From Gammaproteobacteria bacterium (GTDB lineage: Bacteria; Pseudomonadota; Gammaproteobacteria; QZLD01): 64,000 nt of DNA. The stretch spans positions 1,309 to 65,308 of the forward strand of contig JAWSVB010000001.1 of NCBI GenBank assembly GCA_033852135.1. Direction: 5' to 3'. Below, piece by piece: positions 1 to 64,000 of the stretch (positions are counted from its first letter, which is position 1; every line of letters begins with the position of its first letter). The translations under genes were made by a program, and so were the position numbers. The notes beneath the pieces are model-generated. The model saw only the letters and a list, made by a program, of their open reading frames with translations. It made no database searches and was not told where the DNA came from.

Positions 1-231
1 CTACATCAAATTTGTTATAAAATACCAGATTACTTACAATAACTTGAGCCGTAACAAAGAAGGTACTTACTAGATATTGCGAAATTTACGCCGGCATAAT
101 TATTTTCTAACGATTACTGCAAGCCTCTGATCAATTTTAACAACTATAACCACTTTTATTATTGACTGCTTTATCAAGCCCCATGCCTGCCATATAAAAA
201 TTAGTTTAAAGCTAACATTATTAATTAATTG

Positions 232-915
232 TTATAAATCTAGCTCTTCAATATGCCTGCACTTTGGAAACCCATTACACCCCCAAAAACTCTCCCCTTT
301 TTTCTTGCCATTACGCGCCTTTTTAATAACCATATTGGATAAACACTCTGGGCACATTTTTATTTGCTTTTTATCTACCCCAAGTAAGTCTGTAACTTCA
401 GTTGTTTTTTTACTTTCACCGTTTTCTGGTAAAAAATCAGCAAATATTGATCTAATCCTTTTTATTGAATATGCACGTTTAGCATCTACCTGAATGAGTG
501 GCATATTAGCTGCTTCACAAACATCTCTTAAAAACTCATCTCTTTTCTTTCTTTCTGGAGTCTCGTGAGAGCTATCGTTTAATTCAACCACGCACAGCAC
601 TTTCAAATTATTTTTATCGCATAAGACAAAATCAAAATGTTTTGCTGAGATCTTATTAAAAGCACGCTGACGATCAGATTTATTTATCCCTTTAACTGTT
701 GTTATTACATCTGCAACTCTAACTTTTCCGAAAACATTAAGATCTGCACCAACTGATTTTATCAACACCCCTAAAAATGATCTTTCTGCGATAGTAAAAA
801 GACTGCCACTTTTTTGATAGGGCATGTCATCATGTCTATTCGACTTATTAGCATTTAAAAGAAATAAAAAACAAATAACAGCTACAGCCATTATAGATAA
901 TGCAACAGCTAGCAT
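232..915 (-). CDS. Membrane-anchored DUF2726-like (PD-(D/E)xK / Vsr-like nuclease fold) protein with C-terminal topoisomerase-type C4 zinc ribbon
   Basis: N-terminal TM helix LAVALSIMAVAVICFLFLL. Core HFDFVLCD...VVELNDSSH...RDEFL resembles DUF2726. C-terminus CPEC-x20-WGCNGFPKCRH fits the zf-C4_Topoisom pattern. Confidence 0.6.
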   Translation of the reverse strand: MLAVALSIMAVAVICFLFLLNANKSNRHDDMPYQKSGSLFTIAERSFLGVLIKSVGADLNVFGKVRVADVITTVKGINKSDRQRAFNKISAKHFDFVLCDKNNLKVLCVVELNDSSHETPERKKRDEFLRDVCEAANMPLIQVDAKRAYSIKRIRSIFADFLPENGESKKTTEVTDLLGVDKKQIKMCPECLSNMVIKKARNGKKKGESFWGCNGFPKCRHIEELDL

Positions 916-1097
916 AATTAACGCAATCCTTAATCAACCCGCAATAACAAACAAACACATTGGGTGCGATAATACATGTTTTGCTTATATTATTGATACT
1001 GGGGTTTATCCTAACAAGGATATTTTTTATTCGACATAACCTACACACCGACAAATAATGCCGGTGATTTTTTTAGCTTTGAGGGGATTTTTCTATA

Positions 1098-1727
1098 CTA
1101 ACTCTCTGAAAATAACTCAGAAAATTCATTTAAATTAGTAACCGATACTTCTAGATCTTTGATAGTTCCATCTTTAATGCTATATATCCAACTGTGAACA
1201 GCCAACTCTTGCCCCGACTTCCATGCATTCTTAACTGTAGTTGTATTACAAACACTCTTTACTTGCTCTATAGCATTTAGCTCGCACATTAGATCCTGCC
1301 TTTCTCTTTCTGAAGGCAGCGAATCCACTTCATCTTTATGCGATAGATATACATCTTTAATATTTCGCAACCAATTATCGAGAAGACCATGCTCGTTATC
1401 ATCTAAAGCTGCATTTACCCCACCACATCCATAATGCCCACAAATTACAATATGCTTAACTTTTAAAGCTTCTACTGCATATTGAATTACTGACAGACAA
1501 TTAATATCTGTATGCAGAACAAGGTTTGCAATATTACGGTGAACAAAAATTTCACCAGGTAGTGCACCAACAACTTCATTGACTGGCACTCTACTATCAG
1601 AGCAACCTATCCAAAGACATTCAGGGTGTTGCTCATCTGCTAACCGTTCAAAAAATAACGGATCAGTTACCTTAATTTCATCAGCCCAGTCTTTATTCTT
1701 TTCAAAAAATTTGTCTAACATTTTCAT
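1098..1727 (-). CDS. can: Beta-class carbonic anhydrase
   Basis: Zinc-ligand motifs WIGCSDSRVP and ICGHYGCGG; 209 aa. Confidence 0.9.
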   Translation of the reverse strand: MKMLDKFFEKNKDWADEIKVTDPLFFERLADEQHPECLWIGCSDSRVPVNEVVGALPGEIFVHRNIANLVLHTDINCLSVIQYAVEALKVKHIVICGHYGCGGVNAALDDNEHGLLDNWLRNIKDVYLSHKDEVDSLPSERERQDLMCELNAIEQVKSVCNTTTVKNAWKSGQELAVHSWIYSIKDGTIKDLEVSVTNLNEFSELFSES

Positions 1728-1913
1728 AAATTATTTGCCACGAAGTTTATGCATCTACAATTACAAAGGATATCAGTAATTACACATTATACCCACTAGA
1801 TTTATTTTCAAAATTGCTTTCTTAAGAGGGATAACCTTGGCCTTAAGCCACAAAACACCCCCAGAGTTACACACTGTTACTTCGACAGTATACTTTACTC
1901 GCAAAATCATCAT

Positions 1914-1941
1914 AAAAAAAAGCCCCCATAAGGATGGAGGC
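1914..1941 (-). terminator. Rho-independent terminator after the collagen-like gene
   Basis: Minus-strand RNA reads GCCUCC-AUCCUUAU-GGGGGC followed by U8. Confidence 0.6.
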
Positions 1942-1994
1942 ACAATAACAGCCTTATTAGCTAGGTATAAATAAGGCTTGGAGGAGTCAAAAAA

Positions 1995-3020
1995 CTAGAA
2001 TTGGACTTGATGGTCACCAGCTATATCTGTTGTATTTATATACTGAGTAGATCCTGTTACAAATAGACGGTAATCTTTTGTCCAATAATGAGCAGTTGAA
2101 TATAGCTCTACTTCTATAGTCAAAGTTGAATTTGCCGCCACAGGAATCTGTATCCAATCAACAAAATCACCAGAATTTGAAGATGCAATAACATTACCTT
2201 GCTCATCTTTAATAACCAAATCAAAATCATCCAGAGTGTATTCAGGAAGAAGTAATACAGTAATATATTGGGCTGCATCAGAATTAACTGTAAAGGCATC
2301 TAACTCAGAGTAAGGGTAGCTTATATAGCCTTCCACCATAAATGATGTATCGTTATCAGTTTTATTTTTTGCATAATCTTCATCATAATTTTCAACTAAA
2401 CCATACGTGCGCACACCACCTAAATATGGGACATCTACTGTTCTTACCTCTACATCGTTGTCAACATAACTGCCGTTAGTATCTGTAGCGTAACCATGAG
2501 CACCAACTGGGCCTAGTGGGCCTAGCGGGCCTAAAGCACCTAGGGGACCTACAGGACCTAAAGATGTCCATACGCCTCCAGCTTGTAACTGTTTGCTGAA
2601 GTCATTAATTGCTGGTAAATCATAATTATAGGCTTGGTTTCCTAAAGGGCCGTTTGGACCAAGAGGTCCTGCTTCACTTAAAGGTCCATCATGCTCTGAC
2701 ATATCATCAGCCCAATCAGACCAATCGCCAACAGCACTTATCCAATATGAAGAATTCCAAGTATTATCACCAATTGGACCCAGTGCACCCAAAGGACCAT
2801 ATGAGCCAATTGGTCCGTAATAACCAAGGGAGCTATCATCATCAAGATAGTCTTCAGCATTTGAAGGGGTATTAACAGCTGGAGTTACTGAAACAAGGCT
2901 TTGATTTAACATCTCTACTGAACGAGCAGATACATAATAATCAGTAGCGAAAACAGATGCCGAAAAAGTAAGGGTTAGCGCAGCAATTACTGCCATTTTT
3001 TGTGCAAATTTAAATTTCAT
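1995..3020 (-). CDS. Secreted protein with short collagen-like Gly-X-Y runs and a PPC-like C-terminal beta domain
   Basis: Signal peptide ending SASVFA|TD. Gly-X-Y runs are GPLGALGPIG, GPLGPNGPLG and GPVGPLGALGPLGPLGPVGAHG. The C-terminal region DFDLVIKDEQGNVIASS...TLTIEVELYS resembles a bacterial pre-peptidase C-terminal domain. Confidence 0.65.
   Translation of the reverse strand: MKFKFAQKMAVIAALTLTFSASVFATDYYVSARSVEMLNQSLVSVTPAVNTPSNAEDYLDDDSSLGYYGPIGSYGPLGALGPIGDNTWNSSYWISAVGDWSDWADDMSEHDGPLSEAGPLGPNGPLGNQAYNYDLPAINDFSKQLQAGGVWTSLGPVGPLGALGPLGPLGPVGAHGYATDTNGSYVDNDVEVRTVDVPYLGGVRTYGLVENYDEDYAKNKTDNDTSFMVEGYISYPYSELDAFTVNSDAAQYITVLLLPEYTLDDFDLVIKDEQGNVIASSNSGDFVDWIQIPVAANSTLTIEVELYSTAHYWTKDYRLFVTGSTQYINTTDIAGDHQVQF
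2509..2562 (-). repeat. Six tandem 9-bp units encoding Gly-X-Y triplets
   Basis: Units are gggcctagt gggcctagc gggcctaaa gcacctagg ggacctaca ggacctaaa. They sit inside the 1995..3020 CDS. Confidence 0.7.
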
Positions 3021-3167
3021 TAATATTGTCCAATTAAAATAAGTTGTTGCTAATATTGCGATATACTAGTCACCTCGACTAGTTATGTCAACACTTATAT
3101 ATGTAATTCAGTACATATTAATGAATTCAATGCTGCGACAGCACATTTATTCTTTTCAAATACTTAG

Positions 3168-4268
3168 CTAATTATCACCAGCTAGCCTTTGCACCATACG
3201 CATAACAGCGCCTAGTTGCGCTCCATTTTTTGTGGCATAGTTCAATCCCTCTTTATCAACATACCCCCAAAAATCATAACAAGAACGAGGGTTAAACGGT
3301 TTAGTGCTTTTCTTTAGCTGGGGATATAACACAACAATATTATTAGAATCAGCAATTCGGTTAAAACCAAGAGTATCCACAAGAGTTCTCCCTATTTTTT
3401 TATATGGAGGGTTGTCGTGCTCAGGGTTATCATTTTTTGCATCCTTTGGAACTACGCCATACCCTTGTTGACACCCGTGAAAGAAAATATGAATACGGCA
3501 TTTTTCGGTCTTACACTGGTTTGGAATATAAACAAAACCTTTTTCTGCCATACTATTTAACTCATCACCAAAGAACTCAGTTTGATTGAACTCTATTAGT
3601 TCACCAGTAACATTATCTGCAGCAGGCTTAATGCTTTTAAATAGATAAGTCATCATCTCCTGTGCCCCATTATATTTACAATCACTAATCCATGGTGGCT
3701 CAGTATCAACCTCGCACTTATTCCCAGCCCCATTAGTTGGAAATGCATGACCTGCATCTTTAATTATTTTCAAACCAATATTTTCTTTTTTAACCCCCGC
3801 AAGCTGATACCATAATTGAGTTTTATTGGCTGCTTCCACTTTTACAGTTGGATCTTTATCACCATGATAGATAAAGACTTTATCGTTATGCAGGTTAGAA
3901 ATACTATCGATCTTACTTTGGGCTTCAAGCTTCCTAGCTTCCTGCACTAACTCTTCAATATAACTATCAGTTAAGCTATTAGCTGAGGAGGAGCACTTGC
4001 TAACTGCAGAGCCAAGATTACCCATAGCACATAAATATGGTCCAGCAGAAAAGATTCCTGCTCCAGAAACTTGGTTGGAAAAAGCAATATGGAATTGTCC
4101 AGCCATAAAACCACCGGATGAAAGCCCAGAAACCGTAATATTATCTGCATCTGCCCCAATTGCTGGAAGAGTTTGATATATCCATGATTTAGGTATAAAT
4201 GTCATGCTGACAAGTAATAAGAAAACAAGAAGTATTCGAATTTTTGATAGCAGCACTTTATTTTTCAT
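3168..4268 (-). CDS. Secreted esterase of the PHB/PHA depolymerase family, catalytic-domain type 2 order
   Basis: Signal/TM segment, then lipase box VSGLSSGGFMAG near the N-terminus. HGDKDPTV and DAGHAFP follow. The HGC (FFHGCQQG) and CYDFWGY motifs lie near the C-terminus. The start overlaps the upstream permease stop by 4 nt. Confidence 0.7.
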   Translation of the reverse strand: MKNKVLLSKIRILLVFLLLVSMTFIPKSWIYQTLPAIGADADNITVSGLSSGGFMAGQFHIAFSNQVSGAGIFSAGPYLCAMGNLGSAVSKCSSSANSLTDSYIEELVQEARKLEAQSKIDSISNLHNDKVFIYHGDKDPTVKVEAANKTQLWYQLAGVKKENIGLKIIKDAGHAFPTNGAGNKCEVDTEPPWISDCKYNGAQEMMTYLFKSIKPAADNVTGELIEFNQTEFFGDELNSMAEKGFVYIPNQCKTEKCRIHIFFHGCQQGYGVVPKDAKNDNPEHDNPPYKKIGRTLVDTLGFNRIADSNNIVVLYPQLKKSTKPFNPRSCYDFWGYVDKEGLNYATKNGAQLGAVMRMVQRLAGDN

Positions 4269-5626
4269 ACCCCCCTCCTTGCACTAAGGTTAACTGCATA
4301 GAATCCTATTAAGAAAGTAAAAACCGAGCTAAAAACAAGATATTCCCCACCATTACCATTTAAATTCCAAAGCCCAGTAAACATTTGTCCTACTGCCGAT
4401 AACAATATAACTACCTTCATAAGAACAAAAAATTTATGCAGTAATAAGTAAAACCATTTTTTTATAGTTTGTTTTATTTGATTTGGATTGATACTACCTA
4501 CACCAATTTTTTCGAGGTCACGTAATTTACCAACAATTCCAAAACGGAAATAAAACACGCTGAAGATATAAAACAGTCCAATATATAATGCCCAGCGATT
4601 TTTGGTAAAAAACAATCTAATTGGAACAACATCCTTATATTCTTCAAGAATATAAAATGGATCCGTCAATACCATCTGCATTTTTTCTGGGAAATCTGAT
4701 TGAAATAACACATCAAGATAAGAACTTAAGTAGTTTTCCATTAGAACTATAACCACAGCACCAATTACAGATCCATATATAGAGCCTTTCCCTCCAACCA
4801 TTACAACAATAAGGATCATCAGCATTATCTCTATATCTAGAAATGAGTTGGGGACGGCAATTTTAATCCAACTGGCATAAATTACACCTGCAATAGTTGC
4901 AATTACAGCTGCAAGAATAATCGCAACTCCCTTATATCTATTTGCGCGGAAACCTATAGCACTGCAACGAAATTCGTTCTCTCTAACAGCTAGTAGCACC
5001 TTACCAAATGGTGAACTTACAATTCGCAGCATAAAGATAAGCAAGGCTAATGTTATAAAAAAGATTAAGTAGTAGGCATACACCCGATATTCACTTCCGC
5101 CAAAAACTTGAATCTTTGCAGTAAGCAGCCCCGGCATTCCTTTATCGAAAGTCAAACCATCTAATCCCCCAGTTACTTCGGATAGTTTCACTACAAAAGA
5201 TTGAGCCCCAAACGCAAATGCAAAGGTAACCAAGGTAAAATAAATATTTTTGACCCGAATACCCACCAAAGCCAATAGTCCAGCTAAGATGGCAGATATT
5301 AATCCTGCAGAGATCAATGCTAAAAACAGATTTCCCCAGCCGGGGTCTGCATTCCGCATGATTATGGCTAATGCATATGCACCAATAGCAAAAAATACGC
5401 TATGACAAAGGGATATTACTGCTGTATAACCAATCAATAGATCGTAACTTGCTCCTAGAATAATAAATACCATTATCTGTACTGCAGCTTTCATTGCGCG
5501 TTCGCTATGATTTATGCCCATCAGTTCAAAGATAAATGGCGCTCCAAGTAATACCAAAAAGATCAAACCAAGAACAATAGCTAAAGCCCTACTCCCAATT
5601 TTCTCTCCAGAAAGAGATCTAATCAT
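4265..5626 (-). CDS. ABC transporter permease, LivM-like (branched-chain amino acid type), with extra C-terminal helices
   Basis: Multi-TM protein. The GGKGSIYGSVIGAVV motif is typical of the LivH/LivM family. 453 aa with an additional two-helix tail of about 75 aa. Confidence 0.8.
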   Translation of the reverse strand: MIRSLSGEKIGSRALAIVLGLIFLVLLGAPFIFELMGINHSERAMKAAVQIMVFIILGASYDLLIGYTAVISLCHSVFFAIGAYALAIIMRNADPGWGNLFLALISAGLISAILAGLLALVGIRVKNIYFTLVTFAFAFGAQSFVVKLSEVTGGLDGLTFDKGMPGLLTAKIQVFGGSEYRVYAYYLIFFITLALLIFMLRIVSSPFGKVLLAVRENEFRCSAIGFRANRYKGVAIILAAVIATIAGVIYASWIKIAVPNSFLDIEIMLMILIVVMVGGKGSIYGSVIGAVVIVLMENYLSSYLDVLFQSDFPEKMQMVLTDPFYILEEYKDVVPIRLFFTKNRWALYIGLFYIFSVFYFRFGIVGKLRDLEKIGVGSINPNQIKQTIKKWFYLLLHKFFVLMKVVILLSAVGQMFTGLWNLNGNGGEYLVFSSVFTFLIGFYAVNLSARRGV

Positions 5627-6791
5627 TATGATTCTCCCCTACTGGATTGAGGCCTTCTGGACGCCAGAGCAATATCACAATCATCACTAAAACTGCCGAC
5701 ATTCCTCCAGCCAAAGGGGGATAAATTCCATTCATATAGTTTTGTGCAAGCATTAATAGCACTGATCCAATCAGACACCCCTTGATTGAACCAAGACCAC
5801 CGATAATCACCGCAACCATAACAACAAGAATGAGGTCGTCTGATACAGCAAGAGATACTGAACGATTATTCAATGAATACAAACTACCACCAATAGCTGC
5901 ATATATATTTGCCATGACAAAAACAAGAAGAAAAATAGTTTTAACTTTGTAACCAAATGCTTCGACCATCTCTTTATTCTCAACTCCAGCCCGCACCAAT
6001 AAACCAAAGCGAGTTTTAATTAGCAATAAATGAGTAAATATGAAAATGAATAGGCCGACACCTCCTGCAAGCAATCTGGAATATAAAATTCCAACCCCGC
6101 TATCCCAAGACTCAAACAGAGTTAATTGCCCTCTAAGAAACCATGGTTTCCAGACACGAGGAGTACTCCCCCCATAAAACACCATTAATATCTCAATCAT
6201 TACTACCGCAACACCTAGGGTAAGCAATATCTGCGCTGGCTGATCACCATATACCTTACTGATTACGAATTTTTCATAAAACCATCCAGCAAATGCTAGC
6301 GCTGCAGCAGCAAAAGCAAGACCGGCAACTAATAAAGCCACAGAAGTTGGCCAACTTGCTCCATAAAACATCCCTTTTGTTGCTACAACAGTTTTCTCTA
6401 CAGGTGGAATAACTCCAGGTACAGGTGTCCAGTAAACAGTTTCAACCACTTCTGTTAATTTGTTTACCTTGAGAATGAAGTGCCAACATATAAAAGATCC
6501 AAAAGCGATAAATGCTCCATGAGCAAGATTAATCACCCCAATAAGCCCAAAAATCAATGTCATACCAGATGCTAAAATAAATATTAAAAACCCCATTGTT
6601 ATTCCAGCAAGGGTTAGCTCTAACCAGTTTTTACTCCAGTTTGAAAAAATCAAGAAATAACTTATATCTCCACCTGACTGCAGCAGCTGTATTAAAAGCC
6701 CTATAAAATATGCGCCCAAAGATAAATATAAAAAAACCAGAGTATTTCTACTTCTGAATATAGATTTAAGAACACCTTGTTCCATACCCAC
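5619..6791 (-). CDS. ABC transporter permease, LivH-like
   Basis: Multi-TM protein with INLAHGAF and IGGLGSIKGCLIGSVLL motifs. 390 aa with an insertion of about 70 aa relative to typical LivH. Confidence 0.8.
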   Translation of the reverse strand: MGMEQGVLKSIFRSRNTLVFLYLSLGAYFIGLLIQLLQSGGDISYFLIFSNWSKNWLELTLAGITMGFLIFILASGMTLIFGLIGVINLAHGAFIAFGSFICWHFILKVNKLTEVVETVYWTPVPGVIPPVEKTVVATKGMFYGASWPTSVALLVAGLAFAAAALAFAGWFYEKFVISKVYGDQPAQILLTLGVAVVMIEILMVFYGGSTPRVWKPWFLRGQLTLFESWDSGVGILYSRLLAGGVGLFIFIFTHLLLIKTRFGLLVRAGVENKEMVEAFGYKVKTIFLLVFVMANIYAAIGGSLYSLNNRSVSLAVSDDLILVVMVAVIIGGLGSIKGCLIGSVLLMLAQNYMNGIYPPLAGGMSAVLVMIVILLWRPEGLNPVGENHND

Positions 6792-6917
6792 TCCATTATT
6801 ATTAGAATAATTATTATTTTATTTACGACTAAGTTATTCGTATAACCAAATAAGCAATAGTGCCAAAAGTAATGGTTTTACTTATTTACCTATAAATAAT
6901 CGGAATATAAGAAACTA

Positions 6918-9209
6918 TTACGGTTCTAGCGCCCCAACTGCAGGGTTAGTCATACCCCTTATTTTTCCATCGAAATCTAAGTCAAATCTAAAATCGGTAA
7001 AGATATCGCTTGGAAGAACATCACTTATGTCGGCGCCACTTGCAGATGCATAACTATTACCCAAAGGGGTGTAGTTTTCGGTAACAGGGCTAGAAAAAAT
7101 TTGACCTAAATCTTCCTCGATCACCTCACTATCTACCAGTTCCCACCCATATTGATTTCCCTGGCACCACATTAGACCTGTATATATATTATTATTTCTG
7201 TCAACTGTTGCCCCATTAGGAGGACAAAATCCATCGAGAATATTATTTTTAACTATAAAATCTGCTCCGTAGTTTCCAAACATAAGTGATGTTGATGGTT
7301 CACTGTTTATAAATGTATTATTTGCAACAACCCATGTTCCACTAGATTCATTACCAAATTCAGCTACAGCTATTCTACTTTTTGCAGCATCTACAATATT
7401 GTTATAAATAGTTATATTATTGCTTCGCTGTAGTGTCATATATCCTAGCGAATCATGAATATAGTTATTTGCTATCAAAATATCATTAGACCACAGGTAA
7501 ACTGTTATGGTATTTGCATGACTTCCACTGCAGCCACTTATTTCGTTATTTATTATTGAACTTTGATCGGCATAATAATAACGGATACCTGTCTGCCCCG
7601 GCTTATAAACCACGTTATTTTTGATTGTCGATCTAGTGGGATTACTTAAGAATATCCCAGCATGCCTTACATTTTCAGCAACCCGATTCGAATCAACAGA
7701 GCAATCATTACATCCATATATAAATATGCCTCCATACCCACGAGTAGCATGCCGATTAAATCTAATTTGATTATTTCTTATAACCACTCCATCTATTTCT
7801 GCACCTTGTGTTACAGAACCTATTCCAACACCGTGGATAAGTTCGCTTCCCGTATAACGCTGTACCTTTAGCCCCTGTATCGTTATATAACTCTGGCGAT
7901 TGATATTTATTCCAAAATTTCGCGCAGAATACCTAATCGAATTCCTATTCATAACTCCACCTAAAGGCCATAAATATGTTTTACGAGTGCCATCCTGCTC
8001 TAAATCATGAGCGATTGAGTACTCACCCGGGTTATCTATTTGCTGCACACCATTATAGATAGAATACTTTCCTTCGCGATCATCATATGGCGGGGCATCA
8101 GTTTCTGCATATGTAATAACATGGTTTACTGTGTCGTAAGAATCTATCTTGCGGAACTCAACTCGATTATGCGTCACCCATAAAAGGGCATAAGCATCTT
8201 GCCAAAAAGTAGAACTTAATGCCGAAAAAAACGCTGGATCAGTTAGTGTTGTTAACGTTTGTTCCCCAATATTTATCGAGTGATAATTATCAATATCATC
8301 AATATAAAAAGGATCTGGCATATCTGGTTCCTGAGATACCGCCAGCATCTCTTCACCTTGAAATAGGTTAGCGACTAATGCACTAACTTCTGCGGCATGT
8401 TCAGCGGGAATGAAGCTATAATAAATATTTTGCCAATTAGAGTTACCACCGCACTCAACTTGTGATTCGCATTGAGACCATCCGTTCAGATACTCCCCCC
8501 CCTCCATAATGACCTCTTCCCCAGCATATGCAGAAAAAGTTATGGGAGCCTGCTGCTCTCCGCTTTGCGATAAGGTTACTGACTCTTTGTACTCTCCAGC
8601 GCGGATATAAATAGTGTCACCTGGCTGAGCAACAGATGCAGCTTGTGCAATAGAACACCAGGCATTGTTTATAGCATTATCTTCCCTAGCAATACTATCA
8701 CTGCAATCACCACAGATATTTCCAACATCTACAAAAAGGATATTTTCCTCTTGAGGTTGAATACATGAATGTAGAGATGATGATTCCTCAGTAGTAGCCG
8801 GTCGTATTGCCGTGTAGTCTGAAAAATCAACGGCATTAGATGCACGCAAGCGAAAATAATATTCAGTCGATGCGATAAGCCCAGCTGCAACATATGTCTC
8901 TGCATCAGAAGCAACAATAGCTATCTGTGAAAAATTATTGGCATCAATACTGCGCTCAACCAATATATTAGTAGCTGTACTACCTACATATTCCCACTCA
9001 AGCTGAATGGAATCACTTCCCAAAGCTCGAGCAACTAGATCCTGCGGTACAGCTAAACTTGATTGTTGTTGTCCACCCTGCTCTCCACCTGCCTGATCAC
9101 CAGCTCCAGCATCAGAACCACCACCTCCACAATTAAACTGCAGAAAGAGTAAAACAAAAATTACTGTAATTCGTAGATATCTTAAATGGGGGGTTCGGTG
9201 CATATCCAT
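6918..9209 (-). CDS. Putative lipoprotein with Gly/Gln-rich linker, FN3 domain and right-handed parallel beta-helix repeats
   Basis: N-terminus LLFLQFNCGGGGS is lipobox-like. The FN3-like segment is SIQLEWEY...YYFRLRASN. Repeated NNxI/V beta-helix turns include IRNNQI, IKNNVV, IINNEI, IANNYI, IYNNIV, VANNTF and VKNNIL. Confidence 0.65.
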   Translation of the reverse strand: MDMHRTPHLRYLRITVIFVLLFLQFNCGGGGSDAGAGDQAGGEQGGQQQSSLAVPQDLVARALGSDSIQLEWEYVGSTATNILVERSIDANNFSQIAIVASDAETYVAAGLIASTEYYFRLRASNAVDFSDYTAIRPATTEESSSLHSCIQPQEENILFVDVGNICGDCSDSIAREDNAINNAWCSIAQAASVAQPGDTIYIRAGEYKESVTLSQSGEQQAPITFSAYAGEEVIMEGGEYLNGWSQCESQVECGGNSNWQNIYYSFIPAEHAAEVSALVANLFQGEEMLAVSQEPDMPDPFYIDDIDNYHSINIGEQTLTTLTDPAFFSALSSTFWQDAYALLWVTHNRVEFRKIDSYDTVNHVITYAETDAPPYDDREGKYSIYNGVQQIDNPGEYSIAHDLEQDGTRKTYLWPLGGVMNRNSIRYSARNFGININRQSYITIQGLKVQRYTGSELIHGVGIGSVTQGAEIDGVVIRNNQIRFNRHATRGYGGIFIYGCNDCSVDSNRVAENVRHAGIFLSNPTRSTIKNNVVYKPGQTGIRYYYADQSSIINNEISGCSGSHANTITVYLWSNDILIANNYIHDSLGYMTLQRSNNITIYNNIVDAAKSRIAVAEFGNESSGTWVVANNTFINSEPSTSLMFGNYGADFIVKNNILDGFCPPNGATVDRNNNIYTGLMWCQGNQYGWELVDSEVIEEDLGQIFSSPVTENYTPLGNSYASASGADISDVLPSDIFTDFRFDLDFDGKIRGMTNPAVGALEP

Positions 9210-9321
9210 GCCTTTATTATTATGGTTTTATCTTTTAAATTTAAACCAGAATACATAAATCCACGGGGCATCGGTATTAGACAAAGGTAGGGTAAAACTA
9301 ACCCTATAATAATTTTTATAA

Positions 9322-9367
9322 CAAAAAAGACCAAGACCGATTGGGGATACCCAACCGGTCTTGGTCT
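9322..9367 (-). terminator. Rho-independent terminator after rplS
   Basis: A 17-bp near-perfect stem AGACCAAGACCGGUUGG/CCAAUCGGUCUUGGUCU is followed by U6 on the minus strand. Confidence 0.8.
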
Positions 9368-9480
9368 CTATAATACTTGCTCTCGAAAGCCATCTTGATA
9401 AAAATCTATTAACAAAGAGATGCTAATAAAATTTTCTATCTAGGCTATGCTCCAAATAACTGGGGCATTCAAAAAGAGGT

Positions 9481-9825
9481 TTATACCTTCTCTTTAATTC
9501 TTGCAGCTTTACCACGTAGGTCACGTAAGTAGTAAAGTTTAGCGCGACGAACATCACCACGACGCTTAACTGTAATGCTGTCAATCATGTGGCTGTAAGT
9601 TTGGAAAACTCTTTCAACACCTTCACCGTAAGAGATCTTACGTACTGTGAAAGCTGAGTTCAGACCACGGTTTTTAATTGCGATAACAACACCTTCAAAA
9701 GCCTGTAGTCTTTCACGATCGCCTTCTTTAACTTTAACTTGAACAACAACAGTGTCACCAGCAGCAAATGCAGGGATCTCTTTGTTCATCTGTTCTTTTT
9801 CAAGTTCCTGGATGATGTTACTCAT
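9481..9825 (-). CDS. rplS: 50S ribosomal protein L19
   Basis: Clear L19 sequence; last gene of rpsP-rimM-trmD-rplS. Confidence 0.97.
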
Positions 9826-9857
9826 TTTCTTAAACCTCTGTGTGTTTACCGTATCAA

Positions 9858-10601
9858 TTAGCAGTTGTTTTCCTGTATATACTCTTCCAACAACCGCTTA
9901 CTTTTTTTATTCAATTCTTTACGCGCTATAAGATCTGGTCTTCTTGTGTATGTTCTACCCAATGCTTGTTTCAGCCGCCACTCATCAATTTTTTGATGAT
10001 TACCACCAAGAAGAACATCTGGAACTTCCATCCCTTCTACCTCTTCCGGCCTCGTATAGTGCGGGTGATCTAACAACCCTTCCATAAACGAGTCTTGTTG
10101 GGCTGACTCTGCATCACCAAGAGCCCCGGGAAACATTCTTACAACAGCATCTATCATCACCATTGCAGCAAGTTCACCGCCACTTATAACATAGTCGCCT
10201 AGCGACCATTCTTCATCAACTTCTGCCTCGATGAAGCGCTCATCTATACCTTCGTATCTGCCAGCTATCAGAATCAAGCTTTCTTTTGCAGATAGTTCCT
10301 TAACCCCTTTTTGATCGAGCTTTCGACCTTGGGGGCTAAGATATACTACATGAGCATTTGGGGCTGTAGCCTTTGCATCTTTTACTGCATCTCGGAGCGG
10401 TTGATACTTCATAACCATTCCGGGGCCACCGCCATATGGACGATCATCTACAGTCTTATGACGATCTTCCGTATATTCTCTAGGGTTCCATAATCCTAGT
10501 TCAATAATCCCTTTTTCAGCAGCTCGTCTTACCACTCCGTGTTTGATTACTGTTTCAACCATTTCCGGAAATAGAGTGACTACATCTACTCTAAAGGTCA
10601 T
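9858..10601 (-). CDS. trmD: tRNA (guanine37-N1)-methyltransferase
   Basis: Strong similarity to E. coli TrmD ([20 protein letters not shown]). The likely start is MTFRVDV at 10601, overlapping the rimM stop. The ORF track extends to 10619. Confidence 0.96.
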
Positions 10602-11101
10602 TAGAATTCTGGATCCCAATCAACCAACATCTCACCAGCTTCAAGATCAATGTTTTTGATAACCTGCCCCTGAATAAACGGAACAAGCCTCTCTTTATCA
10701 CCTTTTACGACCATTACGTCGTTTGCACCGGTCTCAAATAAACTTTCTATTTTACCGAGCAAGGTTCCATCAACACATTTAACCTCGAGACCTTCAAGAT
10801 CAAACCAGTAGTATTCATCTGGCTTCAATTGATTCAACTCATCACGTTTAACTGCTATATCACAATTAATCAACTGAGCTGAAATATCTCTGTCTTCATA
10901 ACCTTTTATTTGGACAACTACAGTTTTACTGTGTCTTTGTCCATGGAGAACCTCTGCTTCCACCCATTTACCAGACTGTTTCAGATACCACTTTTTATAC
11001 TTAAGAATATCTTCTCTTTTTCTGGTATGGGAAAAAACTTTGACCCACCCTTTTACACCAAACAGTGCTGAGATACGTCCTAAAACAACATAATTTTCCA
11101 C
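10601..11101 (-). CDS. rimM: 16S rRNA processing protein RimM
   Basis: RimM-like sequence ([10 protein letters not shown] ... ERLVPF ... VDWDPEF) and operon position. Confidence 0.94.
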
Positions 11102-11124
11102 GTTCTCAGCCCTATAAAGGTGTT

Positions 11125-11397
11125 TTAAGCAGCAGCTTCTTCAGTTGCTACTGCAGCTTTCTTAGCCTGCTTAATAAGCTGCTTAACGCGATCTGTTGGC
11201 TGTGCGCCTTGATCGATCCAGCCTTGAACTTTTTCAAGATCAAGCCTTAAAGTAACTTCTTGTCCCTTAGCAACTGGATTAAAAAATCCTAGACGTTCAA
11301 TGTAACGTCCGTCACGACGGGCACGTACATCTGCAGCTACAACATGATAGAAAGGTCGCTTTTTAGCGCCACCTCTTGATAAACGAATAACGACCAT
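11125..11397 (-). CDS. rpsP: 30S ribosomal protein S16
   Basis: The [17 protein letters not shown] start is at 11397. The ORF-track N-terminal extension to 11436 is unlikely to be real. Confidence 0.96.
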
Positions 11398-11583
11398 AGT
11401 CTTTTTGACCTCTTTATTTGTCGAATGTCGACACACCGAAACTCTCGGTCCGTACCGAAATAGACGGGGGATTCTACTAGATTTTCACAAAATGTGAAGA
11501 CCTAATTGCAATAATCTTCCGTTTTTTAGTGTGTTTCTCTTTTTTTCATATAAAACCAGGCTTTAACTTAAATAATTTATAAG

Positions 11584-12981
11584 TTAAAAACCCATCATTC
11601 CGCCAGGGCCGCCCATGCCTCCTGGAGGCATTCCACCAGGCATTTTACCTGCCAAACCACGCATAAGATTCTTCATTCCACCTTTAGAGAATTTTTTCAT
11701 CATCTTCTGCATCTGGGTAAATTGCTTCAGCAGGCGATTTATATCCTGCACCTGGGTTCCTGACCCCATTGCAATTCGCTTTTTACGCGATCCTTTGATC
11801 ACGTCTGGAAACTTTCTCTCTTGCTTAGTCATGGAGTTGATCATAGCAATCATCTGGGTTGTCTGCTTATCATTGACCTGACCCTTAACTTGATCTGGAA
11901 TTTGCCCCATTCCTGGCATCTTATCCATTAAAGAGGTGAGACCACCCATTTTATTCATCTGCTCCAGCTGATCTTTAAAGTCATTTAAATCAAAACGCTT
12001 ACCTTTTTTCAGCTTTTTGACCAGCTTCTCTGCTTTTTTCTCGTCAAGATTTTGCTGAGCATCTTCCACCAGAGAAAGAACATCACCCATCCCAAGAATT
12101 CTTGAAGCCATTCTATCTGGATGAAAGCGCTCTAAAGCTGCAATTTTTTCACCAACACCAAGGTATTTAATTGGCTTACCGGTAATCTCTCTAATAGATA
12201 GAGCAGCACCACCTCTAGCATCACCATCAGTTTTAGTTAGGATCACACCTGTTAGCGGCAGCGCATCATCAAATGCCTTAGCGGTATTTGCTGCATCCTG
12301 ACCGGTCATACTATCTACAACAAACAGAGTCTCTACCGGATTTATTTTTGCATGCAGATCTTTTATCTCATGCATCATATCTTCATCTACATGAAGGCGG
12401 CCAGCGGTATCAACAATTAGCGCATCATAAAACCCTTTTTTAGCTGCATCTATAGCTGCCGTTGCAATAGCGACTGGGTCTTCTTTTATATGACTTGGGA
12501 AGAATTCTACACCAACCTCTCCGGCTAGCGTTTTAAGCTGTTCGATAGCTGCTGGACGATAAACGTCGCAACTAACAACCATAACTTTTTTCTTTTGACG
12601 TTCTTTCAGGCGTAAAGCAAGCTTTGCAACACTTGTGGTTTTACCAGCACCTTGCAAACCTGCAACAAGAACTACGGCAGGAGGACGGGCATTGAGGGTC
12701 AGCTCTTCGCTTTCAGTACCGCCCATGATCTCTACTAATTGATCATTTACCACCTTAACTAGCGCTTGACCTGGGGTAAGGCTTTTTATCACCTCTTCCC
12801 CAACCGCCTTCTCTTTAACCTTGTCGACAAACCCCTTTACAACAGGCAAAGCCACATCTGCTTCGAGCAGTGCCATTCTAACTTCACGCAGGGTATCCTT
12901 GACGTTATCTTCTGTAATTCTGCCTTGACCACTAATCTTTTTAAGGGTCGAGGAGAGTCGATCAGTCAAATTCTCAAACAT
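11584..12981 (-). CDS. ffh: Signal recognition particle protein Ffh (SRP54)
   Basis: NG domain (GLQGAGKTT, DTAGR, TKTDGD) and a Met-rich M domain. Confidence 0.98.
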   Translation of the reverse strand: MFENLTDRLSSTLKKISGQGRITEDNVKDTLREVRMALLEADVALPVVKGFVDKVKEKAVGEEVIKSLTPGQALVKVVNDQLVEIMGGTESEELTLNARPPAVVLVAGLQGAGKTTSVAKLALRLKERQKKKVMVVSCDVYRPAAIEQLKTLAGEVGVEFFPSHIKEDPVAIATAAIDAAKKGFYDALIVDTAGRLHVDEDMMHEIKDLHAKINPVETLFVVDSMTGQDAANTAKAFDDALPLTGVILTKTDGDARGGAALSIREITGKPIKYLGVGEKIAALERFHPDRMASRILGMGDVLSLVEDAQQNLDEKKAEKLVKKLKKGKRFDLNDFKDQLEQMNKMGGLTSLMDKMPGMGQIPDQVKGQVNDKQTTQMIAMINSMTKQERKFPDVIKGSRKKRIAMGSGTQVQDINRLLKQFTQMQKMMKKFSKGGMKNLMRGLAGKMPGGMPPGGMGGPGGMMGF

Positions 12982-13103
12982 TTATTCCACCTTGGAGTCT
13001 TCAAAGCTCTTATATATAAACGCATGCTTCACATATAAGCGATAAAATTGTGGTGCAAATATTACCATATTTATTTATTTTTACCTGTTTTTATTAACTA
13101 AGT

Positions 13104-14441
13104 GTGTTTTTTTATTTTCTATATGGTTTTCATGCTAATATCAAAACATTACTCCGTTACTTAGGACCGATTTTTTTGAACAGCATCCCCTCTGAAGTGA
13201 TCTTTTTCCTTCTTATACTCTTGGTCATATGTTCTGCCTTTTTTTCTGGCTCCGAAACTGGGCTTATGAGCCTTAATCGATTCAAACTAAAACACTTATC
13301 AAAAAAAGACCATAAAGGCGCAAAACGCGCATCAAAACTTTTAGAAAGACCAGACAGATTGATCGGGGTAATTTTACTTGGAAACAACTTTGTAAATGTA
13401 CTCGCCTCTGCTCTTGCCACCATTCTTGCAATAAGAATATGGGGTGATGAGATGGGAATTCCAATCGCCACATTTGCTTTAACTCTTGTAATCTTAATAT
13501 TTTCTGAGGTAACTCCTAAGACCCTAGCTGCCCTCCACCCAGAAAGAGTCGCATTCTTATCCTCATTTATTCTGCAATATCTACTTAAAGCTCTTTACCC
13601 ACTTGTGTGGCTAGTAAATTTTATTGCCAACGGCATACTCGCAATTTTCAACATTCACTTAAGCAAAAAGCAGGGACAATCTTTAAGCCGCGATGAACTA
13701 CGAACTGTTGTTAAAGAAACCGCCATAATGATCCCCATGCGTCACCAGCAAATGTTGGTTAACATCCTTGACCTTGAAGCGGTAACAGTTAATGACATAA
13801 TGATTCCTAGAAATGAGATCTTTGGCATCGATTTAGATGATGAGTGGGATGACATTATTGAGCTTTTAAACCACAGTATGTTTACCCGCATCCCCATCTA
13901 TCAGCAAGATATCAATAAGGTTTGTGGCATTCTTCATATGCGCAAGATCATTAACAAGCTTGCAACCGGTAACTTTACCCGCCAAGACTTAGAAGAGTCT
14001 ATGCGCAAACCTTATTTTGTGCCGGAAGACACTCCACTAACCACTCAACTTGCTAATTTTCAAAGACAAAAACGCAGGATTGGATTTATCGTCGATGAAT
14101 ATGGTGACATTCTGGGAATGGTTACCCTTGAAGATATTCTGGAAGAGATCGTGGGGGAATTCACAACTGATCCAAGCAGCACACAAAAAGATATTTTTCC
14201 CCAAGATGACGGAAGCTACCTTGCCGATGGAAGCACCAATATTCGCGATTTAATCAAATTACTAGACTGGGAGATTCCGTTAGATGGTCCAAAAACCCTT
14301 AACGGGCTGATTCTTGAACATATGCAAACTATCCCAGGAGCTGGAACAACTTTACTGCTATTTGGACGCCCAGTAGAGATCATTCAACTCCAATCAAACG
14401 CAGTTAAAATGGTTAGAATCCAGCCTAAGCTGAAAGAATAA
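13104..14441 (+). CDS. corB: CNNM/CorC-HlyC family transporter (DUF21 + CBS pair + CorC_HlyC)
   Basis: FFSGSETGLMSLN (DUF21), a CBS pair region and a C-terminal transporter-associated domain. It is divergent from ffh, as yfjD/corB is in E. coli. The exact start is uncertain (non-ATG). Confidence 0.8.
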   Translation: MFFYFLYGFHANIKTLLRYLGPIFLNSIPSEVIFFLLILLVICSAFFSGSETGLMSLNRFKLKHLSKKDHKGAKRASKLLERPDRLIGVILLGNNFVNVLASALATILAIRIWGDEMGIPIATFALTLVILIFSEVTPKTLAALHPERVAFLSSFILQYLLKALYPLVWLVNFIANGILAIFNIHLSKKQGQSLSRDELRTVVKETAIMIPMRHQQMLVNILDLEAVTVNDIMIPRNEIFGIDLDDEWDDIIELLNHSMFTRIPIYQQDINKVCGILHMRKIINKLATGNFTRQDLEESMRKPYFVPEDTPLTTQLANFQRQKRRIGFIVDEYGDILGMVTLEDILEEIVGEFTTDPSSTQKDIFPQDDGSYLADGSTNIRDLIKLLDWEIPLDGPKTLNGLILEHMQTIPGAGTTLLLFGRPVEIIQLQSNAVKMVRIQPKLKE

Positions 14442-14533
14442 TTCAAATTTATAAAAACATTCAAGCCTGATTACTTGCAGCAGCTAGGTTGTTCAACTAA
14501 CTTTAGGTATAGAACTTTAAAATCAAGAGATGA

Positions 14534-14917
14534 GTGATGCAAACTAATTCAGAAAATGATCGAAGAAACTATTCGCGCATTACATTTGACGCGCCTGCCA
14601 AGTTAACTCTACCTTCTGGTGAGACCATTGAAACCGCAATCCATGACCTTTCTTTAAAAGGGATAATGCTGGAAGTTGATACTGGCAATAAATTAGAAAA
14701 TGGGGTTTACCACTTATTACTTACTCTTTCTAACGACATATGCATAGAGATGGATATAAGCCTTTCACATCAAGAAGTTAAATATGCTGGCTTTATCTGC
14801 AACTTTATTGATCTAGAGAGCATGACTCATTTACGCCGCCTTGTTGAGCTTAACATGGGTGATGTAACTCTATTAGACAGAGAGTTTCACCAACTTGGCA
14901 ACCAGACAAAAAAATAG
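14534..14917 (+). CDS. PilZ domain protein (c-di-GMP receptor type)
   Basis: RRNYSR (RxxxR) and DLSLKGIML (D/NxSxxG) motifs. ATG at 14537 is probably the true start. Confidence 0.75.
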   Translation: MMQTNSENDRRNYSRITFDAPAKLTLPSGETIETAIHDLSLKGIMLEVDTGNKLENGVYHLLLTLSNDICIEMDISLSHQEVKYAGFICNFIDLESMTHLRRLVELNMGDVTLLDREFHQLGNQTKK

Positions 14918-14947
14918 CGCTCTGAACCTATATTTACATGCTTACGA

Positions 14948-16318
14948 CTAGAGACTTGCTATATTCAACGCCTGCTCTAAACGATCAACAGTAATAATCT
15001 CCATCCCTTTTATAGACGCACCTTTTGATGGTGCGTTTTGCCTAGGAACATATGCTTTTGTAAACCCATGTTTGGCAGCTTCTTTCAACCGGTCCTCCCC
15101 CCCTTGAATTGGACGAATCTCCCCTGACAGCCCCACTTCTCCAAAAGCTATCGAGTTTCTTTCAAATGGGCGGTTGCGATAACTAGATAATATAGCCAAA
15201 ATCACTGCCAAATCACTTCCGGTCTCACTTACCCGAACACCACCAACCACATTCACGAATACATCCTGATCGTACATCGGTACACCAGAATGTTTATGCA
15301 AAACTGCTAATAGCATTGAAAGGCGATTTTGCTCCAAACCAAGCGTTACCCTGCGCGGGTTAGATTGATGAGTTTCATCCACCAAAGCCTGCACTTCAAC
15401 CAACATTGGCCTAGTACCTTCACGAGTAGCCATAACTACACTACCAGAAACCTCTTGTTCATGCCGGGAAAGAAATATTGCTGACGGGTTTCCAACTTCT
15501 TTGAGGCCAGTTTCAGTCATGGCAAATACGCCAAGCTCGTTAACTGCACCAAAACGATTTTTTACCGCTCGAATCATGCGGTAACGGCTACCACTATCAG
15601 ATTCAAAGTAGAGCACAGTGTCAACCATATGCTCCAGAACCCTAGGTCCAGCAATTGCGCCATCTTTAGTAACATGCCCAACTAAAAATATAGTTGTCCC
15701 AGTTTGTTTAGCGAAACGTACTAATTGCGCTGAGACCTCACGCACCTGCCCAACAGACCCAGGCGCTGACTGCAACTCTTCCGAATATACGGTTTGAATT
15801 GAATCAACTACCATGATTTTAGGTTTTTCCTGCTGCGCAATAGATATCACCTGCGCTACAGAAGTTTCAGTTAATAGTTTTATCTTTTCTGCTTCCAGGT
15901 TTAGGCGCTTTGCACGCATACTCACTTGGCGCAAAGACTCCTCTCCAGTAACATAAAGAACGGATTCATCTTGGGCAATATTTGCCATGGTTTGCAGAAG
16001 AATTGTTGATTTTCCAATCCCCGGATCACCACCAATCAGTATCACCGAACCCAGCACCAAGCCCCCACCAAGAACTCGATCCAACTCTGCCATTTTTGTA
16101 CTTATTCTTGATTCTGGAGAAAGCGATACATTAGCTAATGACAAAGCACCCTGCTCACCAGCATAACCTCTAAAACGTGGATTTTGATCTTTTTTAGCAT
16201 CTTCTTTAACCGATTCAATTAAAGAGTTCCAAGCACCGCAATCCTGGCATTTACCCGACCATTGATATGATTCAGCACCACATTCAGAACACCTATAGCA
16301 AGTCTTCTTTTTAACCAA
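14948..16318 (-). CDS. radA: DNA repair protein RadA
   Basis: N-terminal C4 zinc finger (CSECG...CQDCGAWN), Walker A GDPGIGKST, KNRFG motif and a Lon-like C-domain. TTG start. Confidence 0.97.
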   Translation of the reverse strand: MVKKKTCYRCSECGAESYQWSGKCQDCGAWNSLIESVKEDAKKDQNPRFRGYAGEQGALSLANVSLSPESRISTKMAELDRVLGGGLVLGSVILIGGDPGIGKSTILLQTMANIAQDESVLYVTGEESLRQVSMRAKRLNLEAEKIKLLTETSVAQVISIAQQEKPKIMVVDSIQTVYSEELQSAPGSVGQVREVSAQLVRFAKQTGTTIFLVGHVTKDGAIAGPRVLEHMVDTVLYFESDSGSRYRMIRAVKNRFGAVNELGVFAMTETGLKEVGNPSAIFLSRHEQEVSGSVVMATREGTRPMLVEVQALVDETHQSNPRRVTLGLEQNRLSMLLAVLHKHSGVPMYDQDVFVNVVGGVRVSETGSDLAVILAILSSYRNRPFERNSIAFGEVGLSGEIRPIQGGEDRLKEAAKHGFTKAYVPRQNAPSKGASIKGMEIITVDRLEQALNIASL

Positions 16319-16361
16319 GCTATCTCTCCAATCTCAATATATTATTGGCATACGGGAAAAG

Positions 16362-17435
16362 TTATTTTTTTACTTTAAATTCAACTCGAGAAGTTACGCC
16401 ACATAACAACTCATAAGCGATTGTGGAGCAGTGTTCAGCCACTTCTTCCACTGCAATATTCTCACCCCATAACTCAACTTCATCACCGATAGCTGGGTTC
16501 TCGATCTTCGACAAATCTATACAGATCATATCCATCGATACTCTACCAATAATTTTTGTACGCTGACCATTTACAAACACCGGGGTACCAGAAGGGGCGT
16601 GCCGCGGATAACCATCACCATAACCAATAGCAACAACTCCAATCTTCATATCTGCAGGACAAGTCCAACTTCCCCCATAACCTACGGTATCACCTTCATA
16701 ACAGTCTTTAATGGCAATAATTTGACTTACAAGAGTCATCGCAGGGTTTAAGTCTTCACATTTTTCTACAAATGGAGATACTCCGTAGAGCATTATCCCC
16801 GGACGCACCCAATCTAAATGCGAATCTTCCCACCCCATAACACCCGCTGAATTAGCCATACTCAACTGCCCAGATTGATCACAAACGGTCTGCAAAAACA
16901 TCTCTTGTTGCTTTACAGTTGTCTGATCATTTAAATCATCAGCATTAGCAAAGTGGGTCATGTAATTTATGTCGGCTATTTTTGTGGTTTTACACTGACA
17001 CAGCATCTGTTTCACTTTATGCACATCTTTAGGGAAAAAACCTAAACGGCGCATCCCTGTATCAATCTTAACCCAAACATCAATAACAGCATTTACCATT
17101 GATTTCTGCAACGCTTCAATCTGCCAAAAATCATGGATTACACAATCAAAACCGTTTTCAACAATTATTGGGATTTCATCAGGGTTATGAAACCCCTCAA
17201 GAAGGATAACTTTTTTGTCTACACCAAGCTTACGCAATAAAATAGCTTCATCAATACAGGCAACAGCAAATGCATCTGCTCCTTCAAGAGCAGTAGCTGC
17301 ACACTCCAATCCATGACCATAGCCATTGGATTTTACAACAGCCATAACCTTACTATTTGGAGCATACTTCCTTACAACCTGCAGGTTTTTTCCTATAGCT
17401 TGTTGATCAATTATTGCGTAGGTGCGTCTACTCAT
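16362..17435 (-). CDS. alr: Alanine racemase
   Basis: PLP site VVKSNGYGHG; full-length similarity to Alr. Confidence 0.94.
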   Translation of the reverse strand: MSRRTYAIIDQQAIGKNLQVVRKYAPNSKVMAVVKSNGYGHGLECAATALEGADAFAVACIDEAILLRKLGVDKKVILLEGFHNPDEIPIIVENGFDCVIHDFWQIEALQKSMVNAVIDVWVKIDTGMRRLGFFPKDVHKVKQMLCQCKTTKIADINYMTHFANADDLNDQTTVKQQEMFLQTVCDQSGQLSMANSAGVMGWEDSHLDWVRPGIMLYGVSPFVEKCEDLNPAMTLVSQIIAIKDCYEGDTVGYGGSWTCPADMKIGVVAIGYGDGYPRHAPSGTPVFVNGQRTKIIGRVSMDMICIDLSKIENPAIGDEVELWGENIAVEEVAEHCSTIAYELLCGVTSRVEFKVKK

Positions 17436-17450
17436 TTCTATTCACCACAA

Positions 17451-18830
17451 CTATTCGTAACCAGCATCACCGTAACCATCACTAATCCAATTTTCAAACT
17501 TAGTGTATTGCCCAAGGAATGTCAGGCGATCTCTTCCAGTTGGACCATTACGTTGCTTACCAGTAATGATCTCTGCCGTGCCTTTATACTCACTATCTTC
17601 ATTGTAGTATTCATCTCGATAGATAAACATAATCACGTCAGCATCCTGCTCGATAGCTCCAGATTCACGCAGATCCGACATAACCGGACGCTTATCCGGC
17701 CTTTGCTCCAAACTACGATTAAGCTGCGAAAGAGCGATCACAGGAACGCTAAGCTCTTTTGCCAAAGCTTTTAGGGAACGGGAGATCTCTGAAATCTCAT
17801 TGGTTCTATTCTCTTTATAACCAGGGATCTGCATCAACTGTAGGTAATCGATAACAATAAGACCAATATCATGCTCTCGCTTTAATCTTCGAGCACGTGC
17901 ACGCATCTCACCTGGAGACAAACCACCAGTGTCATCAATAAAAATCTTTGCATTGGAAAGAAGGCCAATAGCCGATGTAAGACGAGGCCAATCCTCGTCA
18001 TCCAACTTACCAGAACGCACCTTGTTTTGATCGATACGCCCCAAGGATGACATCATACGCATCACAAGTGACTCTGCAGGCATCTCCATACTATATATAG
18101 CAACTGCCTTACCACTTTCGATCCCAACATTTTCAGCAATATTCATTGCAAAAGATGTCTTACCCATCGATGGCCTGGCAGCAACGATAATTAGATCCCC
18201 ATCTTGTAAACCTGAGGTTCTTTTATCAATATCGGCATAACCAGTAGATACTCCGGTTAAACCTTCATCCTGCTCAAACAACTCCTCAATCTTGTCAACG
18301 GTTGATTTCAATAGATCATTAATCCCTTGAAAACCGCTTTTCTCCCTGCTCTCCTGCTCAGCAATCTGAAAGATAGATGTTTCAGCCTGTTCTAATAATT
18401 CTTTACTATCGCGCCCTTCAGGGTTGTATGCAGAAGAACTTACCTCTGTCCCAACCTTGATGAGTTGACGCAAGACCGACCTTTCTCTAACTATATCGGC
18501 ATATGCCTTAATATTAGCTGCAGTAGGGGTTTCTTTAGCTAGGGTGCCAAGATAGATCATTCCACCGATATCTTGCAGTTCACCACGCTGATCAAACCAT
18601 TCTGAAACAGTTAGAACATCATGCGGCTTATCCTGCCTTTCACTGAGATCTTTAACAGCATTAAAAATGCGTGCATGATCATGGCGATAGAAATCGATAT
18701 CAGAGACTTTATCTGCAACATTATCCCAAGAATCAGGATCAATTAGTAATCCGCCAAGCAAAGCTTGCTCAGCTTCTATCGAGTGAGGGGGGACTTTTAA
18801 GTCTTCTATAGAAGCCACTTCATCCATCAT
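17451..18830 (-). CDS. dnaB: Replicative DNA helicase DnaB
   Basis: PPHSIEAEQALLGG N-terminus, Walker A ARPSMGKTSF, and no intein. Confidence 0.98.
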   Translation of the reverse strand: MMDEVASIEDLKVPPHSIEAEQALLGGLLIDPDSWDNVADKVSDIDFYRHDHARIFNAVKDLSERQDKPHDVLTVSEWFDQRGELQDIGGMIYLGTLAKETPTAANIKAYADIVRERSVLRQLIKVGTEVSSSAYNPEGRDSKELLEQAETSIFQIAEQESREKSGFQGINDLLKSTVDKIEELFEQDEGLTGVSTGYADIDKRTSGLQDGDLIIVAARPSMGKTSFAMNIAENVGIESGKAVAIYSMEMPAESLVMRMMSSLGRIDQNKVRSGKLDDEDWPRLTSAIGLLSNAKIFIDDTGGLSPGEMRARARRLKREHDIGLIVIDYLQLMQIPGYKENRTNEISEISRSLKALAKELSVPVIALSQLNRSLEQRPDKRPVMSDLRESGAIEQDADVIMFIYRDEYYNEDSEYKGTAEIITGKQRNGPTGRDRLTFLGQYTKFENWISDGYGDAGYE

Positions 18831-18870
18831 ATATTAATTCCGTTTGCCTCTTTTTTTCGAGACCTATATT

Positions 18871-18954
18871 TAATCACAATCATATAATTCATAACAACCA
18901 TATAATCGACAACAACGATATAATCGATAACAGCCATATAAATCATAGCGAAAT
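18871..18954. repeat. About 4.5 tandem copies of an 18-bp unit in the dnaB promoter region
   Basis: Units are tataattcataacaacca / tataatcgacaacaacga / tataatcgataacagcca / tataaatcatagcgaaat, preceded by the partial taatcacaatca. The period is exactly 18 bp. Confidence 0.8.
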
Positions 18955-18962
18955 GAAAAAAC

Positions 18963-18995
18963 AAAAAAACCCGAGGCAGCAACCTCGGGTTTTTT
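18963..18995 (-). terminator. Bidirectional rho-independent terminator after rplI
   Basis: A7-CCCGAGG-cagcaa-CCTCGGG-T6. Confidence 0.85.
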
Positions 18996-19071
18996 ATTTA
19001 AGTAACTTGTTAAACTATTCGCCTATAGGGCATTCAACAACTACTTAATAAGATTTACTAGCTATTAGCTA

Positions 19072-19521
19072 TTAATCTTCAGCAACAACCACAATTGTAA
19101 TCACTGCATCTACATCAGTGTGCAGATGTAAGCCGATTTCAATTTCGCCAGTTGCTCTAATTGGACCTTCAGGCAATCTAACTTCTTGCTTTTCGATCTC
19201 TATACCAGCATCTGCTAGAGCAGCAACGATATCAGCTGCTCCGATAGAACCGAATAGCTTACCTTCGTCACCAGCTTTAGATGCGATTGTTACTGTTAGA
19301 TCTACAAGCTTAGCTGCACGAGCCTCAGCTTCTGCTAATGCCGCCGCCGCCGCAGCTTCAAGCTCTGCTCTTTTCGTTTCAAACTCAGCGATATTAGCCG
19401 CTGTAGCTGGTTTTGCTTTACCAGTTGGAATTAAGAAATTTCTTCCATAACCCGCTTTTACTGTTACCTTGTCGCCAAGGTTACCTAGGTTTTCAACCTT
19501 TTTTAATAGAATTACTTCCAT
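19072..19521 (-). CDS. rplI: 50S ribosomal protein L9
   Basis: L9 sequence; rpsF-rpsR-rplI operon. Confidence 0.97.
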
Positions 19522-19577
19522 CTCTAGACACCTTAATATTCTGTAAGACTGTACGATTTACCGTAAAAAACGATCAG

Positions 19578-19802
19578 TTAGTGCTGATCAGTATAAGGAA
19601 GAAGCGCAATATAACGTGCTCTTTTGATAGCTGTTGCCAACTGTCTTTGATAGCGCGCTTTAGTTCCTGTGATACGACTAGGTACAATTTTACCAGTCTC
19701 AGTTATGTAATTTTTTAAGGTTTGTAGATCTTTGTAATCGATCTCGGTAATACCATCTGCGGTAAAGCGACAAAACTTCTTTCTTCTGAAATATCTTGAC
19801 AT
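19578..19802 (-). CDS. rpsR: 30S ribosomal protein S18
   Basis: S18 sequence (RRKKFCRF...). Confidence 0.97.
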
Positions 19803-19834
19803 TGTTAATACCTTACTAAGTTATTCGGTTCAAA

Positions 19835-20266
19835 TTACTCTGCTGGAGCTTCTGCTGGAGCTTCCACTGGAGCTGCTGCAGTCTCTTCTTTTACTTCTTT
19901 AACGCTGCTTTCAGCAGAAGTATCTTCTGATCTTGTATCACGCTCATCTTTCTGTTTAATCAGAGGAGATGCTTCAGTGATAGGACCATCGCATGAGATA
20001 ACAAGATTTCTAATTACAGCATCGTTAAATTTGAACGCTGAACCAAGCTCTGCAAGCTCTTCTTTACCACATTCAATGTTCATTAACACATAGTGTGCTT
20101 TGTGAAGCTTTTGAATAGGATAAGCTAACTGACGACGCCCCCAGTCTTCTAGACGATGGATCTTTCCGCCATTTGCTTCGATAATTGAGCGATAACGCTC
20201 GATCATTGCGTTAACCTGCTCGCTCTGATCTGGATGTACTAAAAATACAACTTCATAATGTCTCAT
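19835..20266 (-). CDS. rpsF: 30S ribosomal protein S6
   Basis: [18 protein letters not shown] start at 20266; acidic/Ala-Pro-Glu C-terminal tail. Confidence 0.96.
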
Positions 20267-20489
20267 CAACAAACCCCTTTCGGATACTTAGAGCCAATGC
20301 TCCAAAATAGTTTTTTGGCAACCCAAAAAACAAGGAGATCAAATATTTATTGATCTATAAGGACCGCGTAGTCTACAGGAGTGAATTAATAGATGCAACG
20401 AAAGAACTTTTAACTTTAAAAATTAGGCATGTACAACAATAAAATATCGCCATTAAAATCAGAAATAGAACCCACAAAATCCGATTAAA

Positions 20490-22454
20490 CTAACTTTGAT
20501 TTGAGGCTATCACCTTACCCATTTTACCATCCAAAGAAGAAGCCTTCCCTGTCATTCTCCAATCAAAGACCACAGAAAAAGAAAGAACTGACTGGGTATA
20601 ACGCCTTGTTTCTTTAAATGGAATTGTATCCACCCATATATCTGCAGGCAATGCGCTGTTTTCTGGTAACCAGCGTAAAACATTACTAGGCCCTGCGTTA
20701 TATGCAGCTGTAGCTAAAATCATGTTGGCATCAAAGCGATTAAGAAGCATTGAAAGGTACGCACTGCCAATTCGAATATTTTTAGATGCATTTAATAAGT
20801 CATTACTGCGCCTGAATGAGGTTTTTATCTTTCTTGCAACGCTTCTACCAGTTGATGGCATAACCTGCATAAGACCCAAGGCTCCAACTGGTGAACGCGC
20901 ATCTTGCCTAAATGCACTCTCTTTACGTAAAACTCCCATTACCCACGCTGGGTCTATTTGATTTCTTACCCCATTTGTTTCAACTTCTTTCCTATAGGCC
21001 ATTGGAAATCTAAGCTCTAGGTCATTATCAGCACCACCTAAATTTGCCCCACGAATGGCCAAATCATGCCACCCCCATTTCATAGCCTGCACAGCTGCAA
21101 TCTGCTGATCATCTTCAGTCATTTTTCTTGCAGCATGCTCCCACTCTAGTCTTGCCCACTTTTCCATTCCCACTTTGCGCAATTCACTTGCTCTCAACAT
21201 TCCTGGGTTATTTCGAAGTTTATTTAAATTAACCTTACTAACATCAACTGGATCATGATTCATTCTATAAGGTTGCCCTATAGCGTCAGCAGCCAAAAAA
21301 CCATAATACCTTCGCTGCTGCGAAAGTAGCTGCCACTTTTTAACTGCCTTATCCCTATTTCCTGTTTTACTCAACGCACGGGCATTCCAGTAAACCCACT
21401 CTGGCCTTTCCTGCTCTACCTGCGGAAGATCATCAATATTCTCAATAACTGACTTCCAATCCTGCTGCCTTAATGCAGCTCTTACTGACCAATCTCTTAA
21501 TTTTTTATCTTTATCAGCAGCAGGTATAGCGCGCATCAAATCAACGGCATCATCTCTATATTGCAAGGCTGCATGCAATGCCACTTTAGATTTTACCTGC
21601 AACTTTTGAGCAGGGGTAAATGCCATTTTTGCTTCAAACTTCTGCCAATATTTATTGGCCAGCCCAGCATCTCTTGATGCCAAACGTTTAATTCCATGAA
21701 CAATTATTTTTCTGTCTTCCCTACTAATCCTATTATATTGAACTCTGTTCAATTCACTTTTAGGGTTTCGATGCATTCTTGACCAAAATGCAAATCGCTT
21801 TCTAGAGTTTTTTGAATACAGCTTTTTTGCAAGATACTTAGCTAGCGTATGATTATTACTATCCATAGCTAACTCAATTCTTCTCCATATATCTTTTTGA
21901 CTCACATCTCCTGCCTTATAAAGCCACCCAAATACTTTGTCACAAGATTTTGGCTGCGAAACACCGACCATCCATAGATTTTTAGCTCTTACCCGAGCCC
22001 CATGCATATCACCAAGCTTTATAGAAGAAAGGGCTTTATAACACGACAAACTTTTATCCCTGTTTACCTCCCCCGCATTGCTAACATATAAATCATCAAA
22101 CTCACTCCAACTACCTTTTTTTGCCAAGTGATATAACCATGCTTTTTGCAGGTAGCCACTCAAAATAGAATCAGAATATTTATTAGTGTAATTTTTAATA
22201 TCTTTAGTCGCTGCTTTATGCAAATTATTGCGCAAATCAGCATATTCAAGATATTGAACCAATGGATAATTATGAAGGCTAGAAGGGATATTCTCTTTTG
22301 TTAGTCTCTTTTGCTTGATAAGCCTACGCGTATTTTTAAACTCTTGCCTTTGCTTAGCAACAGAATATTTTGACTTATGATTAGAAACAGATGCCTCCAC
22401 TATATAGGAGAAAGACAAACCAAAAACCACGCTTAATACTGCAAAAAATCTCAT
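20490..22454 (-). CDS. slt: Soluble lytic murein transglycosylase (Slt70-like)
   Basis: The C-terminal SLT domain has ESAFRQDARSPVGALGLMQVMP and AYNAGP, with a superhelical N-domain. The signal peptide starts at MRFFAVL (22454). The ORF track extends to 22493. Confidence 0.9.
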   Translation of the reverse strand: MRFFAVLSVVFGLSFSYIVEASVSNHKSKYSVAKQRQEFKNTRRLIKQKRLTKENIPSSLHNYPLVQYLEYADLRNNLHKAATKDIKNYTNKYSDSILSGYLQKAWLYHLAKKGSWSEFDDLYVSNAGEVNRDKSLSCYKALSSIKLGDMHGARVRAKNLWMVGVSQPKSCDKVFGWLYKAGDVSQKDIWRRIELAMDSNNHTLAKYLAKKLYSKNSRKRFAFWSRMHRNPKSELNRVQYNRISREDRKIIVHGIKRLASRDAGLANKYWQKFEAKMAFTPAQKLQVKSKVALHAALQYRDDAVDLMRAIPAADKDKKLRDWSVRAALRQQDWKSVIENIDDLPQVEQERPEWVYWNARALSKTGNRDKAVKKWQLLSQQRRYYGFLAADAIGQPYRMNHDPVDVSKVNLNKLRNNPGMLRASELRKVGMEKWARLEWEHAARKMTEDDQQIAAVQAMKWGWHDLAIRGANLGGADNDLELRFPMAYRKEVETNGVRNQIDPAWVMGVLRKESAFRQDARSPVGALGLMQVMPSTGRSVARKIKTSFRRSNDLLNASKNIRIGSAYLSMLLNRFDANMILATAAYNAGPSNVLRWLPENSALPADIWVDTIPFKETRRYTQSVLSFSVVFDWRMTGKASSLDGKMGKVIASNQS

Positions 22455-22750
22455 TATTCCACCCAATTGCACCTGGCCCCACCACAAAGCCATTTATAAC
22501 CATTTAGTATTACAGGCTATTTACTATCAATTCCTTTGACAGTAAGTCTAGAATAATAATTCATAATTTTCTTATTTTCGTTGATGTAAACCACATTATT
22601 TATAGTAATTTTTTAACTAGTTCACATTAGAATCTGATTATTAAGCATTTTTCACCAAAATACACCTATTCACGCTAAGCCGTGCAACCAAACCTAAATA
22701 GACCTCTCAGGAGCAACCACTACCTATCTCCATCAATAAATTTCAACCAT

Positions 22751-22777
22751 TAAAAAAGGGGCTTCCGCCCCTTTTTC
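22751..22777 (-). terminator. Rho-independent terminator after the KamA-family gene
   Basis: Minus-strand AGGGGC-GGAA-GCCCCU followed by U6. Confidence 0.8.
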
Positions 22778-22796
22778 TTATAATACAGCGTCTAAG

Positions 22797-24155
22797 CTAC
22801 ACTGATTTTTGCATCTGCTCATATTCATCTTCATAAAAAAACTTTTCTTCACCAAATGCAGGCTTAAGGTGGTCAAGCCATGTAGCCTTTTCATCATATT
22901 TGGCAAAAAATGGTCTCTGAACCCACTCAGGATTTCTACCCTGAATAAAGCGTAAAACGAACACTTTTTCACCTTTAATTTCAGTCACACCCTGAATTTC
23001 AATTTTACCTGGCCCAGCGCTCATGGATGGACCTCTAGCGGTTCGGCTCAGACCAGATACTTTACTAATTGCATCACGATATATCTCCCAAGCTTTATAT
23101 AACGGAACCTCAAAGTACTCTTTTGGACCGGTATCGCGCTCAACAAACATGTAGTATGGAATCAAGCCAAGCCTTACTTGCTCATTCCACATTTTAACCC
23201 ATACTGCAGCGTCATCATTTATCTTGGCAACTAAAGGAGCTTGGCAACGAATCTCTACACCAACATCGCGCAAACGATTTATAGCTTGTTTTACAATTGG
23301 AGTAGAAAGTTCTTTCCAATGATTAAAGTGAGACATAATTGCAACGTGCTTACCTGAAGCAATCAGCCTCTTAAACAGGTCAAGCAGCTCATCCGCATCA
23401 CTATCACTTACAAACCTTTGCGGCCAAAATGTAAGCGCCTTGGTGCCAACCCTAATAGTTTGGATATGGTCAAATTCTGGCTCAAGCAGCTTCTCAAGGT
23501 ATCTAGCAAAGAACTTAGTCTTCATTACCATTGGATCACCGCCAGTAAGAAGAAGATCTGTCACCTGTTTATTCTCTATAAGATAACTATGAAGTGATTC
23601 AGCCTCTTTCGAGCCAAACTTCAGTTCTTCATCTCCAACAAACTGCGCCCAACGAAAGCAGAATGTACAAAATGCATGGCAAACCTGCCCCTGGCTAGGG
23701 AAAAACAATACTGTTTCACGGTATTTATGCTGAATACCTTCAACAACCTCACCGTCCTGTTTTGGAACATTCATCTCCATTTGCCCGGCAGGATGAGGAT
23801 TTAATCTTTGGCGAATCTCTTTTACTGCAGCATCAAGCTCTTCTTTTGCTGCCCCACCCTTAACTAAGGACGATAATTTTTCATATTCTTCCTGATGCAG
23901 CATCTCTTTTTGGGGAAAAGTGAGCTGAAAAATAGGATCAACAGGAATATTATTCCAGTCAATTAGCTCATCAATAACGTAATTATTTACCCTAAAAGGA
24001 AAAACCATTGCGGCAACTTTAATATCGAAGCGCTGCTCTTCAGTTAAAGCGTCAAGGGCCTCAATTTTATCGATTGTTTTTTCTGTATATGCTTTAAATT
24101 GCACTAACGCACCACTCTTTTCTGTACTTAAATCTATGCTAGCTGATTGATTCAT
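22797..24155 (-). CDS. KamA-family radical SAM aminomutase-like protein (long form, 452 aa)
   Basis: CHAFCTFCFR CxxxCxxC cluster and lysine-2,3-aminomutase-like core with an N-terminal extension of about 150 aa. No efp/epmA neighbours. Confidence 0.8.
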   Translation of the reverse strand: MNQSASIDLSTEKSGALVQFKAYTEKTIDKIEALDALTEEQRFDIKVAAMVFPFRVNNYVIDELIDWNNIPVDPIFQLTFPQKEMLHQEEYEKLSSLVKGGAAKEELDAAVKEIRQRLNPHPAGQMEMNVPKQDGEVVEGIQHKYRETVLFFPSQGQVCHAFCTFCFRWAQFVGDEELKFGSKEAESLHSYLIENKQVTDLLLTGGDPMVMKTKFFARYLEKLLEPEFDHIQTIRVGTKALTFWPQRFVSDSDADELLDLFKRLIASGKHVAIMSHFNHWKELSTPIVKQAINRLRDVGVEIRCQAPLVAKINDDAAVWVKMWNEQVRLGLIPYYMFVERDTGPKEYFEVPLYKAWEIYRDAISKVSGLSRTARGPSMSAGPGKIEIQGVTEIKGEKVFVLRFIQGRNPEWVQRPFFAKYDEKATWLDHLKPAFGEEKFFYEDEYEQMQKSV

Positions 24156-24355
24156 CAGGAAAAACCTCTTTTAAACTCTATTCCCAACCACTCAATGGGC
24201 ACGTATTTTACCACAAAATGGCAACACTTTCCCAATTTGATTCATTTACTTTAAAAACAAAAAGTTACATGCAATACACACTTCATTCACGCACCAGGAT
24301 AGTGCGCAATCCGCAAGCCTATAACGAAAGCAGTTTTAAAAAAACCAAATACTAA

Positions 24356-25483
24356 CTAAAGAAGAACCATATTATCACGATGAATCAATTCCTCTTCATC
24401 CAAAAAACCTAAAATTGACTCAATTTTATCACTACTCTTCTTAGTTATTTTTGCAGCATCTTCAGCTGAGTAGTTAACCAAACCACGAGCAATTTCTATT
24501 TCATTTTCATCGACACAGGAGACAACATCCCCCCTCCTAAACTCGCCACTAACAGAAACCACTCCAACTGGAAGCAAGCTTTTACCTGAGCTTCTTAACA
24601 CCCTAACTGCACCTTGATCAATAACAACCACTCCACACACCTGCATGTGATTAGCTAGCCACTGCTTTCTAGCAACAAGCGGCTCACTATTTGGGGTCAA
24701 TATAGTGCCAACATCATAACCAGAATATAGAGAAAGCAATATTCCAGCCTCTCTTCCATATGCTATTGCAGTTAATGCCCCGGAGTTGGCAGCTTTAGCG
24801 GCAGCTTTAACCTTAGTAAGCATTCCACCACGCCCAAGTTTTCCACCCCCACCTGAAGACATAGCTTCAAGCTCTTGATCGCCAGCACTTGCCTCACTTA
24901 TTAATTTTGCATCACTATTTTTACGTGGATCTTTATCGAATAATCCATGCTGATCAGTAAGGATTACCAACACGTCAGCTTCAACCAGGTTAGCAACCAT
25001 GGCAGCCAATGTATCATTATCACCAAAACGAATTTCATCAGTAACTACTGTGTCATTCTCATTAACCACCGGAACAACATTATGCTCTAAAAGAGCTCTT
25101 ATAGTCCCTTTCGCATTAAGATATCGCTGGCGATTTGCAAGGTCATCATGAGTCAATAACACCTGAGCAGTATGCATACCATACTTTTGAAATTTAGATT
25201 CATAAGCCTGGACCAACCCCATTTGCCCAACTGCTGCAGCAGCCTGGAGTTCATGCAATTCTCGCGGGCGCTCACTCCAGCCAAGCCTCTTAATTCCTTC
25301 AGCCACTGCACCAGATGAAACTAAAACAACTTCTATACCAAGCTCTCTTAATTTCGCTATCTGATCAACCAAAGCATTAACTAGATTCTCATCAAGCCCT
25401 TCACCATCAGCTGTTAGCAAAGCACTTCCAACTTTTACTACCCATCTTTTTGATTGACTTAGACGAGCTCGACTCATTATCAA
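24356..25483 (-). CDS. proB: Glutamate 5-kinase
   Basis: AAK domain ([18 protein letters not shown]) plus a C-terminal PUA domain. Confidence 0.95.
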
Positions 25484-25526
25484 CGCCTCTTTTTTATCTT
25501 AACACTGGTAAAAACCAGAGCAGGAA

Positions 25527-26558
<1,032 letters not shown>

Positions 26559-26603
26559 TTAGCACCAAATAGCCTTGCCTAACGCTTTATTAAAAAATCG
26601 TAC

Positions 26604-26634
26604 GAAAAAAAGCCCCGCTATGAATAACGGGGCT
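26604..26634 (-). terminator. Rho-independent terminator/attenuator after rpmA
   Basis: Minus-strand AGCCCCG-loop-CGGGGCU followed by U7. Confidence 0.8.
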
Positions 26635-26660
26635 TTCGCATTCTTATTGGAAAGCTATTT

Positions 26661-26918
26661 TTAGGCCGGCAGAACGCTTACAAATGTGCGTTTCTTCGGT
26701 CCTTTCTTTTGAAAAGTAACTTTACCTTCTGCTGTCGCAAATAAAGTATGGTCTCTACCAAGACCTACATTATCACCAGCATGGAAGTGTGTTCCACGTT
26801 GTCTTACTAGGATATTACCCGCTAGCACAACCTCACCACCAAATCTTTTTACCCCAAGACGTTTCGACTGGGAATCTCTACCGTTTCGGGTACTACCGCC
26901 AGCTTTCTTATGAGCCAT
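26661..26918 (-). CDS. rpmA: 50S ribosomal protein L27
   Basis: [16 protein letters not shown]. Confidence 0.98.
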
Positions 26919-26959
26919 AATTTACTTCCTCGTTAATTCTCTTAGATACAAACTAATAA

Positions 26960-27274
26960 TTAGCCAGCGTTGATACCAGTAATTTTTAGTTTTGTATAAG
27001 CTTGTCTGTGGCCCATACGTTTCATATGATGCTTACGACGCTTAAACTTGATAATCTCGATTTTTTTACCGCGACCATGCTCTTCGATAGTAGCTGAAAC
27101 TTTGCTACCCTCAACAATTGGAGCACCAATCTTGATATCGTCGCCATTAGCAACCATCAATACTTCATCGAAATCGATTGTTGAACCTTGTTCTACGTCC
27201 AACTTCTCTACTTTGAGGACATCGCCCTCTGAAACTCTATACTGCTTACCGCCAGTCTTGATAACAGCGTACAT
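26960..27274 (-). CDS. rplU: 50S ribosomal protein L21
   Basis: [14 protein letters not shown]. Confidence 0.98.
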
Positions 27275-27449
27275 ATTCTTTATTCTCTCAGCTGATTATT
27301 TCCAATAAGGGCGTGGATTTTATCCTTTGATAAAGGTTTCGTCAAATGATTTTATCTTAAACCTCTAAAAGATAAATCACCGCAAGATCAAATATAGCTA
27401 AAGCCTTTGAAAATTTTGGATAATTCGTTTCCAACAAGGTTATTTTTTC

Positions 27450-27491
27450 TAAAAAATAAGCGCGTCATTTATATAAAGTGACGCGCTTATT
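27450..27491 (-). terminator. Rho-independent terminator after the 27509..28009 gene
   Basis: 13-bp perfect stem AATAAGCGCGTCA/TGACGCGCTTATT with an 11-nt loop and a U-run on the minus strand. Confidence 0.75.
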
Positions 27492-27508
27492 ATTTAAATC
27501 ACAAAGAT

Positions 27509-28009
27509 TTAATGCAAATCTTGCTCTGGATTTGCTGGCATTCTATCCAATAGATGCCTGTATCTAAATATCTTCTTATGCTTTGCTAAAAACTTAACAG
27601 CTTTCTCCCATGCTCCTTCCCATCCATTACTGGAAATTGAGTATGAAGTACCAACTGGCTTACCGATAAGTTCTGACTGACAAGACACTACAAATGATAA
27701 AGATGAATAAACCTTTCCATTTTTTGTGTACTCTTTATTCCTAAGAGAAATTCCTCTAACCCCAGTTGCTGATTTAGCACGTGAAGTATGCTTAAGCTCT
27801 TTCTGCCTATCTTTTGCGCTCTCTTTTTGCTTACGCTCTAAAGTTCTATCGTATGACTCTGCAGCTCTGTGTATACGGTCTTTTTCCCAACCCGATATTC
27901 TTTTTCCACCTTTTATCAGTGAAAAATACTGCTGCACCGTTGCGCCATCGACATAACGCCGCGCTCTAAACCCGTAAAAGCTATCATTATCTATTAGTTT
28001 AACACTCAT
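27509..28009 (-). CDS. Small basic protein of unknown function with AP2/integrase-arm-like signature; paralog of 39234..39782
   Basis: Motifs shared with the paralog are QQYFSL..GGKRIS, TGVRGISL, and AWEKAV...HLLDRMP. It has its own terminator. Confidence 0.5.
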   Translation of the reverse strand: MSVKLIDNDSFYGFRARRYVDGATVQQYFSLIKGGKRISGWEKDRIHRAAESYDRTLERKQKESAKDRQKELKHTSRAKSATGVRGISLRNKEYTKNGKVYSSLSFVVSCQSELIGKPVGTSYSISSNGWEGAWEKAVKFLAKHKKIFRYRHLLDRMPANPEQDLH

Positions 28010-28381
28010 AAAGTCCTCCTTTACTATCCCCCACCAACTGACTTTGACTGCTACTACTAAAGTTAAGGTAATTCACAACCAAAACAATACGCCTAGACCA
28101 AGCACCAACCAAAGACCTTTTCCGTTTAGGTTTTGAAGCTTACAAAAAACTCATGTTTCATAAACCTGTTCCATTATATTTATTTTTAGCTTACTTTTCT
28201 TTTATTTACAAGATTATTCAACTTTAAAATCACACTATTATTAAAATTTAATGACAACCTAATCGAGTATTACTTAAGTTTCGAACATAGAATCACCCTG
28301 CGCAGCGCTGTAAACAACAACGCACGCTGACTTTGCAAACTAAGAAGTGATCAAAAATATAGGTTGGAATTAATTATTATT

Positions 28382-29053
28382 TTAATAACGATATTTTGTA
28401 GCATCAGGAATTCCTGCTGCCTCAAATCCAGCACGGCGTAAGCGGCACGAATCACACAAACCACAAGCACGCCCTTCACTGTCAGCATCATAGCATGAAA
28501 CTGTCACACCATAATCAACTCCAAGATCTGTTCCAAGCTTAATAATTTCGGCCTTTGTGATATCTATAAGGGGAGTATGAATAGTAACCTGCTCCCCCTC
28601 CACACCGGCTTTAGTAGCAATGCGTGCCATTTTCTGAAAAGCCTCAATAAACTCTGGCCTGCAATCTGGGTAGCCAGAATAATCAACCGCATTAACCCCT
28701 ATAAAGATATCATTTGCATGCAGCACTTCAGCATAACCAAGAGCAAAAGATAAAAATATGGTGTTACGCGCAGGAACATAGGTTACGGGAATACCTTGGG
28801 TTTCTGTTTTTGGCACATCAATAGAGCTATCTGTTAGGGCTGAACCACCAATCTGACCAAGATCAATATTTATTATTTTATGATCTAGAACCTTATAACT
28901 TGCGGCAATTTTTTTCGCTGCATTCAGTTCTGCACAGTGCTTTTGACCGTAAGAAAAACTAACCGCAAAACATTCATAACCTTGTGACTTCGCTAGCGCT
29001 AATGTAGTAACTGAATCCAATCCACCTGATAACAAAACAACCGCTTTTTTCAT
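28382..29053 (-). CDS. queC: 7-cyano-7-deazaguanine synthase
   Basis: [16 protein letters not shown]-loop and a C-terminal Cys cluster CGLCDSC. The start is probably at 29053. The ORF track extends to 29074. Confidence 0.94.
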
Positions 29054-29131
29054 TTTCTTGCCTTTTACTTTCACCCAGTACAGCTAATATTATTAATATA
29101 AAAACCTAGCTGCACATCAATAATTCTTCAA

Positions 29132-29794
29132 TTAAACGCCTTGCTTATCGCCCCATAGAGTTTTATGCAATTGCAGTTGAAACCTCACTATCAATTGATC
29201 ATCAAGTATCCACTGCGCCAACTCTACGGGATTAAGCTGCTGAGTATTTGGGGAGAATATCACTTCAAACTTGGATAGCAACTTCTCCTTGGAAGCTACT
29301 CTTTTACTCCACTCATAATCTTCCCGATCGCTGATAACAAATTTTATCTGATCACCATCTTTTAAGTGTTCACAGTTTTCATATAAATTACGAGACTCTT
29401 CTCCAGAAGCTGGCGTCTTGATATCCATCACAACAGACACTCTTGGATCAACCCCATCTAGCGGAAGCGCCCCTGATGTTTCAAGTGCAACCTTGTACCC
29501 CAAATCAGATAGTTTAGACAAGAGCGGCAAACTCTGTTTCTGTGCTAGCGGCTCTCCACCTGTAACTGTTATATGCTGAGTTTTATACGAAAACACATGC
29601 TCCAGTATTTGCTCAATAGTCATTTTTTCCCCTCCGGAAAAAGCATGGTGACTATCACAATAACTACAACGAAGAGGACAACCAGTTAAACGGATAAATA
29701 TAGTTGGCAGCCCAACTGTCAAAGATTCACCCTGTAGAGAAAAGAAAATCTCTGTCACTTGAAGTGACAAAGATTCTGCTGATTCTATATTCAA
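29132..29794 (-). CDS. queE: 7-carboxy-7-deazaguanine synthase (radical SAM)
   Basis: EIFFSLQGES and CPLRCSYCD motifs; TTG start. Confidence 0.9.
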   Translation of the reverse strand: MNIESAESLSLQVTEIFFSLQGESLTVGLPTIFIRLTGCPLRCSYCDSHHAFSGGEKMTIEQILEHVFSYKTQHITVTGGEPLAQKQSLPLLSKLSDLGYKVALETSGALPLDGVDPRVSVVMDIKTPASGEESRNLYENCEHLKDGDQIKFVISDREDYEWSKRVASKEKLLSKFEVIFSPNTQQLNPVELAQWILDDQLIVRFQLQLHKTLWGDKQGV

Positions 29795-29816
29795 TATTCT
29801 TTACCTATAGTCTTAC

Positions 29817-29858
29817 CAAAGCTTTTTCTCATACAGACAGTTACAAGAAAAAGCTTTG
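29817..29858 (-). promoter_or_regulatory. Perfect 12-bp inverted repeat (18-nt loop) between cpoB and queE
   Basis: CAAAGCTTTTTC-N18-GAAAAAGCTTTG, 10 nt after the cpoB stop. There is no U-tract. Confidence 0.5.
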
Positions 29859-29868
29859 CAAAGAAATT

Positions 29869-30720
29869 TTATCTGTTTTCACGTTTCATTCGCATTAAGC
29901 GATTATTCGCCAAATTAGCAGCAGTAGATTGAGGATAGCGATCCTTTAATGCCTGTAGGTTTTGTTTCGCTTCTTCCCAATTCCCCTCTTCATAGTATAT
30001 GTAGCCAATTTTAAGCATCGCATCTGCTACCTTCTGGCTTTTAGGGAAATCCTGAACTACTTTTTGGAAATCCTGCTTTGCTTGTTCAAAATTTCTTACT
30101 ACATAGTTTGCTTCACCCAGCCAATATTGAGCATTATCTGCATATGAACCACTAGGGTATACTTGCAAAAATTTTGCAAACTTGTCTGCTGCAAGCTGAT
30201 AGCGCCCTTCGCGCAACAACTCAAACGCTGCCTTGTATGCAGAAACTTCAGACCCGATATCTACTCCACCTTGAGTTGCCTCACTATGCTGAACTTTACG
30301 CTGCTGCATTGTTTCAACTGGCTTTTCTTCACCATCACGATTAATTGGCTGAACATTTTCACGAACTTCACCAACTTCTAGTTTATGCAACCTACGATCA
30401 ATATCTGAATAAAGCTCTTTTTGACGTTTAACCACTGCATCAAATTGGTTGTTTTGATTATTTTGGATTTTCGATAATGCTTGGGTTGCTTCATCAAGCT
30501 CCCCCCTTAATCCTCGCACCTCACTTTGTAACTGCTGAATTTGATTACTCATCTCAAGAAGAAGCTTAGATGAGACCATACGTTCTATCCGCTCTACCCT
30601 TTTCTCCAACGCCTTACTATTTGTCTCTGCAGTTACAGCTCCAGAAACCAGCATCGCAATACTTGCCATTAGCAAAGTGGTAACTCTTAACCCTGTTTTA
30701 CAATTCATATTTTTTCCCAC
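29869..30720 (-). CDS. cpoB: Tol-Pal system protein CpoB (YbgF)
   Basis: Signal peptide, coiled coil and C-terminal TPR repeats; position after pal. Confidence 0.87.
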   Translation of the reverse strand: MGKNMNCKTGLRVTTLLMASIAMLVSGAVTAETNSKALEKRVERIERMVSSKLLLEMSNQIQQLQSEVRGLRGELDEATQALSKIQNNQNNQFDAVVKRQKELYSDIDRRLHKLEVGEVRENVQPINRDGEEKPVETMQQRKVQHSEATQGGVDIGSEVSAYKAAFELLREGRYQLAADKFAKFLQVYPSGSYADNAQYWLGEANYVVRNFEQAKQDFQKVVQDFPKSQKVADAMLKIGYIYYEEGNWEEAKQNLQALKDRYPQSTAANLANNRLMRMKRENR

Positions 30721-30735
30721 TACTGTGTGTGCCTA

Positions 30736-31344
30736 CTACTTTTTCGAATATACAATTACTGCTCGTCGATTTTGCGCTTGTGCAACTTCACTTGCTCCTG
30801 AATCTGCTAATTTCTCTTCGCCATAACTTACCACTTCAAGCTGTTCTGGAGCTACACCACTTAACTCCATAACCTGCTTAACTGAATTAGCACGTCTTTC
30901 ACCTAGACCAATATTATATTCTCTAGAGCCCTTCTCATCTGTATGCCCTTCGATTGTAATTTTATAATCACTATTTTGGAGTAAAAATGCGCTATGCCCC
31001 AATACAATATCGTTATATTTTTCCGGCATCTGACTACTATCAAACTCAAAGTAGATAACTCTCTGTGCTAGCGGGCTTTCTGCATCATCTAGAGCTTCTG
31101 GGTCTAAATTATAGCCTACACCACCAACTTCTCTTGATTCATAATCAAAGTTAGGTTTACCAGCTGCGCCCTGCGTCTTTGAATCTTCACTTTCATCTGA
31201 CATATCACCCGAATCAGCGTAACCACTACCATCTTCACTATTGCCAACCTCTTCAACTGGAGCTGGATCTGGTTTTGTTTCGCCACCACATCCATTCAAA
31301 GCAAATACACCTAATATTAAAACTAAAATTGTTACGTTTCTCAT
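30736..31344 (-). CDS. pal: Peptidoglycan-associated lipoprotein Pal
   Basis: Lipobox ALNGC, an acidic linker, and an OmpA-like domain (GHTDEKGSREYNIGLGERRA). Confidence 0.93.
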   Translation of the reverse strand: MRNVTILVLILGVFALNGCGGETKPDPAPVEEVGNSEDGSGYADSGDMSDESEDSKTQGAAGKPNFDYESREVGGVGYNLDPEALDDAESPLAQRVIYFEFDSSQMPEKYNDIVLGHSAFLLQNSDYKITIEGHTDEKGSREYNIGLGERRANSVKQVMELSGVAPEQLEVVSYGEEKLADSGASEVAQAQNRRAVIVYSKK

Positions 31345-32676
31345 CTATCTCTCCCGTTTTTCAAATGGTGCCCAAGATGGCTGCCTATAATCACCATCTT
31401 TTACAATTTGTGTTTCTGCCAACCCATTACGCCCAACTGTTTTTAATACCATATTTTTCATCCCTTTAGCTGCGTACAAAACCATATCGCCGTTAGGTGA
31501 AAATGATGGAGACTCATCCAGCGGGCCATCGCTAATAAGACGCATCTCTTCAGTATGGGTATCTTGGATAGCTATTCTATAATTACGATTCTGATCACGA
31601 TGCACAAAGGCCATATAACGCCCTTCAGGAGAAAAAACTGCTCTAGAATTATACCTTCCTTCATAGGTAAGTCTTTTAACTTTACCACCCGTTACAGGAA
31701 CTTTGTATAACTGAGGGCTTCCACCACGATCAGAGGTGAAAACTATAAATCTTCCATCTGGAGTCCATACCGGCTCGGTATCAATACCACTACTAAAGGT
31801 AAGGCGCAACAGCTCATCACTTGCAACATTAAGTAGATACACCTCTGGATTACCATCTTTAGAAAGAACTAAGGCTAGGGTTTTTCCATCTGGAGACCAT
31901 GAAGGAGCACCGTTTATACCTTTGAAACTTCTAACTAACTTTCGCTCTCCAGTTTCAACACTCTGAATATATATCTGCGCCTTTCCAGCTTCAAACGACA
32001 CATAGGCTATTCGACGGTGCCTCGGGGACCAAGCAGGTGACATCAATGGTTCGTAAGAGCTAAATACTGTTTGAGGAAATCCACCATCAGAATCGGCAAC
32101 TACTAGCTCATATAACTTTTTAGTATCTCCCTTTTTAGGATAGCCTGCCTTTATATAGGATATCTGGGTATTGAACACCCCTCTTTTACCCGTGATTTTT
32201 TGATAGATAATGTCAGAGATATAGTGCGATGCATTGCGTAATTGCGACCTATCTGGAATTGATATTTGAAAATCCCCTAATAGATTGCCCTTAAAAACAT
32301 CAAACACATCAAATTCAATCAATAAGCCTTTTTTAGCATCTGGGATTATTCGCCCTAATACCAAGCTATCAGCACCAAGGGTTCTCCATACTTTAAAACG
32401 AACATTGCCGCCAAAAGTTGGATCAGATAAAAAGTCTTTTTGAGGGATAGGTGCAAATACACCTGTGCGTTTAAGGTCATAGGTTATTACTGAGGCAACA
32501 TCAACTGTTGGTCTTTTACCCATCCCCTCCCAAACAAATGGCGCTATAGCAATAGGATGGCGGCTATATTGCCCTTCAGTAATTTCAATTCTCAGAGGCT
32601 CTGCAGCTACATTTAATGACCAACATGATATGGCAACCATTAAAATCTTTAATATTTTTTTAGCCCAATAACTCAT
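31345..32676 (-). CDS. tolB: Tol-Pal system beta-propeller protein TolB
   Basis: Full-length TolB similarity with repeated PxWSPDG blades. Confidence 0.97.
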   Translation of the reverse strand: MSYWAKKILKILMVAISCWSLNVAAEPLRIEITEGQYSRHPIAIAPFVWEGMGKRPTVDVASVITYDLKRTGVFAPIPQKDFLSDPTFGGNVRFKVWRTLGADSLVLGRIIPDAKKGLLIEFDVFDVFKGNLLGDFQISIPDRSQLRNASHYISDIIYQKITGKRGVFNTQISYIKAGYPKKGDTKKLYELVVADSDGGFPQTVFSSYEPLMSPAWSPRHRRIAYVSFEAGKAQIYIQSVETGERKLVRSFKGINGAPSWSPDGKTLALVLSKDGNPEVYLLNVASDELLRLTFSSGIDTEPVWTPDGRFIVFTSDRGGSPQLYKVPVTGGKVKRLTYEGRYNSRAVFSPEGRYMAFVHRDQNRNYRIAIQDTHTEEMRLISDGPLDESPSFSPNGDMVLYAAKGMKNMVLKTVGRNGLAETQIVKDGDYRQPSWAPFEKRER

Positions 32677-33719
32677 TATCTCTCCGGGTTAAATGTGAAT
32701 TCTATCTCCTTGAAGAACTCTTTTAGATCAAACTCATTCGGCAACGGTAATGGTGATGCTCTTAAGATAGCATTCTCCACCGATCTATCAAATACTGAAT
32801 TGCCGCTACTATTTTTTACACTTACACGATTAACCACACCCGACTCATCAAGCCTTATCGTAACTGTACATTTAAGACCTTTAAAAGATGGTTGCTGGTT
32901 CCAGTTTTTTGATACTTTATTTTTTATCAGAGGAATATAGTCATTAAGTGCTCTTGCAGCTCGCCTTCGCCTTGCTTGCTCCTCAAGCTTTTTCTCACGA
33001 GCACGTTCTGCTACAGCTTCTTTCTCTGCAGCCTCCCTTATCTCACGTTCCCTTTGCGCTTGCTTGCGAGCCTCTTCCGCTTTTTTAGCTTTTTCTTCTG
33101 CGGCCTTGCGTTTTTCCTCTATCTTTTTCAGGCGTTCTTGCTCTTTACGCTCACGCTCCTTGGCTGCTTTTTTCTGCTGTTCTATCCTTTTTTTCTCTTT
33201 TTCGCGCTCTACTTTAATTTTTTCTAAACGTGCGCTCTCTTTCTTTTGCTCAGCCTTAATTTTTTCTAACCGCTTATTTTCTGCGGCCTCTTTCTTCCTT
33301 TGTTGTTCAGCTTTCTTACGCTGCTCTTCTTTGCGCTTAGCTGCATCGCGTTTTTGTTTCTCTTTTCTCTGCTTATCGGCTATTGCCCTTTTCTTCTCGA
33401 GATCTTTTAAGCGTTTTTGTTCTTGTTCTCGCTGTAACTTAGCTTTTTTTGCTTCTCGCTTAAGCTTATTCACTTTATCTTGCTCAGCCTGTATCTTAGC
33501 TTTTTCAAGATCACGCTGGCGCTCGATCTCTGCCGTAACTTCTGCATCATCAAAAGCTACCGCATCAATAGTTTCAACAGGAAGTGGTTTAGGCTTAACG
33601 ACATCTTCACTGCTATATTCAGCCACAAGCAATACAGCAACTATGGCAAGGTGTAAAACCACTGAGGCAGTGATCGAAATAGCTGTAACCTTACTATCCA
33701 TATTGACCTTCATCTTCAA
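32676..33719 (-). CDS. tolA: Tol-Pal system protein TolA
   Basis: N-terminal TM, a long Lys/Glu/Ala-rich helical domain, a TolA C-terminal domain, and operon position. Confidence 0.9.
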   Translation of the reverse strand: MKMKVNMDSKVTAISITASVVLHLAIVAVLLVAEYSSEDVVKPKPLPVETIDAVAFDDAEVTAEIERQRDLEKAKIQAEQDKVNKLKREAKKAKLQREQEQKRLKDLEKKRAIADKQRKEKQKRDAAKRKEEQRKKAEQQRKKEAAENKRLEKIKAEQKKESARLEKIKVEREKEKKRIEQQKKAAKERERKEQERLKKIEEKRKAAEEKAKKAEEARKQAQREREIREAAEKEAVAERAREKKLEEQARRRRAARALNDYIPLIKNKVSKNWNQQPSFKGLKCTVTIRLDESGVVNRVSVKNSSGNSVFDRSVENAILRASPLPLPNEFDLKEFFKEIEFTFNPER

Positions 33720-34141
33720 CTATCACCAGATTGAGTCATTAAACCCACCTTAGGCACTCCAGCATCCTTTAGCTTAACCATTGCTTCTACAACTTTTCCA
33801 TACGGAACATTTTTATCCCCACGCACAAGAACCTGTGCCTTTGGATTAATTTTTATAAATGCTGCAGTTTTAACCATTAGTTCTTTGGAGGTTATACTAG
33901 ATGTTGGGGGTTGATTAATGCTAAGAAAATAACTGCCTGCTGCATTAACTTCTACAATCAAAGGCTCAGTCTCAGAATCGACAACTGTTTCTGCACTCGC
34001 AACCGGCAAATCTATTTCAACCCCTTGTTGCAACATTGGCGCAGTAATCATAAAGATAACCAGCAGCACTAACATTACATCAATATATGGAACAACATTG
34101 ATCTCTGCTATTGGTTTACGTTTTTTATGCTGCCTTCTCAT
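33716..34141 (-). CDS. tolR: Tol-Pal system protein TolR
   Basis: ExbD/TolR family (INVVPYIDVMLVLLVIFM). Confidence 0.93.
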   Translation of the reverse strand: MRRQHKKRKPIAEINVVPYIDVMLVLLVIFMITAPMLQQGVEIDLPVASAETVVDSETEPLIVEVNAAGSYFLSINQPPTSSITSKELMVKTAAFIKINPKAQVLVRGDKNVPYGKVVEAMVKLKDAGVPKVGLMTQSGDS

Positions 34142-34893
34142 TAACTATATTCTTCTGCGTTATAACTTTGAGAGCTACCACCTTGAGGAGTGTGTTCTGC
34201 CGCAACATCAGCCTTTGCATGCGCCTGACGCTGTATAATTCCAATAAACTCTTCCACAAATATGTCATACCTGCTAATTATCCTCTCCACTTTTGTAGAG
34301 AAGCGGTTATAAGCTATAACAGCGGGGATAGCAGCAAAAAGACCTATGGCAGTTGCGATAAGAGCTTCAGCAATACCAGGAGCTACGGTTGATAATGATG
34401 CTTGTTTAATGGCGCCAAGTGCCATAAATGAGTTCATTATTCCCCACACTGTGCCAAACAACCCTACATATGGGCTTGTGGAACCAACTGTGGCAAGAAA
34501 TGGTATTGTTAATTCTAGTGAATCAATTTCACGGCTCAACTCCACCTGCATAGCTCGATTAGTTGCACTTATCGCTATCTCAGGATCTGCTGCGCCTCCA
34601 CCAGAGCGGCGAATACGAGAGAACTCTTTAAATCCCGCAAGAAATATCCGTTCCATTCCGCCTACATCATTCTGCTTGCGATTGATGGAAGCATACATCT
34701 CACTCAGATCTCCACCAGACCAAAACTTTTGCTCGAAGCTATTTGCAGACTTTAACGCTAATTGAAGCTGTTTAATTTTGCGAAAAATCATTGCCCAAGA
34801 AACTATCGATGCCATTAGCAGTGAGAGCATCACGAACTTAACAATAATTCCTGCATCACTAACTATATCGAAAAACGACGGGACCTCATTCAC
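34141..34893 (-). CDS. tolQ: Tol-Pal system protein TolQ
   Basis: MotA/TolQ/ExbB channel family (LATVGSTSPYVGLFGTVWGIM). Confidence 0.95.
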   Translation of the reverse strand: MNEVPSFFDIVSDAGIIVKFVMLSLLMASIVSWAMIFRKIKQLQLALKSANSFEQKFWSGGDLSEMYASINRKQNDVGGMERIFLAGFKEFSRIRRSGGGAADPEIAISATNRAMQVELSREIDSLELTIPFLATVGSTSPYVGLFGTVWGIMNSFMALGAIKQASLSTVAPGIAEALIATAIGLFAAIPAVIAYNRFSTKVERIISRYDIFVEEFIGIIQRQAHAKADVAAEHTPQGGSSQSYNAEEYS

Positions 34894-35081
34894 TCCATTT
34901 TCTCCATATATCCTTTACTTAACCTATTCCTGGCGCATGAGATTATCATATCGAACCAAAGTGAACATAATATAACAGATTTCATCTTTTTTAGTTCAAA
35001 AAGCAAATCTCTTTTTTCTTAATAAAATATGACTAAACATTTAGTTATTGGTTCAAATTTCTAGTTAAAATTAGATAGCTT

Positions 35082-35109
35082 TGTCAACCTAACCAATACA
35101 GCATCGTTA
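35082..35109 (+). promoter_or_regulatory. Candidate ECF-type promoter upstream of the ECF sigma gene
   Basis: tGTCAAC-N16-CGTTA (AAC ... CGT spacing of 16 nt), about 30 nt upstream of the ATG at 35140. Confidence 0.3.
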
Positions 35110-35139
35110 TATAAATATAGAGTTTTACGGTTTAGCATT

Positions 35140-35802
35140 ATGAAACATGAAGCTGCTTTAAATATTAATACTGTGCAATATATTAATAAAATAGACTTTC
35201 CACTTGATAGATCTATAGTTAATTTATATTCGCCTTGGAGCTGCAACCTGACTAATTCAGCAAATAAAGAACGACTTAATATCTTTTTGAAACAAGTCGA
35301 AAAGAAGGCTTTTAGAATCGTTATTTCATACACTTATGATAATGACGAGGCGCTAGATATTGTCCAAGATAGTATGATAAAACTCGTAAGGTCTTATGCT
35401 GATAAAGATGAGTCTGAGTTAACCCCTCTTTTTTATCGGATTCTTTACAACACAATAAAAGACTGGAAGCGGCGCAGCTTTATCAAAAATAAGTTTTTCA
35501 GCTTTTTTAGTTCAACTAGCAACAGCGATGATCTTGACCCTATAAACCTAGTTGAAGATAACTCTCAAGATGTGGAAAGGAAAATATCCAACCATCAAAC
35601 TCTAAATAAGGTTGAAGTCGCAATTACACATTTACCAGAGCGCCAACGCCAAGCATTTGTGTTAAGAATATGGCAAGATCTCGATGTTAAACAAACGGCA
35701 AAGGCTATGTCTTGCTCTGAAGGAAGCGTTAAAACACACTTATCAAGAGCATTAAAAAACCTAAAGGATTATTTAGGGGAGGCACACCATGAATCAACAT
35801 GA
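35140..35802 (+). CDS. ECF-family RNA polymerase sigma factor
   Basis: Region 2 is AFRIVISYTYDNDEALDIVQDSMIKL. Region 4 HTH is LPERQRQAFVLRIWQDLDVKQTAKAMSCSEGSVKTHLSRA. The N-terminal ~40 aa are unusual, so the start is uncertain. Confidence 0.85.
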   Translation: MKHEAALNINTVQYINKIDFPLDRSIVNLYSPWSCNLTNSANKERLNIFLKQVEKKAFRIVISYTYDNDEALDIVQDSMIKLVRSYADKDESELTPLFYRILYNTIKDWKRRSFIKNKFFSFFSSTSNSDDLDPINLVEDNSQDVERKISNHQTLNKVEVAITHLPERQRQAFVLRIWQDLDVKQTAKAMSCSEGSVKTHLSRALKNLKDYLGEAHHEST

Positions 35803-36157
35803 CGATAAATTCATAGATGAGCTAAAATCAAGCCTTAAGCAAGGCGAAGATAATCTCGATGCCAATACAAACTCATCATTGAGCCAAGCACGAAACAACG
35901 CCCTTAAAGAGCTGGATAGCTCTGTCCTTACTCGCTGGCGCTCCCCCATGTTTGCTACTGCTGCATTTGCTTCAGTTTTATTATCTTTATCTGTTTTTTT
36001 TACCATCTATTCCAATGGAAGCATTCAAGAAAATAACGGTTTTATTTTTGATGAAGCAGAATATGCTCTCTTTATAGAGTCTTCCGATGTATTAGCTGGC
36101 AACCTGGAAGAGGAGATTGAATTTTATGAGTGGTTAGACGAACAGGAGACCTCATAA
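35789..36157 (+). CDS. Putative single-pass anti-sigma factor (DUF3619-like)
   Basis: It overlaps the sigma gene by 14 nt. It has one TM (MFATAAFASVLLSLSVFFTIY). Position and size fit the DUF3619 partner of this ECF group. The family name is from memory. Confidence 0.45.
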   Translation: MNQHDDKFIDELKSSLKQGEDNLDANTNSSLSQARNNALKELDSSVLTRWRSPMFATAAFASVLLSLSVFFTIYSNGSIQENNGFIFDEAEYALFIESSDVLAGNLEEEIEFYEWLDEQETS

Positions 36158-36158
36158 T

Positions 36159-36995
36159 ATGCTATCTATTTTAAACTACACCAAAACTTTTAACCCTAGC
36201 TTTATTCAATCCATAAGAGCATTAACCTCTGTTATCTTTTTTATTATTGCCGCAATAGCACATCAACCATTTGCTTTTGCGGATAGCTATCAAGATATGC
36301 CTCCACACAGGCATCCACCACACATGCAAATGGAACATGAGCAAAGAAGCAACGATTCATTGCAGCCCAAACAACCAATTGAGTGGAAAAATTTGAGCGC
36401 TAAATCAAAAAACATCCTGCACTCTCTAAATGACAACTGGGAACTAATACCGATAAATATTCAGCATTTTTTACACAGAATAAGCTCTAACTGGGATCAT
36501 ATCCCACCACACCGCCAAGATAAGATTCTGAATAAAATTGAAAAGATGTCCAAGATGTCAGAAGAGCAACTAAAAGTGCTGGAGCAAAGGCATCAACACA
36601 TGAAAGGGCTTGATCCACAGCAACGAAAAAAATTAATGCAACAGCGCCGTAAGTTTTCTGATTTAAAACACGAGGAACGTATGCACTTAAAACGTCGTTG
36701 GAGCAACCTTTCAGACGAAGATAAAAAACATATTCGAAACCGCAGACATGCAATGAGAAGCATATGTGATTCAATTTCAAAGGTCGAAAATTTAAAGCTT
36801 AAGCCGAGTGATCTTTCAATGGAAAATATTTCACCTCAACTAAAAACCACCTTAACAGATATCATAAACTCTGATGATTCAATCCCCCATCAGCTATGGC
36901 ATAAATTTATGCGAACTTTAGATGACTGGGAAAACGCCCCAAAACACAAAAAAGAAAGGGTTATGCACTTCATTAACAAATGTGTAAAGAGATAA
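36159..36995 (+). CDS. Periplasmic His/Arg/Lys-rich helical repeat protein (DUF3106-like)
   Basis: Signal peptide ending AFA|DS. Repeated W-x-L/I-P...R/K motifs occur (EWKNLSAKSK, NWELIP, NWDHIPPHRQDK, RWSNLSDEDKK). It starts 2 nt after the anti-sigma stop. Confidence 0.45.
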   Translation: MLSILNYTKTFNPSFIQSIRALTSVIFFIIAAIAHQPFAFADSYQDMPPHRHPPHMQMEHEQRSNDSLQPKQPIEWKNLSAKSKNILHSLNDNWELIPINIQHFLHRISSNWDHIPPHRQDKILNKIEKMSKMSEEQLKVLEQRHQHMKGLDPQQRKKLMQQRRKFSDLKHEERMHLKRRWSNLSDEDKKHIRNRRHAMRSICDSISKVENLKLKPSDLSMENISPQLKTTLTDIINSDDSIPHQLWHKFMRTLDDWENAPKHKKERVMHFINKCVKR

Positions 36996-37043
36996 TCAGC
37001 ATAATTCACCCCAGTTACACAGATTAATTATGCTGTTTTTTTC

Positions 37044-37484
37044 TTATGGTGACCCAATATACCCTTTCCAATCTAACTTCCATCGATCAACACATTTATT
37101 CAATCTGAATTTAATCTCCGGTATATTTACCGCAGCTGCAAATGCGTACTCGATTGCATCGACCGAACTAGTAAGCACATCATGCTGCTTATTATGGATA
37201 CATGCCAATGAGGCAGAAAGCATTGATTCGAGCGCATGAAAATGATGTGGCGCCGCCTTTGAATAGTTTGACAATTCACCTAACAGTTTATTCAAATAAA
37301 GTACCGCAGCCCTCCTACTTGGTTCAGCCTCACATGCAACAACAACCATACAAAAAGATAGATCTTTATTACCAAAATCATTTTCATATATTGGCGTTAA
37401 CTTCCTGGCTACATCTGCAGCAAACTCTTTAACTTCGTTAGATCCTTTATCCTCTAGAATCCCAACAATCTCTTCTCTTTTCAT
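37044..37484 (-). CDS. Uncharacterised ~147-aa all-helical protein, paralog P1
   Basis: The MKREEIVGIL start at 37484 has a GAGGGGG RBS 5 nt upstream. About 40% identical by eye to 38122..38565. The ORF-track extension to 37538 is unlikely to be real. Confidence 0.7.
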   Translation of the reverse strand: MKREEIVGILEDKGSNEVKEFAADVARKLTPIYENDFGNKDLSFCMVVVACEAEPSRRAAVLYLNKLLGELSNYSKAAPHHFHALESMLSASLACIHNKQHDVLTSSVDAIEYAFAAAVNIPEIKFRLNKCVDRWKLDWKGYIGSP

Positions 37485-38121
37485 GACGCCCCCTCGGTAT
37501 AGAGTTATATATACATAGAGGTATGATAAACATACCACTCAAAACTGCTTTTATATGCCCCAATATAAAACAAGCAGCTTAAGTACCATTATCGTCTTTG
37601 TTGAATAGAATTTATATAGCAATATTATTAGATATAACATGACTTTTGTTGACTTTAGGTCAACACAAAAACAAATTTATAAAAACTTATATATCAACAG
37701 CTTATATAAGACTATAATTATGTATTTACTAACATATCCAATTTTACACCAAGAAAACTATAATATATTAACATACAACAAAACTTAACCAACAACACCA
37801 AGCATGAAGATAATGACAAAAGCATAATCACACGAACCATCACAAACAAATTTTATTTAACTTTACATTTGAAAACAGTCAGATAAACAACATACCACCA
37901 AAAATAAACCGCACCATTCTTCATTGTAAAATTGAATGGTTTACTCACGGTTAACAATTTATACATACTTATTAGTACTTTTTCTATATACCTGCATTAC
38001 TTTTTAGATAATAATAATTCATGGGCTAATTTTTTTAGTCGGCATACCGCCACGGACAACAGCACCTTGCCTCATACAAACATTTATGTCAGGGTTGCAC
38101 AAACAATGGATTGGGTATTTA

Positions 38122-38565
38122 ATGATGAAAAAAAATGAAATTTTATCCATATTAAATAACAAAGATATCTGTGACATCCAAGAGTTCACAGCTGATATTG
38201 CTAGAAAGCTCACAACTATATATGAAATTGACCACGGCTATAAAGGTCTATATTTTTGCATGCTCACCATCATCTCTGCCGACAACTCTTCGCGCAAAAC
38301 TACAGAAAACCACCTCAAAGAACTTCTAAACGACCTTAATAACAGTGTTGATTCGCTGCCTCACCACATTGCAACAATAAAGTCGATGCTCTGCGCTGCC
38401 CAAGCAACACTTAATGAATCAAAAGAAGATGTTCTATCAAAGTCCATTGAATCAATTGAACACGCATTCACTGCAGCAGACCATATACCAGAAGTTACAG
38501 AAAAACTTTTGCTTTGTATCGAGAGATGGAAAGATAGCTGGAACAACCCTCTGCGCTCAATTTAA
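38122..38565 (+). CDS. Uncharacterised ~147-aa all-helical protein, paralog P2
   Basis: MMKKNEILSIL start. Motifs shared with P1 are EF(A/T)AD(V/I)ARKLTxIYE, FCM, PHH, SML, DVL, IExAFxAA, IPE and RWKxxW. Confidence 0.7.
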   Translation: MMKKNEILSILNNKDICDIQEFTADIARKLTTIYEIDHGYKGLYFCMLTIISADNSSRKTTENHLKELLNDLNNSVDSLPHHIATIKSMLCAAQATLNESKEDVLSKSIESIEHAFTAADHIPEVTEKLLLCIERWKDSWNNPLRSI

Positions 38566-39107
38566 CCAACAGAGATATTACAACCCTGCTAATCATTAGA
38601 ATTAACTAGTAGCAAAAAAACACCAGGCAAAATTATCTGGGCTAATGCACATGGATGATAACACTCTAATACACCCAGCTTATACCTGTAAAAATAGAGC
38701 TTATAAAAACCATACTATTAAAACTGCTGCTTAATTTAATCCTATGTTATCTTCATTGATATAATTTATGCAAAAACCAATCATATCCTTATTATTAATT
38801 ACGACAACACAATACAGAAGATAACCCCTTTTACAGTTATTACTTTAAGGTAAAAAATTAATTTTAACCCCCCAAATATCATACTATGCATTATGTAAGC
38901 TGCACCTAATGCAGGAATCACTTATATTCTAACAGACCTCTTTCTTTTATTGTTAGGCTCTATATTTTACACCTTACATCAAATAACATGTTGTTTTTCC
39001 AGAACATACCAATTAAAATCACGCGATCAAACTAACACATTGATAATGCTGTGCAGTCTTTTTTTATAAAAAAAGTTAGATTCCGGCAAAAAAATCTAGG
39101 ATAATCA

Positions 39108-39149
39108 AACATCAAGACGTTTTAAAAAAATAGATGGCGTCTTGATGTT
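39108..39149 (+). promoter_or_regulatory. Perfect 12-bp inverted repeat (18-nt loop) upstream of 39234..39782
   Basis: AACATCAAGACG-N18-CGTCTTGATGTT, 85 nt upstream of the ATG. Confidence 0.5.
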
Positions 39150-39233
39150 ATGCAGTTAACTTCGCATTTTATGATCTTTATTGATCATTTGGGCACATGC
39201 GAAAAAAATAAATAGATGTTGAGGTAAAAGCAA

Positions 39234-39782
39234 ATGCCAATTTATGAAATTACTGAGCCAGGTGGCGCTCAGCGCCTTCGTGTGGCTGTAGGCGTTAACG
39301 GTGAACTTCGTCAAAAGTACTTCACCCTAACCAAAAACAATAAGCGCGTATCTGAAGATGCAGAGCTTAAAATTTGGAAGCAAGCTGAAAAGCTTAATAC
39401 TAAATGGGAAAAAGAGAAGGATGAGGCTGCTCGTAAAAGAGCTGTTGCAGCACAAACTACTAAGCGTGGAAAGTCTGTATATGATACAGGTGTTCGCGGT
39501 CTTAAAATGGTTTGGGTTGTAAAAAAACGTCCTAATAGTGTTCACTACAGACCTTCTTTTAAGATCCACGTAGCTGAAGGTCATACACAACAAGGTGTAT
39601 TATCTGTCGGGCACAAAAAAGCATGGAAACAAGCTGTGCAAAAGTACTGTGGCATTAAAAATATTCACAGAAACTCTCACTTAGTTGAGAGAATGCCTTC
39701 AATCCAGAAATGGGAAGAGCTAAGACAGTACTACAACAAAGAGCTTGGCTGGGAAATCCCAGAGATTGCAATACCGGAGTAA
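39234..39782 (+). CDS. Small basic protein of unknown function with AP2/integrase-arm-like signature; paralog of 27509..28009
   Basis: GAGG RBS. Shared motifs are RQKYFTLTKNNKRVS, TGVRGLKM and AWKQAV...HLVERMP. Confidence 0.55.
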   Translation: MPIYEITEPGGAQRLRVAVGVNGELRQKYFTLTKNNKRVSEDAELKIWKQAEKLNTKWEKEKDEAARKRAVAAQTTKRGKSVYDTGVRGLKMVWVVKKRPNSVHYRPSFKIHVAEGHTQQGVLSVGHKKAWKQAVQKYCGIKNIHRNSHLVERMPSIQKWEELRQYYNKELGWEIPEIAIPE

Positions 39783-39804
39783 CCACTCCTATTTGCCAAT
39801 CTAA

Positions 39805-39836
39805 TAAAAAAGAGGCTTAACAAGCCTCTTTTTTAT
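39805..39836. terminator. Bidirectional terminator between convergent genes
   Basis: A6-AGAGGCTT-aaca-AAGCCTCT-T6. Confidence 0.85.
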
Positions 39837-39862
39837 TAGAAATAATTAATTTCAGTACACAA

Positions 39863-41026
39863 TTAAAACCCATCTATTTTTTTCTGAATGCGCACCACCA
39901 AATTAAAGATTGCTACCCACTTGGGACAAAAATGATGCCCTTGGCAGGCGTTGATCTCAGATATTGCTCTATAAATTGATCTATTTTTTGAACGCGCCAT
40001 AACCGAATAGAACGCATCACAAATCGCCATGATTTTTGCTCCATCACAAATCTCATCGCCTGCAGTATTTTCTGGGTACCCACTTCCATCCATCTTTTCA
40101 TGGTGTTGATAAACTATCCAGGCCGCCTCGTTCCACCCTTCCATCAGCTCCATATTTTCAATCACCCAACCTGGATGTGAACGCAATAAGTCCCTTTGTT
40201 CTTTAGTAAACCGACCACTTTCATCCAATAGTTCATCTGGTAGAAAACGCATACCAACATCATGAAGATATACCGCAGCTTGCATCTGATAAAAATCAAC
40301 ACAATTTCTAGCTATGGCATTCATACCAAGAGCTATTGGCATTATAAAACTTGTGCGCCCTTTCCAATGTTTGTGTATTAGGTCAACCTCTTCTGCAAGA
40401 CTCCTAAAAAACTCCATATCTTCATCGAGCTTGGCGTTCTTTTGTTTTCTATCTGCATCAATTGCATGAATGCCATTCTTGGAAAGGCCTGCGACTACCT
40501 CTTTTACTTCTTCATCTTGAGCGAATTGTTCAATATCTTTATCAAGTTTTGCAGTGCCACCAGTTAACGATTCAATAGCTTTTTCTGCTACGACACCTGC
40601 ATCACCTTTTTTTATTTTTAATAATGGGCTTAAAGCATGCTGAACTGCATTAAAAGATTCCATCCTGACAAAACCAAACTTATAAGCATCCTCACTCATA
40701 AAAACCAAACGATCAAGAATCATCAGTATAGCTTCAGGAATACGATCACTAAAATCTATCCCTATCGATGATATCTTATCCATTATGCTTTCAATCGAGG
40801 ATAAAATTTCATAAATAGGTTCTAAATCAGCTGCATATGCTCGGTTTTTTAATGTATCAATTTGACGGGCAAATTCTTCGGTATGATCTAATACTTCTTG
40901 TAATGGGATGGTGCCACTGTCCAGCTCTATTAGGCTTGGTTCAATATGCTCCATTACATGTACTAATGACTCGTGGTAGTCCTCTAAGGTTTCACGGTCT
41001 GCACTGAGTTCAAATACTGGCTCCAC
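39863..41026 (-). CDS. HD-GYP domain protein (c-di-GMP phosphodiesterase type) with uncharacterised N-terminal helical domain
   Basis: YLHDVGM (HD) and HHEKMDGSGYP (HHExxDGxGYP). The N-terminal ~230 aa have no motif I recognise. Confidence 0.85.
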   Translation of the reverse strand: MEPVFELSADRETLEDYHESLVHVMEHIEPSLIELDSGTIPLQEVLDHTEEFARQIDTLKNRAYAADLEPIYEILSSIESIMDKISSIGIDFSDRIPEAILMILDRLVFMSEDAYKFGFVRMESFNAVQHALSPLLKIKKGDAGVVAEKAIESLTGGTAKLDKDIEQFAQDEEVKEVVAGLSKNGIHAIDADRKQKNAKLDEDMEFFRSLAEEVDLIHKHWKGRTSFIMPIALGMNAIARNCVDFYQMQAAVYLHDVGMRFLPDELLDESGRFTKEQRDLLRSHPGWVIENMELMEGWNEAAWIVYQHHEKMDGSGYPENTAGDEICDGAKIMAICDAFYSVMARSKNRSIYRAISEINACQGHHFCPKWVAIFNLVVRIQKKIDGF

Positions 41027-41152
41027 TAATAATTCCTTTTATATCCATATTTTTCTGGACAATATAACTATTAGTATAGGACATATATTTTCTATCTTAT
41101 ATTCGATACCCATATTATTTTTAATTAACCACTAGCTTTAACCTGCTGGCTT

Positions 41153-41707
41153 TTAATTTTGCTGCGGCTTTTCTTCTTTTTCGGTTATCTCTGGTTTATC
41201 TTCAGATTTAGCGCTCTCGGCAGCAACTGTTTCAGGTTGGGTTTGTTGACCATGAAGCATAGCATCTAGATATTTATTTTTGTGTTCTGCGCCATATACA
41301 AACACCTTAGCAGTTAATGGCCACCCTTTTTCGTCTGTAACCAGTACTGTCCATTTACCTTTTTGCTGTTCACTTAGCTTCTTGCGCGAAAAGACACGCC
41401 AGCGTGGACCACCGATATCAAATGAAACTCGAGACACCTCTTTCCCTTCATACTCCCAACAGTGTACAACTTTATGGCCAGTCATATATAGAATTTCTGA
41501 AAAGAAAAAAACCTCTTTAGCGGAGTCATCAATAAAAACCACATCATCAACAGGCTCTCTTTGATCCATTTTTGTAGCAAACTGAGCCCGAGAAACTTTT
41601 CCACCATGATCTTTTCCTCTAGGAGCAGCATTAACCACCTGTATACCACCTAAAAAAACCAATACCGCCAAGACAATAGCAAGTTTATTTCTAATAACAG
41701 CAAACAT
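41153..41707 (-). CDS. Secreted DUF2914-like protein
   Basis: Signal peptide. Core AQFATKMDQREPVD...GHKVVHCWEYEGKEV...GPRWRVFSRKKL...GKWTVLVTDEKGWPL matches my recollection of DUF2914. Confidence 0.45.
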   Translation of the reverse strand: MFAVIRNKLAIVLAVLVFLGGIQVVNAAPRGKDHGGKVSRAQFATKMDQREPVDDVVFIDDSAKEVFFFSEILYMTGHKVVHCWEYEGKEVSRVSFDIGGPRWRVFSRKKLSEQQKGKWTVLVTDEKGWPLTAKVFVYGAEHKNKYLDAMLHGQQTQPETVAAESAKSEDKPEITEKEEKPQQN

Positions 41708-41941
41708 TTAAAAACCCCTAACAAAGATACTATTTTATTTTTTAAAGTCATTACACTTGCTAATTATTATGAAGCATAATGGTTAGTCATCCACCCGAAG
41801 TAAAGCATGAAACTCTTTTATTCGATTTAATAGAAAGAATATCAGCAGCTAATACAATAACAACTATTTTTTATCTAACTGCATAAGTTTTTATGCTACT
41901 ATTTCGATTATATTAACTCTAACTAAATGTGGAATTCTTAA

Positions 41942-42754
41942 ATGATTTATTCCAAAACGCCCCCTGTTGTTCTTGTTTTTGCTGGCTCAGATCCAACTGG
42001 TGGGGCTGGGGCCCAAGCAGCTATAGAATCAATTGTAAGCGCAGGGTGCCACCCAGTTACTGTAATTACGGCAATTACAGTGCAGGACACACAAGATGTT
42101 CACGGATATGCTCCACTCGATCATGAAATTATCATTGAACAAGCTCGCACAGTTTTAGAAGACATCCCTGTTAGTGCTATCCATATCGGTATGATAGGTA
42201 GCGCTGAAGCAGCTGAGGCAATTCATAGCATATTAATTGATTATCCAGATATCCCTGTTGTTCTTGATCCAATTCTATTTTCCGGTGGTGGTTCACCACT
42301 TGCTGACGATGAAATTGCTGAAATCATGATCGGCATGATACTTCCTATCGCTACCATTATTACTCCGAACAGCAATGAGGCATACACCCTTTCACCAGGG
42401 GCAGACTCACTTGATGCGTGCGCAAACTCAATGTTAGACTATGGCTGCGAGCATGTTTTGATTACTGGAACTCATAGCAGCACAGCAAATGTTGTAAACT
42501 CTTTATATTCAGCTGACACAGCAAATGTAATGAAATTTGAATGGGATAGGTTGCCAAACACCTACCACGGCTCTGGCTGCACTCTAGCTGCTAGCATAGC
42601 AGCTTATATAGCACTGGATGAACCTATCGAAGTTGCAGTAAAAAAAGCTCAAAAATATACATGGAACTCTCTAAAGCATGGTACACGCATGGGGATGGGA
42701 CAATATATTCCAAACCGTTTTTTTTGGACATCAGGAAACCAGGATAATAATTAG
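41942..42754 (+). CDS. thiD: Hydroxymethylpyrimidine/phosphomethylpyrimidine kinase
   Basis: VLVFAGSDPTGGAGAQAA start and a ribokinase-like fold (TPNSNEA, GSGCTLAASIAA). Confidence 0.92.
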   Translation: MIYSKTPPVVLVFAGSDPTGGAGAQAAIESIVSAGCHPVTVITAITVQDTQDVHGYAPLDHEIIIEQARTVLEDIPVSAIHIGMIGSAEAAEAIHSILIDYPDIPVVLDPILFSGGGSPLADDEIAEIMIGMILPIATIITPNSNEAYTLSPGADSLDACANSMLDYGCEHVLITGTHSSTANVVNSLYSADTANVMKFEWDRLPNTYHGSGCTLAASIAAYIALDEPIEVAVKKAQKYTWNSLKHGTRMGMGQYIPNRFFWTSGNQDNN

Positions 42755-42756
42755 TC

Positions 42757-43386
42757 ATGAGCAGCATAAAAGGACTTTATGTTTTAACAGATGAGAACCT
42801 CATTTCAGAATCTGATCTAAACCACTGCGTAGAACAGGCGATAATCGGTGGGGCAAGTGTGGTTCAGTACCGCAATAAAAAAACCCCCTACCAAGCTAAG
42901 GTGGCCCAAGCCGAATCATTACTGCAAATTTGCAACCTGCATTCGGTTCCATTGATCATCAATGATGACATTGGTTTATGTGCAGATATTGGCGCCGATG
43001 GAGTACACTTAGGCCAAAGCGACGGTGATATTTCTGACGCCAGAGAGCACCTTGGATCAGAGGCGATCATTGGCATCACCTGTCATAATTCAATCAAGCT
43101 TGCACTTGATGCTCAAGAAGCTGGAGCAGACTATGTTGCTTTTGGGCGTTTTTTCCCATCCAACACTAAACCTGATGCGCAGCCAGCACAGCTTGCAATT
43201 TTAGAGCAGGCTAGCAAGATGTTAGAGATACCTTCGGTAGCTATTGGTGGGATAACAAAAGACAATGCTGCAAAGCTAATTGAGGCAGGGGCATCCTCTA
43301 TTGCTGTGGCTGGATCTGTATTTTCTGATCCAGATCCTAAAGCGCAAGCTGAAAAGCTATCTGGCCTATTCAGCTATTTAAACTAA
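42757..43386 (+). CDS. thiE: Thiamine-phosphate synthase
   Basis: GLYVLTD, VQYRNK, GADGVHLGQSD and VAIGGI motifs. Confidence 0.92.
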   Translation: MSSIKGLYVLTDENLISESDLNHCVEQAIIGGASVVQYRNKKTPYQAKVAQAESLLQICNLHSVPLIINDDIGLCADIGADGVHLGQSDGDISDAREHLGSEAIIGITCHNSIKLALDAQEAGADYVAFGRFFPSNTKPDAQPAQLAILEQASKMLEIPSVAIGGITKDNAAKLIEAGASSIAVAGSVFSDPDPKAQAEKLSGLFSYLN

Positions 43387-43400
43387 TCATATTCATCATT

Positions 43401-43435
43401 TGCCCTTCGCTTATGTTTGTCATAAAAGAAGGGCA
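43401..43435. terminator. Hairpin between convergent thiE and purU
   Basis: TGCCCTTC-N19-GAAGGGCA. The T-run is weak. Confidence 0.35.
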
Positions 43436-43445
43436 TGAAGAGTTT

Positions 43446-44303
43446 TTAATCAAAAACTACTGTTTTATTTCCGTGAATCAATACTCTGTCTTCCAGGTGG
43501 TATCTTAGTCCACGCGAGAGCACCATTCTTTCTACATCTTTACCAAGTCGAATCATATCTTCTTTCGAAACGCTATGGGAGACCCGCACAACATCCTGGT
43601 CAATTATTGGCCCTGCATCTAGCTCTTCAGTCACATAGTGGCTTGTAGCTCCGATCAATTTAACCCCCCTTTCATACGCTTGCTGATAGGGTTTAGCGCC
43701 GACAAAAGATGGAAGGAAGCTATGGTGAATATTTATGATTCTACCCGCATATTTTGTACATAGCTCTGGGGGGATAATCTGCATATAGCGAGCTAGAACC
43801 ACAACATCACTTTGATATTGATCAATAAGTTCATTTACCCTGGCAAACGCTTCCTCTTTCTTATCCTTAACCACAGGTACGTGGTAGAAAGGGATATTGT
43901 ACCAACCAACCATCTCTTCTAGATCTTTATGATTTGATATAACACATTGAATATCACAATTAAGCTCGCCACTTTTCCAACGGTGCAATATATCAATCGG
44001 ACAGTGAGGGTCCTTGCTCGCCATCAGTATAGTTTTCTTTGGGGCAGCTGCATCTATCAGGCGCCAGCTCATCTCGAATCCGGCAGCTGCATCAGAAAAA
44101 TCTTTACGAAAACCTTCAACATCAAATGCATTAACTCCAGAGCCGATCTCGTAACGCATAAAAAACCAGTTATCGATAAACTCTGAGTGCTGGCTTGCCT
44201 CACGAATTGAACCGCTATACTTGGCAATTAGGTTACTAACCATCGCCACAATCCCTACCTTATCTGGGCATGAAACTACTAATCGATAAATATCTTCCAT
44301 CAA
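43446..44303 (-). CDS. purU: Formyltetrahydrofolate deformylase
   Basis: N-terminal ACT domain (VSCPDKVGIVA) and a formyltransferase core (INIHHSFLPSFVGAKPY). Confidence 0.93.
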   Translation of the reverse strand: MMEDIYRLVVSCPDKVGIVAMVSNLIAKYSGSIREASQHSEFIDNWFFMRYEIGSGVNAFDVEGFRKDFSDAAAGFEMSWRLIDAAAPKKTILMASKDPHCPIDILHRWKSGELNCDIQCVISNHKDLEEMVGWYNIPFYHVPVVKDKKEEAFARVNELIDQYQSDVVVLARYMQIIPPELCTKYAGRIINIHHSFLPSFVGAKPYQQAYERGVKLIGATSHYVTEELDAGPIIDQDVVRVSHSVSKEDMIRLGKDVERMVLSRGLRYHLEDRVLIHGNKTVVFD

Positions 44304-44382
44304 TGGAACCTCTGTTATCCCAACTCGTTTATTTTTTGTGCCTATGTTTATACTGACAACGCATATGTTAGAGATATCAGTT

Positions 44383-45057
44383 TTATAGATCTATCTCAAG
44401 ATGCTTTGCAACAAATTCTGCATTAATTGTAGCATTGAATGGTATTTCACCCATTAGCGGGGCTGAAATTCTATCTGCTATCGATTGTTTTTGCTCTTCA
44501 AGACATAGATCTTTAGGGCTAACATAATTTGCTACCCATCCTGCAACTTGTAACCCGCTGGCTTTAACTGCCTCATAGGTAAGTAATGCATGATTGATGC
44601 ACCCAAGGCGAATTCCAACCACAATAACAACTGGTAAGTCTAAAGCCTGTGCCAAACCATCCATTCTGCAGGTTTTACTAATTGGAACAGTCCAGCCGCC
44701 AACACCTTCCACTACAACTACGTCTATTTTTTTCGTAATCTGCTCATAACATTCAAGAATCACTTCCATCTCAATCTCTACACCGTTTTGCTCTGCGGCT
44801 ATATGAGGTGCGATTGGATCTTTGAAGGTATAAGGGTTTATCAAGTCATATGAGATATCTGTATTCGCTGCTTTTATCAACTGCAAAGCATCGCTATTAC
44901 GCAGACCAAGATCTGTTGTATCACAGCCAGATGCTATTGGCTTCATCCCAGCAACCTGATACTGCATCGATGCTATCTTATGGATTATTCCTGCAGCCAC
45001 CTCTGTTTTTCCTGCATCGGTGTCTGTACCTGTTATAAAAAAACCTTTCAATTGCAA
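44383..45057 (-). CDS. bioD: Dethiobiotin synthase
   Basis: FFITGTDTDAGKT P-loop; TTG start. Confidence 0.93.
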   Translation of the reverse strand: MQLKGFFITGTDTDAGKTEVAAGIIHKIASMQYQVAGMKPIASGCDTTDLGLRNSDALQLIKAANTDISYDLINPYTFKDPIAPHIAAEQNGVEIEMEVILECYEQITKKIDVVVVEGVGGWTVPISKTCRMDGLAQALDLPVVIVVGIRLGCINHALLTYEAVKASGLQVAGWVANYVSPKDLCLEEQKQSIADRISAPLMGEIPFNATINAEFVAKHLEIDL

Positions 45058-45098
45058 ATCCTCAAGTCATATTTTTATATTCACATCTCTATACTTAA

Positions 45099-45220
45099 TA
45101 AAGCGTCATGAGCAAAAATTAGGTGCGACGAAATCCATTTAAAAACACGGAGTTTACTTTAGTAAATGAGTATTTTTTTCACTGGCTTTTAACACAGCAA
45201 AAGCAAGCGCAATAGCTTTA
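45099..45220. repeat. About 122-nt intergenic repeat element, copy C (between bioD and bioC)
   Basis: It starts TAAAGCGTCATGAGC and ends AAAGCAAGCGCAATAGCTTTA. It has an internal hairpin plus T-run. Its last 3 nt are the bioC stop codon (complement). The architecture matches 55348..55470. Confidence 0.7.
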
Positions 45221-46030
45221 TTTCCAGGCGTGGGCATAGATGATGTCATAAGTTACCGGAACTCCATCATCTTCACGCAACTCTTCATACTTAGATATCA
45301 TCTGCTGCATCTTTGATTTACCCGTCAAAACGCGTGACCTACCATGAGTCCTATTATTTGCCCCTAGAGTTTTAAGCTCGCGCATCAGTGGCATTACATC
45401 TGCATAGTGCAGTTTGATCTTATCGCTATCAACCACTACATCGGTAAACCCTGCTTCTAGCAACATATCTCCCACACTACCAATAGAGTAAAAGCTGTTC
45501 ACATGGGAGTTATCCGGATCAACAGCCCCCCATGACTGCTTTAGCTCTAATAGTGTTGAGGGACCAAAAGTAGCAAAATGGAGTAATCCTCCGTTACGCA
45601 TAATGCGCTGATATTCATCCAGCACCACTGGCAAATCATTACTCCATTGCATAGCCAAATTGGAGAAAATCATATCGACACAATCAGACTTTATTGGCAT
45701 GTTATGCATATCAGCAACCGAGCAACCGGTTAAACCAGAGCTGTTTCTATCACGATTTACTTGTAACATCCCATTTGCAATATCAAATGCCATAACTTGT
45801 GTTTGAGGATACTTTTGAATTAACTTTCCAGTTGGAACCCCTGTTCCAGCCCCAACATCAACTAATAGTTTTGGCTCAAATTTCACATGACCTAACCTGC
45901 TTAGCAGTCGGTCTCCAACATCACGCTGCAATGCAGTCACAGAGTCATATTTAGCAGCAGCTTTATCAAAAGAATCTTTTGTGTTTTCCACATCAACATG
46001 GTGTTTATCTATGCTCTCAAACTCTTTCAC
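45218..46030 (-). CDS. bioC: Malonyl-ACP O-methyltransferase
   Basis: SAM motif VDVGAGTG and position in the bio cluster. The GTG start overlaps the bioH stop (GTGA). Confidence 0.86.
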   Translation of the reverse strand: MKEFESIDKHHVDVENTKDSFDKAAAKYDSVTALQRDVGDRLLSRLGHVKFEPKLLVDVGAGTGVPTGKLIQKYPQTQVMAFDIANGMLQVNRDRNSSGLTGCSVADMHNMPIKSDCVDMIFSNLAMQWSNDLPVVLDEYQRIMRNGGLLHFATFGPSTLLELKQSWGAVDPDNSHVNSFYSIGSVGDMLLEAGFTDVVVDSDKIKLHYADVMPLMRELKTLGANNRTHGRSRVLTGKSKMQQMISKYEELREDDGVPVTYDIIYAHAWK

Positions 46031-46782
46031 TCTGTAAACTCTCTTGGGCTACTTATAAATTGTTTTACAGTTTGAACAAACTGTTGTGACTGTGATAAAA
46101 ATGGTAGATGAGCAGCGCAATCTAAGACTTTTATCTCAGATTTTGCAGATAGTTTATCCAATACCGGCGGCACCATTTGGTCATCTGCGCCATAAATCCA
46201 TAGGGTATCAATTGTCGACTGCGCTACCTGCTCACGCAGATCACTTTGATGTAATATCTTAAGGCTATCAAGCAAATTATATTTGGATACCTCTTTTGAT
46301 AATAACCTTATAATCTCTTTGACGATCAATTTTGGTTTTGGCTCCATAGCTGCTAACTGCAAATAGAACCCTTTCAAAGCATCACTATGATTCTTCTCAA
46401 TCTGACTACCAAACTGGGCAGCCAAATCTGGATCAACCGCTTGCTTCCAGCCATCTTTCTGTATAAAACAAGGTGTTGCTGCAACCAATACCAGCTTATC
46501 TATCAGTTGTGGAAAATCGATTGCTATCTGCTGAGCAACCAATCCCCCTAAAGACCAGCCAAGCAAGCTAAATTTTTCTCCGTCTCCACTTTCAATCTTG
46601 CTAATAATATCTGCCGCAGCATCTTGCAATGAAGCTGAAAAAGACTCACCCTCCCTGACACCATACCCAGGTAAGTCAATAAGCTGAATATCGAACTCTT
46701 CACTCAATACAGGGGTTATTTTTGCAAATATTTCACTGCTAAATCCCCACCCATGCAGCAATACTAGCTTTTGTCGCTTCAT
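46027..46782 (-). CDS. bioH: Pimeloyl-ACP methyl ester esterase
   Basis: Similar to E. coli BioH (LVLLHGWG, GWSLGGLVA). Confidence 0.85.
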   Translation of the reverse strand: MKRQKLVLLHGWGFSSEIFAKITPVLSEEFDIQLIDLPGYGVREGESFSASLQDAAADIISKIESGDGEKFSLLGWSLGGLVAQQIAIDFPQLIDKLVLVAATPCFIQKDGWKQAVDPDLAAQFGSQIEKNHSDALKGFYLQLAAMEPKPKLIVKEIIRLLSKEVSKYNLLDSLKILHQSDLREQVAQSTIDTLWIYGADDQMVPPVLDKLSAKSEIKVLDCAAHLPFLSQSQQFVQTVKQFISSPREFTE

Positions 46783-47957
46783 ATATTAACCAGCTCTATT
46801 GAACGCTGTAGAGCATCTAGAAGCTGGTCTACATGTTGCTCTGTATGGTTTGCACTAAAAGTAACCCGCAAGCGCGCAGTTCCTTTTGGTACTGTTGGCG
46901 GTCTAATAGCTGTAACTATAACTCCCTGCTGTTTGAGACTGTTTGAGATCTCAACCGCTTTTGCTGTATCACCAATCAATATTGGTTGGATGGGAGTATT
47001 GGAATCCATTAGGTTTAAGCCCAGTTGCTGTGCTCTGGTACGGAATCTTATTATCAAATTTTGTAAGTGTTCACGGCGCCACGATTCAGATTCAATTAGA
47101 TCTATGCTCTTTATCGTTGCCAACGCAACTGCAGCTGGCATTGCTGTGGTATAGATATAGGTTCTGGCTTTTTGAATCAAAAATTCAACCATATCCTCAC
47201 TGGCAGCTACAAAAGCTCCAGCGGTTCCAAACCCCTTGCCTAAGGTTCCTAGCAGGATATCTACATCACTAGGATCTATATTTTGCTCTTCAATGGTCCC
47301 ACGGCCAGTTAAACCTGTAACTCCTACACCGTGAGCATCATCAACCAATGTGATGGCATTATTAGCTTTGGCTACTTCTAGAATTGATTCAAGTGGGGCA
47401 ACATCCCCATCCATGCTAAAGACACCATCTGTAGCGATTAAGGTTTTTCCCGTTTGATTGCTCTCAACTCTTTTCTGCAGATGTTTGGCATCGAGATGGT
47501 TATAGCGCACTAGCTTGGCATTGGATAACTGCGCCCCATCTATTAACGACGCATGGTTTAACTTATCCTCAACTATTAGGTCATTTTTATCTGTTAGAGC
47601 AGATATAACACCCATATTCGCCATGTAACCCGTGGAGAACAGCAATGCACGCTTTGTTTTACAAAAATCAGCCAAACGCTCTTCCAGTTGATGATGCGCT
47701 TTAGTATGCCCTAATACCAGGTGAGCAGATCCACTCCCAACCCCATAATCTTTAGCTGCTTGGATAAAGGCGGAGCAGACTTCAGGGTGATCGGAAAGAC
47801 CAAGGTAATCATTACTACAAAATGCGAGCACCTGCTGCCCAGAAACCACAGGCTGCGTAGATGAGGTTCCTTCAACAATCTGGCGTGTACGATATAGGTT
47901 ATCTGCCTTCACCTGTTGCAGCTGCTGTTTGATATAGATATTAAAATCAGAAGACAC
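46779..47957 (-). CDS. bioF: 8-amino-7-oxononanoate synthase
   Basis: PLP-dependent; GTLGKGFG lysine motif. Confidence 0.93.
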   Translation of the reverse strand: MSSDFNIYIKQQLQQVKADNLYRTRQIVEGTSSTQPVVSGQQVLAFCSNDYLGLSDHPEVCSAFIQAAKDYGVGSGSAHLVLGHTKAHHQLEERLADFCKTKRALLFSTGYMANMGVISALTDKNDLIVEDKLNHASLIDGAQLSNAKLVRYNHLDAKHLQKRVESNQTGKTLIATDGVFSMDGDVAPLESILEVAKANNAITLVDDAHGVGVTGLTGRGTIEEQNIDPSDVDILLGTLGKGFGTAGAFVAASEDMVEFLIQKARTYIYTTAMPAAVALATIKSIDLIESESWRREHLQNLIIRFRTRAQQLGLNLMDSNTPIQPILIGDTAKAVEISNSLKQQGVIVTAIRPPTVPKGTARLRVTFSANHTEQHVDQLLDALQRSIELVNI

Positions 47958-48907
47958 TATTTTTCTATCTCTAACCCTAATTTTTCAAATAGAGCCATAT
48001 CATCTGCTTGTGATACATTATCGGTAGTTAATAATTTATCACCATAGAAGATACTGTTGGCGCCAGCGAAGAAACACATAGCCTGCGTTGACTCACTCAT
48101 CTCACCCCTTCCGGCAGACAGACGTACATGGGATTCTGGCAACATAATTCTGGCAACTGCAATCATGCGTATGAAATCAAGGTGATCAACCTCCTCAACT
48201 TCATTCATCTGCGCCCCATCTAGTTTAACCAACATATTGATCGGCACACTATGAGGGTGTTTGGGAAGGTTTGCCAAAGTACAAAGCATACTGGCTCTAT
48301 CATCTAGACTTTCACCTAGGCCAACTATTCCACCACAGCAAACATTGATATCAGCATTATTCACATATTCCAGCGTACGCAGGCGGTCATCATAGGTTCT
48401 GGTAGTAACTACATTAGGGTAGTGCTCACGCGAGGTATCAAGGTTGTGATTAAAATAGTCTAACCCTGCCTCTTTTAGCTCATGCGCCTGCTCCTGAGTC
48501 ACCATACCCAGTGTCATACAAGCCTCAAGCCCAATACCTTTTACTGCCTTTATGATCTCAATGATATGAGGCATATCCTTTTGTTTAGGGTTGCGCCATG
48601 CAGCCCCCATACAAAGACGAGTAAGGCCAGCATCTTTTGCTCTGTTTGCTGATTCAATTACCTTTTGCAGCTCCATCATCTCTGACTTTGCACTTTCTTT
48701 ATTGTTATGTACATTCTGTGAGCAATAGCCACAGTTCTCCGTACACCCACCCTCTTTAATATTCAGAAGGGTGCTGACCTGGATTTTATTTGGATTAAAG
48801 TTTTCTCGATAAATAGTATGAGATTTAAAAAGAAGATCATTCATTGGAAGAGAAAATAGTTTTATAACCTCATCCATAGCCCAGTCGTGTCGAATCATAT
48901 CTATCAC
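47957..48907 (-). CDS. bioB: Biotin synthase
   Basis: Radical [13 protein letters not shown] plus GMVTQEQ and YFNHNLDTS motifs; GTG start. Confidence 0.97.
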
Positions 48908-48982
48908 CAGTTAATAAAAGCAGTACGCAAAGCAAAGTATTGCAAGTTAATCATATGCAAGCAGGATAACTTCAAAATCTCT

Positions 48983-49018
48983 ATTGTCAACTTTTCCATA
49001 CAAGCAAAAGTTGACAAT
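48983..49018. promoter_or_regulatory. BirA-type biotin operator (bioO)
   Basis: ATTGTCAACTTTT-N10-AAAAGTTGACAAT, that is TTGTCAAC-N18-GTTGACAA. This is the same geometry as E. coli bioO (TTGTAAAC-N18-GTTTACAA). It lies 76-110 nt upstream of bioB. Confidence 0.65.
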
Positions 49019-49106
49019 GATGATTTTACTATATGTGCAAGTTATTCAATAATAAGAAACATAATATTTATAACGTTAAAAACACAAGACACTATGGGGA
49101 TCAAAC

Positions 49107-49847
49107 ATGGCTAAGCTATTTAGCTCTGCACTGCTGAAGCATGCCTTTAGCGGTATTAGTAAGTCTATATATCCTGAAATTTGCCACAACTGCAATACTC
49201 CAATCCTTACAGATGAAAGAGGGCTTTGCACAGAGTGCCGGCACGGGTTAAAACTAGTCTTAAATCCATGCAGTATATGCGGGGAAGAACTTACAGAGAT
49301 TATATCAACAGCGTCTATATGTGGCAGATGCCAAAAAGAGAAACGCCACTATAATAAAGTTATCGCTCCATTTTACTTCTCCCCCCCTTTAGACAGGGTA
49401 ATTCACAAAATGAAGATATCCAGAAAAATTAGCAACTGCACCCTCATTGCAGATTTAATCTATGAACAGATAGTTTTACGCCAAATTGAGATGCCTGACT
49501 GCTTAATTCCAGCCCCAACCAATCCAGCCAAACTGCGCCAAAGAGGGTTTAACCAAGCTACAGAGATTGCCAAGCAACTTGGGAAGAGACTTGGAATAAC
49601 AGTACGAAACGATCTCATCATTAAAAAAAGTAATACCAAGCGACAATCACAACTGCAGTATAACCAACGCCAATCCAACCTTAAAAACGCATTCATACTT
49701 AGTAGACCAATTCGATACGAACATATAGCGATTATTGATGATGTAGTCACTACTACAGCTACCGCAAATGAATTAGCAAAGATTGCCAAACAAAATGGTG
49801 TCAAGAAGGTACAAGTTTGGGCTTGCGCTCGAAGTATCAAACAATAA
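49107..49847 (+). CDS. comF: ComF-family phosphoribosyltransferase-like protein
   Basis: N-terminal Cys4 pairs (CHNC...CTEC, CSIC...CGRC) and the PRTase motif IAIIDDVVTTTAT. Confidence 0.8.
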   Translation: MAKLFSSALLKHAFSGISKSIYPEICHNCNTPILTDERGLCTECRHGLKLVLNPCSICGEELTEIISTASICGRCQKEKRHYNKVIAPFYFSPPLDRVIHKMKISRKISNCTLIADLIYEQIVLRQIEMPDCLIPAPTNPAKLRQRGFNQATEIAKQLGKRLGITVRNDLIIKKSNTKRQSQLQYNQRQSNLKNAFILSRPIRYEHIAIIDDVVTTTATANELAKIAKQNGVKKVQVWACARSIKQ

Positions 49848-49933
49848 TATATTTAACTTCAGTTATTACTAGGTAGTTTATCCTGAAAAACTGAGTAAAA
49901 TAGCCTGCAGGCGGATACAATTTAGGCAAAAAT

Positions 49934-51196
49934 ATGACTCCAGAAAAAGCAACTACACAGCTAAAGAAGGCTAGCGATCAATGTGTAAAATGTGGATTAT
50001 GTCTACCGCATTGCCCAACCTATAAGCTTTTTAATATTGAACCGGAATCCCCTCGAGGACGAATATCCCTGATGCAAGGTTACTGCGGTGATATGCTTGA
50101 ATTTAGCGATAAACTAGAAGAGCGCCTTGAACACTGCCTTAGCTGCCGTGCCTGTGAAGCTGCGTGCCCAGCACAAGTTGAATATGGCAAAATGATTGAT
50201 ACTGCAAAATTTTTATTAAACCAAGATAGTAAAACCCCTTTCTTCCAAAGAATTCTTAAACGCGCTAGCACAGGGTTATTAACTGGTCCCAAATACACAC
50301 TGGCACTAACTAGGCAGCTAGTAAACATTTATCAATCAAGTTACCTGCGTAAGCTCACGCAAAAAACCAAAGTCCTTAACCTTTTCAACCTAGACAAAAG
50401 TGAGAAGATACTCCCTGCCTTTCAGCAAAAAACCATAGCTATCCCAGATTCAATAGATGACAGTTTTCCAAAAGTATCTCTATTTAGTGGCTGCATCGCG
50501 GAAATAGTAGACACACCAACACTGCAGGCAACTGTTGATGTCCTATGCGCTTTTGGATTCAATGTCGAAATACCAAAGCAACAAGGGTGTTGTGGAGCTA
50601 TATCATCTCATAACGGGGATATTGATGGAGCAGATAAGTGCAAAAACAAAAACGTTGATGCCTTTGGAGAAACCGATACCCCTATTGTATATGTTGCAAC
50701 TGGGTGTGGAGCTCACCTACAGGAATACCAAGCAGATGAAGACAGTGTAAATTCAACTACCCAATTCACGTCCAGAGTTGAAGAGATATGTTCGTTCTTA
50801 TGCAAATATCAAACACCAGAAAACATTAGAATTAAACCTCTAGCAGAAAAAGTTGCTTTACATATACCGTGTTCACAAAGAAACATTCTTAAAGATCTGG
50901 ATTCTACTAAAGAGATTCTGGCAATGATTCCAGAACTGGAAATTATTGATATTCCCAGCAATGACATATGCTGCGGCGCTGCTGGAACCTATATGCTCAA
51001 CCACCCTGATATTGCATCTGAGCTATTACAGATAAAACTTGATGATATATCCACTATTCAACCAGATATTGTTGCATCATCAAATATTGGCTGCACCCTC
51101 CACATGCAAGCTGGATTAGTTGGTCATGGATCCACAGTTAAAATAAAGCACCCAATAGAGATATTGGCGCAGCAGATTGAATATATAGAAAGTTAG
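49934..51196 (+). CDS. Fe-S oxidoreductase, GlcF-like (2x4Fe-4S + two CCG domains)
   Basis: CVKCGLCLPHCP and CLSCRACEAACP clusters, plus GCCGA and CCGAAG CCG motifs. No glcD/glcE genes are adjacent. Confidence 0.72.
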   Translation: MTPEKATTQLKKASDQCVKCGLCLPHCPTYKLFNIEPESPRGRISLMQGYCGDMLEFSDKLEERLEHCLSCRACEAACPAQVEYGKMIDTAKFLLNQDSKTPFFQRILKRASTGLLTGPKYTLALTRQLVNIYQSSYLRKLTQKTKVLNLFNLDKSEKILPAFQQKTIAIPDSIDDSFPKVSLFSGCIAEIVDTPTLQATVDVLCAFGFNVEIPKQQGCCGAISSHNGDIDGADKCKNKNVDAFGETDTPIVYVATGCGAHLQEYQADEDSVNSTTQFTSRVEEICSFLCKYQTPENIRIKPLAEKVALHIPCSQRNILKDLDSTKEILAMIPELEIIDIPSNDICCGAAGTYMLNHPDIASELLQIKLDDISTIQPDIVASSNIGCTLHMQAGLVGHGSTVKIKHPIEILAQQIEYIES

Positions 51197-51574
51197 ATAT
51201 AAAGAGAAAGTAGAGAAAAGTTACCCAGACTAAACACCCCCGCTAGTCTGGGTTCCAATCAATTGCATATTTTGACGATTGGTCAATATGTTGTGTCAAT
51301 ATGTAGCCATATTTAACAACCAATTCTGAAACTTTGCCATTATGCAGTTTTGAATCAGAATTTCGATGTTGATATTCAAAGGCTATCAATATTAATAAAC
51401 CTTAACAATTAGACTTTAGTCTAATACGCCCTAGCACAAGCAACATAACCAGCAAGCAAGAAAATCTACTTTCAGCTTTTAAATCAAATAGTTAAGCAAA
51501 AGCAAACGGACATTAATTCAAGAGTACAAATCGGCCATATATAAAATTTTGCAGCTACCAACCACAGCAAAGAG

Positions 51575-51913
51575 TTATTCAACCCTTAAGTTCGTCACCC
51601 CAGTATCATGATCAACATTCTTACCCGGGATCTCAGCCGCAACAGTTGTATCTACATTTTCTGTCTTTATCGCATTAGGTATATATTTAGGGTCGGTATA
51701 ATTAACTACACCGGACTCATCCACCCATTTCATTACACTATTTTTTAAATCATTTCCGACATGTTTTACATCTGCACTTATCTGCTCAGGCAATGCTTTG
51801 ATATCATTTTTTAGCCGTTGCAAACCAGAGACAGGTGGAGGGAAATTGACCATTGCAGCCAATACTGAAACTATTGCCGCAAATAGGATAATTAATGACA
51901 GAAGATACTTCAT
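51575..51913 (-). CDS. Small secreted protein with DUF4124-like motif
   Basis: Signal peptide. KWVDESGVVNYTD matches the DUF4124 core (family name from memory). Confidence 0.5.
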   Translation of the reverse strand: MKYLLSLIILFAAIVSVLAAMVNFPPPVSGLQRLKNDIKALPEQISADVKHVGNDLKNSVMKWVDESGVVNYTDPKYIPNAIKTENVDTTVAAEIPGKNVDHDTGVTNLRVE

Positions 51914-51970
51914 AATAACCCTTCAAAAAAGTAATTTAGTAGCTTAACTATAATTAAATTACCCACATAA

Positions 51971-52030
51971 GTCACTTCAACCTTAGCTACTTCAACCCAA
52001 GCCTCTTCAATCCATGCAGCTCAAGCAAAA
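51971..52030. repeat. Four tandem 15-bp units upstream of the DUF4124-like gene
   Basis: Units are gtcacttcaacctta / gctacttcaacccaa / gcctcttcaatccat / gcagctcaagcaaaa. Confidence 0.7.
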
Positions 52031-52114
52031 ATTAATATTGTTGTTATTTTCGCTAACATTTAAAGGCATCTCTATGCTTGGCTTATTATCAGCTAAACCG
52101 GTAGGAAACAGAGA

Positions 52115-52918
52115 TTAGTTAAAGTTCTTTCCGTAGAAAATCTCTAGCATCTCATTCTCAATCTGCTGCCTGATCTCAAGCTGTTTTTCTGGAGTAGCAT
52201 TTTGCATAGACTGATTAAACAGGTAGCTTTCAAGATCTAACTCTTTCAGCATCATCTTGGTATGAAAAACATTTTCTTGATAAACATTAACATCGATCAT
52301 CTGATACTTTTGAATTGTATCCTCACACAAGTAACTTTGAATCGAGGTAATATCATGATCTTTAAAATGCTTTTTCCCATATATATCACGGGTAAATCCG
52401 CGAATTCTATAATCAAGTGTCACAATGTCAGAGTCAAAAGAGTGTATCAGGTAGTTTAATGCTTTAAGGGGGGATATCACTCCACAAGTAGACACATCTA
52501 TGTCCACTCGAAACGTACTTACACCTTTATCAGGGTGGGTTTCAGGATAGGTATGCACTGTTAAGTGGCTTTTATCAAGGTGGGCTAAAACAGTATCTGG
52601 CAGCGGTCCTGGTGCTTCAGAAGAGATCTCCTCTAATGTCCCATCAACAACTTCATTTTCAGCAATCAGAACTGTAACGCTAGCTCCCTGAGGGTCATAA
52701 TCTTGATGAGAAACGCTTAAAATATTTGCTTCAATGATGTTAGCAACTTCAGTTAGAATTTGTTTCAAACGTTCTGCATTATACTCTTCATCAATATATT
52801 CAATATACGCCTGCCTCTGCTCAGCAGTATCTGCATAACATACATCATAAATATTGAAGCTTAGGGTCTTTGTAAGGTTATTAAAACCATGAAGTTTGAT
52901 CTTTTCTTTCAATGCCAT
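52115..52918 (-). CDS. speD: S-adenosylmethionine decarboxylase proenzyme (E. coli type)
   Basis: Near-colinear with E. coli SpeD ([46 protein letters not shown]). Confidence 0.93.
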
Positions 52919-52986
52919 AATCCCACAAAAATAGGTCTGTAAAAAATCGAATTTATACCTTTTTTTTCATGCATGTCAATCTAATT

Positions 52987-54987
52987 TTAACCAAGCATTC
53001 CACGCAGATTAGCCAGGTGCGCTTTACCTCTATCACGCGTTTTTTGTGGGTCTTTATCTTCATTATATCCTTCCCACTCCAATTCATCTTGCGGCATTTC
53101 AAGCAAGAACCTGCTAGGCTTCCTCTCCACTATCTCAGATCCAACTCTACGCCGGCGACTAAACGTCATAGTGAGAGTTTTTTGCGCACGAGTTATACCG
53201 ACATAAGCGAGCCTGCGCTCCTCTTCAATACCATCATCATCCATGCTTGATTTATGCGGCAACAGATCTTCTTCCATCCCAACTAGGTACACATGGGGAA
53301 ACTCTAACCCTTTAGATGAGTGCAAAGTTATCAACTGCACACTCTCCGCCTCTTCTTCATCATCATTACGCTCTAGAAGATCCAACAGGCTCAAGCGTGC
53401 TATCTGGTGCTCTAAGGTTTTCTCTCCATTATCCCCTTCAATATTCTGAACCCATTCGATCAGATCGCTAATATTTCCCATCCGTTTTCTGGCGCTAACA
53501 ATATCTTTACAGCTATCTGTTAGGTAACTTTCATAACCTACATCACGGATAATATCTCGCAGTATTTTATCCCCTTTTTCAACTTGAGAACGGGCACTAA
53601 TTTCTTTGAGCCATTGCGCAAACTCTTTAATTCGCAATGCAGACCTGGCTGGTAAAGCTTCACTAACATCATGATCAATAATTGCACCATGCAAACTAGA
53701 CTTACTTTTTTGAGCAAAATCACGCAGTATTCCAACTGTTTTAGCCCCAATCTCACGCCTAGGTGTATTAATTACACGTAGAAATGCAGCATCGTCATCT
53801 GGATTCACCACCAAACGCATATAGCACATCAAATCCTTCACTTCTGCAAGCGAGAAGAAGGAGAAGCTACCGCTGACTTTATAGGGGATACGGTGTCCTC
53901 GCAGAGCCTTTTCAAATGTTCTTACTTGGTGATTACCTCGAAATAAGACTGCGAAGTCATTATAACTAGCCTTCTCAATAAACTTCTTGTGTAGCATCTC
54001 GGTAATAACTTTCTCTGCTTCTTGATTAGGATCATCACAAGCAATCACTTTTAATGGATCACCAAACCCTTTATCACTCCACAACTTCTTCTCAAAAATA
54101 TGTTCGTTATTAGCAATAATGTGATTAGCGACTTTCAGTATTCTTCCTAATGAACGATAATTTTGCTCCAGCTTAACCACTTCAAGAGTTGGATAATCAC
54201 TAACTAATAAGCGTAAATTTTCAGGCTGAGCGCCTCGCCATGCATAGATTGACTGATCATCATCACCAACTACAGTGAACGCATTCCTAACACCAACTAG
54301 CTGTTTAACCAACATGTACTGGCAGGCGTTAGTATCTTGATATTCATCTACCAACAGGTAGCGGGTCTTATTTTGCCAGCGATCGAGCGATTCTTGATTC
54401 TGCCTAAATAGATTTACCGGAACCACTATCAGATCATCAAAATCGACAGCGTTATACACTTTTAGGTAATCATCATATGCTTTGTAGATTCTTGCAGCTT
54501 GAAGCTGCAACTCATTCTCTGCTTTCTCAGCAGCATCTTCATGTGAGATAAGAGCATTTTTCCAAGCTGATATCTGCCAGCGAAACTGATCTGCAAAATC
54601 TGGAGAAACCTTCTCAATACGCAATACCTCTTTCATCAAACTGATACTATCTTCTGAATCATAGATAGTGAAACCGCGCTGATAAGGGAGGTTTTTTAAT
54701 TCTGAATGGATTATTTTTAACCCTAGAGTATGAAAGGTTGAAACACTTAAACCTGACACCTGATCTTCACCCAGCATCTTAGTGATACGCTCACGCATCT
54801 CACGCGCCGCTTTATTGGTAAAAGTTACAGCAAGGATATTGGAAGGCTTATATTCACACTTTTGAATTAGGTAAGCTATCTTCTCAGTAATAACACTGGT
54901 TTTCCCACTTCCAGCACCAGCTAATACCAGCAGAGGGTGGCTAATATTTTTAACTGCCTCAGCCTGTTTTGGATTTAGCTTTCTCAA
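52987..54987 (-). CDS. rep: ATP-dependent DNA helicase Rep
   Basis: Colinear with E. coli Rep (LVLAGAGSGKT, VTFTNKAAREM, LLVDEYQDTN, VGITRAQ); TTG start. Confidence 0.94.
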   Translation of the reverse strand: MRKLNPKQAEAVKNISHPLLVLAGAGSGKTSVITEKIAYLIQKCEYKPSNILAVTFTNKAAREMRERITKMLGEDQVSGLSVSTFHTLGLKIIHSELKNLPYQRGFTIYDSEDSISLMKEVLRIEKVSPDFADQFRWQISAWKNALISHEDAAEKAENELQLQAARIYKAYDDYLKVYNAVDFDDLIVVPVNLFRQNQESLDRWQNKTRYLLVDEYQDTNACQYMLVKQLVGVRNAFTVVGDDDQSIYAWRGAQPENLRLLVSDYPTLEVVKLEQNYRSLGRILKVANHIIANNEHIFEKKLWSDKGFGDPLKVIACDDPNQEAEKVITEMLHKKFIEKASYNDFAVLFRGNHQVRTFEKALRGHRIPYKVSGSFSFFSLAEVKDLMCYMRLVVNPDDDAAFLRVINTPRREIGAKTVGILRDFAQKSKSSLHGAIIDHDVSEALPARSALRIKEFAQWLKEISARSQVEKGDKILRDIIRDVGYESYLTDSCKDIVSARKRMGNISDLIEWVQNIEGDNGEKTLEHQIARLSLLDLLERNDDEEEAESVQLITLHSSKGLEFPHVYLVGMEEDLLPHKSSMDDDGIEEERRLAYVGITRAQKTLTMTFSRRRRVGSEIVERKPSRFLLEMPQDELEWEGYNEDKDPQKTRDRGKAHLANLRGMLG

Positions 54988-55131
54988 GATTTTACCTACA
55001 TCGCATCAATAAGTTGGGTCTAAAGTATATGGAAAATGCTGTTGAGTCTCTATCTTTATATTTTAAATCTTTAATGACTATGCAAACGCAATACCTAATA
55101 CCAGGGTCAATTTTTTTATCCTGAAAGCTAT

Positions 55132-55211
55132 CTGTTAAAAATATGTTAGGCTCACGAATAGTGAGTGACTCATTTAACGGCTTGCAACAAAGAGAAAGCA
55201 AGCGCAACAAC
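55132..55211. repeat. Intergenic repeat element, 5'-truncated copy A
   Basis: About 80 nt and about 92% identical to 55384..55466. Confidence 0.8.
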
Positions 55212-55347
55212 TGGATTCGCAGCCTATTTTTTCAAAGACAAGGCTCTTTTCACATCAAGACATGGAATCCTTGCGAGAATATATATGCAATATGCGCCTA
55301 GCAAGGCTTGGAGCCATACAACAATATTTGTGAAAATATAACCATTT

Positions 55348-55470
55348 TAAAGCGTCACGAGCGATGGTTTATCGAGGCGCAAGCTGTTAAAAATATGTTG
55401 AGCTCACGAATAGTGAGTGACTCATTTTTTAACGGCTTGCAACAAAGAGAAAGCGAGCGCAGTAGCTTTA
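55348..55470. repeat. About 123-nt intergenic repeat element, full copy B
   Basis: It starts TAAAGCGTCACGAGC. It contains the hairpin TGAGCTCAC-gaata-GTGAG(tga)CTCA followed by T6. It ends AAAGCGAGCGCAGTAGCTTTA. Its last 3 nt are the stop codon (complement) of the 55468..57459 gene. Confidence 0.8.
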
Positions 55471-57459
55471 AATACTGCCACTTAGAAGGATTGACTCCGC
55501 CTTTTCCAACTCCTCCGGCGCACCATAAACCACCAAAATATCCCCACCTATTAACTGCACATCACCTGTTGGATCAGGAACACGAATATTCCTACGCCTG
55601 ATACTTGTAATGGTTACACCTACATCCCCAAGCTCTAAATCACCAAGCAGTTTTCCAATCGCATGCGCTGTAGCTCCAAGAGCTATGGTCCGCAGTTGCT
55701 CTCGACTCCTTGCGCTACCCTCAATATTTTGTGAGCGCTGTCCATGGAAAAACCCACGTAACTGACTATAGCCGTTCTTACGAAACTCCCGTGTATGCCG
55801 TAATACTCTAGACATTGGAATTCCCATAAGAGGTAAACTATGTGATGCCAGCATCAAACTGGCTTCAAAAATCTGCGGCACAACATCATTTGCCCCTTCA
55901 CGCCTATATTTATCCATATACGTATCATCATATGCCAATACGCATATTGGAACATCCACTCTATGTTTACGTACATTACGGATCACTTTAATTGTATAGG
56001 TTGGGTTATCGATGGTAATCACCACTAACTTTGCTTTTTCTAACCCTGCGGCTTCTAAAATTTCATCTCTTGTAGCATCACCATAAGTCACCGGGTCGCC
56101 TGCTGAACGCGCATGTTTAATCCTTTCAGGATCAAGATCTAGTGCTAAATACCTAATATTTTCAACATCAAAAAAGCGTGAAACATTCTGTCCATGACGA
56201 CCATAGCCAACAATTATCGCGTGCTCATTCAGGGTTTTTGAAACCGCCTCGATCATATCTACTTCACTTACTGCATCAAGTTTATTTCCTGAAAATGTCA
56301 GCAAGTTAATTATCCATGTTGCTATTTTTCCATTAAAGCGGATTAGAAATGGGGCAAATACCATTGAGAGAAAAACAGCGGCTAATACAATCTGGCTTAC
56401 CTCTTCACTAATTAGATTAGATACCAGAGCAATAGATATTAAAGCAAAACCAAACTCTCCACCTTGGGATAAAACCAGGCCACTACGCAAACAGTTTCTC
56501 TTCTCCCCCCCCATGATGCGCATAATTCCGAAAACCAACAGGGTTTTTACCAGCATAATTGCAATAAATACTGGAATTACAAAATACCAATAATCTTTAA
56601 TTTTTTCGATATCCAATATCATACCGATAGTTATAAAAAACAACCCCAATAGCACATCCCTGAATGGCCTAATATCTGACTCAATCTGATGTCTATATTC
56701 AGTCTCTCCCAACACCATCCCTGCAAGAAATGCTCCCATAGTCAGCGAGAGTTCAGCAAAGTGTGTAGCCCAAGCTGCAACAATAATTACTAGCAATACT
56801 GTAAGGGTAAATAGTTCCGTGGAACGGGCTAAAGCTATCTCATGAAAAAGGGGACGAATCACTAATCTTCCCGCCAACAACATCACCACAAATACCAGAG
56901 CACCTTTTAACAGCGCGGTAACCAAAGGCGCGGCCATTGAACCCTCTGCACCGCTTGCAAATATTGGGATCAGGATTAAGAATGGAACAACCGCCATATC
57001 CTGAAAGATAAGAACCCCAACCGATGTTTTTCCATGATTCTCAACCTGTTCACCTTGTTCATCAAGTTGTTTAACCACCAGAGCTGTAGATGACATTGCA
57101 ACAGCACCGCCTACAATAAATGAGCTTACTGGGTCCAAACCAACAAAGTACCCAACCAGCATTGCAAGCCCGGTTGCGATTAAAACCTGAGCTCCTCCTA
57201 GACCAAAAACTATCCATTTCATCGAGATAATTTGCGGCAATGAAAATTCTAACCCAATGGTAAATAAGAGAAATACCACACCAAATTCAGCTAAGATATG
57301 GACACTTTTATCGTCCTCAACCAACCCTAAACCGTATGGGCCAATCAATAACCCAACATATAGATAAGCAAGAATAGGTGGAAGATTCATGCGTCGAAAC
57401 AAGCCAACGATGACAACAGAGGAAAAAAGCAATATGACTATATCAACAAAACTTCCCAA
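55468..57459 (-). CDS. CPA2-family monovalent cation:proton antiporter with TrkA-N and TrkA-C domains (YbaL/Kef-like)
   Basis: 12-13 TM Na_H_exchanger core, Rossmann GYGRHGQ, and a C-terminal TrkA-C. Confidence 0.85.
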   Translation of the reverse strand: MGSFVDIVILLFSSVVIVGLFRRMNLPPILAYLYVGLLIGPYGLGLVEDDKSVHILAEFGVVFLLFTIGLEFSLPQIISMKWIVFGLGGAQVLIATGLAMLVGYFVGLDPVSSFIVGGAVAMSSTALVVKQLDEQGEQVENHGKTSVGVLIFQDMAVVPFLILIPIFASGAEGSMAAPLVTALLKGALVFVVMLLAGRLVIRPLFHEIALARSTELFTLTVLLVIIVAAWATHFAELSLTMGAFLAGMVLGETEYRHQIESDIRPFRDVLLGLFFITIGMILDIEKIKDYWYFVIPVFIAIMLVKTLLVFGIMRIMGGEKRNCLRSGLVLSQGGEFGFALISIALVSNLISEEVSQIVLAAVFLSMVFAPFLIRFNGKIATWIINLLTFSGNKLDAVSEVDMIEAVSKTLNEHAIIVGYGRHGQNVSRFFDVENIRYLALDLDPERIKHARSAGDPVTYGDATRDEILEAAGLEKAKLVVITIDNPTYTIKVIRNVRKHRVDVPICVLAYDDTYMDKYRREGANDVVPQIFEASLMLASHSLPLMGIPMSRVLRHTREFRKNGYSQLRGFFHGQRSQNIEGSARSREQLRTIALGATAHAIGKLLGDLELGDVGVTITSIRRRNIRVPDPTGDVQLIGGDILVVYGAPEELEKAESILLSGSI

Positions 57460-57628
57460 ACAAGATCTCCAATTTTAATTTACAGCCAAAATAGCTTTTA
57501 TTATTTATGGTATTAGGTACTTCTATTTTAGGGTATAAAACCTAAGTTTTCCTTAGTGGAGAGGGGAATAATTTTAGCTGCTGTAGTTTTTATTATTTAT
57601 TAAATTACCCAATTAGATGGGGTAAGAA

Positions 57629-58381
57629 TTATTTTATATATATCAGGCTAGCAAACCTGCCTGTCTCTCCATCTCTTCGATACGAAAAATAATTTTCAGA
57701 ATCTTCGTAGCAGCATGTACCATCTATAAATATTGATTCGACACCAATCTCTTTTAAGTTAGCGGCAGCCAAACCAACCAAATCAGCTAAAAACTTTCCA
57801 TTATCCGCTTTACAAAAACATGCCCCCACATCAAAACCAGCAGATAGAAACTGATCCCTTACATCACCTCCAACTTCAAAGGATTGACGCCCAATACTTG
57901 GACCGATCCAAACTATTAATTCATTTGGGGCACAACCCATCGTAGTGATGGCATTTTTAATAATACCTGATGCTAAGCCACGCCAACCTGCATGTACGGC
58001 GGCAATTTTTGTTCCAGCAGTATTTGCTATCAAAACAGGGATGCAATCTGCAGTTAAAACACTGCAAACCAAGCCCTTCCCGTCAGTCCAACTTGCATCA
58101 GCTATAGGTGGAGTGTCTTTTTTGCCGTCATTATAGACCACTCGGTCACTATGAATCTGCTCTAACCAAAGAGGCTCAGAGGGAAGCAAAGCGTGTTGCA
58201 TTAAGAGGTTACGATTTTTTGCAACAGCATGCGGATCATCACCAACGTGAGTTGCTAAATTCATTGAAGCAAAAGGGTAACTACTAAACCCGCCATTTCT
58301 ATTAGTAACAATGGCTTCAATATTTGCAGGAAAAACTTGCTCAATTTTCTGAAAAAACTCAGCACTCTGTTTAGACATCAA
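57629..58381 (-). CDS. pgeF: Peptidoglycan editing factor PgeF (YfiH/DUF152 laccase-like)
   Basis: TADCIPVL and VHAGWRG motifs. Confidence 0.88.
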   Translation of the reverse strand: MMSKQSAEFFQKIEQVFPANIEAIVTNRNGGFSSYPFASMNLATHVGDDPHAVAKNRNLLMQHALLPSEPLWLEQIHSDRVVYNDGKKDTPPIADASWTDGKGLVCSVLTADCIPVLIANTAGTKIAAVHAGWRGLASGIIKNAITTMGCAPNELIVWIGPSIGRQSFEVGGDVRDQFLSAGFDVGACFCKADNGKFLADLVGLAAANLKEIGVESIFIDGTCCYEDSENYFSYRRDGETGRFASLIYIK

Positions 58382-59054
58382 TGAAATCCTTTCTTATATC
58401 TTCTCGACTCATCTGCATTCTACCAATTCCTGGGTAGCCAAATTTATCTGCAAATTCAGGTATTCGCTTTTCATCCACCAGTTTAAATCCAAGCTTTTTA
58501 TATGCGTTTGTAGCTGGATGATTGCCAAGCGCATATGATATTTGAAATACTTCACAGCCTGTTGTCTCGTAGCCTATCCTAATTATGCGGTGTAGCAGCA
58601 TCTCCATAACACCCATACGACGAAACTCTTTTTTGGTAGCTACCCACTCAATAACCCATGAATTATCGGTAAAATCTGGGAAGCACTCTAAAAACACAGC
58701 CGTGCGTGAACGTGCTTCCTCCACCTTCTTAAAACTCCAGTGCAGCTTTGATTGAACATCATGCAAAGCAACTGCGAACTGTTGTCGCGTAATTTTTGAC
58801 GAATCATAACCAGCCAAGGCAGCTACTGGTTCACCTTCAACTTCAGCTAAGAGAAAATTTGAGTAGTGACACAGACTCTTACTGCTTGCTTGAGCTAACT
58901 CCTGAATAAACTGCAGCTTTTCTTTTTCATTATCAGGAATCATAACTTCCCAAAGGCCAATTTCATGACCTGAGTGCGCAGCCTCAAGCATTACCCATGC
59001 TATGAAGGGTATATCTGTTTCCTGCGCTCTTCTTATGCGAACTTCTCTATCCAT
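58371..59054 (-). CDS. GNAT-family N-acetyltransferase
   Basis: Acetyl-CoA motif FRRMGVMEMLL. It overlaps pgeF by 11 nt. Confidence 0.75.
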   Translation of the reverse strand: MDREVRIRRAQETDIPFIAWVMLEAAHSGHEIGLWEVMIPDNEKEKLQFIQELAQASSKSLCHYSNFLLAEVEGEPVAALAGYDSSKITRQQFAVALHDVQSKLHWSFKKVEEARSRTAVFLECFPDFTDNSWVIEWVATKKEFRRMGVMEMLLHRIIRIGYETTGCEVFQISYALGNHPATNAYKKLGFKLVDEKRIPEFADKFGYPGIGRMQMSREDIRKDFIDV

Positions 59055-59147
59055 GATTACTAATTCTATTTTTTCCTTAAATCTATCAAACCAAGAAATG
59101 GGTGGTCAATCTAAAAATACTACTATATAAAAATTATACCTGGGCAT

Positions 59148-59175
59148 TAAAAAAGGGGCTTAAAAGCCCCTCTTT
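59148..59175 (-). terminator. Rho-independent terminator after ppiD
   Basis: AGGGGCUUUUAAGCCCCU followed by U6 on the minus strand. Confidence 0.8.
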
Positions 59176-59193
59176 TAACAAACTCAATATTAT

Positions 59194-61122
59194 TTACAGC
59201 CTATCTTCAAAGATATGAATTTGACTTGCATCACGCAAGCTCTTCATAAAGTTTGCAAATGAATATTGGCTTAGCTCTCCAGTTCTTGAAAAAGCTGCTT
59301 GTTCAATACCTTTCTTAACATCATCACTATCAGCAATAATTTCAGCATTGATAACTTCTTTCAATTCAATTACAGCGTAATCACCATATTGTAATTCAAT
59401 GCCTGCAACAGTTACGGCATCATCTTGCCCTTTAACCATCTCAAATGCAGCTTGCACAACTTCTCTTGAGTATTTAGTAGCATTTCTTGGCAGTGGCTCA
59501 ACCTCTGTTACTTTTGCTTCAATTTGAGCAGCAGCATCAGCCATTGACATCCCTTCAGTAATTAGCTTTTCTAGTTCTAGCCCTTTATTTTTAGCCATTA
59601 CTTTTGCTTTTTCTGTCTTCAAAAAGTTACGGATAATTGACTGAACTTGATCAAGTGGCTTAACTGTAGCTGATTTGTGATCAACGACACGAACAACAAA
59701 CGCCATATTTCTGCCGATATTTATCAGATCACTATTATTACCCTCTTTAAGAAGGTCATCTGAAAATGCAACTTGAGCTACTTTCTTATGCTTTAAAATA
59801 TCTTTTCTTGATTGGCTCGATGCAAAATCTGTCTCTTTAATTTCAACACCTGTAAATTTTGCAATCTCTTCTAATGAAGTTGGATCATCATAAGCGATAT
59901 TACCAATTTCAGTGCCATTTTCAGCTATGTAAGCTCGAGCCTTTTCAGCACTTATTGTCTGTTTGATCTGAGCTTCAATACTGTCATCAAGAGGTTTTGT
60001 ATGCTTATCTTTGATATCAACTAATTTAATTAGGTGAAAACCAAATGAAGTTCTAACTGGCTTACTAACTTCCCCTTTTTTCAAAGAGAATACAGCGTCA
60101 TCGAATTCAGGAACCATAGCCTTTTGACCAAAGAAACCTAAATCACCGCCATGCTTCGCAGAACCTGGGTCATCAGAAAACTCTTTAGCTAAATCAGCAA
60201 AAGACTCGCCTTTATTGATTCTAGCTGCAAGATCATCAATCTGTTTTTTAACCTTTGCTTCATCTTCTTTTGTTGCATCTTTCTTGATATTAAGAAGAAT
60301 ATGGCTAGCCTTACGCTGCTCATCTTGCTGATAACGCTCGATATCAGACTCGTATCTCTTTTTAATATCTTCAGCTGAAACCGCAACTTTATCACCTAGC
60401 GTATCAACTGAAATTTCGATGTACTCAAGTTTTACTTGCTCATCAGTCAGGTATTTTTCATTGTTGCCTTTATAGTATGCTGCAACCACTTCGTCAGTGA
60501 TCTCAATATCTTTTCTAAATGTATTTCTACTTACAGTAAAGTAATTAAAAGAGCGCTTCTGATTTTTAAGTTTATATAGCTGCTCTGCTTCTTTACGAGT
60601 AGCGAATGCAGATCTAGACACTCCATTCATCAGGTCATTCTTATTCAAAGATAGTGGAACAATACTTGTTACGAATTCGTTTCTAGACAGTCCTTGCGAC
60701 TGAAGTATTCTATTCAACATGGCTTCAGAATACTTTCCATCTTCATAAAATTGAGGAGCTTTTTTAATCTCTCCAACAACTCTTGGAAGTGAAATTTGCA
60801 TATTATTTTCAGACATCCACTGTTGTTCTAACGCCTTATCTACAAGGCTGTTAACAACACCCATCTTGGTTTCCATATTATCAAACATGGCTTCATCATA
60901 CTTATCACCAAGATCATTTCTCCACTGGTTTTTAACGCCTTGTAGAGCATCTGCATATTCTTGCAATGAAATTTCTTGGCCATTAACTGTAGCTGCGCTA
61001 ACTGCGCCTCCACCAAATGCGTATTGATTTATACCCCAAAGAACAAAAGGGACGGAAACTACACCGACAAAAACCCACATCACCCAGCCTACGGCTTTTT
61101 CTCTAATCTTCTCAAGTACCAT
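59194..61122 (-). CDS. ppiD: Periplasmic chaperone / peptidyl-prolyl isomerase PpiD
   Basis: N-terminal TM, SurA-like N domain, parvulin domain (ASHILL...GGDLGFF...FGFHLIKL), and lon-hupB-ppiD synteny. Confidence 0.9.
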   Translation of the reverse strand: MVLEKIREKAVGWVMWVFVGVVSVPFVLWGINQYAFGGGAVSAATVNGQEISLQEYADALQGVKNQWRNDLGDKYDEAMFDNMETKMGVVNSLVDKALEQQWMSENNMQISLPRVVGEIKKAPQFYEDGKYSEAMLNRILQSQGLSRNEFVTSIVPLSLNKNDLMNGVSRSAFATRKEAEQLYKLKNQKRSFNYFTVSRNTFRKDIEITDEVVAAYYKGNNEKYLTDEQVKLEYIEISVDTLGDKVAVSAEDIKKRYESDIERYQQDEQRKASHILLNIKKDATKEDEAKVKKQIDDLAARINKGESFADLAKEFSDDPGSAKHGGDLGFFGQKAMVPEFDDAVFSLKKGEVSKPVRTSFGFHLIKLVDIKDKHTKPLDDSIEAQIKQTISAEKARAYIAENGTEIGNIAYDDPTSLEEIAKFTGVEIKETDFASSQSRKDILKHKKVAQVAFSDDLLKEGNNSDLINIGRNMAFVVRVVDHKSATVKPLDQVQSIIRNFLKTEKAKVMAKNKGLELEKLITEGMSMADAAAQIEAKVTEVEPLPRNATKYSREVVQAAFEMVKGQDDAVTVAGIELQYGDYAVIELKEVINAEIIADSDDVKKGIEQAAFSRTGELSQYSFANFMKSLRDASQIHIFEDRL

Positions 61123-61186
61123 AAGATCTCACACCCTTTAATTTATTGTTCTTCCTAGTTTGCATTCTTTGCTTAAAATCAACAAG

Positions 61187-61217
61187 CAAAAAAAAAGCGC
61201 CGTTTTAAGCGGCGCTT
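61187..61217 (-). terminator. Rho-independent terminator after tRNA-Asp
   Basis: AAGCGCCG-cuuaaaa-CGGCGCUU followed by U9 on the minus strand. Confidence 0.85.
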
Positions 61218-61229
61218 TCTTTTTTTCAG

Positions 61230-61306
61230 TGGCGGAGCGGACGGGACTCGAACCCGCGACCCCCGGCGTGACAGGCCGGTATTCTAACCAACTGAACTAC
61301 CGCTCC
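61230..61306 (-). tRNA. tRNA-Asp (GUC)
   Basis: The reverse complement GGAGCGGTAGTTCAGTTGGTTAGAATACCGGCCTGTCACGCCGGGGGTCGCGGGTTCGAGTCCCGTCCGCTCCGCCA is near-identical to E. coli tRNA-Asp. The anticodon loop is CTGTCAC. Confidence 0.96.
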
Positions 61307-61313
61307 GTTTTCT

Positions 61314-61389
61314 TGGTGGGTGCTGAGGGGATCGAACCCCCGACATCCGCCTTGTAAGGGCGACGCTCTCCCAGCTGAGCTAAGCACCC
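61314..61389 (-). tRNA. tRNA-Val (UAC)
   Basis: The reverse complement is GGGTGCTTAGCTCAGCTGGGAGAGCGTCGCCCTTACAAGGCGGATGTCGGGGGTTCGATCCCCTCAGCACCCACCA. The anticodon loop is CTTACAA. Confidence 0.96.
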
Positions 61390-61400
61390 AAGAATTTCGG

Positions 61401-61673
61401 CTAGTTTACAGCATCCTTTAGAGCTTTACCAGCTTTAAATGATGGAACTTTTGATGCTGCAATCTGGATAGTTTCACCAGTGCGAGGATTACGACCTGTG
61501 CGAGCTGCACGCTCACGAACAAGAAATGTACCGAATCCAACTAGTGTAACTTGACCACCTTCTTTTAACTCATCACCTACTGCTTGTACGAAACCATCAA
61601 CGGCTCTTGCTGCAGCAGCTTTTGAGATATCAGCTGCCTGAGCAACTGCTTCTACTAATTCTGACTTATTCAT
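61401..61673 (-). CDS. hupB: DNA-binding protein HU (beta-type by synteny)
   Basis: [11 protein letters not shown]...[19 protein letters not shown]; lies between lon and ppiD. Confidence 0.94.
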
Positions 61674-62132
61674 CGACTCGTCCCCTTACTGTTCTAAATA
61701 CTTCCTAATATAATCATCTGCGATGATAACGTAACGGAGTCATGTAGTGAATAGAACCTAAGCTCTTTTCCTTTCACCCCTGCCTTAACTTTGCAGGATG
61801 TCTACGATCCTCTTCATGGCTATGAGTTGTTTAAAACTGCAGCCTAGCTGCTAGGTCTTAAAACCGCCTCAATGCGTTGCCATGAGCGAATTTATACCAA
61901 TCTTGCCTCACACCTGTCAACAAACTTTTTTGCATTTTTTTACATACTTTTTATAAAAAAACTAACGATATAAAACATGCTTTTAAGCTTATACTGAAAA
62001 ACCAATAAGATAGGGCATGCAATTAGCAATCATTTCGGGTCTTGTCGCAGTTGAATTTTACGCTGAAAACATAGAAAAACTATATTTTCAGCGTCACCTT
62101 TTGCAGTCCAATTTTTGCCATTTTTAGGCCAT

Positions 62133-64000
62133 TTATTGCACTGTCACCCCTGGTTTTCTTACAAAAGCTATCTCAACAACCTCATCGAACCAGCGAACAG
62201 GTTTAATATCCAGCGCACTTTTTATGTTTGCAGGTATCTCAACTAGGTCTTTACGGTTCTCTTCAGGGATAATTACTGTTTTAATTCCTCCCCTATGAGC
62301 TGCCAATAACTTCTCTTTCAAACCACCAATTGGTAAAACTTCACCTCGGAGCGTAATTTCACCTGTCATAGCAACAGTAGATCTAACCGGAATATCGGTT
62401 AGCGCTGAAATTAATGCCGTACACATACCAATGCCTGCACTTGGACCGTCCTTAGGTGTAGCCCCCTCAGGCACATGGATATGAATATCCCTGTTCTGAT
62501 GGAAGTCTGGATCAGTTATCCCAAGATTTTTAACTCTACTTCGAACAACTGTCATAGCTGCCTGAATTGATTCCTGCATAACTTCACCAAGTTTACCGGT
62601 ATGGGTTAGTTTTCCTTTTCCTGGTACAACCGCGGCTTCAATTGTTAATAGTTCTCCCCCTACTTCTGTCCAAGCAAGCCCCGTAACTTGACCAACCTGA
62701 TCATTTTCTTCGGCAATACCGTACCTGAACTTTTTCACCCCAAGGTATTTAGTAACATTGCGTGAATTTACTTTTATCTTCTTATCTAGTTTTTCCAGCT
62801 GAATATCTTTTACCACCTTGCGACAAATCTTCGAAATCTCTCTATCTAGATTTCTTACACCTGCCTCTCTGGTATAAAAACGCACAGTATCGCGAATAGA
62901 ACTTGAAGCAAACTCTATCTCTTCATCCTTTAACCCATTAGCCTTAACCGCCTTTGGAACCAAGTACTTCATCGCTATGTTTATCTTCTCATCTTCCGTA
63001 TAACCTGGAATGCGGATCACTTCCATACGATCAAGTAAAGGTGAAGGGATATTCATGCTATTCGCAGTTGCTACAAACATTACATCAGACAGATCAAAAT
63101 CTAGCTCCATATAATGATCGTTAAAAGTATTGTTTTGTTCTGGGTCCAATACTTCCAATAACGCTGCTGCAGGGTCACCCCTGAAATCAGAAGCCATCTT
63201 GTCTATTTCATCTAGTAAGAACAGTGGGTTTTTAGTACCTACCTTAGATAGGTTCTGAATGATTTTACCCGGCATTGAACCAATATAGGTTCTTCTATGC
63301 CCCCTTATTTCAGCTTCATCACGCACACCACCTAATGACATACGCACAAACTTTCTATTTGTAGCTCGCGCAATCGACCTACCAAGCGATGTTTTACCAA
63401 CACCTGGAGGACCAACAAGACAAAGGATAGGACCTTTTAGCTTTCTCACTCTTTGCTGTACAGCTAAATATTCTAAAATTCGCTCTTTTACTTTTTCTAG
63501 GCCATAGTGATCTTCTTCTAACACATCTTCAGCTAGCTGCAGATCATGCCTGATCTTGCTACGCTTTTTCCATGGCGAGTTAACTAACCAATCAATATAG
63601 TTACGCAACACTGTCGCTTCTGCAGACATTGGCGACATCATCTTAAGTTTATTCAGCTCAGCAGTTGCTTTTTTCTTTGCTTCTTTAGGCATTCCTGCCT
63701 GTTCAATCTTTTCTGTCAGCTCCTCAATTTCATTAGGAACATCATCCATCTCGCCTAACTCTTTCTGAATAGCTTTCATTTGCTCATTCAAATAGTATTC
63801 GCGCTGACTTTTTTCCATCTGCTGTTTCACACGACCACGAATTCTCTTCTCGATCTGCAAAACATCAATCTCACCCTCAATCTGCCCCATCAATTGCTCT
63901 AGACGCTGACCAATATCTTCAACATCTAGGATGGCCTGCTTATCTTCCAACTTCAGAGACATATGCGCAGCAATTGTATCTGCTAACCTGCTTGGATCAT
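62133..64000 (-). CDS. lon: Lon protease (N-terminus outside the window)
   Basis: AAA+ GPPGVGKTS and the proteolytic PKDGPSAG serine site. The reading frame continues upstream of the first Met to the window edge (...[18 protein letters not shown]). Confidence 0.97.

Follow-up and report, generated by a model that had tools for sequence, protein, structure and literature searches.

Two apparently old paralogues of an orphan helical protein family, set back to back, each with its own copy of a predicted control module

P1 and P2, a divergent pair of genes in a 64-kb window (the whole stretch of DNA analysed here), appear to have diverged long ago within a very small, lineage-restricted family of cytoplasmic, mostly acidic proteins of about 146 aa, and each would constitute a stand-alone transcription unit with its own copy of one control module. 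We are highly confident of this anatomy of the pair and its modules (Table 1). Co-regulation of P1 and P2 through the operator predicted within the module is probable, and a single transcription factor from another locus, binding as a dimer or in tandem, would act on both genes. The role of the proteins is a more tentative matter: they may bind another protein stoichiometrically, as inhibitors, immunity-like proteins or connectors, and P1 may differ from P2 in its partner or specificity. To the explanation in its entirety, two old paralogues with their own modules acting as co-regulated protein-binding modulators, we give not quite an even chance.

Table 1. Position of the P1/P2 pair, its predicted control elements and the adjoining non-coding stretches in the window
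Feature	Position	Strand	Description
P1	37044..37484	-	146 aa; orphan family, P1-type clade; cytoplasmic; eight helices
P1 GATAAT box	37588..37593	-	second -10-like hexamer, 19 nt after CTATATA; ~100-nt leader
P1 CTATATA box	37613..37619	-	-10-like, exactly 28 nt downstream of GTYRAC repeat
P1 predicted operator	37647..37665	-	19-bp palindrome TGTTGAC-CTAAA-GTCAACA, 164-181 nt upstream of ATG; PWM 24.9 bits
Central spacer filler	37666..37937	.	AT-rich, poorly conserved, without conserved ORF
P2 predicted operator	37938..37956	+	GGTTTAC-TCACG-GTTAACA, 166-184 nt upstream of ATG; PWM 19.7 bits
P2 CTATATA box	37984..37990	+	28 nt after repeat
P2 GATAATAAT	38007..38015	+	-10-like ATAAT box, conserved columns; ~105-nt leader
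P2	38122..38565	+	147 aa; P2-type clade; orthologue of single-copy syntenic gene in related genomes
ORF-free region after P2	38566..39233	+	668 bp, no + strand ORF >=40 aa

Both ORFs of a preliminary description of this DNA were recovered with the same boundaries, and its impression, by eye, of some 40% identity over the whole length agrees with the measured value. BLASTP aligned P1 and P2 end to end and without gaps, with 61 of 145 residues identical (42%), 64% positives and E 6e-43, and all of the shared sequence blocks listed previously are present in the alignment. This similarity is far above chance level, and a trace of it persists in the DNA as an 83-nt inverted repeat (72%; 37347-37429 and 38180-38262). 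Against the orthologues in MAG GCA_033852155.1, P1 has a dN/dS of 0.069 and P2 one of 0.085, with dS about 0.9; such strong purifying selection (0.07-0.09) indicates that both are genuine genes. P1 is 88% identical to its gam1 orthologue and 94% identical to a fragment at locus L024; it has a Shine-Dalgarno sequence (GAGGGGG) 5 nt upstream, a pI of 6.2 and no hydrophobic N-terminus. P2 has a pI of 5.5, and the alignment of homologues favours a start at 38125 (MKKNEIL) or 38122 over the longer ORF from 38086.

The pair had been regarded as a head-to-head duplication, which the neighbour-joining tree contradicts. P2 groups with single-copy syntenic genes, while P1 falls in a separate, old clade with P0011 and a gam2 copy, the latter on a different contig at a locus unlinked to the syntenic P2 site. 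P1 and P2 thus appear to be ancient paralogues brought side by side, not the products of a recent local duplication. A six-frame HMM search found no further paralogue in the window. An exhaustive profile search of 1.84 billion representative proteins returned five real family clusters, all from marine bioplastic-biofilm Gammaproteobacteria, and nine 90%-clusters of the family occur among 5.8 billion proteins. By these searches the family is an orphan, restricted to one uncultured marine bacterial lineage, within which it has expanded into at least five paralogue clades. The habitat of that lineage is dense biofilm at an oxic-anoxic interface (PMC6566015). None of the family members derives from the JGI source, and the lineage is therefore likely to be absent from that collection.

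The long AT-rich spacer between the genes is as described (37485-38121, 637 bp, GC 0.25-0.32, compared with about 0.40 for coding sequence), but the proposal that P1 and P2 share it as one long control region does not hold, since each gene has its own full copy of one conserved module. The spacer is therefore two modules and an unconserved filler; the approximately 270 bp between the module copies align with gam1 at 50-66% identity with indels, and the small ORFs that they contain are not conserved. No Rfam match to a structured RNA was found in the spacers, and the P1 and P2 leaders fold no better than shuffled sequences (z -1.3 to +0.5). The region after P2 is indeed free of ORFs, as had been claimed, but the greater part belongs to the conserved sequence upstream of the 182-aa gene that follows. 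The alignment of the window with gam1 breaks over the first 200 bp or so (38566-38764), which are unconserved, and resumes over 38765-39233 at 84% overall and 90-94% in 39051-39233; the latter region consequently lies outside the P1/P2 unit. The idea that the two ORF-free regions hold remnants of the 7TMR-DISM hybrid kinase gene of related genomes was rejected, tblastn having found none.

In the module the palindrome tGTTAAC-N5-GTTAACa is followed after 28 nt by CTATATA and, some 19 nt further on, by NATAAT, ahead of a leader of roughly 100 nt. Eleven gene copies, drawn from both clades and including those at the unlinked loci L021 and L030, carry it upstream with the palindrome at -169 to -186 and with constant spacing inside the module. 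The P1 operator is kept at an equal distance in the P1-type genes of gam1, gam2 (L021), L024 and L030, and the P2 operator is conserved in the P2-type genes of gam1, gam2, Madre6, L009 and L024. When eight modules are aligned, the TATAT columns of the CTATATA box are invariant and, in the GATAAT box of P1, the A.AAT columns (79-83) are conserved. A PWM scan of the window recovered only the two sites in Table 1, everything else scoring below 9 bits, and at a threshold of 10 bits the sites in loci L001, L003, L005, L009 and L021 stand only upstream of family genes. As a local statement, for the window and the loci of about 20 kb that were scanned, the operator is exclusive to family genes, although it is absent upstream of the distant members P0012-P0014 and P0016.

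Reading CTATATA and NATAAT as promoter elements, and placing the operator relative to a promoter, are guesses from sequence. A generic sigma-70 scan performed at chance level (14 found, 11.2 expected) and did not single out these boxes, and the accompanying terminator scan found no terminators. Evidence that the genes are monocistronic comes from the promoter region that each possesses and from the terminators with which the preceding genes end in L030 and L015. The palindrome was also considered as an RNA hairpin: there is one compensatory pair between the window and gam1, but the pairing is mismatched at four other sites, for which reason a protein-binding site is preferred. Membership of P1 and P2 in the regulon of the adjacent ECF sigma factor was likewise rejected. 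The autopromoter of the sigma gene, GTCAAC-N16-CGTTA, is conserved in 6 genomes, and the P1 and P2 modules have in common with it only a GTCAAC-like hexamer, carrying CTA or TTA where CGT is required.

P1 ends 48 nt from a convergent gene, as previously noted; that gene ends at 36995 and is assigned to DUF3106 (Pfam E 1.2e-16). The tolQ-thiD block that holds the pair had been called an accessory patch, but apart from local swaps its gene order is kept in at least five lineages. Four lineages have the P2-type gene directly after ECF sigma/anti-sigma genes and convergent with a 7TMR-DISM hybrid kinase gene, with an HD-GYP gene 1-4 kb away, whereas P1-type genes occur at unrelated loci. Among the distant members, P0012 follows a GGDEF gene after a 1-nt gap, the P0013/P0016 clade adjoins ahpF-ahpC-oxyR in two lineages, and P0014 sits in a defence island beside Olokun. 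Contexts are thus heterogeneous between paralogue clades, and no partner protein was identified among them, which is a point against a modulator role. No toxin gene is recognisable near P1 and P2, in keeping with the preliminary description, and no recognisable toxin or polyimmunity array was seen up to 10 kb to either side of the family genes in the window and in loci L001, L003, L005-L012, L021, L024 and L025; the neighbours within that distance are tol-pal, ECF sigma, kinase, HD-GYP, thiDE and SBP genes.

The description of the proteins as uncharacterised paralogues, all-helical and devoid of an enzymatic motif withstood searches of Pfam, NCBIfam, PHROGs, PADLOC, the PDB (phmmer and hmmsearch) and, by tblastn, phages, none of which gave a consistent match for the family. 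AlphaFold (AF2) models are confident (pLDDT 90 for P1 and 92 for P2) and show the same compact eight-helix fold, the helices of P1 running from H3-10 to H122-140. Foldseek detected no structural analogue in the PDB (best E 0.24, TM <= 0.37). Only R27, Y33, S87, A114 and A117 are invariant in the family alignment; C45 and C131 are nearly so, each protein having 3-7 cysteines, and H81 is invariant in the P1 and P2 clades only. The pI is 4.6-6.4 in 12 of the 14 members, most of which carry a net charge of -2 to -11. We infer that P1 and P2 are probably non-enzymatic and do not bind DNA. Three specific identities were tried and rejected. An Hpt phosphotransfer protein was considered because a hybrid kinase adjoins the P2-type gene in relatives, but there is no Hpt match in Pfam or among the Foldseek matches in the PDB, H81 is lost in P0012-P0014, and the gene is under selection where the kinase is absent. 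For an HTH transcription factor there was no family or fold match, and the pI range is acidic. A hemerythrin-like di-iron protein is indicated only by sub-threshold matches (P1 against NCBIfam bacteriohemerythrin, E 0.038 and 14 bits for a cutoff of 84; Pfam Hemerythrin, E 0.012 in one of 14 members), and the histidines are not conserved.

The suspicion that these are all-alpha immunity proteins found support at the level of fold and none at that of sequence profiles. Against BFVD, Foldseek placed the Imm-5-like A0A6J5RNF9, named in UniProt as an uncultured Caudovirales phage protein, first for both models (probability 1.00; for P1 and P2 respectively, E 0.013 and 0.006, TMq 0.65 and 0.70, TMt 0.47 and 0.51), followed by two further phage proteins with TM 0.55-0.65. 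This is a borderline similarity of fold only, of one predicted structure to another. All-alpha folds are prone to convergent structural matches. No Imm5 (PF14423) or Imm-5-like HMM was matched with E <= 1 by P1, P2 or any other of the 14 proteins in the family, both models being presumably present in the Pfam copy. Imm5 proteins, which belong to polymorphic toxin systems, are mostly alpha with a conserved R and D (Zhang et al. 2012, PMC3482391); in the family R27 is invariant and position 24 is D or E, residues that may correspond to that pair.

It is nevertheless unlikely that P1 and P2 are true orphan immunity proteins, that is, divergent Imm5 superfamily members kept without a cognate toxin gene, which would neutralise polymorphic toxins (e.g. 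CdiA-CT, DYW-deaminase) delivered by neighbours in dense biofilms. The reproducible top match for both models, the conserved arginine and acidic residue, the lineage-specific expansion, the distant member beside Olokun and the biofilm habitat are all consistent with such a role. Against it stand the failure of every Pfam model, Imm5 included, at E <= 1, and the want of a recognisable toxin or polyimmunity array within 10 kb at any P1/P2-type locus. Furthermore, typical immunity cassettes are fast-evolving and constitutively expressed, unlike these syntenic, core-like genes with their low dN/dS and conserved, dedicated operator.

A signalling accessory or connector that binds the ECF sigma/anti-sigma pair, the 7TMR-DISM hybrid kinase or c-di-GMP enzymes is quite unlikely. 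The neighbourhood of P2-type genes in four lineages, the position of P0012 behind a GGDEF gene and the identity of the operator half-site GTCAAC with the -35 hexamer of the sigma autopromoter would all suit it. But the kinase is absent from the window lineage (tblastn) and P2 is still under strong purifying selection, P1-type genes lie elsewhere, the -10 CGT of the ECF promoter is missing from the P1 and P2 promoters, searches by fold and by profile matched no Hpt, STAS or anti-sigma protein, and the single conserved histidine, H81, is lost in distant members. It is distinctly improbable that the family constitutes a regulated and hitherto unrecognised class of Imm-5-fold decoys or inhibitors, whose diverged paralogues are induced on a specific signal. 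One dedicated transcription factor would sense the signal and induce P1, P2 and others, and each paralogue would have its own target to neutralise, either a toxin coming from outside or a signalling enzyme of the cell; were this so, a biofilm bacterium would possess an inducible orphan-immunity regulon, as opposed to constitutive, toxin-linked immunity.

A thiol- or metal-based redox sensor, or a small redox protein, is very unlikely. The cysteines, H81 in the P1 and P2 clades, the ahpF-ahpC-oxyR neighbours, the oxic-anoxic habitat and the weak hemerythrin-type matches favour it; each conserved cysteine is, however, replaced by serine in one distant member, there is neither a CxxC nor a hemerythrin H/E motif, and none of the matches to hemerythrin, AhpD or globin reaches significance. 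That P1 and P2 are autoregulators binding the palindrome upstream of their own genes is highly improbable: in the window and loci scanned the operator occurs only upstream of family genes and moves with them to unlinked loci, and the conserved ARKLTxIY has residue types typical of DNA contacts, but most members are acidic, no DNA-binding family or fold, HTH included, came up although these abound in Pfam and the PDB, and P0012-P0014 and P0016 lack the operator. Finally, that the two ORFs are spurious, or are decaying within an AT-rich intergenic stretch, as the absence of any annotation for the family and a premature stop in the L024 P2-type orthologue might suggest, is effectively refuted by the selection analysis (dN/dS 0.07-0.09 at dS ~0.9), besides which the family is conserved over its full length in at least six lineages, the AF2 models are confident and the nine residues lost in L024 belong to a disordered C-terminus.

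As it stands, the pair is a lineage-specific puzzle and not a surprising new system, one among many lineage-restricted hypothetical families and without bearing on a long-standing open question. Its host bacteria dominate bioplastic-degrading biofilms, and comparison of a few MAGs sufficed to show that a divergent spacer described as 'unusually long' holds one module in two copies. The conserved 19-bp operator offers a direct handle on the regulator, and the small, confidently modelled proteins suit partner screens. If P1 and P2 are co-regulated protein-binding modulators, the pair would represent the domestication of an immunity-like fold as two chromosomal paralogues under transcription-factor control.

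In ArcA-type response-regulator boxes two direct repeats, ATGTTAAAAA, stand 11 bp apart from centre to centre (PMC4173790), and the P1/P2 operator similarly has two GTTAA-containing hexamers exactly 11 bp apart. However, at least four of the 11 family sites have GTCAAC or GTTGAC as second repeat, which breaks the GTTA core, and the operator occurs only twice in 64 kb, where a global ArcA motif would be expected to be commoner. A dimer on a palindrome is here indistinguishable from a tandem repeat because GTTAAC is self-palindromic, and, no ArcA having been identified in this analysis, the likeness to ArcA boxes is a resemblance, not an assignment.

Like Imm5 proteins, members of the P1/P2 family are small, mostly alpha and apparently non-enzymatic, with multiple divergent paralogues and perhaps a corresponding pair of arginine and acidic residue; unlike Imm5 systems, they lack HMM-level similarity and an adjacent toxin or polyimmunity array, and they appear to be core-like in synteny, strongly constrained by purifying selection and equipped with a regulated promoter of their own. 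They recall orphan immunity genes in being kept without a cognate toxin, as several divergent copies per genome, in a dense-community habitat. Polyimmunity loci are tandem, same-strand arrays in variable and often mobile islands (see PMC3482391). P1 and P2, by contrast, are transcribed divergently and singly within a chromosomal block that is itself conserved, and each has a conserved operator.

Small connector and anti-adaptor proteins such as PmrD, the Ira proteins and Rsd act by binding a signalling protein. Although they have no detectable sequence or fold similarity to these, P1 and P2 would be analogous to them as small, monocistronic, tightly regulated and non-enzymatic proteins.

P1 (146 aa) and P2 (147 aa) are two ancient paralogs of an orphan family, predicted to be all-alpha; upstream of each gene lies a separate copy of a module that is conserved and, locally, exclusive to them. 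The preliminary description placed both ORFs correctly (see table), and its estimate by eye of some 40% identity is borne out by a gapless, full-length alignment with 61 of 145 residues identical (42%, E 6e-43); an 83-nt inverted repeat (72%) is the DNA-level trace of the conserved N-terminal block. Its dimensions are likewise accurate: the spacer, put at 640 bp, measures 637 bp (GC 0.25-0.32), with 48 nt from the end of P1 to the convergent DUF3106 gene, and 668 bp without an ORF directly 3' of P2. Against orthologs in gam1 (MAG GCA_033852155.1, locus L001), dN/dS is 0.069 for P1 and 0.085 for P2, with dS of about 0.9, similar to the neighbouring HD-GYP (0.046) and sigma (0.098) genes; by this measure of selection both are real genes. 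In a third assembly (GCA_041156785.1, locus L024) the P2 ortholog has TGA in place of the window's TGG (Trp) and so loses its last 9 residues, the low-confidence C-terminal tail.

Features of the window and of related loci
Feature	Position	Strand	Remark
radical-SAM-like gene and slt	window 20493-24164	-	24164..22803 and 22352..20493; gap 22353-22802
TolA-like gene	window 32676-33719	-	
ECF autopromoter	window 35083-35109	+	TGTCAACC-N16-CGTTAT
sigma gene	window 35140-35802		
DUF3106 gene	window 36159-36995		
P1	window 37044..37484	-	
candidate operator, P1 side	window 37647-37665		PWM 24.9 bits
candidate operator, P2 side	window 37938-37956		PWM 19.7 bits
P2	window 38122..38565	+	
upstream region	window 38765-39233		upstream of 182-aa gene
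inverted repeat	window 39108-39119 / 39138-39149		perfect, 12 nt
182-aa gene	window 39234-39782	+	
hairpin	window 39800-39840		TCTAATAAAAAAGAGGCTT / AAGCCTCTTTTTTATTAGA
Olokun system and nine-gene run	L019 1939-5408 and 5650-10462	- and +	OloA E 7e-100, OloB E 5e-177; run ends with P0014
TGA in P2 ortholog	L024 1424-1427		

Database searches show how extremely rare the family is. Among 5.8 billion proteins, word-indexed searches recovered only close relatives, and searching 1.84 billion representatives exhaustively with a HMMER profile yielded five real clusters (P0010-P0014). All sources are marine Gammaproteobacteria MAGs or metagenomes of bioplastic (PHA/PHB/PHBH) biofilms; they comprise Madre6 (PMC6566015) and two isolates, 'BHT14_PHBH_gam1' and 'PJM12_PHB_gam2'. 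Pfam, NCBIfam, PHROGs, PADLOC, PDB sequences and phage genomes gave no significant or consistent match, and database names read only 'hypothetical protein', so that 'uncharacterised' was an apt term. As a family they are undescribed. They make a clean orphan case that is open to experiment, yet are one among many lineage-restricted hypothetical families.

A neighbour-joining tree of the family proteins separates two clades. The P2 clade comprises window P2, P0004-P0010 and the genes of gam2 (a related lineage), Madre6, L009 and L025; the P1 clade comprises window P1, P0002 of gam1, P0011 and a gam2 gene on contig JAWSVC010000007 (L021), whose neighbours, SBP_bac_3 genes and one for a secreted-looking protein of 362 aa, are unrelated. 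The locus itself takes two forms. In four lineages tolQRAB-pal-ybgF is followed by co-directional ECF sigma, anti-sigma and P2-type genes facing a 7TMR-DISM hybrid kinase gene, then by the 182-aa gene facing HD-GYP and DUF2914 genes, and finally by thiD and thiE. In the window, gam1 and L024, the sigma, anti-sigma and DUF3106 genes face P1, with P2 and the 182-aa gene running away from it. Together, the clades and locus forms identify P2 as the resident ortholog and P1 as an old paralog now placed beside it in this sub-lineage. The supposed duplicated pair is not a recent duplication, since its members fall in separate clades and a P1-type gene lies elsewhere in gam2.

The 932-942-aa hybrid histidine kinase that is convergent with the P2-type gene in relatives (L003, L005, L009 and L025, at about 10.5-13.3 kb) is absent from the window (compared at 36996-38121), gam1 and L024, and tblastn detected no remnant; the DUF3106 gene and P1 stand in its stead. 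As P2 is still strongly selected in the absence of the kinase, it is unlikely to depend strictly on that neighbour. Members of more distant clades occur directly 3' of a GGDEF gene (P0012), beside ahpF-ahpC-oxyR in two lineages (P0013, P0016), and in an island adjoining the Olokun defence system, OloA/OloB (P0014); no partner gene is common to all the family contexts compared. P0014 is its contig's last gene and closes a series of nine small genes on one strand, of which only an Mrr_cat nuclease gene has a family match; the series adjoins the complete Olokun system. The radical-SAM-like gene and slt, adjacent in the window, lie about 4.5-6.5 kb apart in the related contigs L015 and L027, where P0013/P0016, ahpF, ahpC and a LysR/oxyR-like gene intervene.

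Several neighbouring features deserve record. The 182-aa protein is very basic (pI 9.9, net +16), without family or PDB match, and is ultra-conserved, matching its gam1 counterpart at 181 of 182 residues (dN/dS 0.008). Its dS of 0.29 is below that of the sigma gene (0.48) and of most neighbouring genes (about 0.9). In lineages whose P2 is only 45-49% identical, the protein retains 90-93% identity. Upstream of its gene there is invariably a stretch of about 470-600 bp without an ORF, the last 180 bp or so being 90-94% conserved and, in the window, containing an inverted repeat. As two AP2/integrase-arm-like beta-sheet and helix repeats can be discerned by eye, the protein may bind DNA in a nucleoid or regulatory role. 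The perfect 19-nt-arm hairpin that separates the convergent 182-aa and HD-GYP genes probably serves as a bidirectional terminator; it accounts for weak Rfam sRNA/miRNA matches there. In the TolA-like gene a long low-complexity stretch, rich in Lys, Glu and Ala, drives the AT skew to an extreme of -0.70 and gives rise to several long ORFs on the opposite strand that are spurious.

Upstream regions were aligned for P2-type genes from five genomes, P1-type genes from three, and all eight jointly. All share one module, which starts 169-186 nt before the ATG with GT[TA][ATG]AC-N5-GT[TC][AG]AC (consensus tGTTAAC-N5-GTTAACa), followed exactly 28 nt later by CTATATA and about 19 nt beyond that by (G/C)ATAAT. 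With three further instances, in L024 (both genes) and L030 (P0011), it is present at 11 gene copies of both clades, unlinked loci included. A pattern search allowing one mismatch finds exactly the two tabulated sites in the 64 kb, and no other window site reaches 9 bits with a PWM built from the sites; in L001, L003, L005, L009 and L021, scanned at a threshold of 10 bits, higher-scoring sites occur only upstream of family genes. The module blocks are 82-84% identical to gam1 and the roughly 270 bp between them 50-66%, with indels; the long spacer therefore consists of two self-contained, putative promoter/operator/leader modules back to back, plus filler. Each gene thus has its own module copy, contrary to the proposal of one shared control region. 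The leaders have neither significant RNA structure nor Rfam matches. As far as present searches reach, the module is new.

The most probable reading is that one transcription factor, encoded elsewhere, would control both genes, because the module has remained intact and its spacing fixed even though identity between the proteins has fallen to about 40%. GTTAAC reads alike on both strands, so that the operator may be a 19-bp palindrome bound by a dimeric factor or a pair of repeats with 11-bp spacing, and its variation, confined to two central positions, fits both equally. The repeats and their spacing resemble the ArcA-type box, ATGTTAAAAA-1-ATGTTAAAAA (PMC4173790); the GTCAAC variants point somewhat away from ArcA itself. 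GTCAAC, an operator half-site, is also the -35 hexamer of the textbook ECF autopromoter upstream of the sigma gene, invariant across six genomes; the modules lack a CGT -10, so P1 and P2 are not assigned to that sigma factor's regulon. Autoregulation is unlikely given the charge of the proteins and their lack of a DNA-binding fold.

Confident AlphaFold2 models built with the family alignment (P1, pLDDT 90.0, pTM 0.86; P2, pLDDT 92.2, pTM 0.88) have the same eight helices and three disordered terminal residues. Only R27, Y33, S87, A114 and A117 are invariant in all 14 members; K28, C45 and C131 come close to invariance, and D or E always occupies position 24. The proteins are hydrophilic, without signal peptide and mostly acidic (pI 4.6-6.4). 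Nothing in P1 or P2 points to catalysis or DNA binding, in line with the earlier failure to recognise an enzymatic motif. That P1 and P2 would bind partner proteins stoichiometrically is suggested by their fold, which is Imm-5-like, and by their small size, acidity, monocistronic genes and scarcity of conserved polar residues. Rival candidates for these partners are incoming toxins, with the family as orphan immunity; endogenous signalling proteins, namely sigma, kinase or c-di-GMP enzymes; and something redox-related, a reading based on the conserved Cys and the ahpCF neighbourhood of one clade.

Foldseek against the PDB gave nothing convincing (best E 0.24, TM <= 0.37; scattered Bcl-2, globin, AhpD and designed-repeat matches). 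In BFVD the top match of both models is A0A6J5RNF9, an 'Imm-5-like domain-containing protein' of an uncultured Caudovirales phage (P1, E 0.013, prob 1.00, TMq 0.65; P2, E 0.006, prob 1.00, TMq 0.70, TMt 0.51), followed for P2 by A0A516MPQ3 (TM 0.65/0.54, rmsd 3.6) and a Caulobacter phage CcrSC protein (TM 0.55/0.61). Among known proteins the all-alpha immunity proteins of the Imm5 / Imm-5-like group come closest. Immunity proteins of the Imm5 family are mostly alpha, conserve R and D, and are tied to DYW-deaminase and CdiA-CT toxins (PMC3482391). The resemblance to immunity families first remarked upon is borne out in the predicted fold; the Pfam search gave no Imm5 profile match, and no toxin gene was found near P1- or P2-type genes in the loci compared. 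P1 and P2 hence appear to be Imm-5-like in fold rather than members of the Imm5 family.
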